A stretch of DNA of 63,964 nt, filler included, from Pseudovirgaria hyperparasitica (taxonomy: Eukaryota): assembly GCA_010093815.1 (NCBI GenBank). It is 17 parts of 16 records of this genome, joined end to end, with 100 filler letters (N's around TTAATTAATTAA, not from the genome) between each part and the next. Parts side by side here need not be neighbours in the genome. Positions count along the whole stretch, not along the records: positions 1 to 5,212 come from ML996638.1; 16 more parts are not named here. One strand, 5' to 3'. Under the pieces are notes generated by a model that searched no databases, was not told the DNA's origin, and saw only the letters and a list, made by a program, of their open reading frames with translations. The first letter of the stretch is position 1. Each line of letters begins with the position of its first letter. Below are positions 1 through 63,964 of the stretch, piece by piece. Position numbers and translations under genes: made by a program.

Positions 1-37
1 GAAGGAGATTAGATGTCGTTCGTATCACTATTGGTCA

Positions 38-232
38 AGGATCCGTGTTAGAGCCACGCTCTAGGCTGGTACAGCTTTGCCATCGCCTATTGGCTATCGA
101 TTCTAGCCTGCGTAAAAGGCACTTTCCGTTCTGGGTGCGACCAGGTCGCACCCAGAACGGAATAGCGTTCTTTGCAGAATTGGCTATAAAGTCCGTGATA
201 GTGGAGACTAATGTCAGAGAGATAACGGTTTT
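38..232. repeat. Dispersed repeat, inverted copy of ~33143-33338
   Basis: GGATCCGTGTTAGAGCCACGCT...GCCATCGCCTATTGGCTATCGATTCTAGCCTG...GGAGACTAATGTCAGAGAGATAACGGTTTTT matches the reverse complement of 33143-33338 with internal indels. Confidence 0.9.
124..162. repeat. Perfect 19-bp inverted repeat with 1-nt loop
   Basis: TTCCGTTCTGGGTGCGACC-A-GGTCGCACCCAGAACGGAA. Confidence 0.95.
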
Positions 233-1842
233 TTACCTTCTAAAATGACAATGACATGGCTCTCCCACCAGCAGGGGTTACATTTCAAAGATGTGTGGTT
301 GGGCCTACCTGATAATTAACGTATACCATTTCGCCAATAATGTAGGACAATTCCACGTGCTATGAGGAGCTCCATGAAGGGCAGTCTCACGATACGGGGG
401 CTTGCATACTTAGGGGGTGTTTGAAACCTCAGGTGGAGGTCGTTTTTTGACCTTTTTTGACCTTTTGACCTCTAGTACCCCCAAGTGTTTGAAATCTCAT
501 TCCACCTCCAGCTTAAAACCCGAGCTGAGGACAAGGATTCGATTTCGCGTATACTTCGGTAAATCTAATAGATTCATGCAACGGATATGCAGCACTACTG
601 TCCTGTCCTCCATAGCAGTTCCCTTCTTTCCAGTGATGGGGGATAATGAGTTATACTCCGAAGCGTCGCTCCAATCGAAAGATTTGGAAAGACGCTTCTT
701 TTCTACGGCCTTGTAGTGGTCCAGTGAAGTTTGAGATAGGAGGTCTGAAATGACTGCGGGATTGCGAAAGCTAGAGAAGAGATATGAAGTTCTTATGAAG
801 TGGATATTTGAAGCTAAGATGTTTCTTAAATCCGGTGGCTGGCTGTCCTGTCATGAATTAAAGGGCAGCGTCGGATGCGCATCATTATTCAACACACAGG
901 CTATGCGTCCGCCTAGGGACACCTCTTATCAGGCCTCGCGGAAGACCTCAAGATCCTCTATTGTGGCTTGGCGGAGATGCATGATGGCGTTTTTGGTCCG
1001 TTAGATTCAAAGTCAAACTTCTCGAAGGGGCTCAATCCAACGATGAATCTCCATGAACGTGAGGTTTGCCTTTAAATGACCGAGCACTGGCTGGTTTCTG
1101 CGTTGGCAAGTGGCGGTCAGAAAAACACCAGGTGACGGTAACGACGTAACGGCTTGCTTTGTCTAGAACCATACTCACCGCTTGCGCTAGAGTTGCTGCC
1201 GTGTACCTCATCGGGACTAGCGCGCTTGCATGGGAGCGTTCGTGAACGAGAGACATGCACGACAACAGTGCATTCAAGGACGAAAACGGCAGCTCACACA
1301 TTGCATCGATCGGTTTGCGCCAATCTTGGGAATATGCTATTCAACTCTGGATCAGCCTGGCATGCCCCCCAAGCACCCCCCGTTCGAGCCATGTAACGAC
1401 ATCTCTGAGGATACCACCAGCTTCTCCTCCCTTGCCACCAATGTTCTGACAAATCTGCTAACACAAAGCCGCAAAGATGATGAAAAATATGCCGAACGAG
1501 AGCGCGAGCGCACCAGGAGTTTCTTCTCTTTAAAAGAACTTTATAAGAATAAAATAAACTTATAGAAGGATAGAGATATATCTAATTAATTATTATATCT
1601 ACTTTTAAAGCTCTTGTAGACTTAGAATAGACGTAAAAGTAGAAAGAGCTCTCGGTATAATGATGGGGGAGAGAACACGCGTGTGCTAGTGCTAGCGACT
1701 CAGGTTCTAGGAAAACGACGGATCCATAGCCGAAATGCCAAGAGTGGCCTTAAAACTTGACCGCCCATAGAATAACGGAGAGATTTTTCCCCGCTTCGAC
1801 TACCGATAAATCACCTCCAGCTTTGTCGCAAATACTTACAAT

Positions 1843-2628
1843 ATGGATAAATGTATTATCGTGACTAGCGATGAAAAGTCTTTGGAAGTCGGTATGTTCT
1901 CATAATGTGCTCTGTAGATGCTAGAACTAAACAGTTTGAATTGTAGCGCCCGACCGTCTTGGTTTTGCCCTCTTATTTCGAGACTTCCTAGATGACCTAG
2001 GCTTGACTAGTGAGCCATTTGTGCTCTCTCATGTACCCAAAATCGACAATTCCTTCGTACGACTCACTGATAGCACTAGGTTGATCATAATACTATGTCT
2101 ATCATCTTGGAATGGGCTCTGGGCCACTACGTGGACGGGATTACCCTTCCTCCAAAACTCAAATTCTGGCAATCACGAGAGGACTTTGAGATTCTCCGAA
2201 TCATACCGACCGCAGACTTTCTCGGGGCTGAAAGCTTACTAAATCAAGCGCTGACTCTCGCCAACCTACTCTTAGTGACGGATTACAAATTTCGAAACAC
2301 CGTCGAGAAAACCGAGTTCTCGACGCAAATGACTAAAAGACTCTTGACCCTAGATGCAGTGCAAACTGCCCAGAGACATTACAAGTACTATTGTTACGCG
2401 CAGATCGATGGTTCTGAAAGAGAAATCTGGAGCGAGATCGTCTCGAGTTTTCCAGAGAGTAGCAGAGCTGTGAAGGATTGGACGATCTTTATTTACGCTA
2501 CTTTCACTACCAAGCTTAGAGTCATCGGTAAAGAGAGCGAAACTGAGGATCTCTCAGCATTAAAGACCTTCATACACGAATGGCGCCCCTTTATCAAGGT
2601 TACATTCGATCGTATCATGACTATATAA
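1843..2628 (+). CDS. Divergent Skp1/BTB-POZ-like protein, ~227 aa, 3 exons (1843-1891, 1947-2032, 2080-2628)
   Basis: Two GT-AG introns join an open frame: MDKCIIVTSDEKSLEVAPDRLGFALLFRDFLDDLGLTSEPFVLSHVDHNTMSIILEWALGH...KFWQSREDFEILRIIPTADFLGAESLLNQAL. This follows the Skp1 pattern (xxSDG..fev, LIKNMLEDLG, PIPLPNV, VIEWCxHH, LAANYLDIKxLL) and continues into a ~110-aa unrelated C-terminus. Confidence 0.7.
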
Positions 2629-2789
2629 GCATCATCTTTCCCGATGGACGAATTCTCGATAGTATCTTGGTTAGTGTCTTCTGTGTCTTCTGTGTCTCTT
2701 GACTAATAATCCGCTCGTCCCTATCTGCCGGCTACTATCTAGTTCATTACTACCGTGAGACTCTCGCTACTGCTTTAGATCTTGACGGC

Positions 2790-2987
2790 ATGCCTGGATC
2801 TTCGATAGTTGCAATAGCCACAGCTGCCATCGCATCAACAAAATCGCTATACAAGATTGTCCAACGCTACAAAGAGCGTGCTAAGACTCTAAAAATACTA
2901 TTAAGCGGGCTGGATGGCCTTCTCACCATTCTCGACACACTCTCTACAATAAACGAGACCAACGTGCAAGATCAAATCGACTTGTGA
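2790..2987 (+). pseudogene. Truncated HeLo-like/fungal N-terminal helical domain fragment
   Basis: SIVAIATAAIASTKSLYKIVQRYKERAKTLKILLSGLDGLLTILDTL resembles the N-termini of fungal HeLo-like/SesA-type NLR and ankyrin proteins. It stops after 65 aa. Confidence 0.5.
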
Positions 2988-3381
2988 CAAGGAGTGAGTG
3001 CTCAGAGGGGGTTGTGTATCAAGGATGCATGTGTGGCTTGCTGCGACCGGTCAGACAGAACCCTTCTTGATCGATCGTTATGCGTTCGGGCTCGGAAGCG
3101 GCACAGGCCTTCAGTGTATGGATCCACATCAATTTGTTGTTGTACAGTGCGCAAACGACTGGTGGGTCAGGCTCCGAGAAGAGTTCTGATTGATCGGGAT
3201 GCAGTCTTCGTGCTGGGTTCCATGATATGACGTATCTACTTGGGCGAGTCCGGAATTTCACTGTTCCTTTCGGCAAGGATCTTGTATGATTGCGGCCCAT
3301 ACTATACCGTGGTCGGCTTGGAACGTTTCTGGTGCTATGTAATTTTATTGACGAGATTTCTACCTCGTTAATAGGTTTATG

Positions 3382-3476
3382 GTCAACGACATCTTTATCA
3401 TCCAACGACATCTTTATCACCCAACGACATCTTTATCATCCAACAACATCTTTATCATCAAACGACATCTTTATCA
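3382..3476 (+). repeat. Minisatellite, 5 x 19 bp (TCCAACGACATCTTTATCA)
   Basis: Five head-to-tail near-identical units with no spacers. Confidence 0.95.
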
Positions 3477-4417
3477 TGTCTGCTACCATTTCCTATGACC
3501 CGGGTCGGTCCACATTTGTACCTGGACTAGGAGAGAAGGGGGCATAGGCTGACTTTCTGCCAAAGTGGTAGAGAGTAAATCTAGCAGCTTATGCGTCTGC
3601 TCGGTATGCCCAGGTAAGAATCTCGGCAACCGGCCTGGGGCGAGGCTCGCAGAACCGCAATGATCAGGAGTGGCGAGCACGACATACTCAGGCTGGCTAC
3701 ACTATGCTCGCTGCGTCGCAGGGTTGGCGACGGTTATGGCGCATGAGGGCCGACAATCCTTGTGTTATAACAAGCGGATGTTCAATCACCTGTAATTTGT
3801 GGGCTCTTGCCAGCCCCTCTTTGCACAACTGATCCGTGGCGAGTAGTCTCTTTTGACGGCACGACGACCGTTGAGGGCTTGGACGTGCGGCTACTCCGTG
3901 TGTAGGCCATGGATAGCTCTTCCCAGATGCTTACTGCCCTTCGTTCGAGTTTAGAGGCTCGTCAGGTCATCACTAGAGCAAGTAAGAGTCGACCTTGCCC
4001 TGGCAGCGGCTATGGGTGCAGTCATCGATCGTGGTATTTGTCCCTAACCCCATCTACTATCACCGGACCACCCCTTGAGCTATATGAAGAGCTGCTGGGC
4101 GAAGTGGTTCACTTAGGGTTGATGGCTTCGGCATAGTTGATTGCTACAATCGATGCTGATTTCTGCTTCGTAACCCAAAGAGATTCAAGATTCTCCAGTC
4201 GAGAATGGCATATCTTCTATTTTGATGCCAGGTTGGGAGGCAGGCCTCGAGCGGGAGGACTTACTTTTGATCCCGTATACGACGATCAATAACTCGAACA
4301 ATGCATGAATGAAGCTACCCCTGCCGCCTGCACCCTGTCAGGGACTCTGCCGTTGCTGGCACTTACTGGGCAATCGGAGTGCTGGTGACGAAGACACTCC
4401 TTCCGGTTCCCTTGTTT

Positions 4418-4462
4418 GTAAAGCCTCTCTTGGCAACAGAGTGTTACCAAGAGCGGCTTTAC
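4418..4462. repeat. 21-bp imperfect inverted repeat; homolog at 52915-52955 in opposite orientation
   Basis: GTAAAGCCTCTCTTGGCAACA-GAG-TGTTACCAAGAGCGGCTTTAC (2 mismatches). Confidence 0.85.
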
Positions 4463-5212
4463 CCAGCTAAAGAGCTCCCACCGCCCCGACCATCTTTTGA
4501 TACTGTTGCGCAGCTGCAATGGCCTGTAAGTGCTACCTTATGGAACTACTAATACAGATTCTTACGACGGATTCAGGCTCTAATTACATGCCAAAGGAGC
4601 TGATCTTCTTGGTTTCGAATTTAGGAGATCTTTTGAGCCATCTTTATTGTGGCTTACTTAAACCAGGTATCTTGCACTCCTCCGATAGGCGTGGGTAGAA
4701 CAATAAGAAGCCACATATGGGGGTGTTGACTTCGCGTAGAAATGTGTTGCCACCCAGTAATTGAAGCTTTATTTTAGAGTATTGTTACAACATTCTCGTG
4801 ATAACGATGCGTTTGACCCGGCCGTATTCGTTGTATCACCTGTGCAGCAAGCCAGCACGAACTCATCGAAAAGCCCATCTGCATGACATGATCGGATGTG
4901 CACCAAAGCTCTATGAATCATGTAGAACGCTAACTTGCCGGTCACCGCTACTAATAAAGATGCCATAGCATCCACTCGCTCGGTCAAAAATGAGATGAGG
5001 ACCATTAGAAGTGGAAGCATTTCGAGATCTATTGTGGACCAGTCTGATATCAACGTGAAGGCCGTCCGTAGTGCCTTCACCATCACGCCTTATGCTTATT
5101 ACACCGTAGTGTTATATTTACTAGAGCTAGCTGCTATCTGAATGGAGATGAGTAGTCTTAATTCCTGAAAGGGGTAGCTCGGGATGTGTATCACAACACG
5201 GACGGCACTTTT

Positions 5213-5312
5213 NNNNNNNNNNNNNNNNNNNNNNNNNNNNNNNNNNNNNNNNNNNNTTAATTAATTAANNNNNNNNNNNNNNNNNNNNNNNNNNNNNNNN
5301 NNNNNNNNNNNN
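5213..5312. other. Artificial contig spacer (N-run, TTAATTAATTAA, N-run; 100 nt). It recurs at 10481, 11759, 13394, 18040, 22474, 26772, 31035, 35258, 39473, 43663, 47774, 51617, 55279, 58923 and 62395.
   Basis: Identical 100-nt spacers with stops in all six frames. Contig lengths from 13494 onward fall monotonically (4546, 4334, 4198, 4163, 4123, 4115, 4090, 4011, 3743, 3562, 3544, 3372), as in a concatenated unplaced-contig pseudomolecule. Confidence 0.97.
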
Positions 5313-7002
5313 GACCCGCTTCCAAGTCGTCAGCACGCCTGTAGACGTATCGAGCTCCCACACCCGCATCCGGCGGTGAAATCGATGTTTACCGACCGAG
5401 CTATATCCGCCGAACCCGCTACCACCTGCATGACACAGCCAAGGGCGAGTCAGGGTCTTTGAACGGTTTTGTTGTCGTTTGAATGGCAGCAGAGCGCAAA
5501 AGTCATTCACGTGGTCGTGCCCACAGCCCAAGGCTGATATTCCACTCTGGACCAAGGCATTATAGAAATGAGAATTACGTCTGGGGGCTTCCGTTGGCTC
5601 TCTTCGATTTCCACCGCGTATGTCTAAATTGCTGCATCCAAACTCAGGAAGAGGTATGTGTTGGTAGACTATAGACAGATGAAAGTTTCCATTACTACTG
5701 CCTTTTCCGCGCCGGCTTCCGTGCTCGTTCGTAGTGTCGAGAAACCAGTCGATTTGACTTTGCTTTATTGGCTCATAGTTGGAACCATATATTGACTTAG
5801 GCACCTGCCCGTGTGAATCCAGAAAATACAAGGTCGCCAATGGAATCTGTACTGGGGAATGGGCTAGAATCTCGATATAGTAGTTGCCTATACCGTCCAC
5901 GTGCTCCGGTCCCGGCTCGCAGAGGCTGAAGGGTAAGTTTTGGAGTATTGACATTTGGGCGGTGCCTACAGCCCAGTTAGCAAGGATACAACCAGGCCCA
6001 AATTTTGAATATATGGTCAACGCTCGTATTGAGTAGCTATAAGAGGGATGGGATAGAGGAATGCTTACGTGATAGGGCGTTTCTACCCTCGCTATCATGG
6101 TTCCCAAAGACGGCTGCGAACGGGATTGAACGTGCAATCATAGGGGCAACCACCTTGAAGAGAGCGGATTGGGTGTCTGGGATATCGTGATGTAGCTGAT
6201 CTCCAGTAAGCACCACAAGGTCTGGTCCCTCAATATCCAGGACCTCTTCAATAAATTTGACGGTTAATGGGTCAGCCTTATTCTCTGGAAGATGGTTTCC
6301 GTGGGCATCTATAGCATCTTTACAGATGCCAGTACCTGTTACCATATGCGTATCAGAAATTTGGATAATCTTGAATTTGCCGTCCTCCCTAACTCGCAAA
6401 CCTGCCTTAGCATCTGGTGGAGGCTCAGCCCTGCCATGAAGAATGGTTAAACTTGCAACATGTGCATCTCGAGGAGTCTGTATTTGTAGGGGCGATCGTA
6501 TCAGCTTCCACTGTGGGCGCGGATCAATAGCGTCTGGGCCAAAGAGTACGTCCACATGTGTCACAGCTTGGCCGATATTACCAGAAAACTTGGTTCTCAG
6601 TATCCATATTCCACCAGGTCGACTTTCCCACGTATTAGCTGAGCCTGGGTTGGGCGGCTGCTTGCCAACTCTAATATCCACCACCATCATATCCTCAGCT
6701 CCAAGCTCTTGTTCATCCATCAAGGCCACGTACAGCCACGCACTTTGCCGGGAAGTATATAGATAGAGATCCTTCTCTACACGGTGCCATTGGCGCGGAT
6801 CCAGTCCACTGGGTAAATGTTGACCGGATGAAGACGAAAAGCTTATTGTAAGATCTGTGACAACTGGACGAACAACGATCGCTGCGGTGGAAGAAGCGGG
6901 TAACGTTGCCACTTCGGAGGAAATGACGAGGTTGAAGGGGTCGAAAACATGAAGTAGCATAACAGCTAGTAGGACGGATGCTGATGCGATCGCGAATGCC
7001 AT
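5313..7002 (-). CDS. Calcineurin-like metallophosphoesterase, Dcr2-like; intron 5966-6068; 3' end cut by the gap
   Basis: Motifs FKIIQISDTH, DLVVLTGDQ, VFGNHD, YFLDSHG, YQHIPLPEF, GCGHDHVNDFC, GGSGFGGY, RMRVWELDT. N-terminal hydrophobic segment. GTAAGC...GCTAAC...TAG intron joins the two ORFs. Confidence 0.9.
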
Positions 7003-7517
7003 TTTTTTTAGATGTCTTCCAGAATTTATGAAACGGTATGGGGTGATGCGACGGGTTAACGACTTTACGTAGAGCGTAGATAGAGTACTAACCCGAATTA
7101 GTCATAGGCGCTCTGTGTCTTGGCAATCGTGGCCTACAGTTTCGACCGTGACTCCCAATTGCCTTCCCCATGCCACACTGTCAAAGACCACGTGACAGTC
7201 CTTACCATCATGTGATCATGTTATACCAGATGAAGTTAGTAAGTAGGCGTGGCCCATGTGAGTAAGTCCGCGCTTTTTTTCCTCTCAACTAATTATATTC
7301 CACAATAACACAACGCTATGGCTCATCGCATTTTCATCAAATGCACCTCGTCCTTCGATCTCATCGATCTCACCCATGGTGATGTATATTTACAAGCGTA
7401 GTCCATATATAGATATTTCAGCTGTGACACCATCCCTGCGATTCCTTTCCAACACGATCTGCTTTTCCTCCCGTCTCTCTGATCCGGTGTTTAAATCAGA
7501 CAGATGAGTTTACGCTA

Positions 7518-8317
7518 TCATTGAGCGCAGAAATAGTCTATTCTTGTTGACAGAAAGGTTTCTTGGCCAGGATCGAACAGCTCAGCCGGTAAAACATCAG
7601 TATGGGCGGCACCAGAGCCAGCATAAGCTACCGTACTCTGCCCGGATATCTGTGATACCCAGTTCACATCGTCGTCATCAAGATCGGTCCGGTGATGCTG
7701 CGATAGATGTTCCTCTTTCTCGATGTCCCGCACTCGGTAGCTACGCTTTTTCTTCGTGTATTTACGAGTCAGCTCGGTAGTGCCCAAAAGACCAGTAAAT
7801 TTGTTTGAATTATACGCCGAGAATGGGAAAGAAGCCACTTAAAGCACTTAGGTAATCCGTAAAGAGGCTATACAAGGTGAACGTTAAGCGATACGATCCC
7901 GAACGGCGGACTGATAGGTCCGGGAAGACAAAAAATGCACTTTTACCAAGGCTCGGGCACTGCATATGAGAAACAGAAATTCCAATCATAAGTTCATCGT
8001 TCGAACTTTGCGCGGGTTTTTCGTAGGGACTGACGCTTTCTATTGTCGCGACGAGAAAAAAAGTTCCGAACACTTGGACTTGAGTTTCTTCTTGGGCGTA
8101 GTTATCGAAAATGTGGAGCTCTATAATAGGAGGAGGGTCGATTGGCCGGCGCTGTTCAAAGGCTGCTTATTGAATCAGTACCTGACGGATATAGACTTGC
8201 TGACCTACCTTTCTCCCCGTAACCACAAGCTCGAGATGTCTTTGGTTGTTGTAAGACGCTCAACATATATGATGTCGCTCCATCGACGCTGGTTACAGTG
8301 CTTATCGGTTCGTTCAT
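7518..8317 (-). pseudogene. Velvet-domain (VeA-like) regulator paralog, disrupted near 7838-7865; intron 8163-8208
   Basis: Spliced: YMLSVLQQPKTSRACGYGEKAFEQRRPIDPPPIIELHIFD...FFLVATIE...FFVFPDLSVRRSGSYRLTFTLY. After a frameshift and two TAA codons it continues VASFPFSAYNSNKFTGLLGTTELTR...YRVR. These are all hallmark velvet motifs. Confidence 0.85.
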
Positions 8318-9524
8318 GACATAATTATATATAACTAGAACGGGGTAGATAGTAGGCAAACGATGAGTGTGCGTACTGCAATCTAGTAGCGGTGACTGGC
8401 CGGTCAAGGACTATGTGATACGTATATATCCTAATGTCCCAGAAGTGATCACAGACGTCCTGATCCATAGCTCGGTTTTGGACTTCCCCACGCGAGACGA
8501 TCTTGCCGCTGTAATGCGCATGGCTACATCACTCCATGGGCGATCGTGATGCTTTTTCCAAATCACTAACCCTTCCCCCTAAGCTGATCCCATACTTACC
8601 ACTGCCGAATCTCCCCGCTTTAGTGCATTCCTTCGAACTGTGTGCAGACTCCACGCCCTAATTGTAGACGTAGATTATGAAAGCGCCAGATCTGAGCTGA
8701 TCCCGCATCTACCACTACCGACCCGTCCCCTTTGGTGCTTTCCTGTAAGCCATGTGCCAACTTCGCTTCGGAAAGTTCGCCTTACTCGTACAAGGAAGGA
8801 GGAGCGTAAGATAATCATCAGGCAGGCGGCAATGGACTCGAGACGTAATTACGCTATCTGATGGTTCCCCCGAGTCCGGATGCTGTGCCGACTCCGTGCA
8901 GAGATGTGTTGCGACTAAGACAGATTGACACTTGCATTGCCCAAGTACTCCTCTTTCCAATGTCTGCTCCTATACTCCTCCTACCTTCTCTCATCTTCCT
9001 CGCAACTAAGGTGCCGTGATCATAAGTGCTCATTGTGCGGCCCAAAATGGCCCTTACAGAAGCTGTCGCAATTGACCGCTCTCAACAAGTACAAATCTGT
9101 GTTATGACGATTCTTTTCTGACTGAGCATTACAGATTAGAGCGGCGCTACTCGCCGTCATTGATATATTCGATAAATTCTCGATAGACTTCGACACTGTA
9201 CATGGCTCCAACCCGCTTACAGACCTCCACACGGGTGCTAAAGAACTACTCGCCAGTATTCCTGCTGAACCGCTGAGCTCGCCATTAGCAATTCAACCTT
9301 TTCATAGATCTCCCTATAAGGAAGTCACCGCAAGCCAAAGCAATTGCGAACAGTGTCGAGCCACTGAGCCGAGCCTCACGGGAGATGGAGCACCGAGCTG
9401 CGGCCATGACTTAGTTCCACTAAGTCTCATTCCTAACGCCAGTATCTTTGAAGACATGACCAGCGACTCTCGTTCTATCGACGCACGCAATAACGAGAAT
9501 AACCATGGATCAGCCGCTGTATAC

Positions 9525-9596
9525 ACGTGTACGAGTCCCACCGCGTGTACGAGTCCTATTACGAGCACGAGTCCTACCGCGAGCACGAGTCCTACC
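9525..9596 (+). repeat. Minisatellite, 4 x 18 bp (e.g. GCGAGCACGAGTCCTACC)
   Basis: Four tandem degenerate units. Confidence 0.85.
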
Positions 9597-9691
9597 GCCA
9601 AATACGGAATATCTATTGCAGGACGTCAACGGTGTCAGCAATGAAACACAGCCAAATCCTCATCTTATTGTAGATGCCAGGTAATTGCCTT

Positions 9692-10188
9692 CTAGATACA
9701 ACGATAGTTCATATCATGATCTGTCTTTGAAGACTTCTTCATTGGAACGACGAGCACTCTCATGTGACCGTTCTCGACTTTCATTGTGACATCCTCGTGA
9801 CAAATTATGCATGAATCATTTGGGACTTCGCATGATTCACTCTTGCTTGATTCAATAGTGATAGTAGGTGTATCCTTTCGATATACGATATAGATTATAC
9901 AGGGGCCTGTGAACAAGGTGTCTTGGCTGATTGCAGAGAACCAGTGTTCTTCTTTTTTCCAGCCAGCGGGTAATTCCTAGAACTCTTCAGTTTGCTGATG
10001 CATCAGAAACTATTTCGACTTACCGGTTGGCATTGAGCTTCTAGTTCTGAGACTGCGTTGTCGGGTATAAACTTTATGATTTTCTGCCTCGGAAAGTTAT
10101 GAATAGCTTCCTCAAAATCTTTCGGGCTCACAGCCTTTAGAGCCGTAAGCCCTGTGGACAAGTTTTTAATGGCGAAAGGTTTGGTCAT
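9692..10188 (-). CDS. Small hypothetical protein (2 exons)
   Basis: MTKPFAIKNL...ELEAQCQP, a GTAAGT...CTAG intron, then ELPAGWKKEEHWFSAISQDTLFTGPCIIYIVYRK...YRCI stop. The frame is open after splicing. Confidence 0.5.
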
Positions 10189-10580
10189 AGACTCGAATCG
10201 TGCTGGAACGGCAAAGGTATTGTTTGAAGCAAAGTGGAAGACGTAGGTAGAAAAGATGATTCCTAATGCTGCGTGGCAGTAATTTGCCACTAACCCACTT
10301 TGAGACGCGGGGCAGCTGGTCACGCGTCCGGAGGGTTTCTCAAGCGTCCAGTTGTATTATATGTACTATACGAGTCGGCTATTATACTATATATCTAAGC
10401 CGTCTTACTAAGTGATATAGAAAAAGCTTAAAGCACGTGTATATCCTTAGCCTATAAGGTTAAAATCAGTCAAAATCAGTNNNNNNNNNNNNNNNNNNNN
10501 NNNNNNNNNNNNNNNNNNNNNNNNTTAATTAATTAANNNNNNNNNNNNNNNNNNNNNNNNNNNNNNNNNNNNNNNNNNNN

Positions 10581-11758
10581 GTCCTATAGCGCCCGTTCGG
10601 GCTTAGATAAGTATAGATACTTAGGCTTTCGTTAGCCCTTTATATATCTATTTACTCGGTTCCTTCTATAGCCCTTAAATCTACTCTAGGTACCTATTCT
10701 ACTAGGAGGTCTAGTAGGTATAGAGTGCCTCTTTCTACTTATCTTAAGTCTATAACTATATATTTTTTACGAGTTCTTAAAGGCTCTACTAGTCTAGAAG
10801 AGCGTCCGGGTTATCTCAGACTTCTTATACTACTTAGCTAGAGTCGGCTTCTATTAAGCACCTATACCGTATTTAATTCTAGCCTATATATAGGAGTGTG
10901 TGGTAATATATACTAATTCATATACGTAGTGCGGCGAAAGTATATTCTACGTTTTCTATACGTTCCTATACTTATTATTTAGTAAAGTATACTACTCTCT
11001 ATATCTAGTAGAAGTTATATATACTTATAATATCTATCTCGCGTCGTAGTAGTACCATATTAGTAGCTTTATATACGCCTAATATAAGACGGAGTATACG
11101 GTTCTATATAGATTCGAGCTTTATTTACCTAGTCTATATAAGGGCCGTGTACTAGTACTCGTGTCTATACGTGAAGGCGGGTCGTACTATAGATATATAT
11201 AGCTAGCGTGCCTTATCCCGGGCGGTTCTCTACGTAGAGGCTATAATCCGTTATATAGCGGCTTCTATCTAGAGGGCCCTAGAGACGGCGTATACTACTT
11301 ATAGTCCCTATTTAAGCTTACTATCTAGTATAACTCTAAGCGCGTGTATGCTTTATACTAGTAGTTCGTTAAATACGTCGATTTAGAGGCGTTATTCGCC
11401 TTCCCTAGTTATCTATTTCCCTTAATAATTAATAAAGTATATAAGCTAGTATTTCTCCGGGGCGAACTTTACTCTATAGCGTTTTATCTACTAGAGGTAC
11501 CTCTTATAGTTCTATTCTAGTTATCTATACGTTCGGTTAGTATTATTATTAATAGCTAGAAGGTATATATTATTAGCGTATCCGACTATCTCTATATACT
11601 TTATTCCTTAAAGAAGGTCTACCGTAAAGAAGAGGAATAGAATCGGAGAGATAGTGCTCCCTTATAGGATGCCGTATACCGTCTCTTTATATTCGCTCTA
11701 GTATCTAGGGATATATATCTAAGTTATTCTTCCTATAAGGAATAACTATATAAAGCGT
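10581..11758 (-). mobile_element. RIP-degraded non-LTR (Tad1-like LINE) retrotransposon, RT region, copy 1
   Basis: TpA-rich and CpA-depleted. The minus strand reads GI(P)xGSTISPILFLFF and GYA(D)(D)IY. Same start and sequence as 11859 apart from C>T/G>A changes. Confidence 0.85.
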
Positions 11759-11858
11759 NNNNNNNNNNNNNNNNNNNNNNNNNNNNNNNNNNNNNNNNNN
11801 NNTTAATTAATTAANNNNNNNNNNNNNNNNNNNNNNNNNNNNNNNNNNNNNNNNNNNN

Positions 11859-13393
11859 GTCCTATAGCGCCCGTTCGGGCTTAGATAAGTATAGATACTT
11901 AGGCTTTCGTTAGCCCTTTATATATCTATTTACTCGGTTCCTTCTATAGCCCTCGAATCTACTCTAGGTACCTATTCTACTAGGAGGTCTAGTAGGTATA
12001 GAGTGCCTCTTTCTACTTATCTTAAGTCCACAACCGTATATTTTTTATAAGTTCTTAAAGGCTCTACTAGTCTAGAAGAGCGTCTAGGTTATCTCGGACT
12101 TCTTATACTACTTAGCTAGAGTCGGCTTCTATTAAGCATCTATACCGTATTCGATTCCGGCCTATATATAGGAGTACGCGGTAATATATGCTGATTTATA
12201 CACGTAGCGCGGCGAAAGTATATTCTACGTTTCCTATACGTTCCTATACTTATTATTTAGTAAAGTATACCACCCTCTATATCTAGTAGAAGTTATATAT
12301 ACTTATAACGTCTGTCTCGCGTCGTAGTAGTACCGTGTTAGTAGCTTTATATACGCCTAATATAAGACGGAGTATACGGTTCTATATAGATTTAAGCTTT
12401 ATTCGCCTAGTCTATATAAGGGCCGTATACTAGCACTCGTGTCTATACGTAAAGGCGGGTCGTACTATAGATATATATAGCTGGCGTGCCTTATCCCGGG
12501 CGGTTCCCTATATAGAGGCTATAATCCGTCGTATAGCGGCTTCTACCCGGAGAGCCCTAGAGACGGCGTATACTACTTATAGTCCCCATTTAAGCTTACT
12601 ATCTAGTATAACTCTAAGCGCGCGTATACTTTATACTAGTAGTTCGTTAAATACGTCGATTTAGGGGCGTCGTTCGCCTTCTCTAGTTACCTATTTCCCT
12701 TAACAATTAATAAAGTATATAAGCTAGTATTTCTCCGGGGCGAACTTTACTCTATAGCGTTTTATCTACTAGAGGCACCTCTCGTAGTCCTATTCTAGTC
12801 TTCTACACGTTCGGTTAGTATTATTATTAATAGCTAGGAGGTATATATTATCGGCGTATCCGACTATCTCTATATACTTTATTCCTTAAAGAAGGTCTAC
12901 CGTAAAGAAGAGGAATAGAATCGGAGAGATAGTACTCCCTTATGGGATGCCGCATGCCGTCTCTTTATATTTACTCTAGTATCTAGGGATATATATCTAA
13001 GTTATTCTTCCTATAAGGAATAACTATATAAAGCGTATAATCCATTCTAGTATTCGTCTTATCCGGAGGTTATAAATAAGTCTTATATGGTTTACCTTAT
13101 TAAACGCTCCGGCCATATCGAGAGAGAGGAGCGATACTACCCGTCCCTACTTCTATACGGTCTAGATAACTTCGATAATATATTAGATAGCTATTATTAG
13201 GGAGCTACCTACCTTTACCTTCTGGTTTAGAGGGAGGAGATTATATTCCTATACCGCGGTACTTATCTTCTTCGCTATTATAGCCTCTAGTATCTTACCT
13301 AGGTAGAAGAGAAGGGCGATTAGTCTCTATCCCTTTAGGGAGTTAGGGCTCTTTCCTAGTTTCGGGAGTATAATGGTATAGGCGACTCGGAAG
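11859..13393 (-). mobile_element. RIP-degraded non-LTR (Tad1-like LINE) retrotransposon, RT region, copy 2
   Basis: RIP signature. RT motifs xIALL(F)YLGKILEAIIAKKI, G(I)PxGSTISPILF and YADxI on the minus strand. Confidence 0.88.
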
Positions 13394-13493
13394 NNNNNNN
13401 NNNNNNNNNNNNNNNNNNNNNNNNNNNNNNNNNNNNNTTAATTAATTAANNNNNNNNNNNNNNNNNNNNNNNNNNNNNNNNNNNNNNNNNNNN

Positions 13494-13570
13494 AGTGGAG
13501 GCTTCAGGCCAGCCACTGGTCGTACATAGTGCCTCAATACTGATGGAGGTTAGTGCTGGCAGCGCGTATT
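13494..13570 (+). repeat. Third copy of 19400-19476 / 24825-24901 at a contig start, then abrupt divergence
   Basis: AGTGGAGGCTTCAGGCCAGCC...GCAGCGCGTATTG is identical in all three places; only here it continues TCAGTGG instead of ATGCTGC. Confidence 0.9.
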
Positions 13571-16142
13571 GTCAGTGGTGGAACATCAGGGAGCGAGGAG
13601 TGAGTTGCGTGCTCGCGGAGCGCGATGGGCCACACCATCTCTTGAGGCCACGCGGCTGCCATGGTGTCCGGGACGCACTGGGCGATGCGCCTGGCTCACA
13701 GCAAGTCAAGTAGGCTAATGAGAAGGTATATGCGTACGTTTGAGCGACTGAATTCCAAAAAATTGGGTTCTCGCTGTTGTCGTGTTTTTTCGAATCTCCG
13801 CCTTGCGTTCACGCTATCTTTTTGGTTTTAAGCTGGCTGAATCAGCCATGCATGGTCACTCTGAGATTGTATGTGGGTACCAAGCCAACTTCTGCCTGAG
13901 AATGGAATGTGAACAATTTCCACTTTGCTCCTATCTCGGGGAGGCTTGGAAATTCTACGACTGTGTAGACTGTTGTGCGTAAATGCTTGGCAAAATGCTG
14001 ACACCCTAAGATTAGCTTAGACAAGCCGTATTTCTGGCTGATGTGAGTTTTACTGGTCGACGCGCTTGCGACCACAGGGATCAAGCAGAATTACAGATTT
14101 TAGGGCTGAACGGCGGCAAGGATCAAACGAGCCAGTGCCAGATCCCACGCGCACTAGTTCTCGAAGTGGAATCGGCTACTGAACGCACTAAAACCTGCGT
14201 TTTTGCTTGATCCCTGATGATGATTCCAATGATGAAAATGTATCTACAGTCGGTTTGCCCCGAGCGTGGAAGTATGCAGATGACAGGCTCGGCTACTGCG
14301 TTGAAGCTAAAAACTATGCCCAATTTGCCCGTATGTGGCTTGCAGGATCCCCAGGGTGCCGGACAGAAGGTTGACTCATACCAGACTCGACAAATCATGT
14401 TCAAGAGGCAGTCTAGGAGATGGAGAAGACTCAAGTAACCGGCCGATAGATAGCCTCGTATCTAGATACCCTGGCATCTGCAGTAATGCGGCACGAGTGG
14501 TAATACATTGGTCTGGACCTAACGGGCCCTGACCCGAGTATGACGTCCGAGGAGTAGAGGTTGTGAAAGCGAACGATTTGTCCCAGACAGTATGGACATG
14601 TGGTGATAGTAAGGCATTCGAGGGATCTCTGAGCAGTTTTTGATCCTGTGTATTGCGAATGCTCAGAAGTATGGCAAACATTACGTCCCTTACCGTCCGC
14701 TCCATCCTGCACTGATCCTGGAGTCCGTGGGGGCGAATTGTCCGCACGGCAATGGGACCCGCACGAAATAATTGACCCTGCGGGCCTGTCGCCCGCACTC
14801 GCAAAAGTCCCGTACAGACCCATGACATAATCAACCTTGACAATAATGGAGCCCGCGCGGGCGATTGGGGAGAGCGGGCTCGCTGATCCTCGGCGCCCTA
14901 CGACCCATCGCTTTCCCAAGTCTGGGTCTCGCTTCCCGGAAAGGCCCACTTCTACCCGCCGTCGCCCCACTACACAAGGAACGCCTACCGGCCAACGGTT
15001 ACGGGACATCTACAGCCCGCATACCACCGATGGCCGTACGGGCTCTTCGGGGCGCTAACAAAGTGACTTATAACCGCCTAAGCCTTCTCGCCAGAGGTAG
15101 ATTGCTAGCTACCGTCCTAGCAATCTCGAGAGGATCAAAAGGCCAGTTAGATGAGGACTCAGGGTAGTCCAGGTTCCCCATCATCTATATCCCATCCCAT
15201 GAAAGTGCTCAGGTTCGACAAAATCTTATCGGCCACAATCTTTTCCGCATCTACCGACGCGCCGTAACAACAGTCAAGACAGTCTTGGTCATCGGAATGA
15301 CTTAGTATCACTAGATTGACGAATGTAACACGAATCTGATTGCATCATCCACATGGCAGAAACTTCCAACGAGGTGTGGTCCCGAGTCAGAGCCTCCCCC
15401 GTCAGCCACCACGCAAGTCACCGCTGGAGAACTATACCCTTCACAGGAGGAGATGCACTCGCATCGTGCCGACAGGACACTATTCGTTGAGACGCCGGGA
15501 CTCCTCTCCTCTCCACGTATCACAGCCTCCACTCGATGTCAAGTGGGCTGGTCATATCGTATCGGATACCATCTGTGTCACGAGGGATCCAGATGATTCG
15601 ACAGTTTCCTAGCTGCAACACGTGCTAAGGAAAGCGCTTGAGGTATATAAACTGCAGCCAGTCCCTCCTGCTGTCGTCTCTCCCTTCCTCTTCTTTCCTC
15701 TCACACAGTTCATCGATTCGTCATCACGTGTCCCTCTTCACAGAATGAACATGCAGTACGTCCAGGACACACTCGCCCCCCAAACTGCAGCATCAAGATC
15801 ATTGCCGATGGGTGCGTCGATCTGGTTGCTGTTGAAAGTTGCGAGTTTCCATCCCAGAGCCAGCTCGAACCAACCCCCCCCCCCCTTGTCGGACGACCTC
15901 GGTGATTGTAATAAAAGTCTCTTTGACAATCACTCCGGTCTTGGTTCCTCCCAAGTCACGGCCGACGACATTCCAGCTAGCCTCCTGGAGTTCAACGATC
16001 TGGTCTTCGGCGATCAAGCGAGCTTCGAGGCAGACCCCGGGATTCCGACGCAGGGCTTGACGAACTCCCTTCGGTTCTTGAGTTCAGCACCGCTGGCAAA
16101 GGGACTAGGCAAGGGTCGGCGGCTCCGCCAAAGCAGGAGCAC

Positions 16143-17024
16143 GTGTCTTCGTATCATAACGATCTTATGTGTCCCACCTCTGGAGAGGTCGATCTACAGC
16201 ATGTCCAGACTGATCACGGGGCTAGTACCACATCGAGCCTACTCTGCAACAATCGAACTGAACCGAACGATGTCCCCATGACTGGGCAGAGCGACCACGT
16301 AAACTGTTTAATGATCAAAGCCCCTATGCGTCCGACCAGCCAATTGCGTCCCGCCCCGAAGGCGTCTCGCAAGAGAACGAAGAGGAGCAGCCGATCCAAG
16401 GAACTCTACTGCAAGCTATGTGGATCCTCCTTCTTTGCAACACGTACAATCTACAAGATTCACCTTCGCAGCGCGGAACACACAGAAAGGATCAGCGAGC
16501 TTGGTCTGGCAGCCACCGAAGACCATGGCCATTTATCGGTGAAGCAGATTCCAAATACCACGGAGCACTCTCAAGAGGAAGTGCGATATGCAAGCCCGTC
16601 TATGCATCTGAGCGACATTTTGAGCCCTGGATGCGATTTGCGCCTTCATGAATGCCGCATACACATATTGGGATTCATGACCGTCGACTGGGATCAGACT
16701 ACCAACCAATGGACCGGAAAAGCGGCAGATAACCGGCCGTATCTCGAGAGCAAGGCTTATAACGAGCGGGGTGGCACGGGAGAAGACCTTCGCGAATATG
16801 GTGTCGATCCGGCACTTGCTAAAGAGCAGGTGAAGGTCCTTTTTGAGCCTGGCTGTGAGGACACGGATGCCTTTGTACAAACGCTGGTACTGGAGACGGA
16901 TTGCGGGCTGGTGAGCTTTGTATACTGTGATGATTCGAATACTTGGAGCCTCTCCCGGAATGTTTGCAAGCTTAAGGTTTCCTGGCAAGAAGTTGCACAG
17001 GTCATGTTTATGGCAGTTTCATGA
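16143..17024 (+). CDS. Hypothetical protein with one C2H2/U1-type zinc finger; probable upstream extension from ~15746 via a frameshift near 16050
   Basis: 293-aa ORF with a basic patch (RKRTKRSSRSK) and LYCKLCGSSFFATRTIYKIHLRSAEH. Confidence 0.6.
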   Translation: MSSYHNDLMCPTSGEVDLQHVQTDHGASTTSSLLCNNRTEPNDVPMTGQSDHVNCLMIKAPMRPTSQLRPAPKASRKRTKRSSRSKELYCKLCGSSFFATRTIYKIHLRSAEHTERISELGLAATEDHGHLSVKQIPNTTEHSQEEVRYASPSMHLSDILSPGCDLRLHECRIHILGFMTVDWDQTTNQWTGKAADNRPYLESKAYNERGGTGEDLREYGVDPALAKEQVKVLFEPGCEDTDAFVQTLVLETDCGLVSFVYCDDSNTWSLSRNVCKLKVSWQEVAQVMFMAVS

Positions 17025-18139
17025 TTTCGATGTTAGTGTTGTATTACATTGTCAGTGTCAGTAATTTGGATTATAAGTTCGTTTTCTAAGCCTCTCCCGA
17101 CGACTTTTACTGAGTGCATGTCAAATTCGTTACAGGAAGCTCAATGTATGAGCGCCGGCTGGGGGCAATGGCATGGATGAGTTCGTGGAGGGCTCTTCCT
17201 AGCATCGGACCACAACCTGGTCCATTTTAGATGCTGTATGGTTGAAGACCCCTGGAGAGTGATCAGAATGGTACCTCGGTTTTCCTAAGGCTACTCTTTC
17301 GGAAAAAATGTAGAGACGATCTCGTTACATCGCCGACATGCATTGTGCTCATGCACATGCCTCTAAACTTACTTGGAATTCTGTAAGTGACCAACCTTCG
17401 TCACGTCGCAGCCTCCACGGTCGTGCCTGTGCATTGCGGCACAGCTCCGGTTCCCGCTACCCGGTAGTTCATTGTCAGTTTCCTGGCACTTCTAGATCTG
17501 GATTGCGAGATCGTGACCCATACATAACGCAACGGAGGAGCTGCATAAGACTGCTCTTCAGATGCCAACACATCGATCCACCTGCAACAATGGCACACAG
17601 CACAGAAGTGGCAAGAACTCAACGGCGCGCCCTCAACGAAAATTTCCGAAAGGCAAGCTAACCAAAACAGGAAAAGTACTACCCAGCGCCGGTCAGGTTT
17701 ACACCGCAAGCGTTTTGATCAGCATTGGCATCGCTCCGATTGTCGAACCTAGCTTGTATTGACGCAGAGTACTGGGACCGCTGCCTGGACGATCACCCTC
17801 CGACAGCGAGGTTCGGAACACAGTACTAGACTCACCGATTCTACTTGTTGAATACAAAGATCCAGTGTCAAACACGGTCCTAGACGGCACGTAGCATGCT
17901 GCGATACGAAGACGATGGAAGGACGATCAGAAAATGGTCCGGGAAATCACACTCGCGCAGGCCCTCACAGCTCCTCATTCTCGTCAATCACATGGTAGCG
18001 GGGCAAGAGATGGCGGTCCAGATTTCTGGACGCTACATANNNNNNNNNNNNNNNNNNNNNNNNNNNNNNNNNNNNNNNNNNNNTTAATTAATTAANNNNN
18101 NNNNNNNNNNNNNNNNNNNNNNNNNNNNNNNNNNNNNNN

Positions 18140-19002
18140 CAGATACAGTTCCGTAAGATACTCAACCAGGTCCCCATGTATCTATCCACCTTATGGGACC
18201 ATCCACCAGACAGCTTCCCAGCTGGCGTGTACGAGCCTCCATTCGGCAGAGAGGCGTCAACAGGCATACCTTCGTTTCTTAATTGGTTATATAATTGGCG
18301 AAATGTGAGCAAAGCGATGGGCGTGGACTGGGATGATAATGATGATCCTTCCCTAGATCTGAATATTGCTAGGCTACGAGCGAAATACTATGGAGCAGAA
18401 ACAATCATTACTCGACCATACCTACACTACGTATACCATTGCCCGGGGGCCGACCAAGACGTACTTAAACGAGCATGGACTTACATCAGATCTTCAAAAG
18501 AGAGCTTAACGGCTTCAAAGCTCCGGGAAGCGGATTGGGGGAATTCACTTGAAGATCTTCTTGAGAGTGATCCAACTCAGTCTCGGGATGGCATTAGTAC
18601 CAAAGCAATCAGGAGCATGCTGCTTAGTCATGCTTGTATGTGGTCCTCGATCCGGAGTACGAAAGCTTTTAACGGTATTCGAACACGTCTAAAGGTAACG
18701 AATATTTTTGGCACAATCCATGCGTGAGTATCCTTCATTATTACATAAGATATTAAACACATGATATCAAACACCTAACACGAGACGACAGTCAATTCGG
18801 AAATTGCTTGGTTCTTGCACAGTGCTGCGAGTCTGTATGGTTTAAAGACCTTGACGGGTTTGCCCCGATCCACGAAGTCCCCAAACTCCTTGAAGAAACG
18901 ATGCACAAATGCAAGACATACTCAAACCTCGCACCAGCTCTTGGCAAGGATTATCAGGTTTTACACAAAGCTTTATATAGCATCAGAGGATTACAGAGAT
19001 AG
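18140..19002 (+). CDS. 3' part of a fungal Zn2Cys6-family TF (duplicate of 23565-24427), cut by the gap
   Basis: DLNIARLRAKYYGAETIITRPYL; TNIFGTIHA-intron-QFGNCLVL. Confidence 0.75.
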
Positions 19003-21346
19003 CTAGTACATTTTCCAAGACGCATATCATGCGCCGTGGAATAGCATCAAAATGGCAGTTTGCCTCCCAGATCAGTCCGTGACCTGGTGTGGTAGAGTTT
19101 TAGATGAATCGGAGGGTTTCTCATAATCCTGGAAGGTGAAAAGTACACAACCTATAATTATATCGTCATCTCCGTCAGATAACGGACGGTAATGTCACCT
19201 GACTCCTTGGTTATGCTCACAACGGCTTCAGCCTATAGATATAATAAGAACAATGGCCTGCAGAGAAATGTACAAGGCTTAAAGCTACTGAATCCATCCT
19301 CGGGATCAGTTCGCGGAATCGCTTTGAACTTTGAGATGTGTGTTGTGCTCTCGGAGCAAAGGGTTGCATGGGTCCCATAGCAATCAGTCACCCTGTTCAA
19401 GTGGAGGCTTCAGGCCAGCCACTGGTCGTACATAGTGCCTCAATACTGATGGAGGTTAGTGCTGGCAGCGCGTATTGATGCTGCAATAGTAAGGGCCGTT
19501 CTGCATGTGACAAGTGATAGTAAGCTGCAACTCCTTATTTGAAATTGGAAGCACAGATCACCATGCACCCGCACGAGTCCAACTACCAACCTCTTACGCC
19601 CACGTCGTGCAACTTAAGGAGCTCTTTATGATATAGGCGCCGCCCCTCTCTCCATGTTCAAAGCTTTGTGGTCACAGATCACCGCATGTTCGCAACACAA
19701 CCACACATACATCTTCCGTACAATTCCAACTTCTGGGCAATGACAGCAGCGTACCAGTCTCATAGAATCCATTCGCCAAACCGACGAAAATGGTTCTACG
19801 GTCGTAAATGATACCGACCCAGTCCATGCTCCTAACAAAGACCGTGATTGGGAGGCAACGTCATTTCTGATTTCTCCCGATGATGAGCTTCACGACGGTG
19901 ACAAAGAGGAGAACTACCAAAGTCGTTTTGAAAGGCATGTTGAGAGCCACGAAACTCGTCGGCGGCGGAAGATGCTCCGGCAACGCGATGACTTCTATAA
20001 CCTCGATCCAGACTTCAATGTAATACCCGATTCGGGGCACAGAGATCGAGCTCGACTGTCCTCCGACCTAACTGTTGCCGCTGTCACTCCAATTCTCAGC
20101 AACTTTTCGTTCAAATCAGTCAACACATCATTCGGTGCAACCGACGGTTCATCATTCTTCAACCCTTCATCATTCATTTCAGAAACGGCGATGGGCCCGG
20201 AAAGGGACCAACAAAGAAACGAACAGATTATCCGGCCAGGCACTCAAGAGTATGAAACTTCAGCGGCCGACCTCGCGAGCATTGACGAAACTATCACGCT
20301 GGTTACGACAGAAATCTCCCACAGGCCGACCCGTATTGTAGTCCGTGCAAAGCCGTCCCTAGTCCCAAATGAACCGAACAATTTGGTCCATACTGCGAGC
20401 TCCAGTCTTGAAATCGCCATAAGAGACAGCAATCCGACATTACTTTTCATCAGAAATTGAGGAAATCATGAACGTCCTTGTCTTCGGTGTCTTTCATCCC
20501 GGATACGACCATTCTACTGCTCACCGAGTGGCCAATCTATCCGTCGTGTTCGTTGATTACGGCAAGTGGTATTCAGTGGTCAAATGGCAGATTACGACCT
20601 GGAAACGGAAGTCAACGACGCTATTGCTAGACTGCCTTACGTTGTCGATAATAGAGGAAACAATATCCGACTATTTCCAATCCTCACGACATGATCAGAA
20701 TGAATGCATGGTACAAAACATGATTATTAGCATGATTTGTGAATTGCGCAGCGATAGTGAACAAATCCGCATCAGGCGCCATTCTCTCTCTTATGGTCTA
20801 TGTGACGTTATGTACTCCTGCTCCGTTCTTAACACATTCCTTTACCTCGACAATCTGCAAACGTCCAAGTTGGTCTTGATGAAAACGCCATCCAGTTATG
20901 ACCGCGGTGTCACCTTTATGTGGAGTCCATTCTCGAGGTTGTACAGTCGACTGTGTTGCTTCAATTCCAGCCAACGTGTTTTCAACAATGATCCCATTTG
21001 GCATCCCATCGCTAGGATTAGGAACCAGACTGATAGTCTCCCTCAAAGCCAACGAGATAAGTAGATCGCGAAGCGCATCAAGGAAGCTCGTGTCGAAGTG
21101 GGGTACACGTGTGTCACCTAAGCTGTATTCGAACGGCTCAAAAGTGAGCATGCTATTCAAATACAGCGAGTGCGGAACCAGCAAAGTTGCGTCCACAGAG
21201 TGTACATCGCAAACAGAGCAGACATCAATGTCTCCTGCGTTAAGACGATGTAACATGATTTGGTTGTCTTGTAGATCGAAATGTCGATGGAGAAGTCCAA
21301 CGCCATAGTGCTGTTGAACGTCATGCTCTATGAAAAGCTCTCCGAT
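18140..21346 (+). repeat. 3.2-kb near-identical duplicate of 23565-26771
   Basis: Offset 5425 with identical ORF sets. By eye, only one difference was noted (GTG vs GTC, ~18229 / ~23654). Confidence 0.97.
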
Positions 21347-21448
21347 AGCGTGTAGGGCTGCTGGAGCGATTACGTGCACTTGATGCTCGAAGCGAGGTAT
21401 TTTGTTGAAAGTTGGTGCTGGCAAAATGTGCCCTGTGGTGTGTTGCAT
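20798..21448 (-). CDS. Conserved fungal hypothetical protein (~216 aa); partial duplicate at 26223-26771
   Basis: Long ORF with ELFIEHDVQQHYGVGLLHRHFDL...IML and FEPFEY motifs, which I recall from fungal uncharacterised proteins. Confidence 0.65.
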   Translation of the reverse strand: MQHTTGHILPAPTFNKIPRFEHQVHVIAPAALHAIGELFIEHDVQQHYGVGLLHRHFDLQDNQIMLHRLNAGDIDVCSVCDVHSVDATLLVPHSLYLNSMLTFEPFEYSLGDTRVPHFDTSFLDALRDLLISLALRETISLVPNPSDGMPNGIIVENTLAGIEATQSTVQPREWTPHKGDTAVITGWRFHQDQLGRLQIVEVKECVKNGAGVHNVT

Positions 21449-21591
21449 TTTCGTGGACCGACGATAATTTGCATGAAGAGAAAAGTTTCGAGTTTCAGAA
21501 GGTTGCAAACCCGGGCGCGTGAGTGATAGTGGGGCATTTGGCCCTTCCCTCGTGCGCGGACTTCCGCGGGGACAACTGCACAACCTCCGCA

Positions 21592-22175
21592 ATGCCCACA
21601 CACCAGGCGCCGTATCCACGATTCTATATCGGCGGAACAGTGGACGTTGAAGTCGTTCAACAAGCGAGAATCAAATTCCAAGCGGCGAAGCGTCATGAAC
21701 ACTTCCTAAGCCGAGGGATGAAGCACCTGTTTGAGACACTGGAGAACGAAGACAACTTTAGCAAGCAGGTAGTCGACACATGGTTGCGCGTCAGTGTAAG
21801 ATATCGCCTAAAGACTACTCGCGCTGATTGCTATAGAATGAAGAGAACATCGAAAGAATGGCCCCTGGGAGAACAGTCGAACTGAAAGCTCATGCTCCCA
21901 TCCGAATCAATTCTCTGTCCCACCCGGTCACCCTACAAAGGGGAATTCGAGAAGAGGAGGGAATCTCAATTTGGATACCACTACAAGAATGGAACAAAGA
22001 GAACGGATGCATGTTTGGCGATACAGTGATACGTCCCGGTGAATATCTTGCTCTGAGCGGTGTTGAGCCAGTGACATTTCCCGCTTCAAAAGGAGGAGCT
22101 TTGATTATCTGGTTTTTCTTACAACTCCCCAGTGAGTGTAAAAAGATGAGCCATTCTCAGGGCGAAACTAAGTAG
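21592..22175 (+). CDS. Hypothetical protein, divergently transcribed from 21448, with one probable intron ending ~21837
   Basis: MPTHQAPYPRFYIGG..., a GCTGAT...TAG branch/acceptor, then ...ISIWIPLQEWNKENGCMFGDTVIRPGEYLAL. Confidence 0.5.
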
Positions 22176-22573
22176 CAAAGGCACCTTGCGTAGTGTTGAA
22201 AGTTGAAGATGGTGGATTTGCCGTCTCGCTTTCGGATATATCTGCCAAGTAATTGACAGATAATGGATTCATCATCGCGCATTCAGGCGGATTTATCGAA
22301 TAATGGACGGATAGGGGGTTCAGAACCTCGGAGAGCGCAACCTCCGTGACAAAGTTGTTTGGATGACTAGCAATAATTCCATCGTCATTGAAAATCCCGT
22401 TTGACATCCCATAATTGGCAGATAAACTGTTCATCCAAACATCCTCACCCCATGAGACGTAAGGTCGTTCAGANNNNNNNNNNNNNNNNNNNNNNNNNNN
22501 NNNNNNNNNNNNNNNNNTTAATTAATTAANNNNNNNNNNNNNNNNNNNNNNNNNNNNNNNNNNNNNNNNNNNN

Positions 22574-22733
22574 AAGAAAGAAAAGTCGGAGAATCGTTTC
22601 AAAGCTAGAACGCCTCCAGCCGCAGCAGGAATGTGCGAGCACAACGGGACCACGGCGCAATCGTGAATTTGTACATGTGTACCAACCCCCGGCTCGTATT
22701 TCTTTTTTCGTAGGATGCATCTAGTTAACGAAG
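22574..22733 (-). repeat. Dispersed module; other copies at 30755-31034 and 31905-32272, diverged or partial copies at ~61280-61345 (-) and 8876-8940
   Basis: CACGATTGCGCCGTGGTCCCGTTGTGCTCGCACATTCCTGCTGCGGCTGGAGGCGTTCTAGC is shared by three contigs. The copies differ by internal deletions. Confidence 0.9.
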
Positions 22734-24427
22734 CCATGTTCGGCCTCCAAAGGCTGAAAGGACCATAACAAATGCAATCATCCTGCTTGTCCTTGCATTG
22801 GGCGCAGTTCTGCATGAAGATGGACCGATCGGAGGTGCCCTCGACCCTCGCAAGGAAATTGCCCAGTCAATCCACTCTCCTTCGACACGAATGCGGTATT
22901 CACCTGTAACCGAGGAACTCATGAACCTGGATGTTATTCCTGGGCTACACTACTATGCGTATGCATCCGAAATCCTTGGAACTATGCACGGTGGTCACGA
23001 ACTTTACCATGCTCAGGCGTTTCTGCTAGCGAGCCTGTATATGAATCAACTTGGTCGTGGCTTAGAGAGCTATAGCTGGATTAATGCTGCAGCCTGGGTC
23101 ATTAGGTTCAACCTTAAAATGTACCTTACTTCCTAGATGATTCATGTAGAACGCTAACTCGCCGTAGAAATCACCTATGTGTGAAGCCTGACCCTCCCGA
23201 CCACTCTGAATGGCGAGATTATGATCGCCAAGAGCATCCCGATAATCTACCACCTGGTGAGGTCGCCGAGTTTAAAATCAAGATGAATCTCCTCAAGTTC
23301 GTATATTGGTCAGCAGTACAGCTTGAAAGGTTAGTACAAAACGATGGGGCACCATTAAATAGTAAACTAAACTATGGCAGTGATATCCTCGCAGAGTTGC
23401 CGCTACCAATAAGTCATATAACACTTTGGGAAGATCGAGTTGCCTATCCGAAATACATTAATGGTAGTCTCCCAGATCTTAACGAAGTGCAAGATCAACC
23501 AGTGTCTGGCGAAATGGGACAAGTCGACAACCAGCATGACATTACCATAGTGTTGTTTTTGGCACAGATACAGTTCCGTAAGATACTCAACCAGGTCCCC
23601 ATGTATCTATCCACCTTATGGGACCATCCACCAGACAGCTTCCCAGCTGGCGTCTACGAGCCTCCATTCGGCAGAGAGGCGTCAACAGGCATACCTTCGT
23701 TTCTTAATTGGTTATATAATTGGCGAAATGTGAGCAAAGCGATGGGCGTGGACTGGGATGATAATGATGATCCTTCCCTAGATCTGAATATTGCTAGGCT
23801 ACGAGCGAAATACTATGGAGCAGAAACAATCATTACTCGACCATACCTACACTACGTATACCATTGCCCGGGGGCCGACCAAGACGTACTTAAACGAGCA
23901 TGGACTTACATCAGATCTTCAAAAGAGAGCTTAACGGCTTCAAAGCTCCGGGAAGCGGATTGGGGGAATTCACTTGAAGATCTTCTTGAGAGTGATCCAA
24001 CTCAGTCTCGGGATGGCATTAGTACCAAAGCAATCAGGAGCATGCTGCTTAGTCATGCTTGTATGTGGTCCTCGATCCGGAGTACGAAAGCTTTTAACGG
24101 TATTCGAACACGTCTAAAGGTAACGAATATTTTTGGCACAATCCATGCGTGAGTATCCTTCATTATTACATAAGATATTAAACACATGATATCAAACACC
24201 TAACACGAGACGACAGTCAATTCGGAAATTGCTTGGTTCTTGCACAGTGCTGCGAGTCTGTATGGTTTAAAGACCTTGACGGGTTTGCCCCGATCCACGA
24301 AGTCCCCAAACTCCTTGAAGAAACGATGCACAAATGCAAGACATACTCAAACCTCGCACCAGCTCTTGGCAAGGATTATCAGGTTTTACACAAAGCTTTA
24401 TATAGCATCAGAGGATTACAGAGATAG
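22734..24427 (+). pseudogene. Fungal Zn2Cys6-family transcription factor (middle homology region), 5'-truncated with no zinc cluster; introns ~23121-23167, ~23330-23380, ~24150-24216
   Basis: RTITNAIILLVLALG, IPGLHYYAYASEILG, HAQAFLLASLYMNQLGR, YWSAVQLESDILAEL, ARLRAKYYGA, NIFGTIHAQFGN. Upstream sequence is the unrelated repeat module. Confidence 0.8.
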
Positions 24428-27400
24428 CTAGTACATTTTCCAAGACGCATATCATGCGCCGTGGAATAGCATCAAAATGGCAGTTTGCCTCCCAGATCAG
24501 TCCGTGACCTGGTGTGGTAGAGTTTTAGATGAATCGGAGGGTTTCTCATAATCCTGGAAGGTGAAAAGTACACAACCTATAATTATATCGTCATCTCCGT
24601 CAGATAACGGACGGTAATGTCACCTGACTCCTTGGTTATGCTCACAACGGCTTCAGCCTATAGATATAATAAGAACAATGGCCTGCAGAGAAATGTACAA
24701 GGCTTAAAGCTACTGAATCCATCCTCGGGATCAGTTCGCGGAATCGCTTTGAACTTTGAGATGTGTGTTGTGCTCTCGGAGCAAAGGGTTGCATGGGTCC
24801 CATAGCAATCAGTCACCCTGTTCAAGTGGAGGCTTCAGGCCAGCCACTGGTCGTACATAGTGCCTCAATACTGATGGAGGTTAGTGCTGGCAGCGCGTAT
24901 TGATGCTGCAATAGTAAGGGCCGTTCTGCATGTGACAAGTGATAGTAAGCTGCAACTCCTTATTTGAAATTGGAAGCACAGATCACCATGCACCCGCACG
25001 AGTCCAACTACCAACCTCTTACGCCCACGTCGTGCAACTTAAGGAGCTCTTTATGATATAGGCGCCGCCCCTCTCTCCATGTTCAAAGCTTTGTGGTCAC
25101 AGATCACCGCATGTTCGCAACACAACCACACATACATCTTCCGTACAATTCCAACTTCTGGGCAATGACAGCAGCGTACCAGTCTCATAGAATCCATTCG
25201 CCAAACCGACGAAAATGGTTCTACGGTCGTAAATGATACCGACCCAGTCCATGCTCCTAACAAAGACCGTGATTGGGAGGCAACGTCATTTCTGATTTCT
25301 CCCGATGATGAGCTTCACGACGGTGACAAAGAGGAGAACTACCAAAGTCGTTTTGAAAGGCATGTTGAGAGCCACGAAACTCGTCGGCGGCGGAAGATGC
25401 TCCGGCAACGCGATGACTTCTATAACCTCGATCCAGACTTCAATGTAATACCCGATTCGGGGCACAGAGATCGAGCTCGACTGTCCTCCGACCTAACTGT
25501 TGCCGCTGTCACTCCAATTCTCAGCAACTTTTCGTTCAAATCAGTCAACACATCATTCGGTGCAACCGACGGTTCATCATTCTTCAACCCTTCATCATTC
25601 ATTTCAGAAACGGCGATGGGCCCGGAAAGGGACCAACAAAGAAACGAACAGATTATCCGGCCAGGCACTCAAGAGTATGAAACTTCAGCGGCCGACCTCG
25701 CGAGCATTGACGAAACTATCACGCTGGTTACGACAGAAATCTCCCACAGGCCGACCCGTATTGTAGTCCGTGCAAAGCCGTCCCTAGTCCCAAATGAACC
25801 GAACAATTTGGTCCATACTGCGAGCTCCAGTCTTGAAATCGCCATAAGAGACAGCAATCCGACATTACTTTTCATCAGAAATTGAGGAAATCATGAACGT
25901 CCTTGTCTTCGGTGTCTTTCATCCCGGATACGACCATTCTACTGCTCACCGAGTGGCCAATCTATCCGTCGTGTTCGTTGATTACGGCAAGTGGTATTCA
26001 GTGGTCAAATGGCAGATTACGACCTGGAAACGGAAGTCAACGACGCTATTGCTAGACTGCCTTACGTTGTCGATAATAGAGGAAACAATATCCGACTATT
26101 TCCAATCCTCACGACATGATCAGAATGAATGCATGGTACAAAACATGATTATTAGCATGATTTGTGAATTGCGCAGCGATAGTGAACAAATCCGCATCAG
26201 GCGCCATTCTCTCTCTTATGGTCTATGTGACGTTATGTACTCCTGCTCCGTTCTTAACACATTCCTTTACCTCGACAATCTGCAAACGTCCAAGTTGGTC
26301 TTGATGAAAACGCCATCCAGTTATGACCGCGGTGTCACCTTTATGTGGAGTCCATTCTCGAGGTTGTACAGTCGACTGTGTTGCTTCAATTCCAGCCAAC
26401 GTGTTTTCAACAATGATCCCATTTGGCATCCCATCGCTAGGATTAGGAACCAGACTGATAGTCTCCCTCAAAGCCAACGAGATAAGTAGATCGCGAAGCG
26501 CATCAAGGAAGCTCGTGTCGAAGTGGGGTACACGTGTGTCACCTAAGCTGTATTCGAACGGCTCAAAAGTGAGCATGCTATTCAAATACAGCGAGTGCGG
26601 AACCAGCAAAGTTGCGTCCACAGAGTGTACATCGCAAACAGAGCAGACATCAATGTCTCCTGCGTTAAGACGATGTAACATGATTTGGTTGTCTTGTAGA
26701 TCGAAATGTCGATGGAGAAGTCCAACGCCATAGTGCTGTTGAACGTCATGCTCTATGAAAAGCTCTCCGATNNNNNNNNNNNNNNNNNNNNNNNNNNNNN
26801 NNNNNNNNNNNNNNNTTAATTAATTAANNNNNNNNNNNNNNNNNNNNNNNNNNNNNNNNNNNNNNNNNNNNGAACTATCAGGCAATGCAGCCTGTGTCTG
26901 ACTTACTCTCTTTTTCCGCTGATGCCTGAATGGATTCTTACCAGTGTGGCCAGGATTCTTGATGGCTGGACAATTCAGGTCGCAATGCTCGACTGGTACG
27001 TTCTGATCGTTGAGCATCGAGTGTATAGTGATTCTTTCCATGATAGACTCTGTAGCGTTAGGTCATTTAATTGAAAGACAGCAGAGATTGTGCGAGATCA
27101 AGCTGTTATACTGACATGTTGTTCGACAATGTTGGTTGGTACGCTAAGGACCGTATCTGCTGTGCCTCCTACCGTATGCCAAGGCGGATCACATAGTAGC
27201 AAAGGGGAGATCTACTACGCTTGCCGCAAGTCTCCTCCCTCCTAACTATCATCTTTCTATCTCATCAAAGATCGATCGTAGTAGAGGCGCAATAGCGTTA
27301 CCAAAATCTGATTCTTTCTACTCTTGCAGGCTGTTGGGTGTTATGTCGAGCCGCGTTGTGAAAGGAGTTTGTTATTGTCTTGAGAGCGGCAGACGTCCAG

Positions 27401-28574
27401 GTTCCAGGTTCCTGCACTGTGCAAAGATTGTGGCTGCGGCGCAGTAACAGACCGACGGCTTATGATCATTAGATCCAGAAGAAACATCTACGGCACTCGT
27501 CACATGGGTACTCTCTTAAGCCTATAAGTGGCCGAGTACGGCGAAGTCTGTTGGTAAGTAAGTCATAATATCACTTGAGGTAGCGACCGTCCATTCAGAA
27601 TATGTTCCCGTGCGAGTGATGAGCATGTGAGCGATGGATCCATACGACCATCCGGATTCATGGATGGATCCGTCTGTAACTTTTTCAGCGCGACTCTTGG
27701 TACGTGGTTCATCCTTCACTTGCTAAACCACGTAGGTTCTTTCTAAAGTTGCGGACGTAGTCTAATACTAGTAGAGGATAGACGATGAAGTCAAGAGGAT
27801 ATACATTTCCGAGTACAGTTAGACCTGGCCACTCCATTACACGCGATAGACTTTATCGCTATCCCGATTCGTTCGTCAATCCCAAGAGACTGACTTAAGC
27901 TATTCTCAGGCGCAACGAGTCTATCGAAGTCGGCTAGTATACCAGAAGCGCTCTCGCTCCCATTGCAACTCTTCTTTGAGCTCGAGATTCTTAGACAACC
28001 AGACTTAACAGGTTGAGGGTGCGAGATTGGCGGAAAGTCGACTCCCTTTTTCGAACGGATTAGCCCTATACTGGATAGGCAGGGATACACTTCTCGGCAT
28101 ACCGACAGTGAAAGCCCCTTAGGTATAGTAGAAAAGCAGCTGTAAATAGGAGAGGCATGGATTGAAAGTGACAAGATCCGGTCCGAGGTCCGAACCGGGC
28201 CGTCATTACAGCTGATCTCTTTACATTTCATTTCTAGTTAGTACTGTCCATATAGCATTGAACAGACTTTTGTGCGTGTGCGAGATAGACAGATCGTCCG
28301 ATGTCTGAGATTCCGTTACCGGTCGTGCGAAGGAAGTCCTCAGCCGTATGCTTGATCCAAGTATACGCCTGGGTCCCCGAAACTGGGTCAAGTTTGCTAA
28401 ACTGTATTGCACGCGGACGCCTTTGAAATCGTAATCTTGTTTTGGTAGCACATCGTTAGCATAGACCACGAAGGATGTTCGACGATAACTGCGCAAGGAT
28501 GATTCTAAGTAATGTATAGTATAAAACCTGTTTGGTTAAGCTAGAGGGCTGCTTGGGAGATACTTCGTACAACG

Positions 28575-29484
28575 ATGGATGACCAGTCTTGCCATCCGGG
28601 TATGAGTATCTACAGCATCACGCCTCCAGACAGCGAAGTTGCGCTCTGTGCTGGTGTCCCTGACAACCTTAATGCCACTTGGGAGAATTGGACCTTTCCT
28701 TCGAGCTCTCCACCGGCGATCTTATATCGAAACAACCTAGGGTCTGGACACATGACAGCTGATTCCTCCGACTTGTTCGCTGACGTCAATGAATACTCCT
28801 TTGAGCCGGACTTGAATCTTCCGAGGGCACAATGTCAATCTCCGTGGCCAATCGAGTTCCAACAAGAAAACTGGGAGTCGCTGCAGGAGACGACCGCAAC
28901 ATGGAACACCACGTCAGAAGATATCTCTTGGAGAGAATGTGAGCCTCGGGTCGTCCAGACAGATCCATATCATGGACTCCCTGAGCAGGTAGCATTGCTC
29001 GAGCTTCGTATGACACAGGAAGAGTATTGGACAGATCAGCTCCAGCTCTGTTCTACTCGGCTGGATGCTCGAGCATTTGACTTGGAAAAGAAGTCAGGTT
29101 CCTATCAAGGCAGGATTGACTGCCTGGAGGAGAAAGTAATTGCGCTAGAGGGAAGCAGAGAGTTGCTACAGCAAAGCAACTCGCAACTCGAAAAGCAGAT
29201 GGATTCTGCATCAAAGCAGATCGACCGGCTCACGGAGCAGAACACGGCGCTCCGGTGGTAAGTTGACTGTGCTCTACCTGTCCCCGCATGAGGTCTCATG
29301 GGCTGATGGTACACGAAGGGATCTCGATAGCGTAAAAACGTATCTCGAGCAGTTCCAGGACTGGTCCTTTGAACTCAAAAACTCTGTTGACTCGATCGCT
29401 AGCAGTTGCAAGCAGCAAGAGGACGACGGTTCGGAACGGAGACTAATAGCTCTGCGACCAAGAAGCGAGACAGCATCGGTTTAA
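28575..29484 (+). CDS. Hypothetical coiled-coil protein (2 exons; intron ~29258-29318)
   Basis: 228-aa ORF with heptads (LEEKVIALEGSRELLQQSNSQLEKQ). A GTAAGT...GCTGAT...AG intron continues in frame as WDLDSVKTYLEQFQDWSFEL. Confidence 0.65.
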
Positions 29485-29865
29485 CCTCGGGCTTATCTGA
29501 GACTGTCGGTGATGGCATTCATAGTTATCTACAGACAGGTCCCTATCGTAATTATCTAAGAGCTGTATAGCTGCATAGTGTAGTTCAGCCTAAGATAGCC
29601 TGTTGCATTGTGCTTTGATGCCTTATGTGTCCGAATTCGACGTAGGTTTCCAAATTCAGCTAGGTCTCGTGCCCATTCAGAAACCGCTTCATCGTCAACG
29701 TTAACTAAGTGAACGTCAAGTCATGATATAGGACGTCCGACTAGGAGCTTATAGGTGTTTCAGCTCGAAATGAGTGACTTTAATATTGTTTGTTTCATAT
29801 GCCAATTATCTCATGATCAAATTGTAAATCTATTGATATATGACATAGCTAACGTAGATCTTATA

Positions 29866-30399
29866 TTACCTTCGAAAGAAATCAATGCTCAGACAGAGTG
29901 AAACTCCACACAGCAGTAAGGACAGCGATGTTGACAAGTCATGCCCGGTACTTGTTACGTGGACAGGGTCGCCTAGCATTACTGTTGGAAAGGCAGTGCC
30001 CCCGACGAAAGACCCTGTTCCAGTGCCCCAAAGAACACTCTGCGTCGAGTTTGGGTATGGATATGGAACCTTGTTTGACAAGGGTGGCGCAGGTGAGAGT
30101 GGAGAGAAGCGAGCAACATCAGAAGTGTCGAGGACAGAGCTTGGCATCGACGGGTCATCGATCTGTGAGCTTCCGTCCTCTGCTCCTCTCCAAGTGGTTT
30201 GACGAAGCTCCGATGACGATGACGTCAGGGTTGGCAAATTTTTCCCGGCTCCGGCGGTGACCAGAACTTGAGTAGGCGAGGAAGGTTCTGTAATCTGAGA
30301 AAGAAGAAGTGTGCCTTGACCTACATGACCATGAAATGAGATGCCGAAAGCCACCGTCACGACTGCAGGGTCTCCAGTGTCCATGTCTGTGGTCTGCAT
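29866..30399 (-). CDS. Ser/Thr/Pro-rich protein with a GPI-like hydrophobic C-terminus, probably 5'-degenerate
   Basis: PYPYPNST...GTGTGS...TSTGHDLSTSLSLLLCGVSLCL; no clear signal peptide in frame. Confidence 0.4.
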   Translation of the reverse strand: MQTTDMDTGDPAVVTVAFGISFHGHVGQGTLLLSQITEPSSPTQVLVTAGAGKNLPTLTSSSSELRQTTWRGAEDGSSQIDDPSMPSSVLDTSDVARFSPLSPAPPLSNKVPYPYPNSTQSVLWGTGTGSFVGGTAFPTVMLGDPVHVTSTGHDLSTSLSLLLCGVSLCLSIDFFRR

Positions 30400-31134
30400 G
30401 GCAAGTAGTGGAATGGCATAGAGTCGAGGAACAACGGGCCAAGTATCAACCTGCCTGATATACTGCGTAGGACAGACTTAGCACGGCAAGGACCGGAAAC
30501 GGGCTCGGCTGTTCCTAGGTCCTCTGATAGTAAAGCAGTCCCGAACCGTTTCTGCTCTTCTTGTCCTATAAGGGGTGCGGACTACACGGGACGGACATGA
30601 GTGAGATAATTCGAGCACTAAGGTATGTTCTAAGATTAAAAAAGTTGTCAGAATATCAGCCCAAATATACGATCAATCTTCGACCACATTAGATTATGTA
30701 AGCAAGCTGATAACTGCATATCGGCGGATAAGACTTGAGAGCTGGGTTGTACAGATTCACGATTGCGCCGTGGTCCCGTTGTGCTCGCACATTCCTGCTG
30801 CGGCTGGAGGCGTTCTAGCTTTGAAACGATTCTCCGACTTTTCTTTCTTTTCGGATCGAGAGAGGGGGCACCAATACTTACAGGTCGCCGATAGAACTAT
30901 GTCCGTTGGGTGCATCACTTCTTACAGGTACTCCGGGTGTTGTGCCGACTCCGCGCACGAATGTGTTACCCCTAAGACAGGTTTATCCTTACATTGCTGC
31001 AGTGCTACATTATGGACGCGTGATAATCGTTTTGNNNNNNNNNNNNNNNNNNNNNNNNNNNNNNNNNNNNNNNNNNNNTTAATTAATTAANNNNNNNNNN
31101 NNNNNNNNNNNNNNNNNNNNNNNNNNNNNNNNNN

Positions 31135-31260
31135 GAAGCCTCAGAAGATTGCACCGGAGATGGGTGTTCCGTGGCGCTCTGCTAAAGCAATGCATTGGAC
31201 GTTGGGGCATGATGAGATTGCATAGCGAGCCAACCAGCTAGTGTTCTCACTAAACGCTAC
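31135..31260 (+). pseudogene. MYB/SANT transcription factor fragment (downstream exon)
   Basis: QKIAPEMGVPWRSAKAMHWTLGHDEIA*RANQLVFSL matches the conserved 'VPWRAAEAMHWQLG' segment of fungal MYB proteins and has an in-frame TAG. Confidence 0.7.
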
Positions 31261-32419
31261 TGCCACGGCTGGACTAGAGGCTGCGTCTACTTCACTCTCA
31301 TCCCAAAACTCGGAGTCGGAAAGATCCGAAGCACCGTGTATAAGACTTTGAATCTTTACTACTAGAGAACCGACCAGATCGCACGATTAATACGGACGAG
31401 GAACAGCTGAAAATCACAACCACTGCTCTCGTGGAAATTCTGTCTGGAGAACTTCGTTGGTTATCAGATAAATGTCCTGCGCTATACAATGGGGCCCACG
31501 AAGCTCTAAACGGTATCGGAGTACGCTCTTCTTCGAAAAAAATTGAACGCATAGCAGCAGGTTCCATAGCAGCAGGTTCGCAAAGCCCATAGTCAATCAA
31601 ACTTCGCTTCTCTCTCTCCCATCATGTCCATGGCCATCTTGCCACCGTCTATCAAAGTTGGCAGTCTTACAGTCGCGTAATAACCCCCAATATATAATTG
31701 AATACTACCCAACTTAAGGCCAAAATTGGAAGAGGAATTGAAGAGCTCTGTGTCCTGGTGGTGGTGATAATGGATGATAATTGTCTCCTTAAGGAGAAAA
31801 AGCGATGAATTTGCTATTAATGTTATGGATCCAACTGTGGGTCCAATTAAGGGCAAAGATTTGAAGAGGAGACCTATGTTTTCATGGCTATGGCTGGCAT
31901 TCTCTTCGTTAACTAGATGCATCCTATGCCCACAGACACATCGGTAATCGGTGGGTTCTGCGAACCCCGGTTGGTCGTGTCTTTTTCTCGAAAAAAGAAA
32001 TACGAGCCGGGGGTTGGTACACATGTAAAAATTCACGATTGCGCCGTGGTCCCGTTGTGCTCGCACATTCCTGCTGCGGCTGGAGGCGTTCTAGCTTTGA
32101 AACGATTCTCCGACTTTTCTTTCTTTTCGGATCGAGAGAGGGGGCACCAATACTTACAGGTCGCCGATAGAACTATGTCCGTTGGGTGCATCACTTCTTA
32201 CAGGTACTCCGGGTGTTGTGCCGACTCCACGCACGAATGTGTTACATTATGGACGCGTGATAATCGTTTTGCCTGGAACCGGTGCTACCACGAATATAGA
32301 TTAAATGCTACGTGGATTCATTATGCGACACTGGCAGGTAGCGCAGTGTAATTCTCTTCCACTCGTCCACCCGGTTATTACCTGTGTACCACGCGCTTAC
32401 TGGATTGACCGCCGGAGAC

Positions 32420-32545
32420 TTCCCTCCAGGTCGTGTGTCGCCTTATCAAACCCGCCTTTCAAGACCTCGGGCGCCATGAATTCTAGTGTTCTAGTCATGT
32501 GGCGCGCACTTGTCTGCTCGATCTTCCCATTATTATCGATCGGGA
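32420..32545 (-). pseudogene. FunK1-type fungal protein kinase fragment
   Basis: SARHMT(R)TLEFMAPEVLKG...HDLE resembles the FunK1 'RHRTGTxxFMAxxVL...HDLES' motif. Confidence 0.55.
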
Positions 32546-33729
32546 TAGTAGGCTCTCAAGATGAGCGCAACGAAGGTTGTGCCAGCCGACGAGATCGCCG
32601 TGATAGCAAGTCCAGCCGACACCGCGAGCGCGAGAGAAGTCCGCGTGGCGAGAAAGAGGGAAGCAACCGACGCGAATGTGACGATGGACGAGCGAGGCGG
32701 AGAGCGCGAACGTGAACGTGAAGTGTTGAGGCCTGTAATTTATTAGACTCGGGATTTAATAATATGGGGAAGCTACTTCGCAGGATGCGCCAGATGAGCC
32801 CGTAAGTCAAAGGGACCACGCGAGAATCGTTAAATTTTGAAAAGGATCGTTATGGGGGTGCTTCTGACGGTCGTTCAGAGTATACCAACTCAAAGCTACG
32901 GCGCTAATAGCAGAGGTGATACAGAACAGGCAAGATATCTTCATAGTGTTGGGCTCACTGGTCCGTGAAAAACAAAAGTAGAAGAGCGCGGAGAGAAGAG
33001 CAACCATATGCAGCTAGAGGTTACTCCTAACCACGCTGGGTTCAACAGAATTATTACCATTACAGTATAATGAAAGAGATCTTAATGAAGGAGCGGTTAT
33101 AGAAGGTAAACTATCTATAGATGGCTGTTACGATCTTGGTCAAAAACCGTTATCTCTCTGACATTAGTCTCCACTGTCACGGACTTTATAGCCAACTCGG
33201 ATGCGTATATGGTGTAGACAAAACACCCAAATCCATTCTGCAAAGAACGGAAAGCGCCTTTTAAGCAGGCTAGAATCGATAGCCAATAGGCGATGGCAAA
33301 GCTGTACCAGCCTATAGCGTGGCTCTAACACGGATCCTGTAAACCCCTAGCACTCGGCAATATCTACGCGTCCAGCATCTTATAGGTATCGTTATGATAG
33401 AGCATCACTTCGCGATATTATACTGTCGGGACTTTAGTTCACCCTTGGTCAAGAGCCGAGCAGCGTCCTGATCGACGGGCAGGTCGTCTTGCTAGGCAGA
33501 GGTAGACGATGTCTCCAATTCACGCCCACGATAATCCGACCAGGACCGCATCACAACTAGGAAGCCTAATCAAAGTCCCATCGAGTATGAGTATAACCAG
33601 GTTCATGTAAAGAGCTAGTTGGAGCGTTGAGTAATAGAGTACGTAAGATTAATTTTAACGGCCAGGGAATGGTCTCCTACATTTTAAAATTTCTAGGCTT
33701 AGGGAAATCTTCATGAGTTCAAAAACCAA

Positions 33730-35040
33730 TCAAGATGGTCCGATCGTGTATCGGTTCTGGCAGGAGAACTTCTGAAACGCGTCGTCTAGCGCTTTATCAT
33801 AATCTGTTCGCAATAGAAGAGTGTTAATGCTGGTAATAAAATCTGCCCTATCTGCAAGGGTGTGCTTCAGAATATCTGATGACGCGAGTATCGTCATCGT
33901 CGTCACGTCCGCCCACTCGGCCACGATGGGCAGTAGCTGTAGGCCTGACAACTGGCTGCTATCGCATCGTTCAAGGAAGTGTCGTAGCACGGCGTGGTTG
34001 TTAAACGTTATTGCCGTAGTAAATGGTGAGTGTCCGTTATTCGCTACATAGCTCAAGTCGGCGCCATGGTTGAGTAGCATTTCCGCAAACTCGACAGTCT
34101 GCATGCTAGCAACAGTCTGCAACGCGGTACGACCCTCTGGATTGCGATGATTGATTTCGGCGCCAAATTTGATAAGCAGCTCTACCATCCCTATCAGACC
34201 GCCAAAGGTGGCCGAAATGAGTGGGCTGCTGCGAAACAAGTCTTTTGGCACCTTAGGATTAGGACTTGCCCCAGCCTCGAGGAGAATGCGGAGTACCTCA
34301 TTATTATGACTGTCCACCGCATGTAGAATTGTAGTGCGCCCATCGATATCCATCGTGTCCACCGGGGAACCGCGATCTATCAATAGCCTCATATGAGCGA
34401 GCTGTGACAGGGCTGTGGCCCAGTCAAGCGCAGTTCGGCCCATAGCATCTTTGCTTCGTATAGCATCTGGATTGCTATCGAGCTCATCCTTAAGCAGCTT
34501 AGATGACCGCCCTAAGATAATTTTATGGACCAAGGGAAATTGTTGTTCTTCGAACCAATCCGCATGTTCGTACTTGTCCGGAGGGTTCATTGTAATGCAA
34601 CGAAGCTCGTTTAGCTCCCTAATGGTACATTTATGGCGATATGCATAATCCCATACATGATGATATGACCTGAAAATCGGTTACTAATAGTAGTCTTATT
34701 AAGACAGCGAACTTTGGTGCCTACTCATCATCAACGAACGCCCCATGATTAAGGAGGAACTTCACGGTCTCAAAATTGTGCATTCCGCCGTAGAGTGCCC
34801 ACTAATATTGTGCTTAGTAACATTTCGGCAACGTGGTAATTAATAGCCGGAAGGTGATGAGACCTACTCTTACTAAACTAAATTCCCGAGTATTGCTCAC
34901 GGCTGTCGGAGAAGCGAGTCCTTGGCTAAAAAGTAACTTCAAGCCGTCAATGTTTCCTTCTACAGCGAACCGAACTGACTGTGCAGAATCTGGAACCTTT
35001 ATTTCATTTCGTAATTGAAGTGGCGGCCTCATATTGCTAG
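33730..35040 (-). CDS. Ankyrin-repeat protein, multi-exon, 5' end missing
   Basis: VRFAVEGNIDGLKLLFSQGLASP / WALYGGMHNFETVKFLL / DAMGRTALDWA, DIDGRTTILHA, NPEGRTALQTVA, NNGHSPFTTAI. GT-AG introns near 34805-34870 and 34670-34725. Confidence 0.85.
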
Positions 35041-36048
35041 CAGGCAGAACCATGGTGTATTTGCGATGTCGGTGCCCTTGTCTTTCCCCAGTCTCAGTAT
35101 AATAAGACCTATCGAGATTCTGCACGTTTGTCCTTCCGCTACTATTAGTGCGGCCCTGGTTAGTAGCTAATTATAGTTAATCTTTGTATTAAATAGAGTA
35201 CGAGGATGGATTTTTACCTGCATGAAAAGAATCGTATGTTACATTCTCAAAATGTGCNNNNNNNNNNNNNNNNNNNNNNNNNNNNNNNNNNNNNNNNNNN
35301 NTTAATTAATTAANNNNNNNNNNNNNNNNNNNNNNNNNNNNNNNNNNNNNNNNNNNNCCTAGATTAGAGCGACTAGTAGCTATATTAGTAGTAGAGGTAG
35401 AAGTAGTAGTAGTAGCCCTAGCTACCCTCTTCTCCGACTTAGAGCGCGCCTTCATGCTACCTTAATAGATAGGCTTCTTAGCCGGCGTAGCTAGGGAGGA
35501 GGTAATGCCTTTAGAGCGAGTCTTACGAGAGGAGGAGATAGGCTTAAAGATAGGACTAGTATTAGATATCTATATATATACGTTAGCTAGAGATCTAAGG
35601 AAGGAATATTCGTCTACCCTTAACGGTAATTAACGAAGCTAAATTAGTAACCGTAATAACGTAAATAGGTTATATAGGACCGGTTCTAATAAGAATAGAC
35701 CATAATAGACCCTTCTAAACCTAAACTAGGGAAGATAGTATATGAATTAACGACTTACCTTAAGAGTAAGGTAGATATACTAGAGAATAAAATTAAAGGC
35801 GAGCGAAGCTAAATATATGCTCGACTAAAGTAGCGATTATATATCCTAGGTAGTAGCTATAAAGTAAGGGATAAGCGCGTGTATAAACTAGTAAAAGTAA
35901 ACTAGAATCTCGAGTTCACCTATATTAAGGATAGTTATAACATTATAGGAACTTAGTCACGGATATATAGATATACGGTGGATTATAGAGACTTAGAATT
36001 ATATATACTTAAGTACTTTAGGGCGAAGTATAAAAAGAAGAAGAATAT

Positions 36049-36286
36049 TATTAGGACGGGAACCCTAATAGATCTATATAGACTATTCTAATCCATGTAG
36101 CCACGTAGCGGCCAGAGCTAGGATAAGTTAGCTAGGTTAAGCGAGGTTACTATATAAGTAGACCGTATAAACTAATTCCTACTCGTTAGGAATTAACCTC
36201 GTATAAGAGTAAGACTACTCTATAAATACATTTCTATATCTCTCTATAAACTATTAGACTACTATCCCACGTCTTTACTTATTACA
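36049..36286 (+). mobile_element. LTR, RIP-mutated (copy 1)
   Basis: 238-bp direct repeat of 38684-38921; T(A)TTAGG...ATTACA corresponds to RIP-altered TG...CA ends. Confidence 0.85.
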
Positions 36287-36829
36287 ATACCCTATTCTTT
36301 AAAGGGTGCTCGGCGTGTAACCCTATGAAACTATCTCTCGTGTTATAGATTTAGTGGTACTTATTACGCTAATTGGTATTAATGGTAATTGCGAGCGACC
36401 ACCTCTACGTCTTTCTTTATTTTAAACTACTAGCCTTGTTTTTCTAGGGCTCCTAGTAGTCCGGGCCATATAAAGTAACCGAATTATTAATATATAGTTT
36501 CTACCAGCGACTTACGGTATTGTTCCGGGATGTAAGGCGCTGAATTTTCCGCTAAATCTTCTTAACTATTATTGTTAGGACTTAGCCTTAGATAGAACCC
36601 GACCTACACGTACCTTAGCTAACAGGGTTAGGAGGTAACGTGAAGGGCGGTAAATAGTTACGTGCTAGATAGATCGGCGTCCCTTTATATATATACTCTT
36701 AGATTTCTACTAAAAGGGTTCGGTAGTAATTCGTCCTATAATAGAATACACTCTATTATTCCATCTAGCTACACTAATATCTAACTACCCTATTCTTACA
36801 TTCGAATTACTCCCCATATAGTACTATAG

Positions 36830-38683
36830 CTAAGATAGTCTAACTAGAACTAAGAAGGTCGATATAATCTACTATAGGGACAAGTAACACTATATTAAAC
36901 AATAGGGATCCTCTATAATTAGTATTAAATCCGGCCGTTCTTAATAGAGAAGTAGAGATGTCCGACCGAATCACGGAACTTTCTAATAAGGAAATGGTAG
37001 ATACACTAAGCGACTTCCCACGATAGGAAGCTAGATAATAAGTCGTGGTAGAGCTACACGAGGAATCGCAACCATTAATCGCCGAACTATAGAAGTACAT
37101 CGCCAATTAAGCCTAAGAGATATAGATCCTTAAAGAATAGACCGAACGTGCGAAACTCCTCGTAAAACGATAAGAACTTAATAAGTCTCTTAAAAGACTA
37201 CGCGGAGCAATAATAGCTAAACGACAGCCTATACTAATCTAGGCGGAATTAATTCATCCCCTACTAGAATTATAATAATCTACTATAGTTCCGGCCACTT
37301 CACTACTAACTTACCCTATCCCGTCTCTAGGTATGCCGAAATCTAAAGATCCGACTATATTTATAGGGAAGAACTAAAAGGAGTAGAAAGATTAGAAGAG
37401 AGACTACGAGAAGTACTTTCTCGATAACCCTATGCTCTTTTCTACCGAAGTATAACGTATTTTATTCGGAGAACGTTACTTAGGTTTATAATCCCGCGAT
37501 TAATAGAATAGATAGAAGGAAGTTAAGCTACTATCGGCGATAACCTAGGAACATTTAGCTATATTTATACTAAATACCCTTAGAACTAATAGAGAACGCG
37601 AAAGAAAGGCACTATCTAAGTTAAGAAGCGTAGCATAACGACCGAACTAGACACCTACTTAACTACTATAATACCTATAAAACCTCTAGGATAATATCCC
37701 TACACTATAGGAAAATATTCGTATATTCTAGTTTCGCGAAGTACTACTCCCGTTAATCCGCGAAAGATTAGGAATAGTATTATTAAGTTTTAACTATCTA
37801 TACGAATTAGAGGAGAAAGCTAATAAACACTACCGTATCCTTAAGAAACGCGGCTCTCTAGATAAAACCGACGAACTCTATACGGGTTAGAAACGAGGTT
37901 AATCGAATACGTTCGATTAAGAGTAACCTTACTACGATTAACGCTAGAAGAGCGTAAATCGGGGTAGAAACGCGTTAAGAGGATACTAAAATAATTAAGG
38001 CGGTAGTTCCTAACGCGGAAAAGGATAAGGCATAGGCTTAAATATAACGCCTATCGTAAAATAGTAGGATTATAGCGCACTCTATTACTATAAGTATAGA
38101 GAAAAGGGATATATTTCGCCTAACTATAAGAATCTAAAAAAAGAATAGGCTAGTACGCGAGACCTAACCGCGTTCTTAGCTAAATTATATATACTTAGGA
38201 GGAGCCGTAGCGCCTTCCGGCGAGTAAAGACCTAATATTACTAAAAGTATCGTTATCTATAGTAAATAGTAATAAAACTATATAGGCCCTCGTGGATACT
38301 AGTATAGAAGATAACTATATTTCGTCGATTCTCGCTAAGGAGTATAGATTATCGTACGATCTCGGTAAAGTTAGCCGAACTATTATAGTTAATGAATATA
38401 AAGTTAGAACTTTAGGTAAAACTATAACGAATTATAAAGTTTATAACTTAAAGATAATAAAATAGTAGATGTCTAATAAATTTATCGTGGCTAATATTAG
38501 CTAATAGAATATAATTCTAGGGATGCCTTAGCTTAAACGCCTAAACCTAATTCTCGATTTTTAGAAGGAGATATTAACGTTCCGTCGACATCGCGGTAAA
38601 TTATACTAGTAAGTCGTAACTATTAGTAAGGAGGCATAGAACCTCGCCGTACGGACCCGATTATCGCTAATCTACCTTATATC
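36830..38683 (+). mobile_element. RIP-degraded Ty3/Gypsy gag-protease region
   Basis: RIP-damaged zinc knuckle (YYKYREKGYISPNY for CxxCxxxGHxxxxC), protease ALVDT(G)xEDNYIS and IILGMP(W)L; truncated by the second LTR. Confidence 0.8.
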
Positions 38684-39472
38684 TATTAGGACGGGAACCC
38701 TAACGGACCTATATGGACCATTCTAATCCATGTAGCCACGTAGCGGCTAGAGCTAGGATAAGTTAGCTAGGTTAAGCGAGGTTACTATATAAGTGGACCG
38801 TATAAACCGATTCCTACTCGTTAGGAATTAACCTCGTATAAGAGTAAGACTACTCTATAAATATATTCCTATATCTCTCTATGAACTATTAGACTACTAT
38901 CCTACGTCTTTACTTATTATATTTTGATTTCTCTCTATATAGCACGACGGTAGCTCATAGAGATAGCTTCTACTATACGCTATAATACCCGTAGCACGAC
39001 CTCCTACGAGAGACTCTCCCTAAATCTAAATAAGAAGAATAGTCTCTCTACGACTACCTCTACTAATAAGTATACTCTATAAGCTATCATACTAATAACT
39101 AGTACGGCATTCCGTATAACTATAGAAGACTACCTAGATAATAAGGAAGGAGTCTATTATACTCCATCGCGGTCTAGTTCATACTATACTAGACCTATCC
39201 TTACTATAAGACTAGACTCTATTAACGTTAATAAACTAATTCGTTAGAACCGACTAACGTTAACCACGCCTTATAATAATATATATACTAGGCTATACAC
39301 GGAGAGGTAGTATTAGGCTTAGCTTAAATAGTAACTTTACGAACTTAACGAAGCGCGAGAATAAACCGCTAGACTTAAAGCCGTACTACGCGCTTTAGTA
39401 CTAGTAGTAACTAACCTATACTAATATAGACTAACTTAAGCCGAAATAGTCTAACTAAGTCTATTACTATCC
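38684..39472 (+). mobile_element. LTR copy 2 (38684-38921) plus RIP-degraded internal sequence
   Basis: Direct repeat of 36049-36286 followed by TpA-rich sequence that runs to the gap. Confidence 0.8.
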
Positions 39473-39572
39473 NNNNNNNNNNNNNNNNNNNNNNNNNNNN
39501 NNNNNNNNNNNNNNNNTTAATTAATTAANNNNNNNNNNNNNNNNNNNNNNNNNNNNNNNNNNNNNNNNNNNN

Positions 39573-42198
39573 CCACTTGTCCGTTTGCTTCATATGCGCC
39601 TGCGAGCGCGTGCTGCGATGCCCGTCGTGAAGGGTGCTCTTCTCCAAGATGCTCTTTCCGCCATTCATCAACAACCAAGAGCCAGTACATGCTCTCGCCC
39701 ATGCGTCCATCAGCGTAGAGGCAGAGCCCTATCTTAGAGCATAACGTATACCGCTCCTCCAGGTCCTGTGTCGTGCTATTACGTGCAAGCCGTGTTGCAT
39801 GCGGAAGATACTCTTGCCACAAGCCGCGGTTGGTGTAGTCGTCCAATGGAAATACTTGAGCTATATGCTCCGTCGCTTGCTTATTCACTGCGGTAGCCTG
39901 TCCCTCCTTCTCAATCCATATTTTGCTTGCTAAATGGACAAGCCGGTGCATGTCGTACGTCGTGCTAGACCCGCGGCGAGCGATAAAAGCATACGACTGC
40001 AGAACGCCGACTGCGAACAGCGTGTCCTCGTCAGATTGCGTACGTGGCAGCAAGGACAAGGGGATCGCTCGAGGCTCAATTTGCGATAGAAATTCAAGGA
40101 GCTGTGCCGCTGAATCATTGGTATCCTGGATTTGGGCGAACGATACTAGCCACGTTGTAGCTACTGCATTTGCCGCGTCAGAGTACCGCGTGTCATCTCC
40201 AAACTCGCGACTCATCAGACTGATCAGACTCTTCTCGGTCCCTCGCAGCGACGTTAGATAGTCAGCGATCGTAGTTTGTGTGACGTCGAGATACGCCGCT
40301 GCTTGTGTAATAGCTAGCGGATGGAATGACAGCTCCTCCAGTAACATTATCACAAGCCTATCGTGCCTCGCTGGACTATCTTCCGGCAGTGAGACATCGA
40401 AGAGTTGCCGCGCTTCCGTGTGATCCATCTCCTGGACGTCTACCGTGTTTCGACCTGCAAGTGAACGTGCAGCTTCACGGTGGCGCGTTGTAAAGACTAT
40501 CAGACCGTCTTCATGGGCTGGAAAGAAGCCTGTCAATCCTCCGTAGCTCTTTAGCTCTCTATTCAGCATATCTACATCATCCGCATTATCGAGAATGAGT
40601 AGCCACTTTCCGGCGCGCGACGAATGGATGTACTGATAAAAAGACTCCATCGGGTCCTCGTCCTTTACTACAGCTACCCCTGCCGCCTTAAGTACTGCGA
40701 TATAACTCTGCTTAAAGCTTTCCGCGCTTAGTGCTGCTATCCAGAAGACGGAAAACTTAGGTTGATTATCTCTGACCCAGTATGCGAGCTGCAGCGCGAC
40801 CTGCGTTTTGCCCACACCTCCAAGTCCGACTAGCGCCGTCCTCCTACAGCTCTTCTGATAGAATAACTTCTGTTGAAGCATGGCTAGCTGTGACGCGCGC
40901 CCAACGAAGTTCTGATTGCGCTCGAAATAAATCTCATAGCAGGGCGCATTAGGAGATTGGTTGACACGAGCTGTGGCAAGGTGAAAAGAGGTATTATGAT
41001 GGCTTGAGGCGAGTCTACATACCTATGTCGACTCGATCTTCCATCTCCCATCGTTGACGAACCATCTCGCCACCCTTTAGCAGCATCAGACGTACGTGTC
41101 CTGATATCTTCTTGTACCCTTGCTTTGCTGAATGCTCAAATCTTACCATGTCAATATGATTTGCAGGAATCGCGATCTGCTCGGCATCCGCAGCGCCTGG
41201 TACTGCCGCCGACGCTTTCGGCACAATCTATCCCTCTTAGCTGCTGTCGACATGCTATGTGCTAATATGCCCTTACCATCATAGAGTGCCCGAGCTTGGT
41301 CGGCGTCTTGTCCGCCTCGTACGCGAACTTTGTCACATAGTTGCCGCTGATCGGCCCATATTGTCCCAAGCTGCTGGAGCCACTCTGAGTCTCGCTCCAA
41401 GTGTTGCAGAAGCCGGTTGTCCGCAGGCACATACACTGAGGCGACGCTCACGAGCAGCTTCCCCAGTGTGACGCCGTTTCCGCCTTGATGTGGCGTGCCC
41501 ATGAATAGGATGCCATATGTCGATACGGCAATCGATCGGTGATCGTGGAGCGCGCCGTGACGGGCGGCGTCAGAGTGAATCAGCGCCTGGAAAGGTCAGC
41601 CTTGAAGTACAGCTACTCTCAGAGAATCCTACGCTCTTGACGATGATCCCGCCCAAGCTATGTGCAATGAAGATGATCGGACGTCGGGTGGTCTGCTTCC
41701 GCTTAGCTAGGCCCGTCTTCTGAAGGTGCCTTGTGTACCTCCGTCAGCTCTCGCTCCAGGCACAGGTCGGACACGAGCGTGAGGGCATAGTCGTACAGCG
41801 ACTGGCAGCTCACGCCCGACGCGCCGTGTGTGTTCGCGTTGTAGCCCCATGAAGAATGCGCGCGTTTGGAATATCGTTTGGGAGCAGGTCTCGAAGCCAG
41901 AGCTTGCCATTCTTCGCTGTCCACGCCCGCGCGCGGTGGCCGTTGATGCCGTGGATCGCGACGATGCTGAGGTGGGTTTAGTAACGATCAAGCGACGTGA
42001 CGGGAGACGTTGTATACTCGGCAATTGGATCCGTGCCTTCTGCGAGGACGTGCAGGCCGTAGGGCTCCACCGAGGACGGATCGGCTGATAGAGCCGGACC
42101 CGTCGACTGCACTATGGGGTTAGCGTGGAGATGGAGACGAACGTCAAACCGACCTTCTCGGGCTTCTTTGTTCGCAGAGTAGCTAGAAACGATCGCAT
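39573..42198 (-). CDS. Fungal NLR: SesB-like alpha/beta-hydrolase + NB-ARC + TPR; two apparent 1-nt frameshifts in the hydrolase domain; 3' end cut by the gap
   Basis: IVAIHGING, WLRDLLP, WGYNA, RPIIFIAHSLGGIIVK, ILFMGTPHQG, ANHIDMVRF; NFVGR, Walker A GLGGVGKTQ, WLLILDNADD, IVFTTR, PLAITQAAAY, MHRLVH; TPR start LGEEHPSRRASQHALA. Confidence 0.9.
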
Positions 42199-43762
42199 GG
42201 CGGGGAATGGATGAGGTGACAAGAGGGTGAGGGTATATACTCTAAGGCGCTGGGGGTATCACTCGAAGTACGTTCTTGCTCAGCCTTGTGGTCGCGCTGA
42301 GCCGCAGGTGCGCGCTAGGGCGACAAGTCTCAGCTGGGTGGGCTGGTGAGCTGGTGGAGGTCATTATTCCTATCGGCCTGAGGCAGTATCTTTCACATCC
42401 AACGTGTTTAACTAGGAGGTGATAAGTGTGGCTGCTGCTGTGGCTAGTAAGGCACAGCGCTGACAGTCATGAAACGCGTCAGGCACAGAAGCCATTGGAA
42501 CTGGCATGGAGGAAGCCAGGGATGAAAATGTCTTTCGTAGCATGTTCACGTAGACACAGGCCCCATCATTACTATGCCGGCCTCCAGAGTAGGTCACATT
42601 AAGCGCCGAACGAAAGCAGATTCATTAGGAAAGTTCACCAAGACCCCATAGGCTTGCTTTGGAAAGCTCTACGCTGGCTCGAGTAATGGCCTCGTCGGGG
42701 TGCTCTCTTATCGACATCCTAGAGAACAACTTAAGCACTGTCGTATGGGTGATTCTGCGCGACTCACACTTCTCGGCTGTATTGATGCTGTAAATCTGTA
42801 TCTAGAAACTGTGGATGACCGGAAAGGCAGACTAATCATCTGCTGGTGGATCTGTGGGAGTGTCCGCTTTCTTGATCCCGAAACGAAGCCCTCACGGCAC
42901 TTGCTATCCATGAACTGGAAACCAGGGCCGGCCTACTATATGTAGAATATAGTGCCACGCCTTATTGCATGCACAGCGGACAGCTTTCGACATGCCTGCT
43001 GTTTTTGGCAACACATCATCGGCACAGCCCAGACGATGTTGAACAGACCGCGTGAACATGGCCATGCCTAGTCAGACAAGTATAACATAGATCAAGCGGG
43101 TAGCTAGGCTGTTGCTGCTGTCCAGTACATCGTGGGCCACCGATGGGTTGTATCCCCATACCATTCCGGCCGTCCTAGGGATGATCGCTCACGGCGCTTA
43201 CTGGCACTTTGGCGATAGCGCCTGCAGTTCTTGCTTCGCTGATAAAGGTGTCTTCAAGGAATGCGTTCAGCTGTTTCCCAACAGGTCCCTACTATCCGAG
43301 AGCACTTGCACAGCAACGAGTCTGAGCTGCGGGGATTCCTGACGCAGTGGGTTTTCCCGCCTCATTAATGAATCGTTAGCTAGTATTGGATTGTCGGAGA
43401 CTAGCTGAAAGTCAACGCCCTTAGGAGGGCGCAGGGAGTTTATGCAAAAATGATTTTTGGCACCACGCATAATCCTGTAGACTTTTCAAGCAAGGAGGAG
43501 GTGAGTACGATTACTTGGCACACTGCGACGTAGAGTCAGACGATAGAACCGCTGGAAAAGGCGGATGAGTCGAGGACGTATAGAAATCAAGCACAAAGAA
43601 CGCATGATGAGAATCACGATACCAAGCTCTTTCTAATATCTAGACTTATCTAGGCGGGACTGNNNNNNNNNNNNNNNNNNNNNNNNNNNNNNNNNNNNNN
43701 NNNNNNTTAATTAATTAANNNNNNNNNNNNNNNNNNNNNNNNNNNNNNNNNNNNNNNNNNNN

Positions 43763-44132
43763 TGCTGAGCTGACTATCATCCACACTGCCGGCGAGATTC
43801 AACTTGTATACATCGAGACCGAAGCAGATAACCCCGACGGTACGGTATATTCACATCATTCCGGGATATCCATACAGCTTCTTCATTTCTTATATCATTA
43901 TTGCTAGCCTTGGGACCTTCTTTTGCACACCGAAATTAAAAGAATTGGAGGATTGATAAATTGGGTGGCTGTCAGTTGAGTGTTCGGTCCATAGATGATG
44001 GCTCGGATCGCAAAGATTCGTAATCAACGGAGTGTTGGCTGATTGACCCAGCCACGAGACCTAAGCGGTGAGTCCCATTATGGCAGACACGTTCTGGTGA
44101 ATGATCGATGAGGACTTCGGATGCACTGGTCC
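43763..44132 (-). repeat. Inverted copy of 52023-52395, including a BCS1-like fragment
   Basis: Near-identical reverse complement. Confidence 0.92.
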
Positions 44133-45547
44133 ACAACTTGGTTTCAGGCATGCTCTGGCGCTGGGCACAGCTGACGGACGATCTATAGGATCCCTGCTCG
44201 TGTTGGAAAAGAAAACCGTCAGATGCACTCACTGGGCAATCGGAGTGCGTCTCACCGGTCACTACCCCCTTCCCCTGTGTTGAACCCATACACACTACTA
44301 CGGGACCCCGCTTCAGTGCATCGTCCTGGAATTCGAGCCAACCAGCACAGATATCGCCGAGCTCAACAGCCCGTCTCCATTACAGGCGCCGCGGTACCTC
44401 GCACTGGTGGCTTAGTCTCAAATTTTGGATGACTATGATGTTCCTTGATAATTTTGGGTTAACTTTGATGGAAGCTCGAATGCCAACGCAACTTCCTATG
44501 TGCCCTCCAAATCAATAGATATAATTTCAAGTTCTGATCGAGTCGCCTCATCAGGAATCGCAAGCTGTGGTGCTTTTCTCAGCCCAGCTCTGGCAATCGA
44601 CCTTGGACCTTAACAGTTTTTCGAGGGGCAAAATTGGTAAGGCTAACTTTGCGTATTGGGATGATTCACGAATTGAATTTATGGGACCGTGCAGCTTTAT
44701 CGTTCATCAATTTCGGTTAGTCGCATTTATGCTCTTTGTGCCCTGTCAAAAGTGGTGGGAGAACCCACGGTCTGCAGTCGCTTTCTGGTGTTGGACATTC
44801 GCAAGATACACATCTTCCTTAAACCCTCAACGATCCAATCCAATCTTGACACTGACCGCTATGTGCCTCCCCGTATTCGCTAAACCTGAGGTCGCGGCGG
44901 CTAAAGTTTCACGAGAGATGAAAAGGCTGTAGGGTGGCAAAGATTTCGAGCCTGTGGCTGTTGACTGGAAGATGATGTTGCTAAATTTAAGTCGAGGCTT
45001 AACAAGCGGCGATAGAGCTAGAGTTGTGCTTGTCGATCGCGAAGCCGTTGTACCAGTATGGAACAATCATCTAGCTATCGCGAGTTGATGTCATGCGGGC
45101 TTGTGCTATAGTTGTGCGAAGCAGCTCGAAAGCAGTCAGTTGCGTCTAGGTTCGTCATGTAATCCGCATAACAGACCGAGCCTCACGAGAGGATTGAGGC
45201 GCACGAGGCCACGCGATGTAACCTTCAAGGTGAGGCTGCGAAGCTTTGGACCAAATGCATCCCAGCCTACATAGCAGACATCACTGATAACTCTGGCGCT
45301 CTATTTTTGCCTTATCAAGATCACATCAAGATCACATAACGGTCTGCCAAACTCTTCTTAGATCTGGTGAACTACCTTTCCAATCCATTCAACAATCACA
45401 CGTCAACACCCTCCTACGCCGCTTTCTACGCCAAGTTTTCTCATACGCGGCCGACATTAATCGCGCCTAATCATTCTTGGCCTTGTGAAAGACTGATCCA
45501 CATTGCAAAAGTCTAGCCTCGAGAACAGAAAGCTTTAGAAAAACCCA

Positions 45548-46404
45548 ATGACTGACTACTTCACCGAAGACACCGACCGCTCTGTGCTGGGCGATAATGA
45601 CATTATGAGCCAACTGTTTCCACAACCATCCAGCGCTTCGTCACATTCCGACACCATGTACGGAACTACCCTTATATACCACAGTCCACACTTACCTAGT
45701 ATATCTGCTGGTGGCTCTCCGGATTACTACGGCAGTCCGCATCTAACACCTCTATACGGCCAACCGACATACTGGAATTCACTGCAACAGAATCCCAACC
45801 AGGCCGATTTCTCATATCCTCAATACTCTCTTCAGTCAGTAACGATGGCACCACTCCAGTCAATCCCTAAATCACCGCAATATCTCAATTCATACCCCTC
45901 GATATTCCGCTCATCATCAACATCCTCAAATGGCACATACCATCTTGCCACCTCTGGGGACTACACACGCGTATACCGACGGTCCGTCTCGCCAAGCACG
46001 CCCGACTTGCGTGCATACGGCTACCAGAATGAGAACGGATCATGGACATGCGCCTACCCAGGCTGTGCATCCAAAGCGGTGTTCACACGAGGATGTGACC
46101 TACGGAAACATCACAAACGACACACGAAAGGTTACTTCTGCTCTCATGAGAGTTGTCTGCAGAGTACGGGAGGCGGGTTCTCGAGAAAGACGGATCTAGC
46201 CAGGCATATGGCAAGTCATCAGCCCAGTATTGTTTGTGAGTGGGATGGGTGCGAGAGGGTTTTCAGTAGAGTGGATAGCATGGTATGTGGAGCGATCGTT
46301 GTTTCTTGGAACGTTGCTAACGAGTTTTTTAGAGGGTTCACGTTAAGAGGATACACTTGAAGAGTATTCGTGGAGAGGTACGAAACCGAGTCAACTCTGC
46401 CTAA
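45548..46404 (+). CDS. C2H2 zinc-finger transcription factor with 3 fingers; intron 46283-46332
   Basis: CAYPGC...FTRGCDLRKHHKRH, CSHESC...FSRKTDLARHMASH, CEWDGCERVFSRVDSM-intron-RVHVKRIH. The intron is GTATGT...GCTAAC...TAG. Confidence 0.9.
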
Positions 46405-47433
46405 GCTTTGAATTGAGCAGGCCGCTTGCAATTCGTGTATGATTAGTTATGAGGTATCGCCTGCCTGAAGAGCCAGAGAAGAACACAATAGGTGTGATGC
46501 GAAACGATGTGGCATATAGGGGATTACGTTTCGTCATTAGGTTGCATTTGCTTCAGCGCACCGACACCAAAGGATTTGGAGTAGTTCCTTATACCAGAGG
46601 TATAGTGGTCTCACATACTACATTGTTACACTATATTAAATATCAAGCCTTTGCGATGTATAGAAAAGATCGATCAAATCGAGGCTAAGAAGGCTGGTTA
46701 AAGGCCTGAAGTAGAAGATAAACCGGACTCAAAAGAATAAGTTCAAGGGCAGACTACCAACAGACCGCGGGGTCGTGAATACCAGAGATGCTATTGTGTA
46801 CTATAGTAACATGAAGATATGGTCCCACAAAAGCAAAGTATACCTGAGACTTGTGTAGATCTTTTTGGATTGAAGATCACGTTCTTCATGTGTCAGCATC
46901 TGCCTATCTCCGATCGAAGGAGCCATATATCCGCGCCCCTGAGCGAACGTCATTCTCTATGAGTGTCTCATCCCTGTTCGGGAAGACAGTGCTATGATTA
47001 TAAGGTTCTGGTAGCCTACACCTTGCTTTTCGAGAGTCCGGGCCAGGCCCACTTTCGACAACTCAGTTCGGTCAATTTACAAAGGGAGCTCAGAGCACAG
47101 CAGTGTCTCCGGTGATAAATCTGCTGGGCCTACTTGCAGTGAATTTCCTTATTCACAGACCTTGGCGTAAGCATGTTAGAACTCGAAGTGATCCATCAGG
47201 CACGGCTGTCTGGCTGTAGCCCGGGTCTGAAAAGGGATAGCTTGGCGCGAAGGGGTGGATGATGATCACAACTGAGATGGCATGAAACATTGTGCTTTCT
47301 GTGGAGCCCTAAGAGATATCCACAGTGTAATAGACGACGTATCCTTACGCTTGATAACAATATCAACAATACGAAACGTGTCTATCATGACAACAGCGAC
47401 CACCGACTCACGGCGATACCATCACTCTATCCT

Positions 47434-47773
47434 GTCCGAGACTCGAGTACCATACAAGGGTACCTTCTATCCTCGCGCCGACGTAGCACGGAGTTAAAAG
47501 AACCTGGATGGAAAACTTGTTGATTTCAGTAGCGCGCTGATATCTCCACACTGGTGGCTCGATTCTCTCAGACCACTGCGGCGCCAGAGGGTGTTGGACG
47601 AGGAGCTTTTACTGTTCATCGAGAGGCTAGACACTGTCCGGGGGGAGGTCCTCCTCCACATAAGCGGACGTTTGGCCTCTGCCCAAGCATAATCCCCTGG
47701 CCGAGCTTTGAAGCATTCGGGACATAGTCTAAATCAGGACTCCCGCTGTCCTTGTCTAGCCAGTATTGTAACC
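47434..47773 (-). repeat. Inverted copy of 51717-52026
   Basis: CTGGCTAGACAAGGACAGCGGGAGTCCTGATTTAG...GTACTCGAGTCTCGGAC is shared, with small indels. Confidence 0.9.
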
Positions 47774-47873
47774 NNNNNNNNNNNNNNNNNNNNNNNNNNN
47801 NNNNNNNNNNNNNNNNNTTAATTAATTAANNNNNNNNNNNNNNNNNNNNNNNNNNNNNNNNNNNNNNNNNNNN

Positions 47874-48400
47874 CAGTTGAGGCCTCTTGCCAAGAACTGA
47901 CGCTTCAGTTCAACTTCAATTTAAGTTAGTATTGAACTGGAAATAATTGAACTGAACTGAAGTATATATATACTCTAGTATATTCATATATATAATAGCT
48001 ATGGGTTATATAATAGGTAGATTAAGTAGCCTAGGGTGTTAGGCATTAAGGCATGTATACCGGAGAAATGATATTCCGAGCCGAGCTTATACCGCCGAGC
48101 TTATACCCGCCGAGCTTATACTAGAAACTTCCGCCGTCTATTAATTAGTTACTTGATAGATATAGACGTTTTAGACCGACTAAGTACTTAAAATATACCT
48201 AAGTATACGTCTAGGTGTACGAAGAGGTATTCGAAAACCATCCACACAGCCTTAAATATACTATTTTTAAGTATATTTACTCGACTACCTACTAAACTTC
48301 AGTTCAACTCAGTCAACTTCAATTCTACTACTAGAACTGACAGTCCAGTTCAAATATACAGTAGGGTAAACTGAAGTACTTCAGTTCAACTTCAAACATA
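47874..48400. mobile_element. Degenerate DNA-transposon end / MITE-like remnant with many TTCAGTTCAAC / GAACTGAA subterminal-type repeats; partial homolog at ~60005-60125
   Basis: Repeated short motifs in both orientations, triple CCGAGCTTATA, AT-rich RIP-like core; the left part recurs at ~60005. Confidence 0.55.
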
Positions 48401-48530
48401 GGCACAGATTTGAACTGATTGTTTGATAGGAAGTCTGGAACTGTGTGCCGATTCCGCGCCAGAAAATTGCTGCTACCGAAGCACCTGGCGTGACGAGATC
48501 ATGTCATCTCGAACTATAGACGGCTAGCCG

Positions 48531-48590
48531 AGATACACTATTCCGCTTCTGGTGCGACAGGATCGTACCGGAAGCAGAATAGTGGAATCT
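48531..48590. repeat. Imperfect ~27-bp hairpin related to 124-162
   Basis: AGATACACTATTCCGCTTCTGGTGCGA-CAGGA-TCGTACCGGAAGCAGAATAGTGGAATCT. Confidence 0.8.
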
Positions 48591-51500
48591 GCAGTTTGCC
48601 ATGTCAGTTGAACTGTCCAGAGCTATCACCACACTCTCTCCCCACTATGGCGATTCAGGAGAGCTTTGTGTTAGTTCAACTAGAATTATTTAGCCGTATG
48701 GGACAGCATTGGCAGGACTGCCATGATTTCAATATTCCTCTAAGAGCCTCGCAATGTGTAGAATCCACGGCAAATGCTTCGATACGTACTGCGATACTGG
48801 CACCGCAGTCAGAGACTGAGTCTACCGAGTTGCAGCCGCCTTCACAACAAAATTGATAGAACCGCTGATTTATGGAAAGTGGGATTCGCACTACACCATC
48901 CATATATAGCTTTGATAATCCTTTTCGACCCTCATGTTAGTCGGAGGGAGCATGACCGCGCCTCCGAAGCAGCACATGTATGAATATACAGCGGGAAGTC
49001 CGCCCCTGCCAGTGCCATATAACAGTGATTATTCTTATAATGCTGTTTATTATGTATGCAACTGCCTTCGCGCTATCCGTATTACGGATGAATAGAGAGC
49101 GTTGTTGATACAGCCATGAAACTCGTACATGATGGATGCCCGCGGCCGCGTAAGACTCGAGGACATCGCCGCCTACCTGATGATGATATTACGCCTCTCC
49201 TTCCCTGTCTCAGCAAGGCGAGTTTTGTGACGCGGAGTTGGCACATAGCTCTCAAGTAATGCACTAAAGCGGGGGGAGGGGGGGGGCGGCACCGGTAGAT
49301 GTGGGATCAGCTCGGGGGAGGGGGTTGGGGACAAACCCCACGATCACCGACAGAGTGATAGGTGGCTGCCGGGGCAAGGTCATATAGCCAACGAGATATA
49401 GGGGGCTCCCGACGACTCGAAAAGTCCAAGGATCTTGTGTGCCGCACCCCAGAGCCGGTGCGGTAGTCCATGTGAGTACAGGCTTGCTCAGAAGATGAAC
49501 GCTATGTCGTGGGGAAGTCCGAAACCAAGCCATGGATCAGTACGTCTGTGACCACTGCTGAAAGAGCGACAGAGATCTAGGACATTAGGATATATATGTG
49601 TCCCACAGTCCTTGACCAGTCAGTCACCGCTGCTCGTTTGCCTCATGCTATCTTACCGGTTACCTGCTGCCTACCTCTTTTTAGTATATCATAATATGGT
49701 CCTGCAGTCTCTCCGCGTTTTCTCTCAGGCGGACGTACTCCGATCAGGAGGCGAAGCGAACGCGTCGAAGGACGATAGTATGTGAAGTACCCTTTATTGC
49801 TCTAGATTGGTGGAAGACCAACTTCCCTCTCAGATATCGCGACATGTCTACTCATGATTGTTTGGACCTTACTCCCGTGCACCAGGCCGCGGAAACCGAC
49901 CAAGATCGACAACCACGAAGACAATTCAAAGGTCGACAGAATGCAAACAGCCGAAACCGACCTTCACGGTCATACCCCCGGAGTTCCTGAGGACAAAAGC
50001 GTTTCAGATGCTGTACAACAGCTTGCAGCCACAGAAACACAGAAGCGCCATCTTGGAAATCCTCAGCTAAGAGTCTTCTCGCCGTCTGCTGCGCTGCCAA
50101 TCTTTGCTGCCACTACCAGCGTGCAGATTCCTGGCTGCACCCAGCCTGTATATTCGGCAGCGGAAGGAATACGTTTCGCTGGCACCCCTCCTCCGACCCC
50201 ACCCGGCTCACCTGACACCGAGCCGCTCAAGAGCCTCTCTTCTGATGACGATTGGCCCTTAAAGGCGAGTTTCGAAGATTTTCAATCATCGATCGTGAGC
50301 AATCCTGTCGAGAACACTATTAGAGATTCTATACTGAAGCGCGAATCTATGTGCATCGTACATGGTCCGACCGTTTGTCCTGAAGATTGCTAATATGTGC
50401 GCCCTGAATCAGCCGTGCGACCTTTGGAACAATCGGCACTGGCGAGCTCCCGCCCCGGCCCAAACTCTTAAGAAGCTGTACTTCCAAGGAGACATCACAT
50501 GGGAACTGCTGTGAAGATAGGAAGGATGGTAATGTAGGCCAAATCCACATGTTGCGAGGAGCTATATAACCAAGAGGAAGTTAATATGATGATGCGTAGT
50601 CTCCCAGCGCTAAGAGATGATCCTGGTAGCTGCCAAAACCAATGCTACAGATGTCTAAGTAAAGCCCTTGGCCATATTCGATCACGAAAGAAGGACATGT
50701 ACACGACGATAGTAGGCACAGTCTAAGATAGGACCTGCAACTCATTCTAGATGACAGGGCGGCTTTCTATGGAGTGACAGGATGCCAGTGTCGACCAGCA
50801 ATGCAAGAATCCGACCGACTGAGGAAAGCCGTTCCGTTCGTGATTGCTAACGAGGTCACCTACTCTAAGCTTTAGTTAAGATATTCGACTTTAGAAGGCT
50901 TTATTTTAGGTGAACATTTAGCTCTGTAACCTCTCGAGATAAACTTATATACTATCTGTCCTTTCGTGGCTTCTAATCTATACTCTTAAGCGTCGTCTTC
51001 GCTAGCAGATCCTTTGACCGAAAAAGATCCAGGAGAGACAATCCGGCGGCGCTGATTAACTTTCAATTGGAGCAACGACTCAACTGGCTCTAGCTCGTCT
51101 CCCGTCGTTATCCATTCTAGGTTCTAGCTTGTTAGATCCTAGAGTAAATAGGAACTCAAACTCCTACCAAGTAGTTAGTATATTGCTTTCATGCTGCCCA
51201 ATCGTGGATTTACACGCAGTGAAAATATCAACTCCTATATAAGTGGGTCCATGGAGGAGATAGACACACTCATTTCTTAGACGAACCTGTGAAGTGTCAA
51301 GAATATTGCTTATCTGTTTGGTACTTTTGATCATAAATAGCGAGGGCAGCACTTTACGGTTCTTTCTCCAAAGGCGTACGTACCATGGCCATAATTGAAA
51401 ATTTGACGGGCATAGCTGAACACTCGCATTCGTTTGGAGATGCGGGCCATGGTCAAGTTCGACGGTATTTGAGCATGAGAAACAATACAACGTCATCACC

Positions 51501-52254
51501 GTAGATGACTGGACAGATATCACCATGTACCTGCTTGCTGACGGACATCAGTTTACTTGTAGGTCCAAGTCCCCTTTGCCATCAGACGGCCTGACGCCCC
51601 TGAGACCGTACTGTCGNNNNNNNNNNNNNNNNNNNNNNNNNNNNNNNNNNNNNNNNNNNNTTAATTAATTAANNNNNNNNNNNNNNNNNNNNNNNNNNNN
51701 NNNNNNNNNNNNNNNNGTTACCATACTGGCTAGACAAGGACAGCGGGAGTCCTGATTTAGGACTATGTCCCGAATGCTTCAAAGCTCGGCCAGGGGATTA
51801 TGCTTGGGCAGAGGCCAAACGTCCGCTTATGTGGAGGAGGACCTCCTCTAGCCTCTCGATTCGTCGCTCAGCAATATCTCAGGAATCGATTTTTGCCTCT
51901 CTGATCATCTCTCTGAACAGTAAAGAATCGAGCCACCAGTGTGGAGATATCAGCGCGCTACTGAAATTCCGTGCTACGTCGGCGCGAGGATAGAAGGTAC
52001 CCTTGTACGGTACTCGAGTCTCGGACCAGTGCATCCGAAGTCCTCATCGATCATTCACCAGAACGTGTCTGCCATAATGGGACTCACCGCTTAGGTCTCG
52101 TGGCTGGGTCAATCAGCCAACACTCCGTTGATTACGAATCTTTGCGATCCGAGCCATCATCTATGGACCGAACACTCAACTGACAGCCACCCAATTTATC
52201 AATCCCCCAATTCTTTTAATTTCGGTGTACAAAAGAAGGTCCCAAGGCTAGCAA

Positions 52255-52574
52255 TAATGATATAAGAAATGAAGAAGCTGTATGGATATCCCGGAATGAT
52301 GTGAATATACCGTACCGTCGGGGTTATCTGCTTCGGTCTCGATGTATACAAGTTGAATAATCTCGCCGGCAGTGTGGATGATAGTCAGCTCAGCAAGCTC
52401 TTCGACGATCTTCCAGGTCGTTGTATTGTGTTCCTGGAGGATGTCGATGCCAACAAGGCTGCGCAGTGGCGCTTGCCAGATTCTGATGGCCATGAGAGCT
52501 TTGGTCGAGGAGATTCTAAAGTTGAGGGTGAGGAAGGGCAACTAACCATCCCGAGAAGCTCGATAGAGCACTGA
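52255..52574 (+). pseudogene. BCS1-like AAA ATPase fragment with Walker A deleted
   Basis: IPYRRGYLL is fused directly to FGLDVYKL, followed by DDSQLSKLFDDLPGRCIVFLEDVDA. Confidence 0.8.
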
Positions 52575-52977
52575 TTCGGCCGGGCAGAATTGACCGGCGA
52601 ATGAAGTTCGGCCATGCGAAGTAGGGTGGAAGTGCCAGGTTGTTCCTCTGATATTCCTCTTGATCTGCGAAGATGGGATTGGGCCGCAGAACCGTATTAA
52701 CGACCAAGGAAAAGTACTATAGCATGTCTCCTGGTCCATACTTCTCCCCGTGTGTACTTTCGTGACATACTGTAAAGCTGCTGTACTGTGATTGGTGCCC
52801 GTAGTAGCTGTTGCTGAGTGGTGACTTAGGATAGGATCCCTGCTCGCATTGGGAAAGATAGCACGAAGGCAGTAGAAACTTGATCCTACACGGGTACAGA
52901 CACGCTAGCCCGGGGTAAAGCCGCTCTTGGCAACACATTGTTGCCAAGAAAGGCTGAAGGAGGAAGAGCTCTGTAAT

Positions 52978-53041
52978 CCATCCGTAACTTTTTCAGCGCA
53001 ACTCTTGGCACGTGTCGCGCGCGCAGCAAACACATTCTCTT
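52978..53041 (+). repeat. Left arm of a ~64-bp inverted repeat (right arm 54443-54506); further copies at 27670-27706 and, weakly, 1735-1760
   Basis: CCATCCGTAACTTTTTCAGCGCAACTCTTGGCACGTGTCGCGCGCGCAGCAAACACATTCTCT versus the reverse complement of the right arm, CCGTCCGTAACTTTTTAAGCGCAACTCTTGGCATGTCGCGCGCGCAACACACACATTTTCTCT. Confidence 0.88.
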
Positions 53042-53566
53042 CCTCCAATGTCTATCTTAGACATTATCACATTAGCCTTTTGCAAGCATGAAGGGACAAG
53101 ACAGATGTTGAGTTGTGCTGTCAAAGAGTTTGCCGTACATCAAGCCTCCCTAACTTAAGCACGAGTGGTTACAGGAAGGCGCGTCGTTGGACCGAGATTG
53201 AACCGTAGAGTGATAGGTTAGGGTTAGCCTGAGCAAGATTAGCTAAGGGACCAGCTGGCATCCCGCGCCGCGAAGAATTCAAATCAAGTCAAATCAAAAG
53301 ACTTTTGACTTTTGACTTTTAACTTTTGAAAGTGTGGCCCTTAGATACCTACCGTCCACGATACGCAAAGTCATTAGATTCGCTAAAATTTAGGGCACGG
53401 GGAAGAGAGCCTTGTGCGGAGATCATGAAGCGAATAGCGCTGTCTTCACGATGACCGAAGCGCTGGAAAGCACATGTTGGGCACGGGCCACTCTTAGTGT
53501 CTTGGCTGGAAGTATTTATCGTGGTCTTGCAGAGCTCAACCCATATATCTAAGAACTGATACCAAG

Positions 53567-54162
53567 ATGGCTACCCCACCTTCACCGAGTTTTCAACCGC
53601 AGGCCTGCAGAGAGACTATTAAGGCAACTGAAGGAAGATTGACTGAGATTTACGCCAGGGCTGAAGAGCTATGGAGAGATAGGGAGTTATCTCAGATGAG
53701 GCAGCGTTTCAAAAATGGAATCGACGCAGTTATTCCCGAATTACAACAGGCGCTTGAAACAATCCTTAGCGAGCAAGAGTCTGACGAAGATATCCTTACA
53801 ACGCTGTTGTTCGCTTTGAACAGCATCCTTGGCTTCACAGTTGGTGGTACGGAATTGGTACTTACAATTGTCTTGGATGTTAACACTTACTAGTCATTCG
53901 CGTCCACAGCAACAACGAGTATTTCGAGTCATTTCAACAATGGTGGTACTGGGAAGATTTACGTAAAGAAACCAAAACAGAGTCCAACCTTCATTTCCTT
54001 GTAGTCCATCTTTCGGAGTGCTTCTGCGACGAAACAGAAAGCCAGTCCGCAATAACGTCGTCCTGTGATGTGATCGAATATCTGCTGTCTACGGTTAAAC
54101 AACATCTGAAAATATTGGAGAGGCAGAATACAAGAGCGAAACGCTTTGCAGGAAAGGACTAG
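53567..54162 (+). CDS. Hypothetical all-helical protein (~182 aa); intron 53847-53893
   Basis: Splicing GTACGG...TAG gives an open frame ...ILGFTVGVIRVHSNNEYFESFQQWWYWEDLRK...AGKD stop. Confidence 0.65.
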
Positions 54163-54709
54163 AGCGACCATAGCTTGAAAATCTACATCCAAATGCATGG
54201 TCACTTGAATTGAAATACGCTCAGAGAATTCCCAGACGTTCGTGTTGACATAAAACGGTTGGCCCTATCCGTGAAGAAAATCCCCCAAAAAGGTGGACGA
54301 GTCCTGACCCCAATGAAACGAAGGACTTTAATCTTTCTATATAGAAGGTAAGAGACTATATAGAAGTATATTTAGATATAACTAAAAACTTGCTAGAGTC
54401 TTAATCCTAGAGTTATTAGAGCAAATGTAAGTTTTCAAGAATAAGAGAAAATGTGTGTGTTGCGCGCGCGACATGCCAAGAGTTGCGCTTAAAAAGTTAC
54501 GGACGGGATAATTAAGTCATCCGATGGATCATCCCTTGGGATATAGATAGGGGCGCAACGTGTGCAGCGTCTTGAGCGCCCTTCCACATTACGGCTATTT
54601 TTAGTACCAGGAAGAAAAATGGGCCGGACCACAACCAGCGCAGTGTATTTATGTCTGCTATCATTATGAGACACGAACGATCCTACGAACAACAATATCG
54701 CCCTGAAAG

Positions 54710-54979
54710 ATGCTGCGGGAAGCAACAGACATCGAGCGCATCATCTCCGAGATAGACTCTTGTCGAGAACAGCTGCATACGACGACCCTAGAGAGGCTGG
54801 TAGAGGAAAACATGAACTTGGCGCAGCAGATCCGCATGTATCGTACGTATTGCGACTCGATCCAGCGAGCATCAGACATTGCAGTAGCTAGCATGGAACG
54901 ATTGCAGAACGCTCGCAGCTACTGCGGAGAACGGACTCGAATTCCTCGGCGTGAATCCATTAGATTTAGCTGGATATAA
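54710..54979 (+). CDS. Small coiled-coil hypothetical protein
   Basis: TTLERLVEENMNLAQQIRMYR heptad pattern. Confidence 0.4.
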   Translation: MLREATDIERIISEIDSCREQLHTTTLERLVEENMNLAQQIRMYRTYCDSIQRASDIAVASMERLQNARSYCGERTRIPRRESIRFSWI

Positions 54980-55378
54980 ATAAAAATCCATGTTACTGCC
55001 TGCCTTTAGTAAGTGCTAAAATGGAGAAGCAGCTTAACCAGACAGAAGACTAACCAAGGCGAGAAAAGAATACATGCGGTGTCAGAGCGTTGTTAGCAGG
55101 CATGATCATGGGAAGTGAGCATTCTTTCCATGCCAATGGACTCAAATTTTTATTAGACTGCCAAATGGGAATAGTATATAACAGCTAGCGTGTAAATTAT
55201 TTGTAAAGCGTGATGCTTTCATGCTGAGTCCAAGCGGTGAACCCCCGAAATGGATCGAATATTACTAAAAGATTGACTNNNNNNNNNNNNNNNNNNNNNN
55301 NNNNNNNNNNNNNNNNNNNNNNTTAATTAATTAANNNNNNNNNNNNNNNNNNNNNNNNNNNNNNNNNNNNNNNNNNNN

Positions 55379-56291
55379 AAAACGGTGACGTGCGATACCA
55401 GGCATCGAAATATAAACGTATTGACCTGGCTTGACTTGCCATGTCTTCTTAGGGCTGATGAAGACCTTCAATACCGCTGTTGAATTTCCTTCGGTGTTAC
55501 TTAAGCTCTGTATTGAAACCCTGTTCTGAGAATGACCTAGGTTGCGGTGGAGAACTGTCGCTACCCAGAGAATTTGCTGAATAGCCCAGAACGCGCTGGT
55601 CATAGACAGAGCCACTAGTGAGCTCGTTTTCGCGAGGCTAATATGTGTCCACAGGACACCGAGAAGACACAATGCTAAAACTAGGTGAGTTTTGAGAAAG
55701 ATCTCGTATGCCATTCGTCTCAGCCATAGAACTGAGAATAGTCCTAAACTTAGACAGAATGTACAGAGCTATTACTAGATCAGTTGGCACTGAGAAAAAA
55801 ATCGAAAGACTTACTAATATTTCGCCGAGAGTCATCCGCCACCGAGATTGAGAAAGCTGATATATTCCATGTACGAATCCTAGTCCAACGAAACCTCGAC
55901 CGGTCCATTTATGAAATAGATGGTAGATACCAAGGTCAAATTTGAGAGTTCGGTCTACAATAAAGCTTGTGCGACCTCCTAAGTATAATGGTATGAGGTT
56001 AACCAGAGATAAATAGCTACATCGTGCAGCAAAGTTGGCCATCCCAGAAGTGAATAAAGTTGCTGAAAGTATGTTTGCGGCGGCATAAAGACATAATAAT
56101 ATGCCATGAATTAAAGTAAAATGGGAGGATCCTCTTCGACGTGTTAATAGAAGCATGTATCGAAAGACCTTGCCAGTGCGTATGAGACTAGAATGTCCGA
56201 TGGTAGCGAAGACATGTCGCCAAATTTGCCATGCAAGCACAAGGGTAAAGCACGACGCAAGACAAATCGCGTAGATCTCCGGGGGGTACAT
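55379..56291 (-). CDS. Ferric reductase/NOX-like transmembrane protein (Starship FRE-type); intron ~55769-55814; 3' end cut by the gap
   Basis: PEIYAI, LSLVNLIPLYLGGR, YHLFHKWTGR...VHG, LRRMAYEIFLKTHLVL...LWTH, WQVKPGQYVYISMPG. Confidence 0.85.
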
Positions 56292-56797
56292 AGTAGCCTA
56301 ATTACGAAATTCCAGAGGAAAATTCTTCCTCTGTTACCTGCGGTTGCCTTTACGTACTTATACTTCGCCTAAATTCGTATTTTCTGGAACCCGGTTTAAG
56401 GCTGGTAGTGTCGGGTCGGTCCGCTACCCACTCACTAAAAATACTACCATACATGCCAAAAATACTTAGCCAATGAAGAGATGCGCTTAACTATAGATAG
56501 ATGTAATTACTAGTATTTAAAATGCGTTATCCGCCTCTCCAGAACAAGACTATCTGGACTATCGACTTCCTATAATTGTGTTTCTCTGTTTTATCTGTTC
56601 TCCCCAGATATCACTTTCCACTTTGTATACTGCAAACGACCGACCCACACCATGTCGGCCAAAGTCCTGGATGGCCGTCGTCTTACCCTGTTTAGGAAAT
56701 GCTACCAACTTCAAGCTCAGTTTCCTGGTATGGAAATAGATTGTAGAGTTGCGTACAATGATGTGATCCATGCATATCGTCATGACAAAGAGGCTTC

Positions 56798-57391
56798 TTG
56801 GCCTACTCAAGTGAGTTTTTGAAGTTGCGAGTTTATCGAACAGCGCACTCACTTTTACAAAAGGATGAAAACCCCACGCGAGTGTATCTACCCTGCGATT
56901 TCCAAACGGTGAGAGAATCACAATCAGTAGGTGTCATCGGCGGTTTTGACCCTGCCAATCGATCAAGCCTCAACGATCGATCTCTTGAAGCCACACCTGA
57001 TCTTGTGTATGATCCGTACGCTTCGCCAAGTGGGAAACAATCTTCTCCAGTCGCATCCATCGAGGGTCTGGGCGCTGATGAAAATCGCACTATTCAACAG
57101 AGCGGGTCGAACTTCAGTTTGCAGAATCGTGGCGACAATGATGGACTTTTATTCCCACTCAGCTCCCTAAACAACAATAGTCCAGATATCGACTACTTTA
57201 TATCCCTCCCCATGCAGACACTCAGTGACCAGGATTTTCTCGCAGAATGCAGGCATCAGACTGCAGAGAACGCCTATGTTGCCCACAATCATGGAATCGA
57301 CGTCCTACGGCCTCCCAAAAGGCGACCAATTCCAGTGAGATCTCCGCATGGCTACCTGCACAAGCGACGACGTTTAGGTCACGACTCTTGA
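56798..57391 (+). CDS. Hypothetical low-complexity protein with C-terminal basic NLS-like motifs
   Basis: 197-aa ORF ending RPPKRRP...HKRRRL; no ATG start is evident. Confidence 0.35.
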   Translation: MAYSSEFLKLRVYRTAHSLLQKDENPTRVYLPCDFQTVRESQSVGVIGGFDPANRSSLNDRSLEATPDLVYDPYASPSGKQSSPVASIEGLGADENRTIQQSGSNFSLQNRGDNDGLLFPLSSLNNNSPDIDYFISLPMQTLSDQDFLAECRHQTAENAYVAHNHGIDVLRPPKRRPIPVRSPHGYLHKRRRLGHDS

Positions 57392-58922
57392 TTAATTGTT
57401 ACGGTGGGCAAGTTTGGCGCAGAAGTTGATGGAGGCTCTAATAACTTGGCAAGATGACGTGTTGATCCCTTGACGCCTGTTGGTTGTTTGATTCTGGAGC
57501 GTGTATTGTCAATGGTTTTCTTGTCGTTCCTGGATGAGACACGTTTCTCGCTTTTTTGGGGGTTTCTCTCTGTCTTTGGCAACTTAAGCAGACTAGATTT
57601 AGATGGAAGTTCCAGGTGCATAGTATCAGGTCTGTCATAAACGCGCTCGTTCTCCTTGAATAGAGTCAGAGATGCCGTGTTGCCTATAAATAAGTACTGG
57701 TGCATCCGGAGCAGTTCTTCAAACCTGTATTGGTCATTGTAATTGAAAATTTCTCGGTCTCGTGTCATTAGTTTCACAGTGGGTATATCTAGCCGGAGAA
57801 CGTTGAAGAATTCGTATAAGTGATTTATTTCAGCGTATAAAGGAATGAAGAATAGCTTCTCGTTCGTTGTATAGACCATAACAACGTACGTGCGTATCGG
57901 CGAATTCTCTGGTAATCTAAATTCTGCGCCGACATGGGTCCCTCGAGTAGAAGTTGGTTTCGGTGCTGTGAATCTTCTATTGCCTTCTGGCGCTGCTCTG
58001 TCATCGTCGAAATAGTCGCACGGAGGTCATGCATGGCCTTTTCGTGTATTTTGTAATCTTGTTCCACTTCTCCTTTGAATTGTTTCATCCTTTCGTCTCT
58101 CAACAAGATCTCGTGATTGAGGCTAGCCATTCTAGCCTCCATCATCGCCTAAGTCGAAGCTTGCGCTGCAGACTGTTGCTGCAAAATCTCGATGTCACTG
58201 TTCAAAGCTGCCTTCTCTAATTTCTCATTCTGCAATTTATTATGGTGTGCTTGCTCCATATCTTGGATTTTCTGAGTCAGCGCAAGGCATTTACTTTGCT
58301 CTTCACGTAGGGACGTGGCAAATCGGGCTTCAAGGTCGTTCTGCAGTTCGGTGAGATCACCTGAATCTACCTGCATGTTCTCCGTTTGATCTAGGAATTT
58401 GACGTTTATCTAAATAGGTTAGAATGAAAAATATATTCATAATGAATAACTCACATCAAGGCCGTCGAAAAACGTCTTCAAGAAATCAAGTTTAACATAT
58501 AGAGATGTGATATTCTCGCCATCGCTGATCGCGTGATGCTTTCTCATTTGTGCCATAAGCGGAGGTAAATATAGAGAAGTTTTTTCGGCCTCGTAGTCTC
58601 TTTCAAATGGACGACCACAGCGTCTTTCTGACTCCAATCGCCCCTGATCGGTAAATATCGGCGCGTCTGGCACAGAGCCTGTCCCGGCACCCGACTTTCT
58701 CAAGATAGCAGCAATATTTCGCCGCTCGTTTTCTGGGATTTTGAGACGTAAAATTTCAGAGCCTTCGACAAGATGACAGGCAAGTAGGTCCATGGGGTCT
58801 TCTGTAATGGCTTCCTCAATAAATTCAGTACGAAATCCAAGATCAAAAGCCATCCTGGCTAACTTGCATATGACAGCTTGGTTCGATCGGCTAAGAGGAG
58901 GTTTCGGGTGCCCTAGCTCTTT
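57379..58922 (-). pseudogene. DUF3723 protein C-terminal half with coiled coil; in-frame TAG at 58149-58151 and frameshift near 57880; 5' end cut by the gap
   Basis: LARMAFDLGFRTEFI...ERRCGRPFERDYEAEKTSLYL...ITSLYVKLDFLKTFF matches DUF3723 motifs. An intron at ~58411-58455 is followed by a long coiled coil. Confidence 0.8.
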
Positions 58923-59022
58923 NNNNNNNNNNNNNNNNNNNNNNNNNNNNNNNNNNNNNNNNNNNNTTAATTAATTAANNNNNNNNNNNNNNNNNNNNNN
59001 NNNNNNNNNNNNNNNNNNNNNN

Positions 59023-59664
59023 TCGAGTCGCGAGACTTTGCGTCTCAGTCTGCTGCCAATAAGCATACCACCTCTTCGACGAGCTCCGCGGCCGGCGTAA
59101 GCAGACTTGGGCCGACTGCGACGTCGACTTCAACTCCGCACTACACGCCTGCCGAGGCATATGCGACACCAACCTCTCTATCCGTTGTTTCGCCAACTGC
59201 GACCTCTGCTCATCAACCTCCTACGTACCAGCTCCTGCATATATCAAATCTGCAACCTTTTCCACATTCTCTATTTATTCAGCCGCTGCAACAACCTAAA
59301 AAGCTTCACCAGAACAACGCGTTTCAACCCCTATTTTTCGGTGCCCATCATAACGGTCCGCCTCACTACAACTCAGGTCACTCTGGATTGCCTCTCTACC
59401 TCTACGAAGCCTCTCCATCAAGCGCACATCATCACAAAAGCCACTAGTCGATGAATCGCCGCAGAAGAATGGCACAAAGTGGACCCAGCAGGAAGATGAG
59501 CTCATTGTCTTATTAAGGGGCCAAGGTATGAAGTGGGAGGGCATTTCCAAGAGGATTCCCGGACGGAGTGCCATCTCATGCCGACTTCGCTATCAGAACT
59601 ACCTCAAGAAGCGCGCACACTGGGACGAGGATAAGAAAAATAAGCTCGCGCGACTCTACGTCCG
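59023..59664 (+). pseudogene. MYB/SANT transcription factor, truncated after the exon ending at 59664
   Basis: KWTQQEDELIVLLRGQGMKWEGISKRIPGRSAISCRLRYQNYLKKRAHWDEDKKNKLARLYVR. The expected next exon is not visible downstream. Confidence 0.85.
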
Positions 59665-60476
59665 GTATGCAGAGCTAAGGCAGTTGTGGAAGTCCAACAA
59701 GTATGGGCATAGCACTCAGTCGACAGGTCGAAGAAGAGAAGGCATCCAAACCATAATTCACTGTAGATTTAGAGTCCATTGGTTTGAAAGCTTCTGATAG
59801 GGGCATCTTATGGCTTGTTCCTTTCCGGATACACCTATTTTCCGTCCATTCCAGCACGCTACGGATTGGGTGTTCCTTCGGAAGCGTGCTTCTGGGTCTA
59901 CGCATACTTGGCATAGACGTGTCATCTGGGGTGGACGGAGGTTACGAGGCTTCCTATCAGTCAGTTAATCTTTGATCTCTTCAAGAACTGGCCATTCCAG
60001 TTCCGTTGAGGCCTCTTGCCAAGAGCTGACGCTTCAGGTGGAATTTCAATTTAAGGTAGTATCGAACTGTAAGTAATTGAAATGAACTGAAGTAAAGTAG
60101 TCTCGAGGCTAGGCATTGAGGCACACGTCCTCCAGATATAAGGTTAAACCCAGCCTGATAAAGCTGAGTCTACCTTATCTGCTGGTCGAAGCGTCGACGC
60201 TTAGCCTGTTCAGCAACCTTCTCGATTCTTTAACGGAGGAGTCAGAAATACCAGTAGCAATAGCGTGTGCCCACGGCTCTATCGACCCGTGTTTAATCTT
60301 GTAATGAAGACGTCCGGATGGTGACGGGACGATAAACCAATAGCCTCGCTCATTACGATAGATGACTTATATGTGGTTGAATGCATCGGAATCGGTTAAG
60401 CCTCATGACCTTTCATTCTAATTCATCTATATAACATTATTTGAACACTAGACGTGAGCATGCAGTAAAAGATATG

Positions 60477-61075
60477 CTATAGAAAGACGGGTGTACTCGC
60501 TTGAACAAAGTGAGAATGCTTCTTATCATCCACACTGCCGGCGAGATTCAATTTGTACACATCGAGGCCGAAGTGGCTTGCGAGTGCCAGCACAGCACTT
60601 GTCTTGCCCGTTCCAGGGGGTCCATGGAGCAGATAACCCCGGCGGTATGGTATATCTCCTTCCAGATAACGGGGGTGAGTTCCCAAGCTGAGAAAGTCTT
60701 GCATGTCATGTACTAAACTCTGCTTGACTTCTTCATCGAGAACTACTGTTTGCAACCGTCGAATTTTTCGGGTCTTCGTCTTCTACCAGCCTTCTTCACC
60801 TCGATTCTCAAAGATGATAGCTTTTTGCTCAACCTACTTTAGGTACTCGGCCCAGCATGCATGGGATAGCTCTCGTAATGGCTGTTGAGATCGGCCGAAG
60901 CAGGATAGGTATATCAATCATCGAGTACCAAAGTCTCTCTGCTCTTTCACTATTCGATACTGGAACCATCAGCCTTGGTGTCGAAACTAATGCTTGCCCT
61001 CCCAAAATGAGAACCGTAAAGGCTTCTTCTGAACGGTAGTGGCAAATTCGTTGCCATAATAGTCATCCCTTTAGG
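60477..61075 (-). pseudogene. BCS1-like AAA ATPase pseudogene
   Basis: BCS1-N-like region with stops (LSCFGRSQQPLREL), then TVVLDEEVKQSLVHDMQDFL and IPYRRGYLLHGPPGTGKTS; truncated after GSVDD. Confidence 0.88.
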
Positions 61076-62020
61076 TAACGAGAACTCGTGAAAAACGAGG
61101 ACATCGCCGCCTACCTACAGTTGAGGCGTAAGCAGTCGACTACAGCCAAGCGGAAGAGAAAACCATAGACGTCTTTCCCTCGATTTTTTGCGGTCAAAGA
61201 TGAAGCTTAAGAGTACCTGATATGATCGGACGTGCACCGCCTCCGGCTCGTATCTGTATAGCTCATGAATTTGTTTTTTCCGAAAAGACACAACCACCCG
61301 GGGGTCGCAAGACTCACCGATCACCGATGTGTCTATGGGTACATAGAATTCATCATTTTCTAGCAAGCAACTAGTCAGCTGGCGTGCGGCACTCGAGTAG
61401 CGATGACCGACCGGTTTGTAAGGACTTATAACCCATTCTTAATGACAGGGGTAGTCTCATTGAACCTGGTAAGTGGCTTTATACACAGCTAAAGGATCTT
61501 CGAGACAGGTTGGCATGCCAGAATGAGGATTATGTATGAGGATCCGACCAGGCATCCACGCGATCGCTCTAAGAGAATATAGCACAATGCTAACGGGCAT
61601 TGCTAAGTGTGATGGAAAATGATTCTGCTTGTTCTGTAGAGGACGGGACAACGAGTGTGATTCACTTGTCTCGAAAACAGTCCGTACGCAAATGGGATCA
61701 CTCATCATCAGCAGCATCAGCAGCAACAGTATGAACACCAGTACCAGCAACAGCACCGGCGAGAACTAAACGACTTTGATGAGCATGTAGGCTTCCCTTA
61801 AGAAGGCGATAAGTCGGCGGGGACTTCCAACATTCGAAGAGAAAGGGGTCCGATGCATGTACCCCCATGCATGAGTCCAGTAATGATGCTGCTTGAATAA
61901 GGAGAGAACTGGGAAAGACCGAAGAAAACAATGAGATACAGGACTCCCGAGAATACCGGACTACAACGATTGTAATACAAAATCTCAATTTGTTCAATAG
62001 GTAGAGAACCGTTGGATCCG

Positions 62021-62186
62021 AGTCGAACTGATCATAGCGGGAAACTTCAACCGACATGACCAGTTATGGGGCGGTGATCAGGTAGCGCTGAGTGTGCGTC
62101 AGGACGAAGGGGAACCGATCGTTCAGATGATGGCGGAACTGGACTTGCAAGGTATTTTGCCCCGGGGACGCACAACCTGGCACTCG
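62021..62186 (+). mobile_element. LINE AP-endonuclease fragment
   Basis: LIIAG(N)FNRHDQLWGG...GEPIVQMMAELDLQGILPRGRTTW. Confidence 0.75.
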
Positions 62187-62244
62187 TACAGCAGTATAGC
62201 ATATAAATACTCAGTGATCCATTTAAGAGTAGTAATGAAAGTAA

Positions 62245-62394
62245 AAGGGGCCCAAGGAAGAACCCAGGAGAAGCTGCAGCGCCATAGAGTGCGAATATTT
62301 GGTTCTTGTGGGGTCCAGGTCGGTATGTACTGCCTATGAGCATAAGACCGGATGGTAGAGACGCGGCCAGGCCAAGCCCTTGCAGGGCCCGGTA
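62245..62394 (-). pseudogene. MFS drug-transporter fragment
   Basis: RALQGLGLAASLPSGLMLIGSTYRPGPHKNQIFALYGAAASPGFFLG. Confidence 0.75.
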
Positions 62395-62494
62395 NNNNNN
62401 NNNNNNNNNNNNNNNNNNNNNNNNNNNNNNNNNNNNNNTTAATTAATTAANNNNNNNNNNNNNNNNNNNNNNNNNNNNNNNNNNNNNNNNNNNN

Positions 62495-63964
62495 CCCTAA
62501 TAATAAGATTCTAGATTATAGTATAGAGCCTTAGAATACCCTTATTACTCTTTCTAAATTATCTATATCCCTAGATAATAATAAGGATACGAATATAGAA
62601 TATAGTTACGATGTTATTAGCGACGAAGGTTCTATTACTAGCCCTATTACTAATATATATATACTTCTAATATTATCTAAAGTCTACTCTAGTATTCTAT
62701 CCCCTTTACTACCCTCTATATAGAATCTAATACTTAGTAATAACTATCTAAATCTTTAACCCGTCGACTATAACCGCTACGTTAAAGATTATAAAAGATT
62801 CTATAATCTCTAGAATATTATATATTCGGAACTATCTCTCTAATAATAGTATATCTATATATAGATAACGGATATACTTAGGGCTTAGTTTCTACTTTAC
62901 GGCTATAGAGGAGCTAGAAAGAGCTATTTATAGCTTTATCTACTACTAGCTATACTTCTAATTAACGAAATAAACGGTGCTTCTATTATTGCTTATACTA
63001 CTAAGGTAGTTATTCTATCTAGCAATATAATAGCGTACCTCCCTATACTAGGTTCCATCTAAATATATAGAATATATATATATATTATTATTAGCCTAAC
63101 TAACGAAACCTATAACGACGCTATAAGAAAAGTATATAAATATATAAGTAATATATTTACTTACTATAAGTCTCTAAAGATACTAGTTATTCTTTAAAGA
63201 TACCCCGAAGCCGTTAATTAAGAGGTTTTCTTTACTATAGCTAGACTATCTTATTATAGCGACCCTCTTATCGGGCTAACCTAGAATAATATAATAGATA
63301 GTACTATCCTCGCGTAAGTCTAGGCCGACTATAGTAAATAACTATTAGAATATAGCACGGATCCCCGTGCTTATCTATAGGAACTATATACTAGTTATAT
63401 TATACTTAAGGTTATTAGACTTATTAAATCTCGATACTAATATAAATAGATCTCTAAGAATTTTAAGAAAGAAACGGCTTAGCTATTATATACTATCTAT
63501 AAATATTATACTTATAATAAGGATATATCTAAGAAGAAGTATAATAGGATAAATGAGCTATACCTCGCTATCTAGGACCTAGTTACTATCTACGCCTAGA
63601 TTTATATAGAGACCCTATATATTATAAATATTACTAAGGTAGCCCGTAATATATATCTAATTTTAGTTATAATAGAAGAGGCTACGCGTATTCTTAAAAG
63701 TAATACACTTAGAATTATTATTAATTATACTACTATAGAATAGTAACTAACATTTATTTATATTAGTAACCTACGCTAGCTCGATACCTACTAGCGTAAT
63801 AGTACTAATATATAGACCGCGAACTAGAGGATCTCCTTTATAAAGCGCTAGATATAATATAGTTTCCCGACTACTCGCCTTACCAAGTTAGAACGCTTAG
63901 TTTCTAGAATAATAAATATTATATTACTAATTACTTACTTAGACAAGCTAATAACCTCGCTCTA
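62495..63964 (+). pseudogene. Heavily RIP-mutated superfamily-1 (Upf1/DNA2/NAM7-like) helicase
   Basis: In order: LLYGYRGARKSYL (~62894; de-RIP LLHGCGGAGKS, Walker A), IIISLTNETYNDAIRK (motif Ia, SPTNxxCDD), VIIEEATRIL (Walker B, ~63666), YISNLR*L (de-RIP IGDPRQL, motif III), ...LERL. Confidence 0.7.

Follow-up and report, generated by a model that had tools for sequence, protein, structure and literature searches.

Few eukaryotic proteins are as strongly conserved as Skp1, and fungal genomes normally encode it once. Its divergent paralogs have been well documented in plants, nematodes, and trypanosomes. As described by Stogios et al. (2005, PMC1257465), Skp1 consists of a core BTB fold and two C-terminal helices that bind the F-box, and a distinctive PxPN motif in its strand 3 forms part of the contact with Cul1. 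Some members of the plant and nematode families, as portrayed in two accounts (PMC3511428, PMC1257465), have altered C-termini and doubtful function; ASK6, for example, is C-terminally truncated and possibly a pseudogene. In trypanosomes, a divergent Skp1 paralog named SkpZ belongs to the TbTpr86/TbUsp7/SkpZ complex and, going by the preprint on that complex, has never been found with cullins (bioRxiv 10.1101/2020.11.10.376269).

The gene described here comes from Pseudovirgaria hyperparasitica, whose genome is part of a 101-Dothideomycetes set and which is described there as a mycoparasite (PMC7082219). The window, meaning the whole stretch of DNA analyzed, is 63,964 bases long. Near its start, exons 1843-1891, 1947-2032, and 2080-2628 join into a 684-nt coding sequence of 227 codons plus stop, with the ATG at 1843, the TAA stop at 2626-2628, and, 34 nt before the ATG, another in-frame stop (1807-1809). 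The spliced 227-aa translation is letter-for-letter identical to a public protein of this species, here called P0002 (KAF2752413.1 / XP_033594871.1, EJ05DRAFT_542636), which is entered as “hypothetical protein EJ05DRAFT_542636” and carries the UniProt automatic name “BTB domain-containing protein”; its record places it on a 5,212-bp contig, as long as the first piece of the window. The preliminary description of this DNA had proposed an intact frame with two introns, and this identity bears it out, as do the splice joints given below. It had also called the gene easily missed, but public annotation already has exactly the same gene model. Four sequencing runs cover the stretch: X1 and X2 are probably DNA, and X3 and X4 come from another study, their kind unrecorded. 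The features of the gene are these:

1489-1842, + strand: transcribed upstream region, probably a 5' UTR or an overlap with another transcript; an X3 contig spans 1489-1890 and then joins 1946/1947.
1843-1891, + strand: exon 1, codons 1-16 and the first base of codon 17, matching the start of P0002.
1892-1946, + strand: intron 1, 55 nt, GTATGT..TAG, skipped in an X3 contig (depth 1073, shorter side 53 letters).
1947-2032, + strand: exon 2, the rest of codon 17 to codon 45; V42-L43-S44-H45, at 2021-2032, stands at the apparent position of the Skp1 PxPN motif.
2033-2079, + strand: intron 2, 47 nt, GTACCC..TAG, phase 0, skipped in contigs of X3 (depth 2400) and X4 (depth 495).
2080-2628, + strand: exon 3, codons 46-227 and the TAA stop, a 182-aa open frame.

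When the run contigs are aligned to positions 1-5212, an X3 contig joins 1890/1891 to 1946/1947 with GT..AG ends, and contigs of both X3 and X4 join 2032 to 2080, again with GT..AG ends. Neither joint occurs in any X1 or X2 contig over the same positions; those contigs read through the introns. The depth of X3 and X4 is zero at intron-1 positions 1895, 1907, and 1917. Since X3 and X4 skip both introns and X1 and X2 do not, X3 and X4 behave like transcriptome assemblies, and both junctions, 1891/1947 and 2032/2080, are confirmed exactly as they had been proposed for checking. X3 and X4 are treated as RNA-like solely from these intron-skipping contigs, no run being on record as RNA. Over 2110-2668 their contigs differ from the window by one letter, the synonymous change 2145 C>T, and they carry the window letters at 8 of the 8 listed sites within 2331-2444 at which a sister copy of the gene differs. 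The locus is thus a genuine, spliced, transcribed, and already annotated gene of Pseudovirgaria hyperparasitica, its transcription being read from X3 and X4, runs of unrecorded kind. In its 3' region, contigs of X3 and X4 also cleanly skip 48 nt (2669-2716), a skip absent from the DNA runs. The ends of this skip are the non-canonical GG..TC, or GT..CG if moved by one, and a donor-like site, GTTAGT, and a branch-like site, CTAAT, lie inside it.

The protein falls into two parts of very different character:

1843-2289, + strand: Skp1-type BTB/POZ region, residues 1 to ~115, split by the two introns, as assigned from Pfam, a PDB sequence alignment, and Atlas structure matches.
2290-2625, + strand: orphan C-terminal region, residues ~116-227, predicted to be helical by low-confidence models, with neither a family nor a fold match.

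For the first part, Pfam returns Skp1_POZ (PF03931) at E 0.0093 over residues 5-60 (profile positions 4-59 of 62). It is the sole family at E ≤ 10, its 16.6 bits lie below the Pfam gathering score of 21.9, and the BTB model PF00651 is not among the matches of P0002 at that threshold. A phmmer search of PDB sequences lists two chains, Skp1a (6v88_A, E 0.055) and a lipocalin (E 0.075). The former is a truncated Dictyostelium Skp1a, to whose positions 6-113 residues 7-108 of P0002 align, including the helix-5/6 stretch; this match is weaker in a PDB profile search with a two-sequence alignment, A1 (E 0.22), than with the single sequence. Because the Skp1_POZ match is below the cut-off and the E value of Skp1a is close to that of a lipocalin, the Skp1 kinship of P0002 is marginal by sequence alone.

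Structure speaks more clearly. The ESM Atlas contains a model of the exact P0002 sequence with a pTM of 0.58 and a pLDDT of 0.62, which is of moderate confidence and whose coordinates could not be inspected. When the Atlas is searched by structure with residues 1-120, 5 of the 5 listed rows are clusters dominated by Skp1 families, with 97-118 residues aligned and a TM by query of 0.79-0.82 in four of them and 0.63 in the fifth; among the Atlas feature matches, ranks 2-3 are BTB clusters with scores of 0.91-0.92. AlphaFold2 gives poor models, with a pLDDT of 33.3 from the single sequence and 39.0 with alignment A1. These place two strands before helices at residues 18-33, 48-62, and ~95-117, which follows the Skp1 order. 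Since the model is poor, a Foldseek search of the PDB with the 39.0 model was used for the identity of the top rows only. None of its 443 matches reaches E ≤ 0.001, and all 44 listed rows (from ranks 1-50) come from Skp1-containing entries, at E 5.6e-3 to 0.18, with chains of 103-163 residues, identities of 13-22%, alignments of 113-164 columns, and a TM of 0.23. We conclude that the first ~115 residues are a Skp1-derived BTB/POZ domain, as had been proposed from the sequence motifs, with a Skp1-type fold that is weak in sequence and clearer in the predicted structures.

The two features that define canonical Skp1 function do not appear recognizable in the sequence of P0002. In the HMMER alignment to 6v88_A, a single weak pairwise alignment, the P-L-P-N of Skp1a faces V42-L43-S44-H45. 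The C-terminal domain of Skp1 (PF01466), whose helices grip the F-box, was found at E ≤ 10 neither in the whole protein nor in three C-terminal pieces of it, a search in which the HMMER filters drop most matches above about 0.1. A Pfam check for both Skp1 families, as suggested earlier, therefore came out divided, with Skp1_POZ as a sub-threshold match and Skp1 itself absent. One or two helices past residue 115 may still be Skp1-like, at which the Foldseek alignments of 113-164 columns, made with the poor model, hint. Residues ~112-133 presumably resemble the Skp1 helix-7 motif, a likeness that we take as a lead. The F-box-gripping helices are replaced, or overgrown past recognition, by ~110 residues that have no relatives.

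For this tail, no Pfam family is found in residues 76-227 at E ≤ 10, and BACK, 3-box, F-box, and other partner-binding families are absent. In the Atlas structure search with residues 112-227, the best TM is 0.44, none reaches 0.5, and all feature scores fall below 0.9. The claim that the tail is unlike anything known holds up, there being no relative by sequence or by fold in Pfam, the PDB, the Atlas, or 1.84 billion protein representatives. Matches of the tail to the lipocalin Fel d 7 (E 0.034-0.075; the best PDB sequence match), to a longin, and to an amylase were judged to be chance.

The setting of the gene has to be read from a short piece of DNA. The window is made of 17 pieces, the shortest 1,178 and the longest 5,212 bases, whose G+C lies between 0.29 and 0.53; 16 identical linkers (44 N, TTAATTAATTAA, 44 N) join them, the first at 5213-5312 and the rest at 15 further sites. 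The Skp1-like gene sits on the first piece, 1-5212, and the DNA past 5212 is physically unlinked to it. Since these pieces are small contigs with no link to one another, nothing can be inferred about a neighborhood wider than 5.2 kb. The preliminary description had placed the gene on accessory or mobile DNA amid pseudogenes. Only 5,212 bases are linked to the gene, these show no mark of accessory or mobile DNA, and a 95%-identical copy lies on a 284,374-bp scaffold, so the accessory setting is not supported. What stands of the pseudogenes is one remnant that adjoins the gene; the others sit on other contigs. The proposed setting was largely an artifact of joining 17 unlinked small contigs. The adjoining remnant is the following:

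2790-2987, + strand: remnant of a PigL_N gene (N-terminal domain of fungal STAND proteins), PF17111 at E 4.4e-11, profile positions 8-62 of 209.

This open reading frame starts 162 nt downstream of the stop of the Skp1-like gene and ends in a TGA after 65 codons. When the TGA is read as X, the match reaches only profile position 81 of 209, and the frame, which is transcribed, has the look of a STAND/NLR-type fungal gene reduced to a remnant. Over 2717-4525, X3 and X4 contigs run on without joints, and the longest + strand frame there is 86 aa.

Several other observations concern the same contig. At 4526-4576 (+ strand), a GT..AG joint of 51 nt occurs in contigs of both X3 and X4, with no recognizable protein family there. 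At 3384-3478, a 19-nt unit (CAACGACATCTTTATCATC-like) is present in about five tandem repeats. The word depth of the DNA runs is about 136,000 over 1219-1392, compared with about 1,000-8,000 elsewhere on the contig, and loose ends gather at 1392 (13 in X1 and 11 in X2). Some very high-copy sequence seems to share this short stretch; Rfam finds nothing at 1219-1392, nor do Rfam and tRNA scans find anything on the contig or across the whole window. Bases 38-237 are 77% identical to 33138-33338, which lie on a contig that bears an ankyrin-repeat frame.

On the other contigs, 6 of the 19 long open reading frames tested match known families, namely metallophosphoesterase, ankyrin, and STAND NTPase and, weakly, zinc-finger, ferric-reductase, and DUF7310. 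An ankyrin-repeat frame (33730-34680) and a STAND NTPase frame of the NB-ARC/AAA_16-like kind (39517-41022) are both fragments of NLR-type genes. Frames of equal length (three of 238 aa and two of 213 aa) recur on three contigs, at 19744-21064, 25169-26489, and 28545-29261, a sign that some element may be repeated among the small contigs. A scan of two 238-aa copies and one 213-aa copy gave a sole match, the weak DUF7310 on one 238-aa copy.

Relatives of the gene are confined to its own species. A phmmer search of the 1.84 billion representatives gives two matches at E ≤ 0.001 and none outside the species. One is the sister copy, and the other, an 801-aa tandem-repeat protein (P0003) matched in 8 short stretches, was rejected as a spurious repeat artifact. 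Candidates chosen by word sharing (45, 290, and 71, the third set being for residues 1-125 and at E ≤ 10) returned only the protein's own cluster each time. The sister copy, P0001, is the sole relative among 5.8 billion clustered proteins. It is 177 aa long, 95% identical to P0002, and encoded on the 284,374-bp scaffold of the same species. The thought that the gene might be a core single-copy ortholog shared across ascomycetes finds no support in these databases, where no ortholog turned up anywhere. Within the 63,964-base window there is no other copy of the gene.

A second form also shows in the sequencing runs. X1 and X2 contain variant letters at about half depth along the whole contig, from 603 to 4758. 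Within the coding sequence they encode M129I, T130A, Y151H, Q153R, S157P, and S167W (matching exactly 6 of the 9 P0001 replacements), as well as V7L and L14F in exon 1, and they alter codons 44, 67, 135, and 165 synonymously. One X4 loose end, at 1946, has exon 1 in its 1884T form, so a second form is spliced at the same acceptor. The annotated 177-aa P0001 starts at the equivalent of Met51; since the second form has an exon 1 (V7L, L14F) and a spliced loose end, this public model probably lacks the first two exons and is N-terminally truncated. The copies are about 98% alike in DNA, and there are at least two of them.

Such variants bring up the reading that the 5.2-kb contig and the locus on the 284-kb scaffold are one locus rather than two, the contig being either a second haplotype left uncollapsed or a duplicate made in assembly. 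It bears on the context only and, although somewhat doubtful, deserves to be kept in view. In its favor, the half-depth letters run along the whole contig and reproduce six P0001 replacements exactly, and the contig itself is short and has no assigned place. Against it, an ascomycete culture is as a rule haploid, and public annotation treats the copies as separate loci. Furthermore, an X2 contig mixes letters of both forms, a hint at more than two forms or at chimeric contigs.

P0001 and P0002 differ by 9 replacements, all in residues 121-197. In the core, for which the comparison is limited to residues 51-120, the part that the annotated P0001 covers, there are 0 replacements in 70 residues, compared with 9 in 107 over residues 121-227 (Fisher p = 0.012). 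With Nei-Gojobori sites, the 11 non-synonymous changes and the 4 or more synonymous ones yield an omega of about 0.8 for the gene as a whole and of about 1.1 for its tail; both values are upper bounds because the synonymous count comes from the variants listed, with 45 further variant rows unlisted. At least 15 of 684 nt (2.2%) differ in the coding sequence; for the contig as a whole, the figure is about 85 substitution rows in 5,212 nt (1.6%). The core looks constrained, and the tail looks either unconstrained or diversifying. An origin of the copy differences by RIP is not favored, transitions making up 49 of the 75 listed X1 changes and C>T and G>A together only 27. The intactness of the gene, which had been singled out earlier, is not remarkable given copies only about 2% apart and a coding sequence whose divergence equals or exceeds the average of the contig.

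These same figures are what one would look for in an expressed but functionless duplicate, that is, an old Skp1 copy that has lost its role, has gained a read-through or de novo tail, and is drifting toward a pseudogene. An omega of this size, a coding sequence more diverged than its contig, a lack of homologs in the searches above, a truncated PigL_N gene next door, and a downstream region (2717-4525) transcribed without a long frame all agree with it. On the other hand, the window copy has kept its frame and its two splice sites intact, and the second copy is spliced at the same acceptor. The recognizable fold, at about 20% identity to Skp1, argues for long-term constraint on the core, and not one replacement falls in core residues 51-120. 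The tail by itself shows no sign of constraint, a pattern that agrees equally well with neutral drift and with a variable binding surface. Drift of a functionless duplicate is, on the whole, unlikely without being far-fetched.

The least durable of the alternatives, a one-piece cullin adaptor or SCF decoy whose core would dock on Cul1 and whose tail would recruit substrates or block F-box proteins, could draw on the Skp1-type fold (Atlas, Foldseek), on the still aligned helix-5/6 stretch, which is the best conserved part of Skp1, on the transcription and splicing of the gene, and on a layout of BTB core and helical region that resembles the BTB-BACK cullin-3 adaptors as outlined by Stogios et al. 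(PMC1257465), but it is improbable, given that the PxPN of the Cul1 contact aligns to VLSH, that the tail contains no BACK, F-box, or substrate-binding family at E ≤ 10 and changes at about the neutral rate between copies, and that no conservation is found outside the species.

The preferred reading, on which confidence and doubt are evenly balanced, is that P0002 is a species-restricted Skp1 derivative whose most likely role is that of a small scaffold with a BTB fold, apart from the canonical SCF. The conserved Skp1-type core would supply a generic protein-contact surface, and the fast-changing, predicted-helical tail would supply a new, lineage-specific surface for partners. With PxPN gone and the F-box helices unrecognizable, the protein most likely would no longer bridge Cul1 and F-box proteins and, by the same token, has most likely left the canonical SCF. 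Such a role would parallel that of the trypanosome SkpZ. A bolder reading would make P0002 a new single-chain module, with the core still plugging into a cullin or another partner of Skp1 and the tail serving as a positively selected recognition surface that redirects or jams ubiquitin ligases, conceivably against the host of this rust-parasitising fungus. Replacements in the tail do outnumber synonymous changes between the copies, yet this reading is very improbable. If true, this would be the first case in fungi of a Skp1-derived adaptor or decoy that carries a de novo specificity domain.

What the gene offers is a small natural experiment in the re-use of a hub protein, in which the fold is kept, both signature contact features have apparently been shed, and an unrelated half has been gained. 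Were the tail shown to work as a binding surface under positive selection, the gene would illustrate compactly how a domain is born on an old scaffold. So far limited to one species, and listed in the databases already as an uncharacterized protein, the gene is a modest, species-restricted curiosity. Our literature searches found no publication on it, nor on any fungal Skp1 derivative with an orphan tail.

Compared with canonical Skp1 (fungal SconC/Skp1; PF03931 and PF01466), the first ~115 residues of P0002 appear to have the same order of strands and helices. The protein begins directly at strand 1, its helix-5/6 stretch can be aligned, and its best N-terminal matches in sequence and in structure are all Skp1. 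Unlike canonical Skp1, it is only about 15-22% identical and below the Pfam cut-off, has VLSH at the position of PxPN, contains no detected PF01466, and carries ~110 unrelated extra residues where Skp1 has two short helices. Skp1 is highly conserved, whereas P0002 is not.

Elongin C and the BTB-only proteins, which belong to the same Pfam clan (CL0033), are likewise small proteins built on the core BTB fold, and an Elongin-C cluster is found at rank 22 (score 0.89) among the Atlas feature matches. In contrast to P0002, Elongin C lacks a long C-terminal region; among the 44 listed Foldseek rows, not one bears the title of an Elongin C complex, and the listed Atlas structure rows are all Skp1. 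P0002 differs from the BTB-BACK cullin-3 adaptors in that no BACK or 3-box domain follows its core (Pfam; Atlas TM < 0.5).

The plant and nematode Skp1-like families, such as Arabidopsis ASK, offer a closer parallel in history, since there too, in the accounts cited above (PMC3511428, PMC1257465), duplication of Skp1 was followed by rapid divergence; their genes, unlike that of P0002, are still recognizable as members of the Skp1 family by sequence. SkpZ, as its preprint presents it, is conserved across kinetoplastids and has partners shown by experiment (bioRxiv 10.1101/2020.11.10.376269), whereas P0002, known here from sequence and models, has its addition at the C-terminus and a gene from one species only. 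What SkpZ and P0002 have in common is that each is a strongly divergent paralog of Skp1, confined to its lineage and extended by an added region, the former as characterized in that preprint (bioRxiv 10.1101/2020.11.10.376269).
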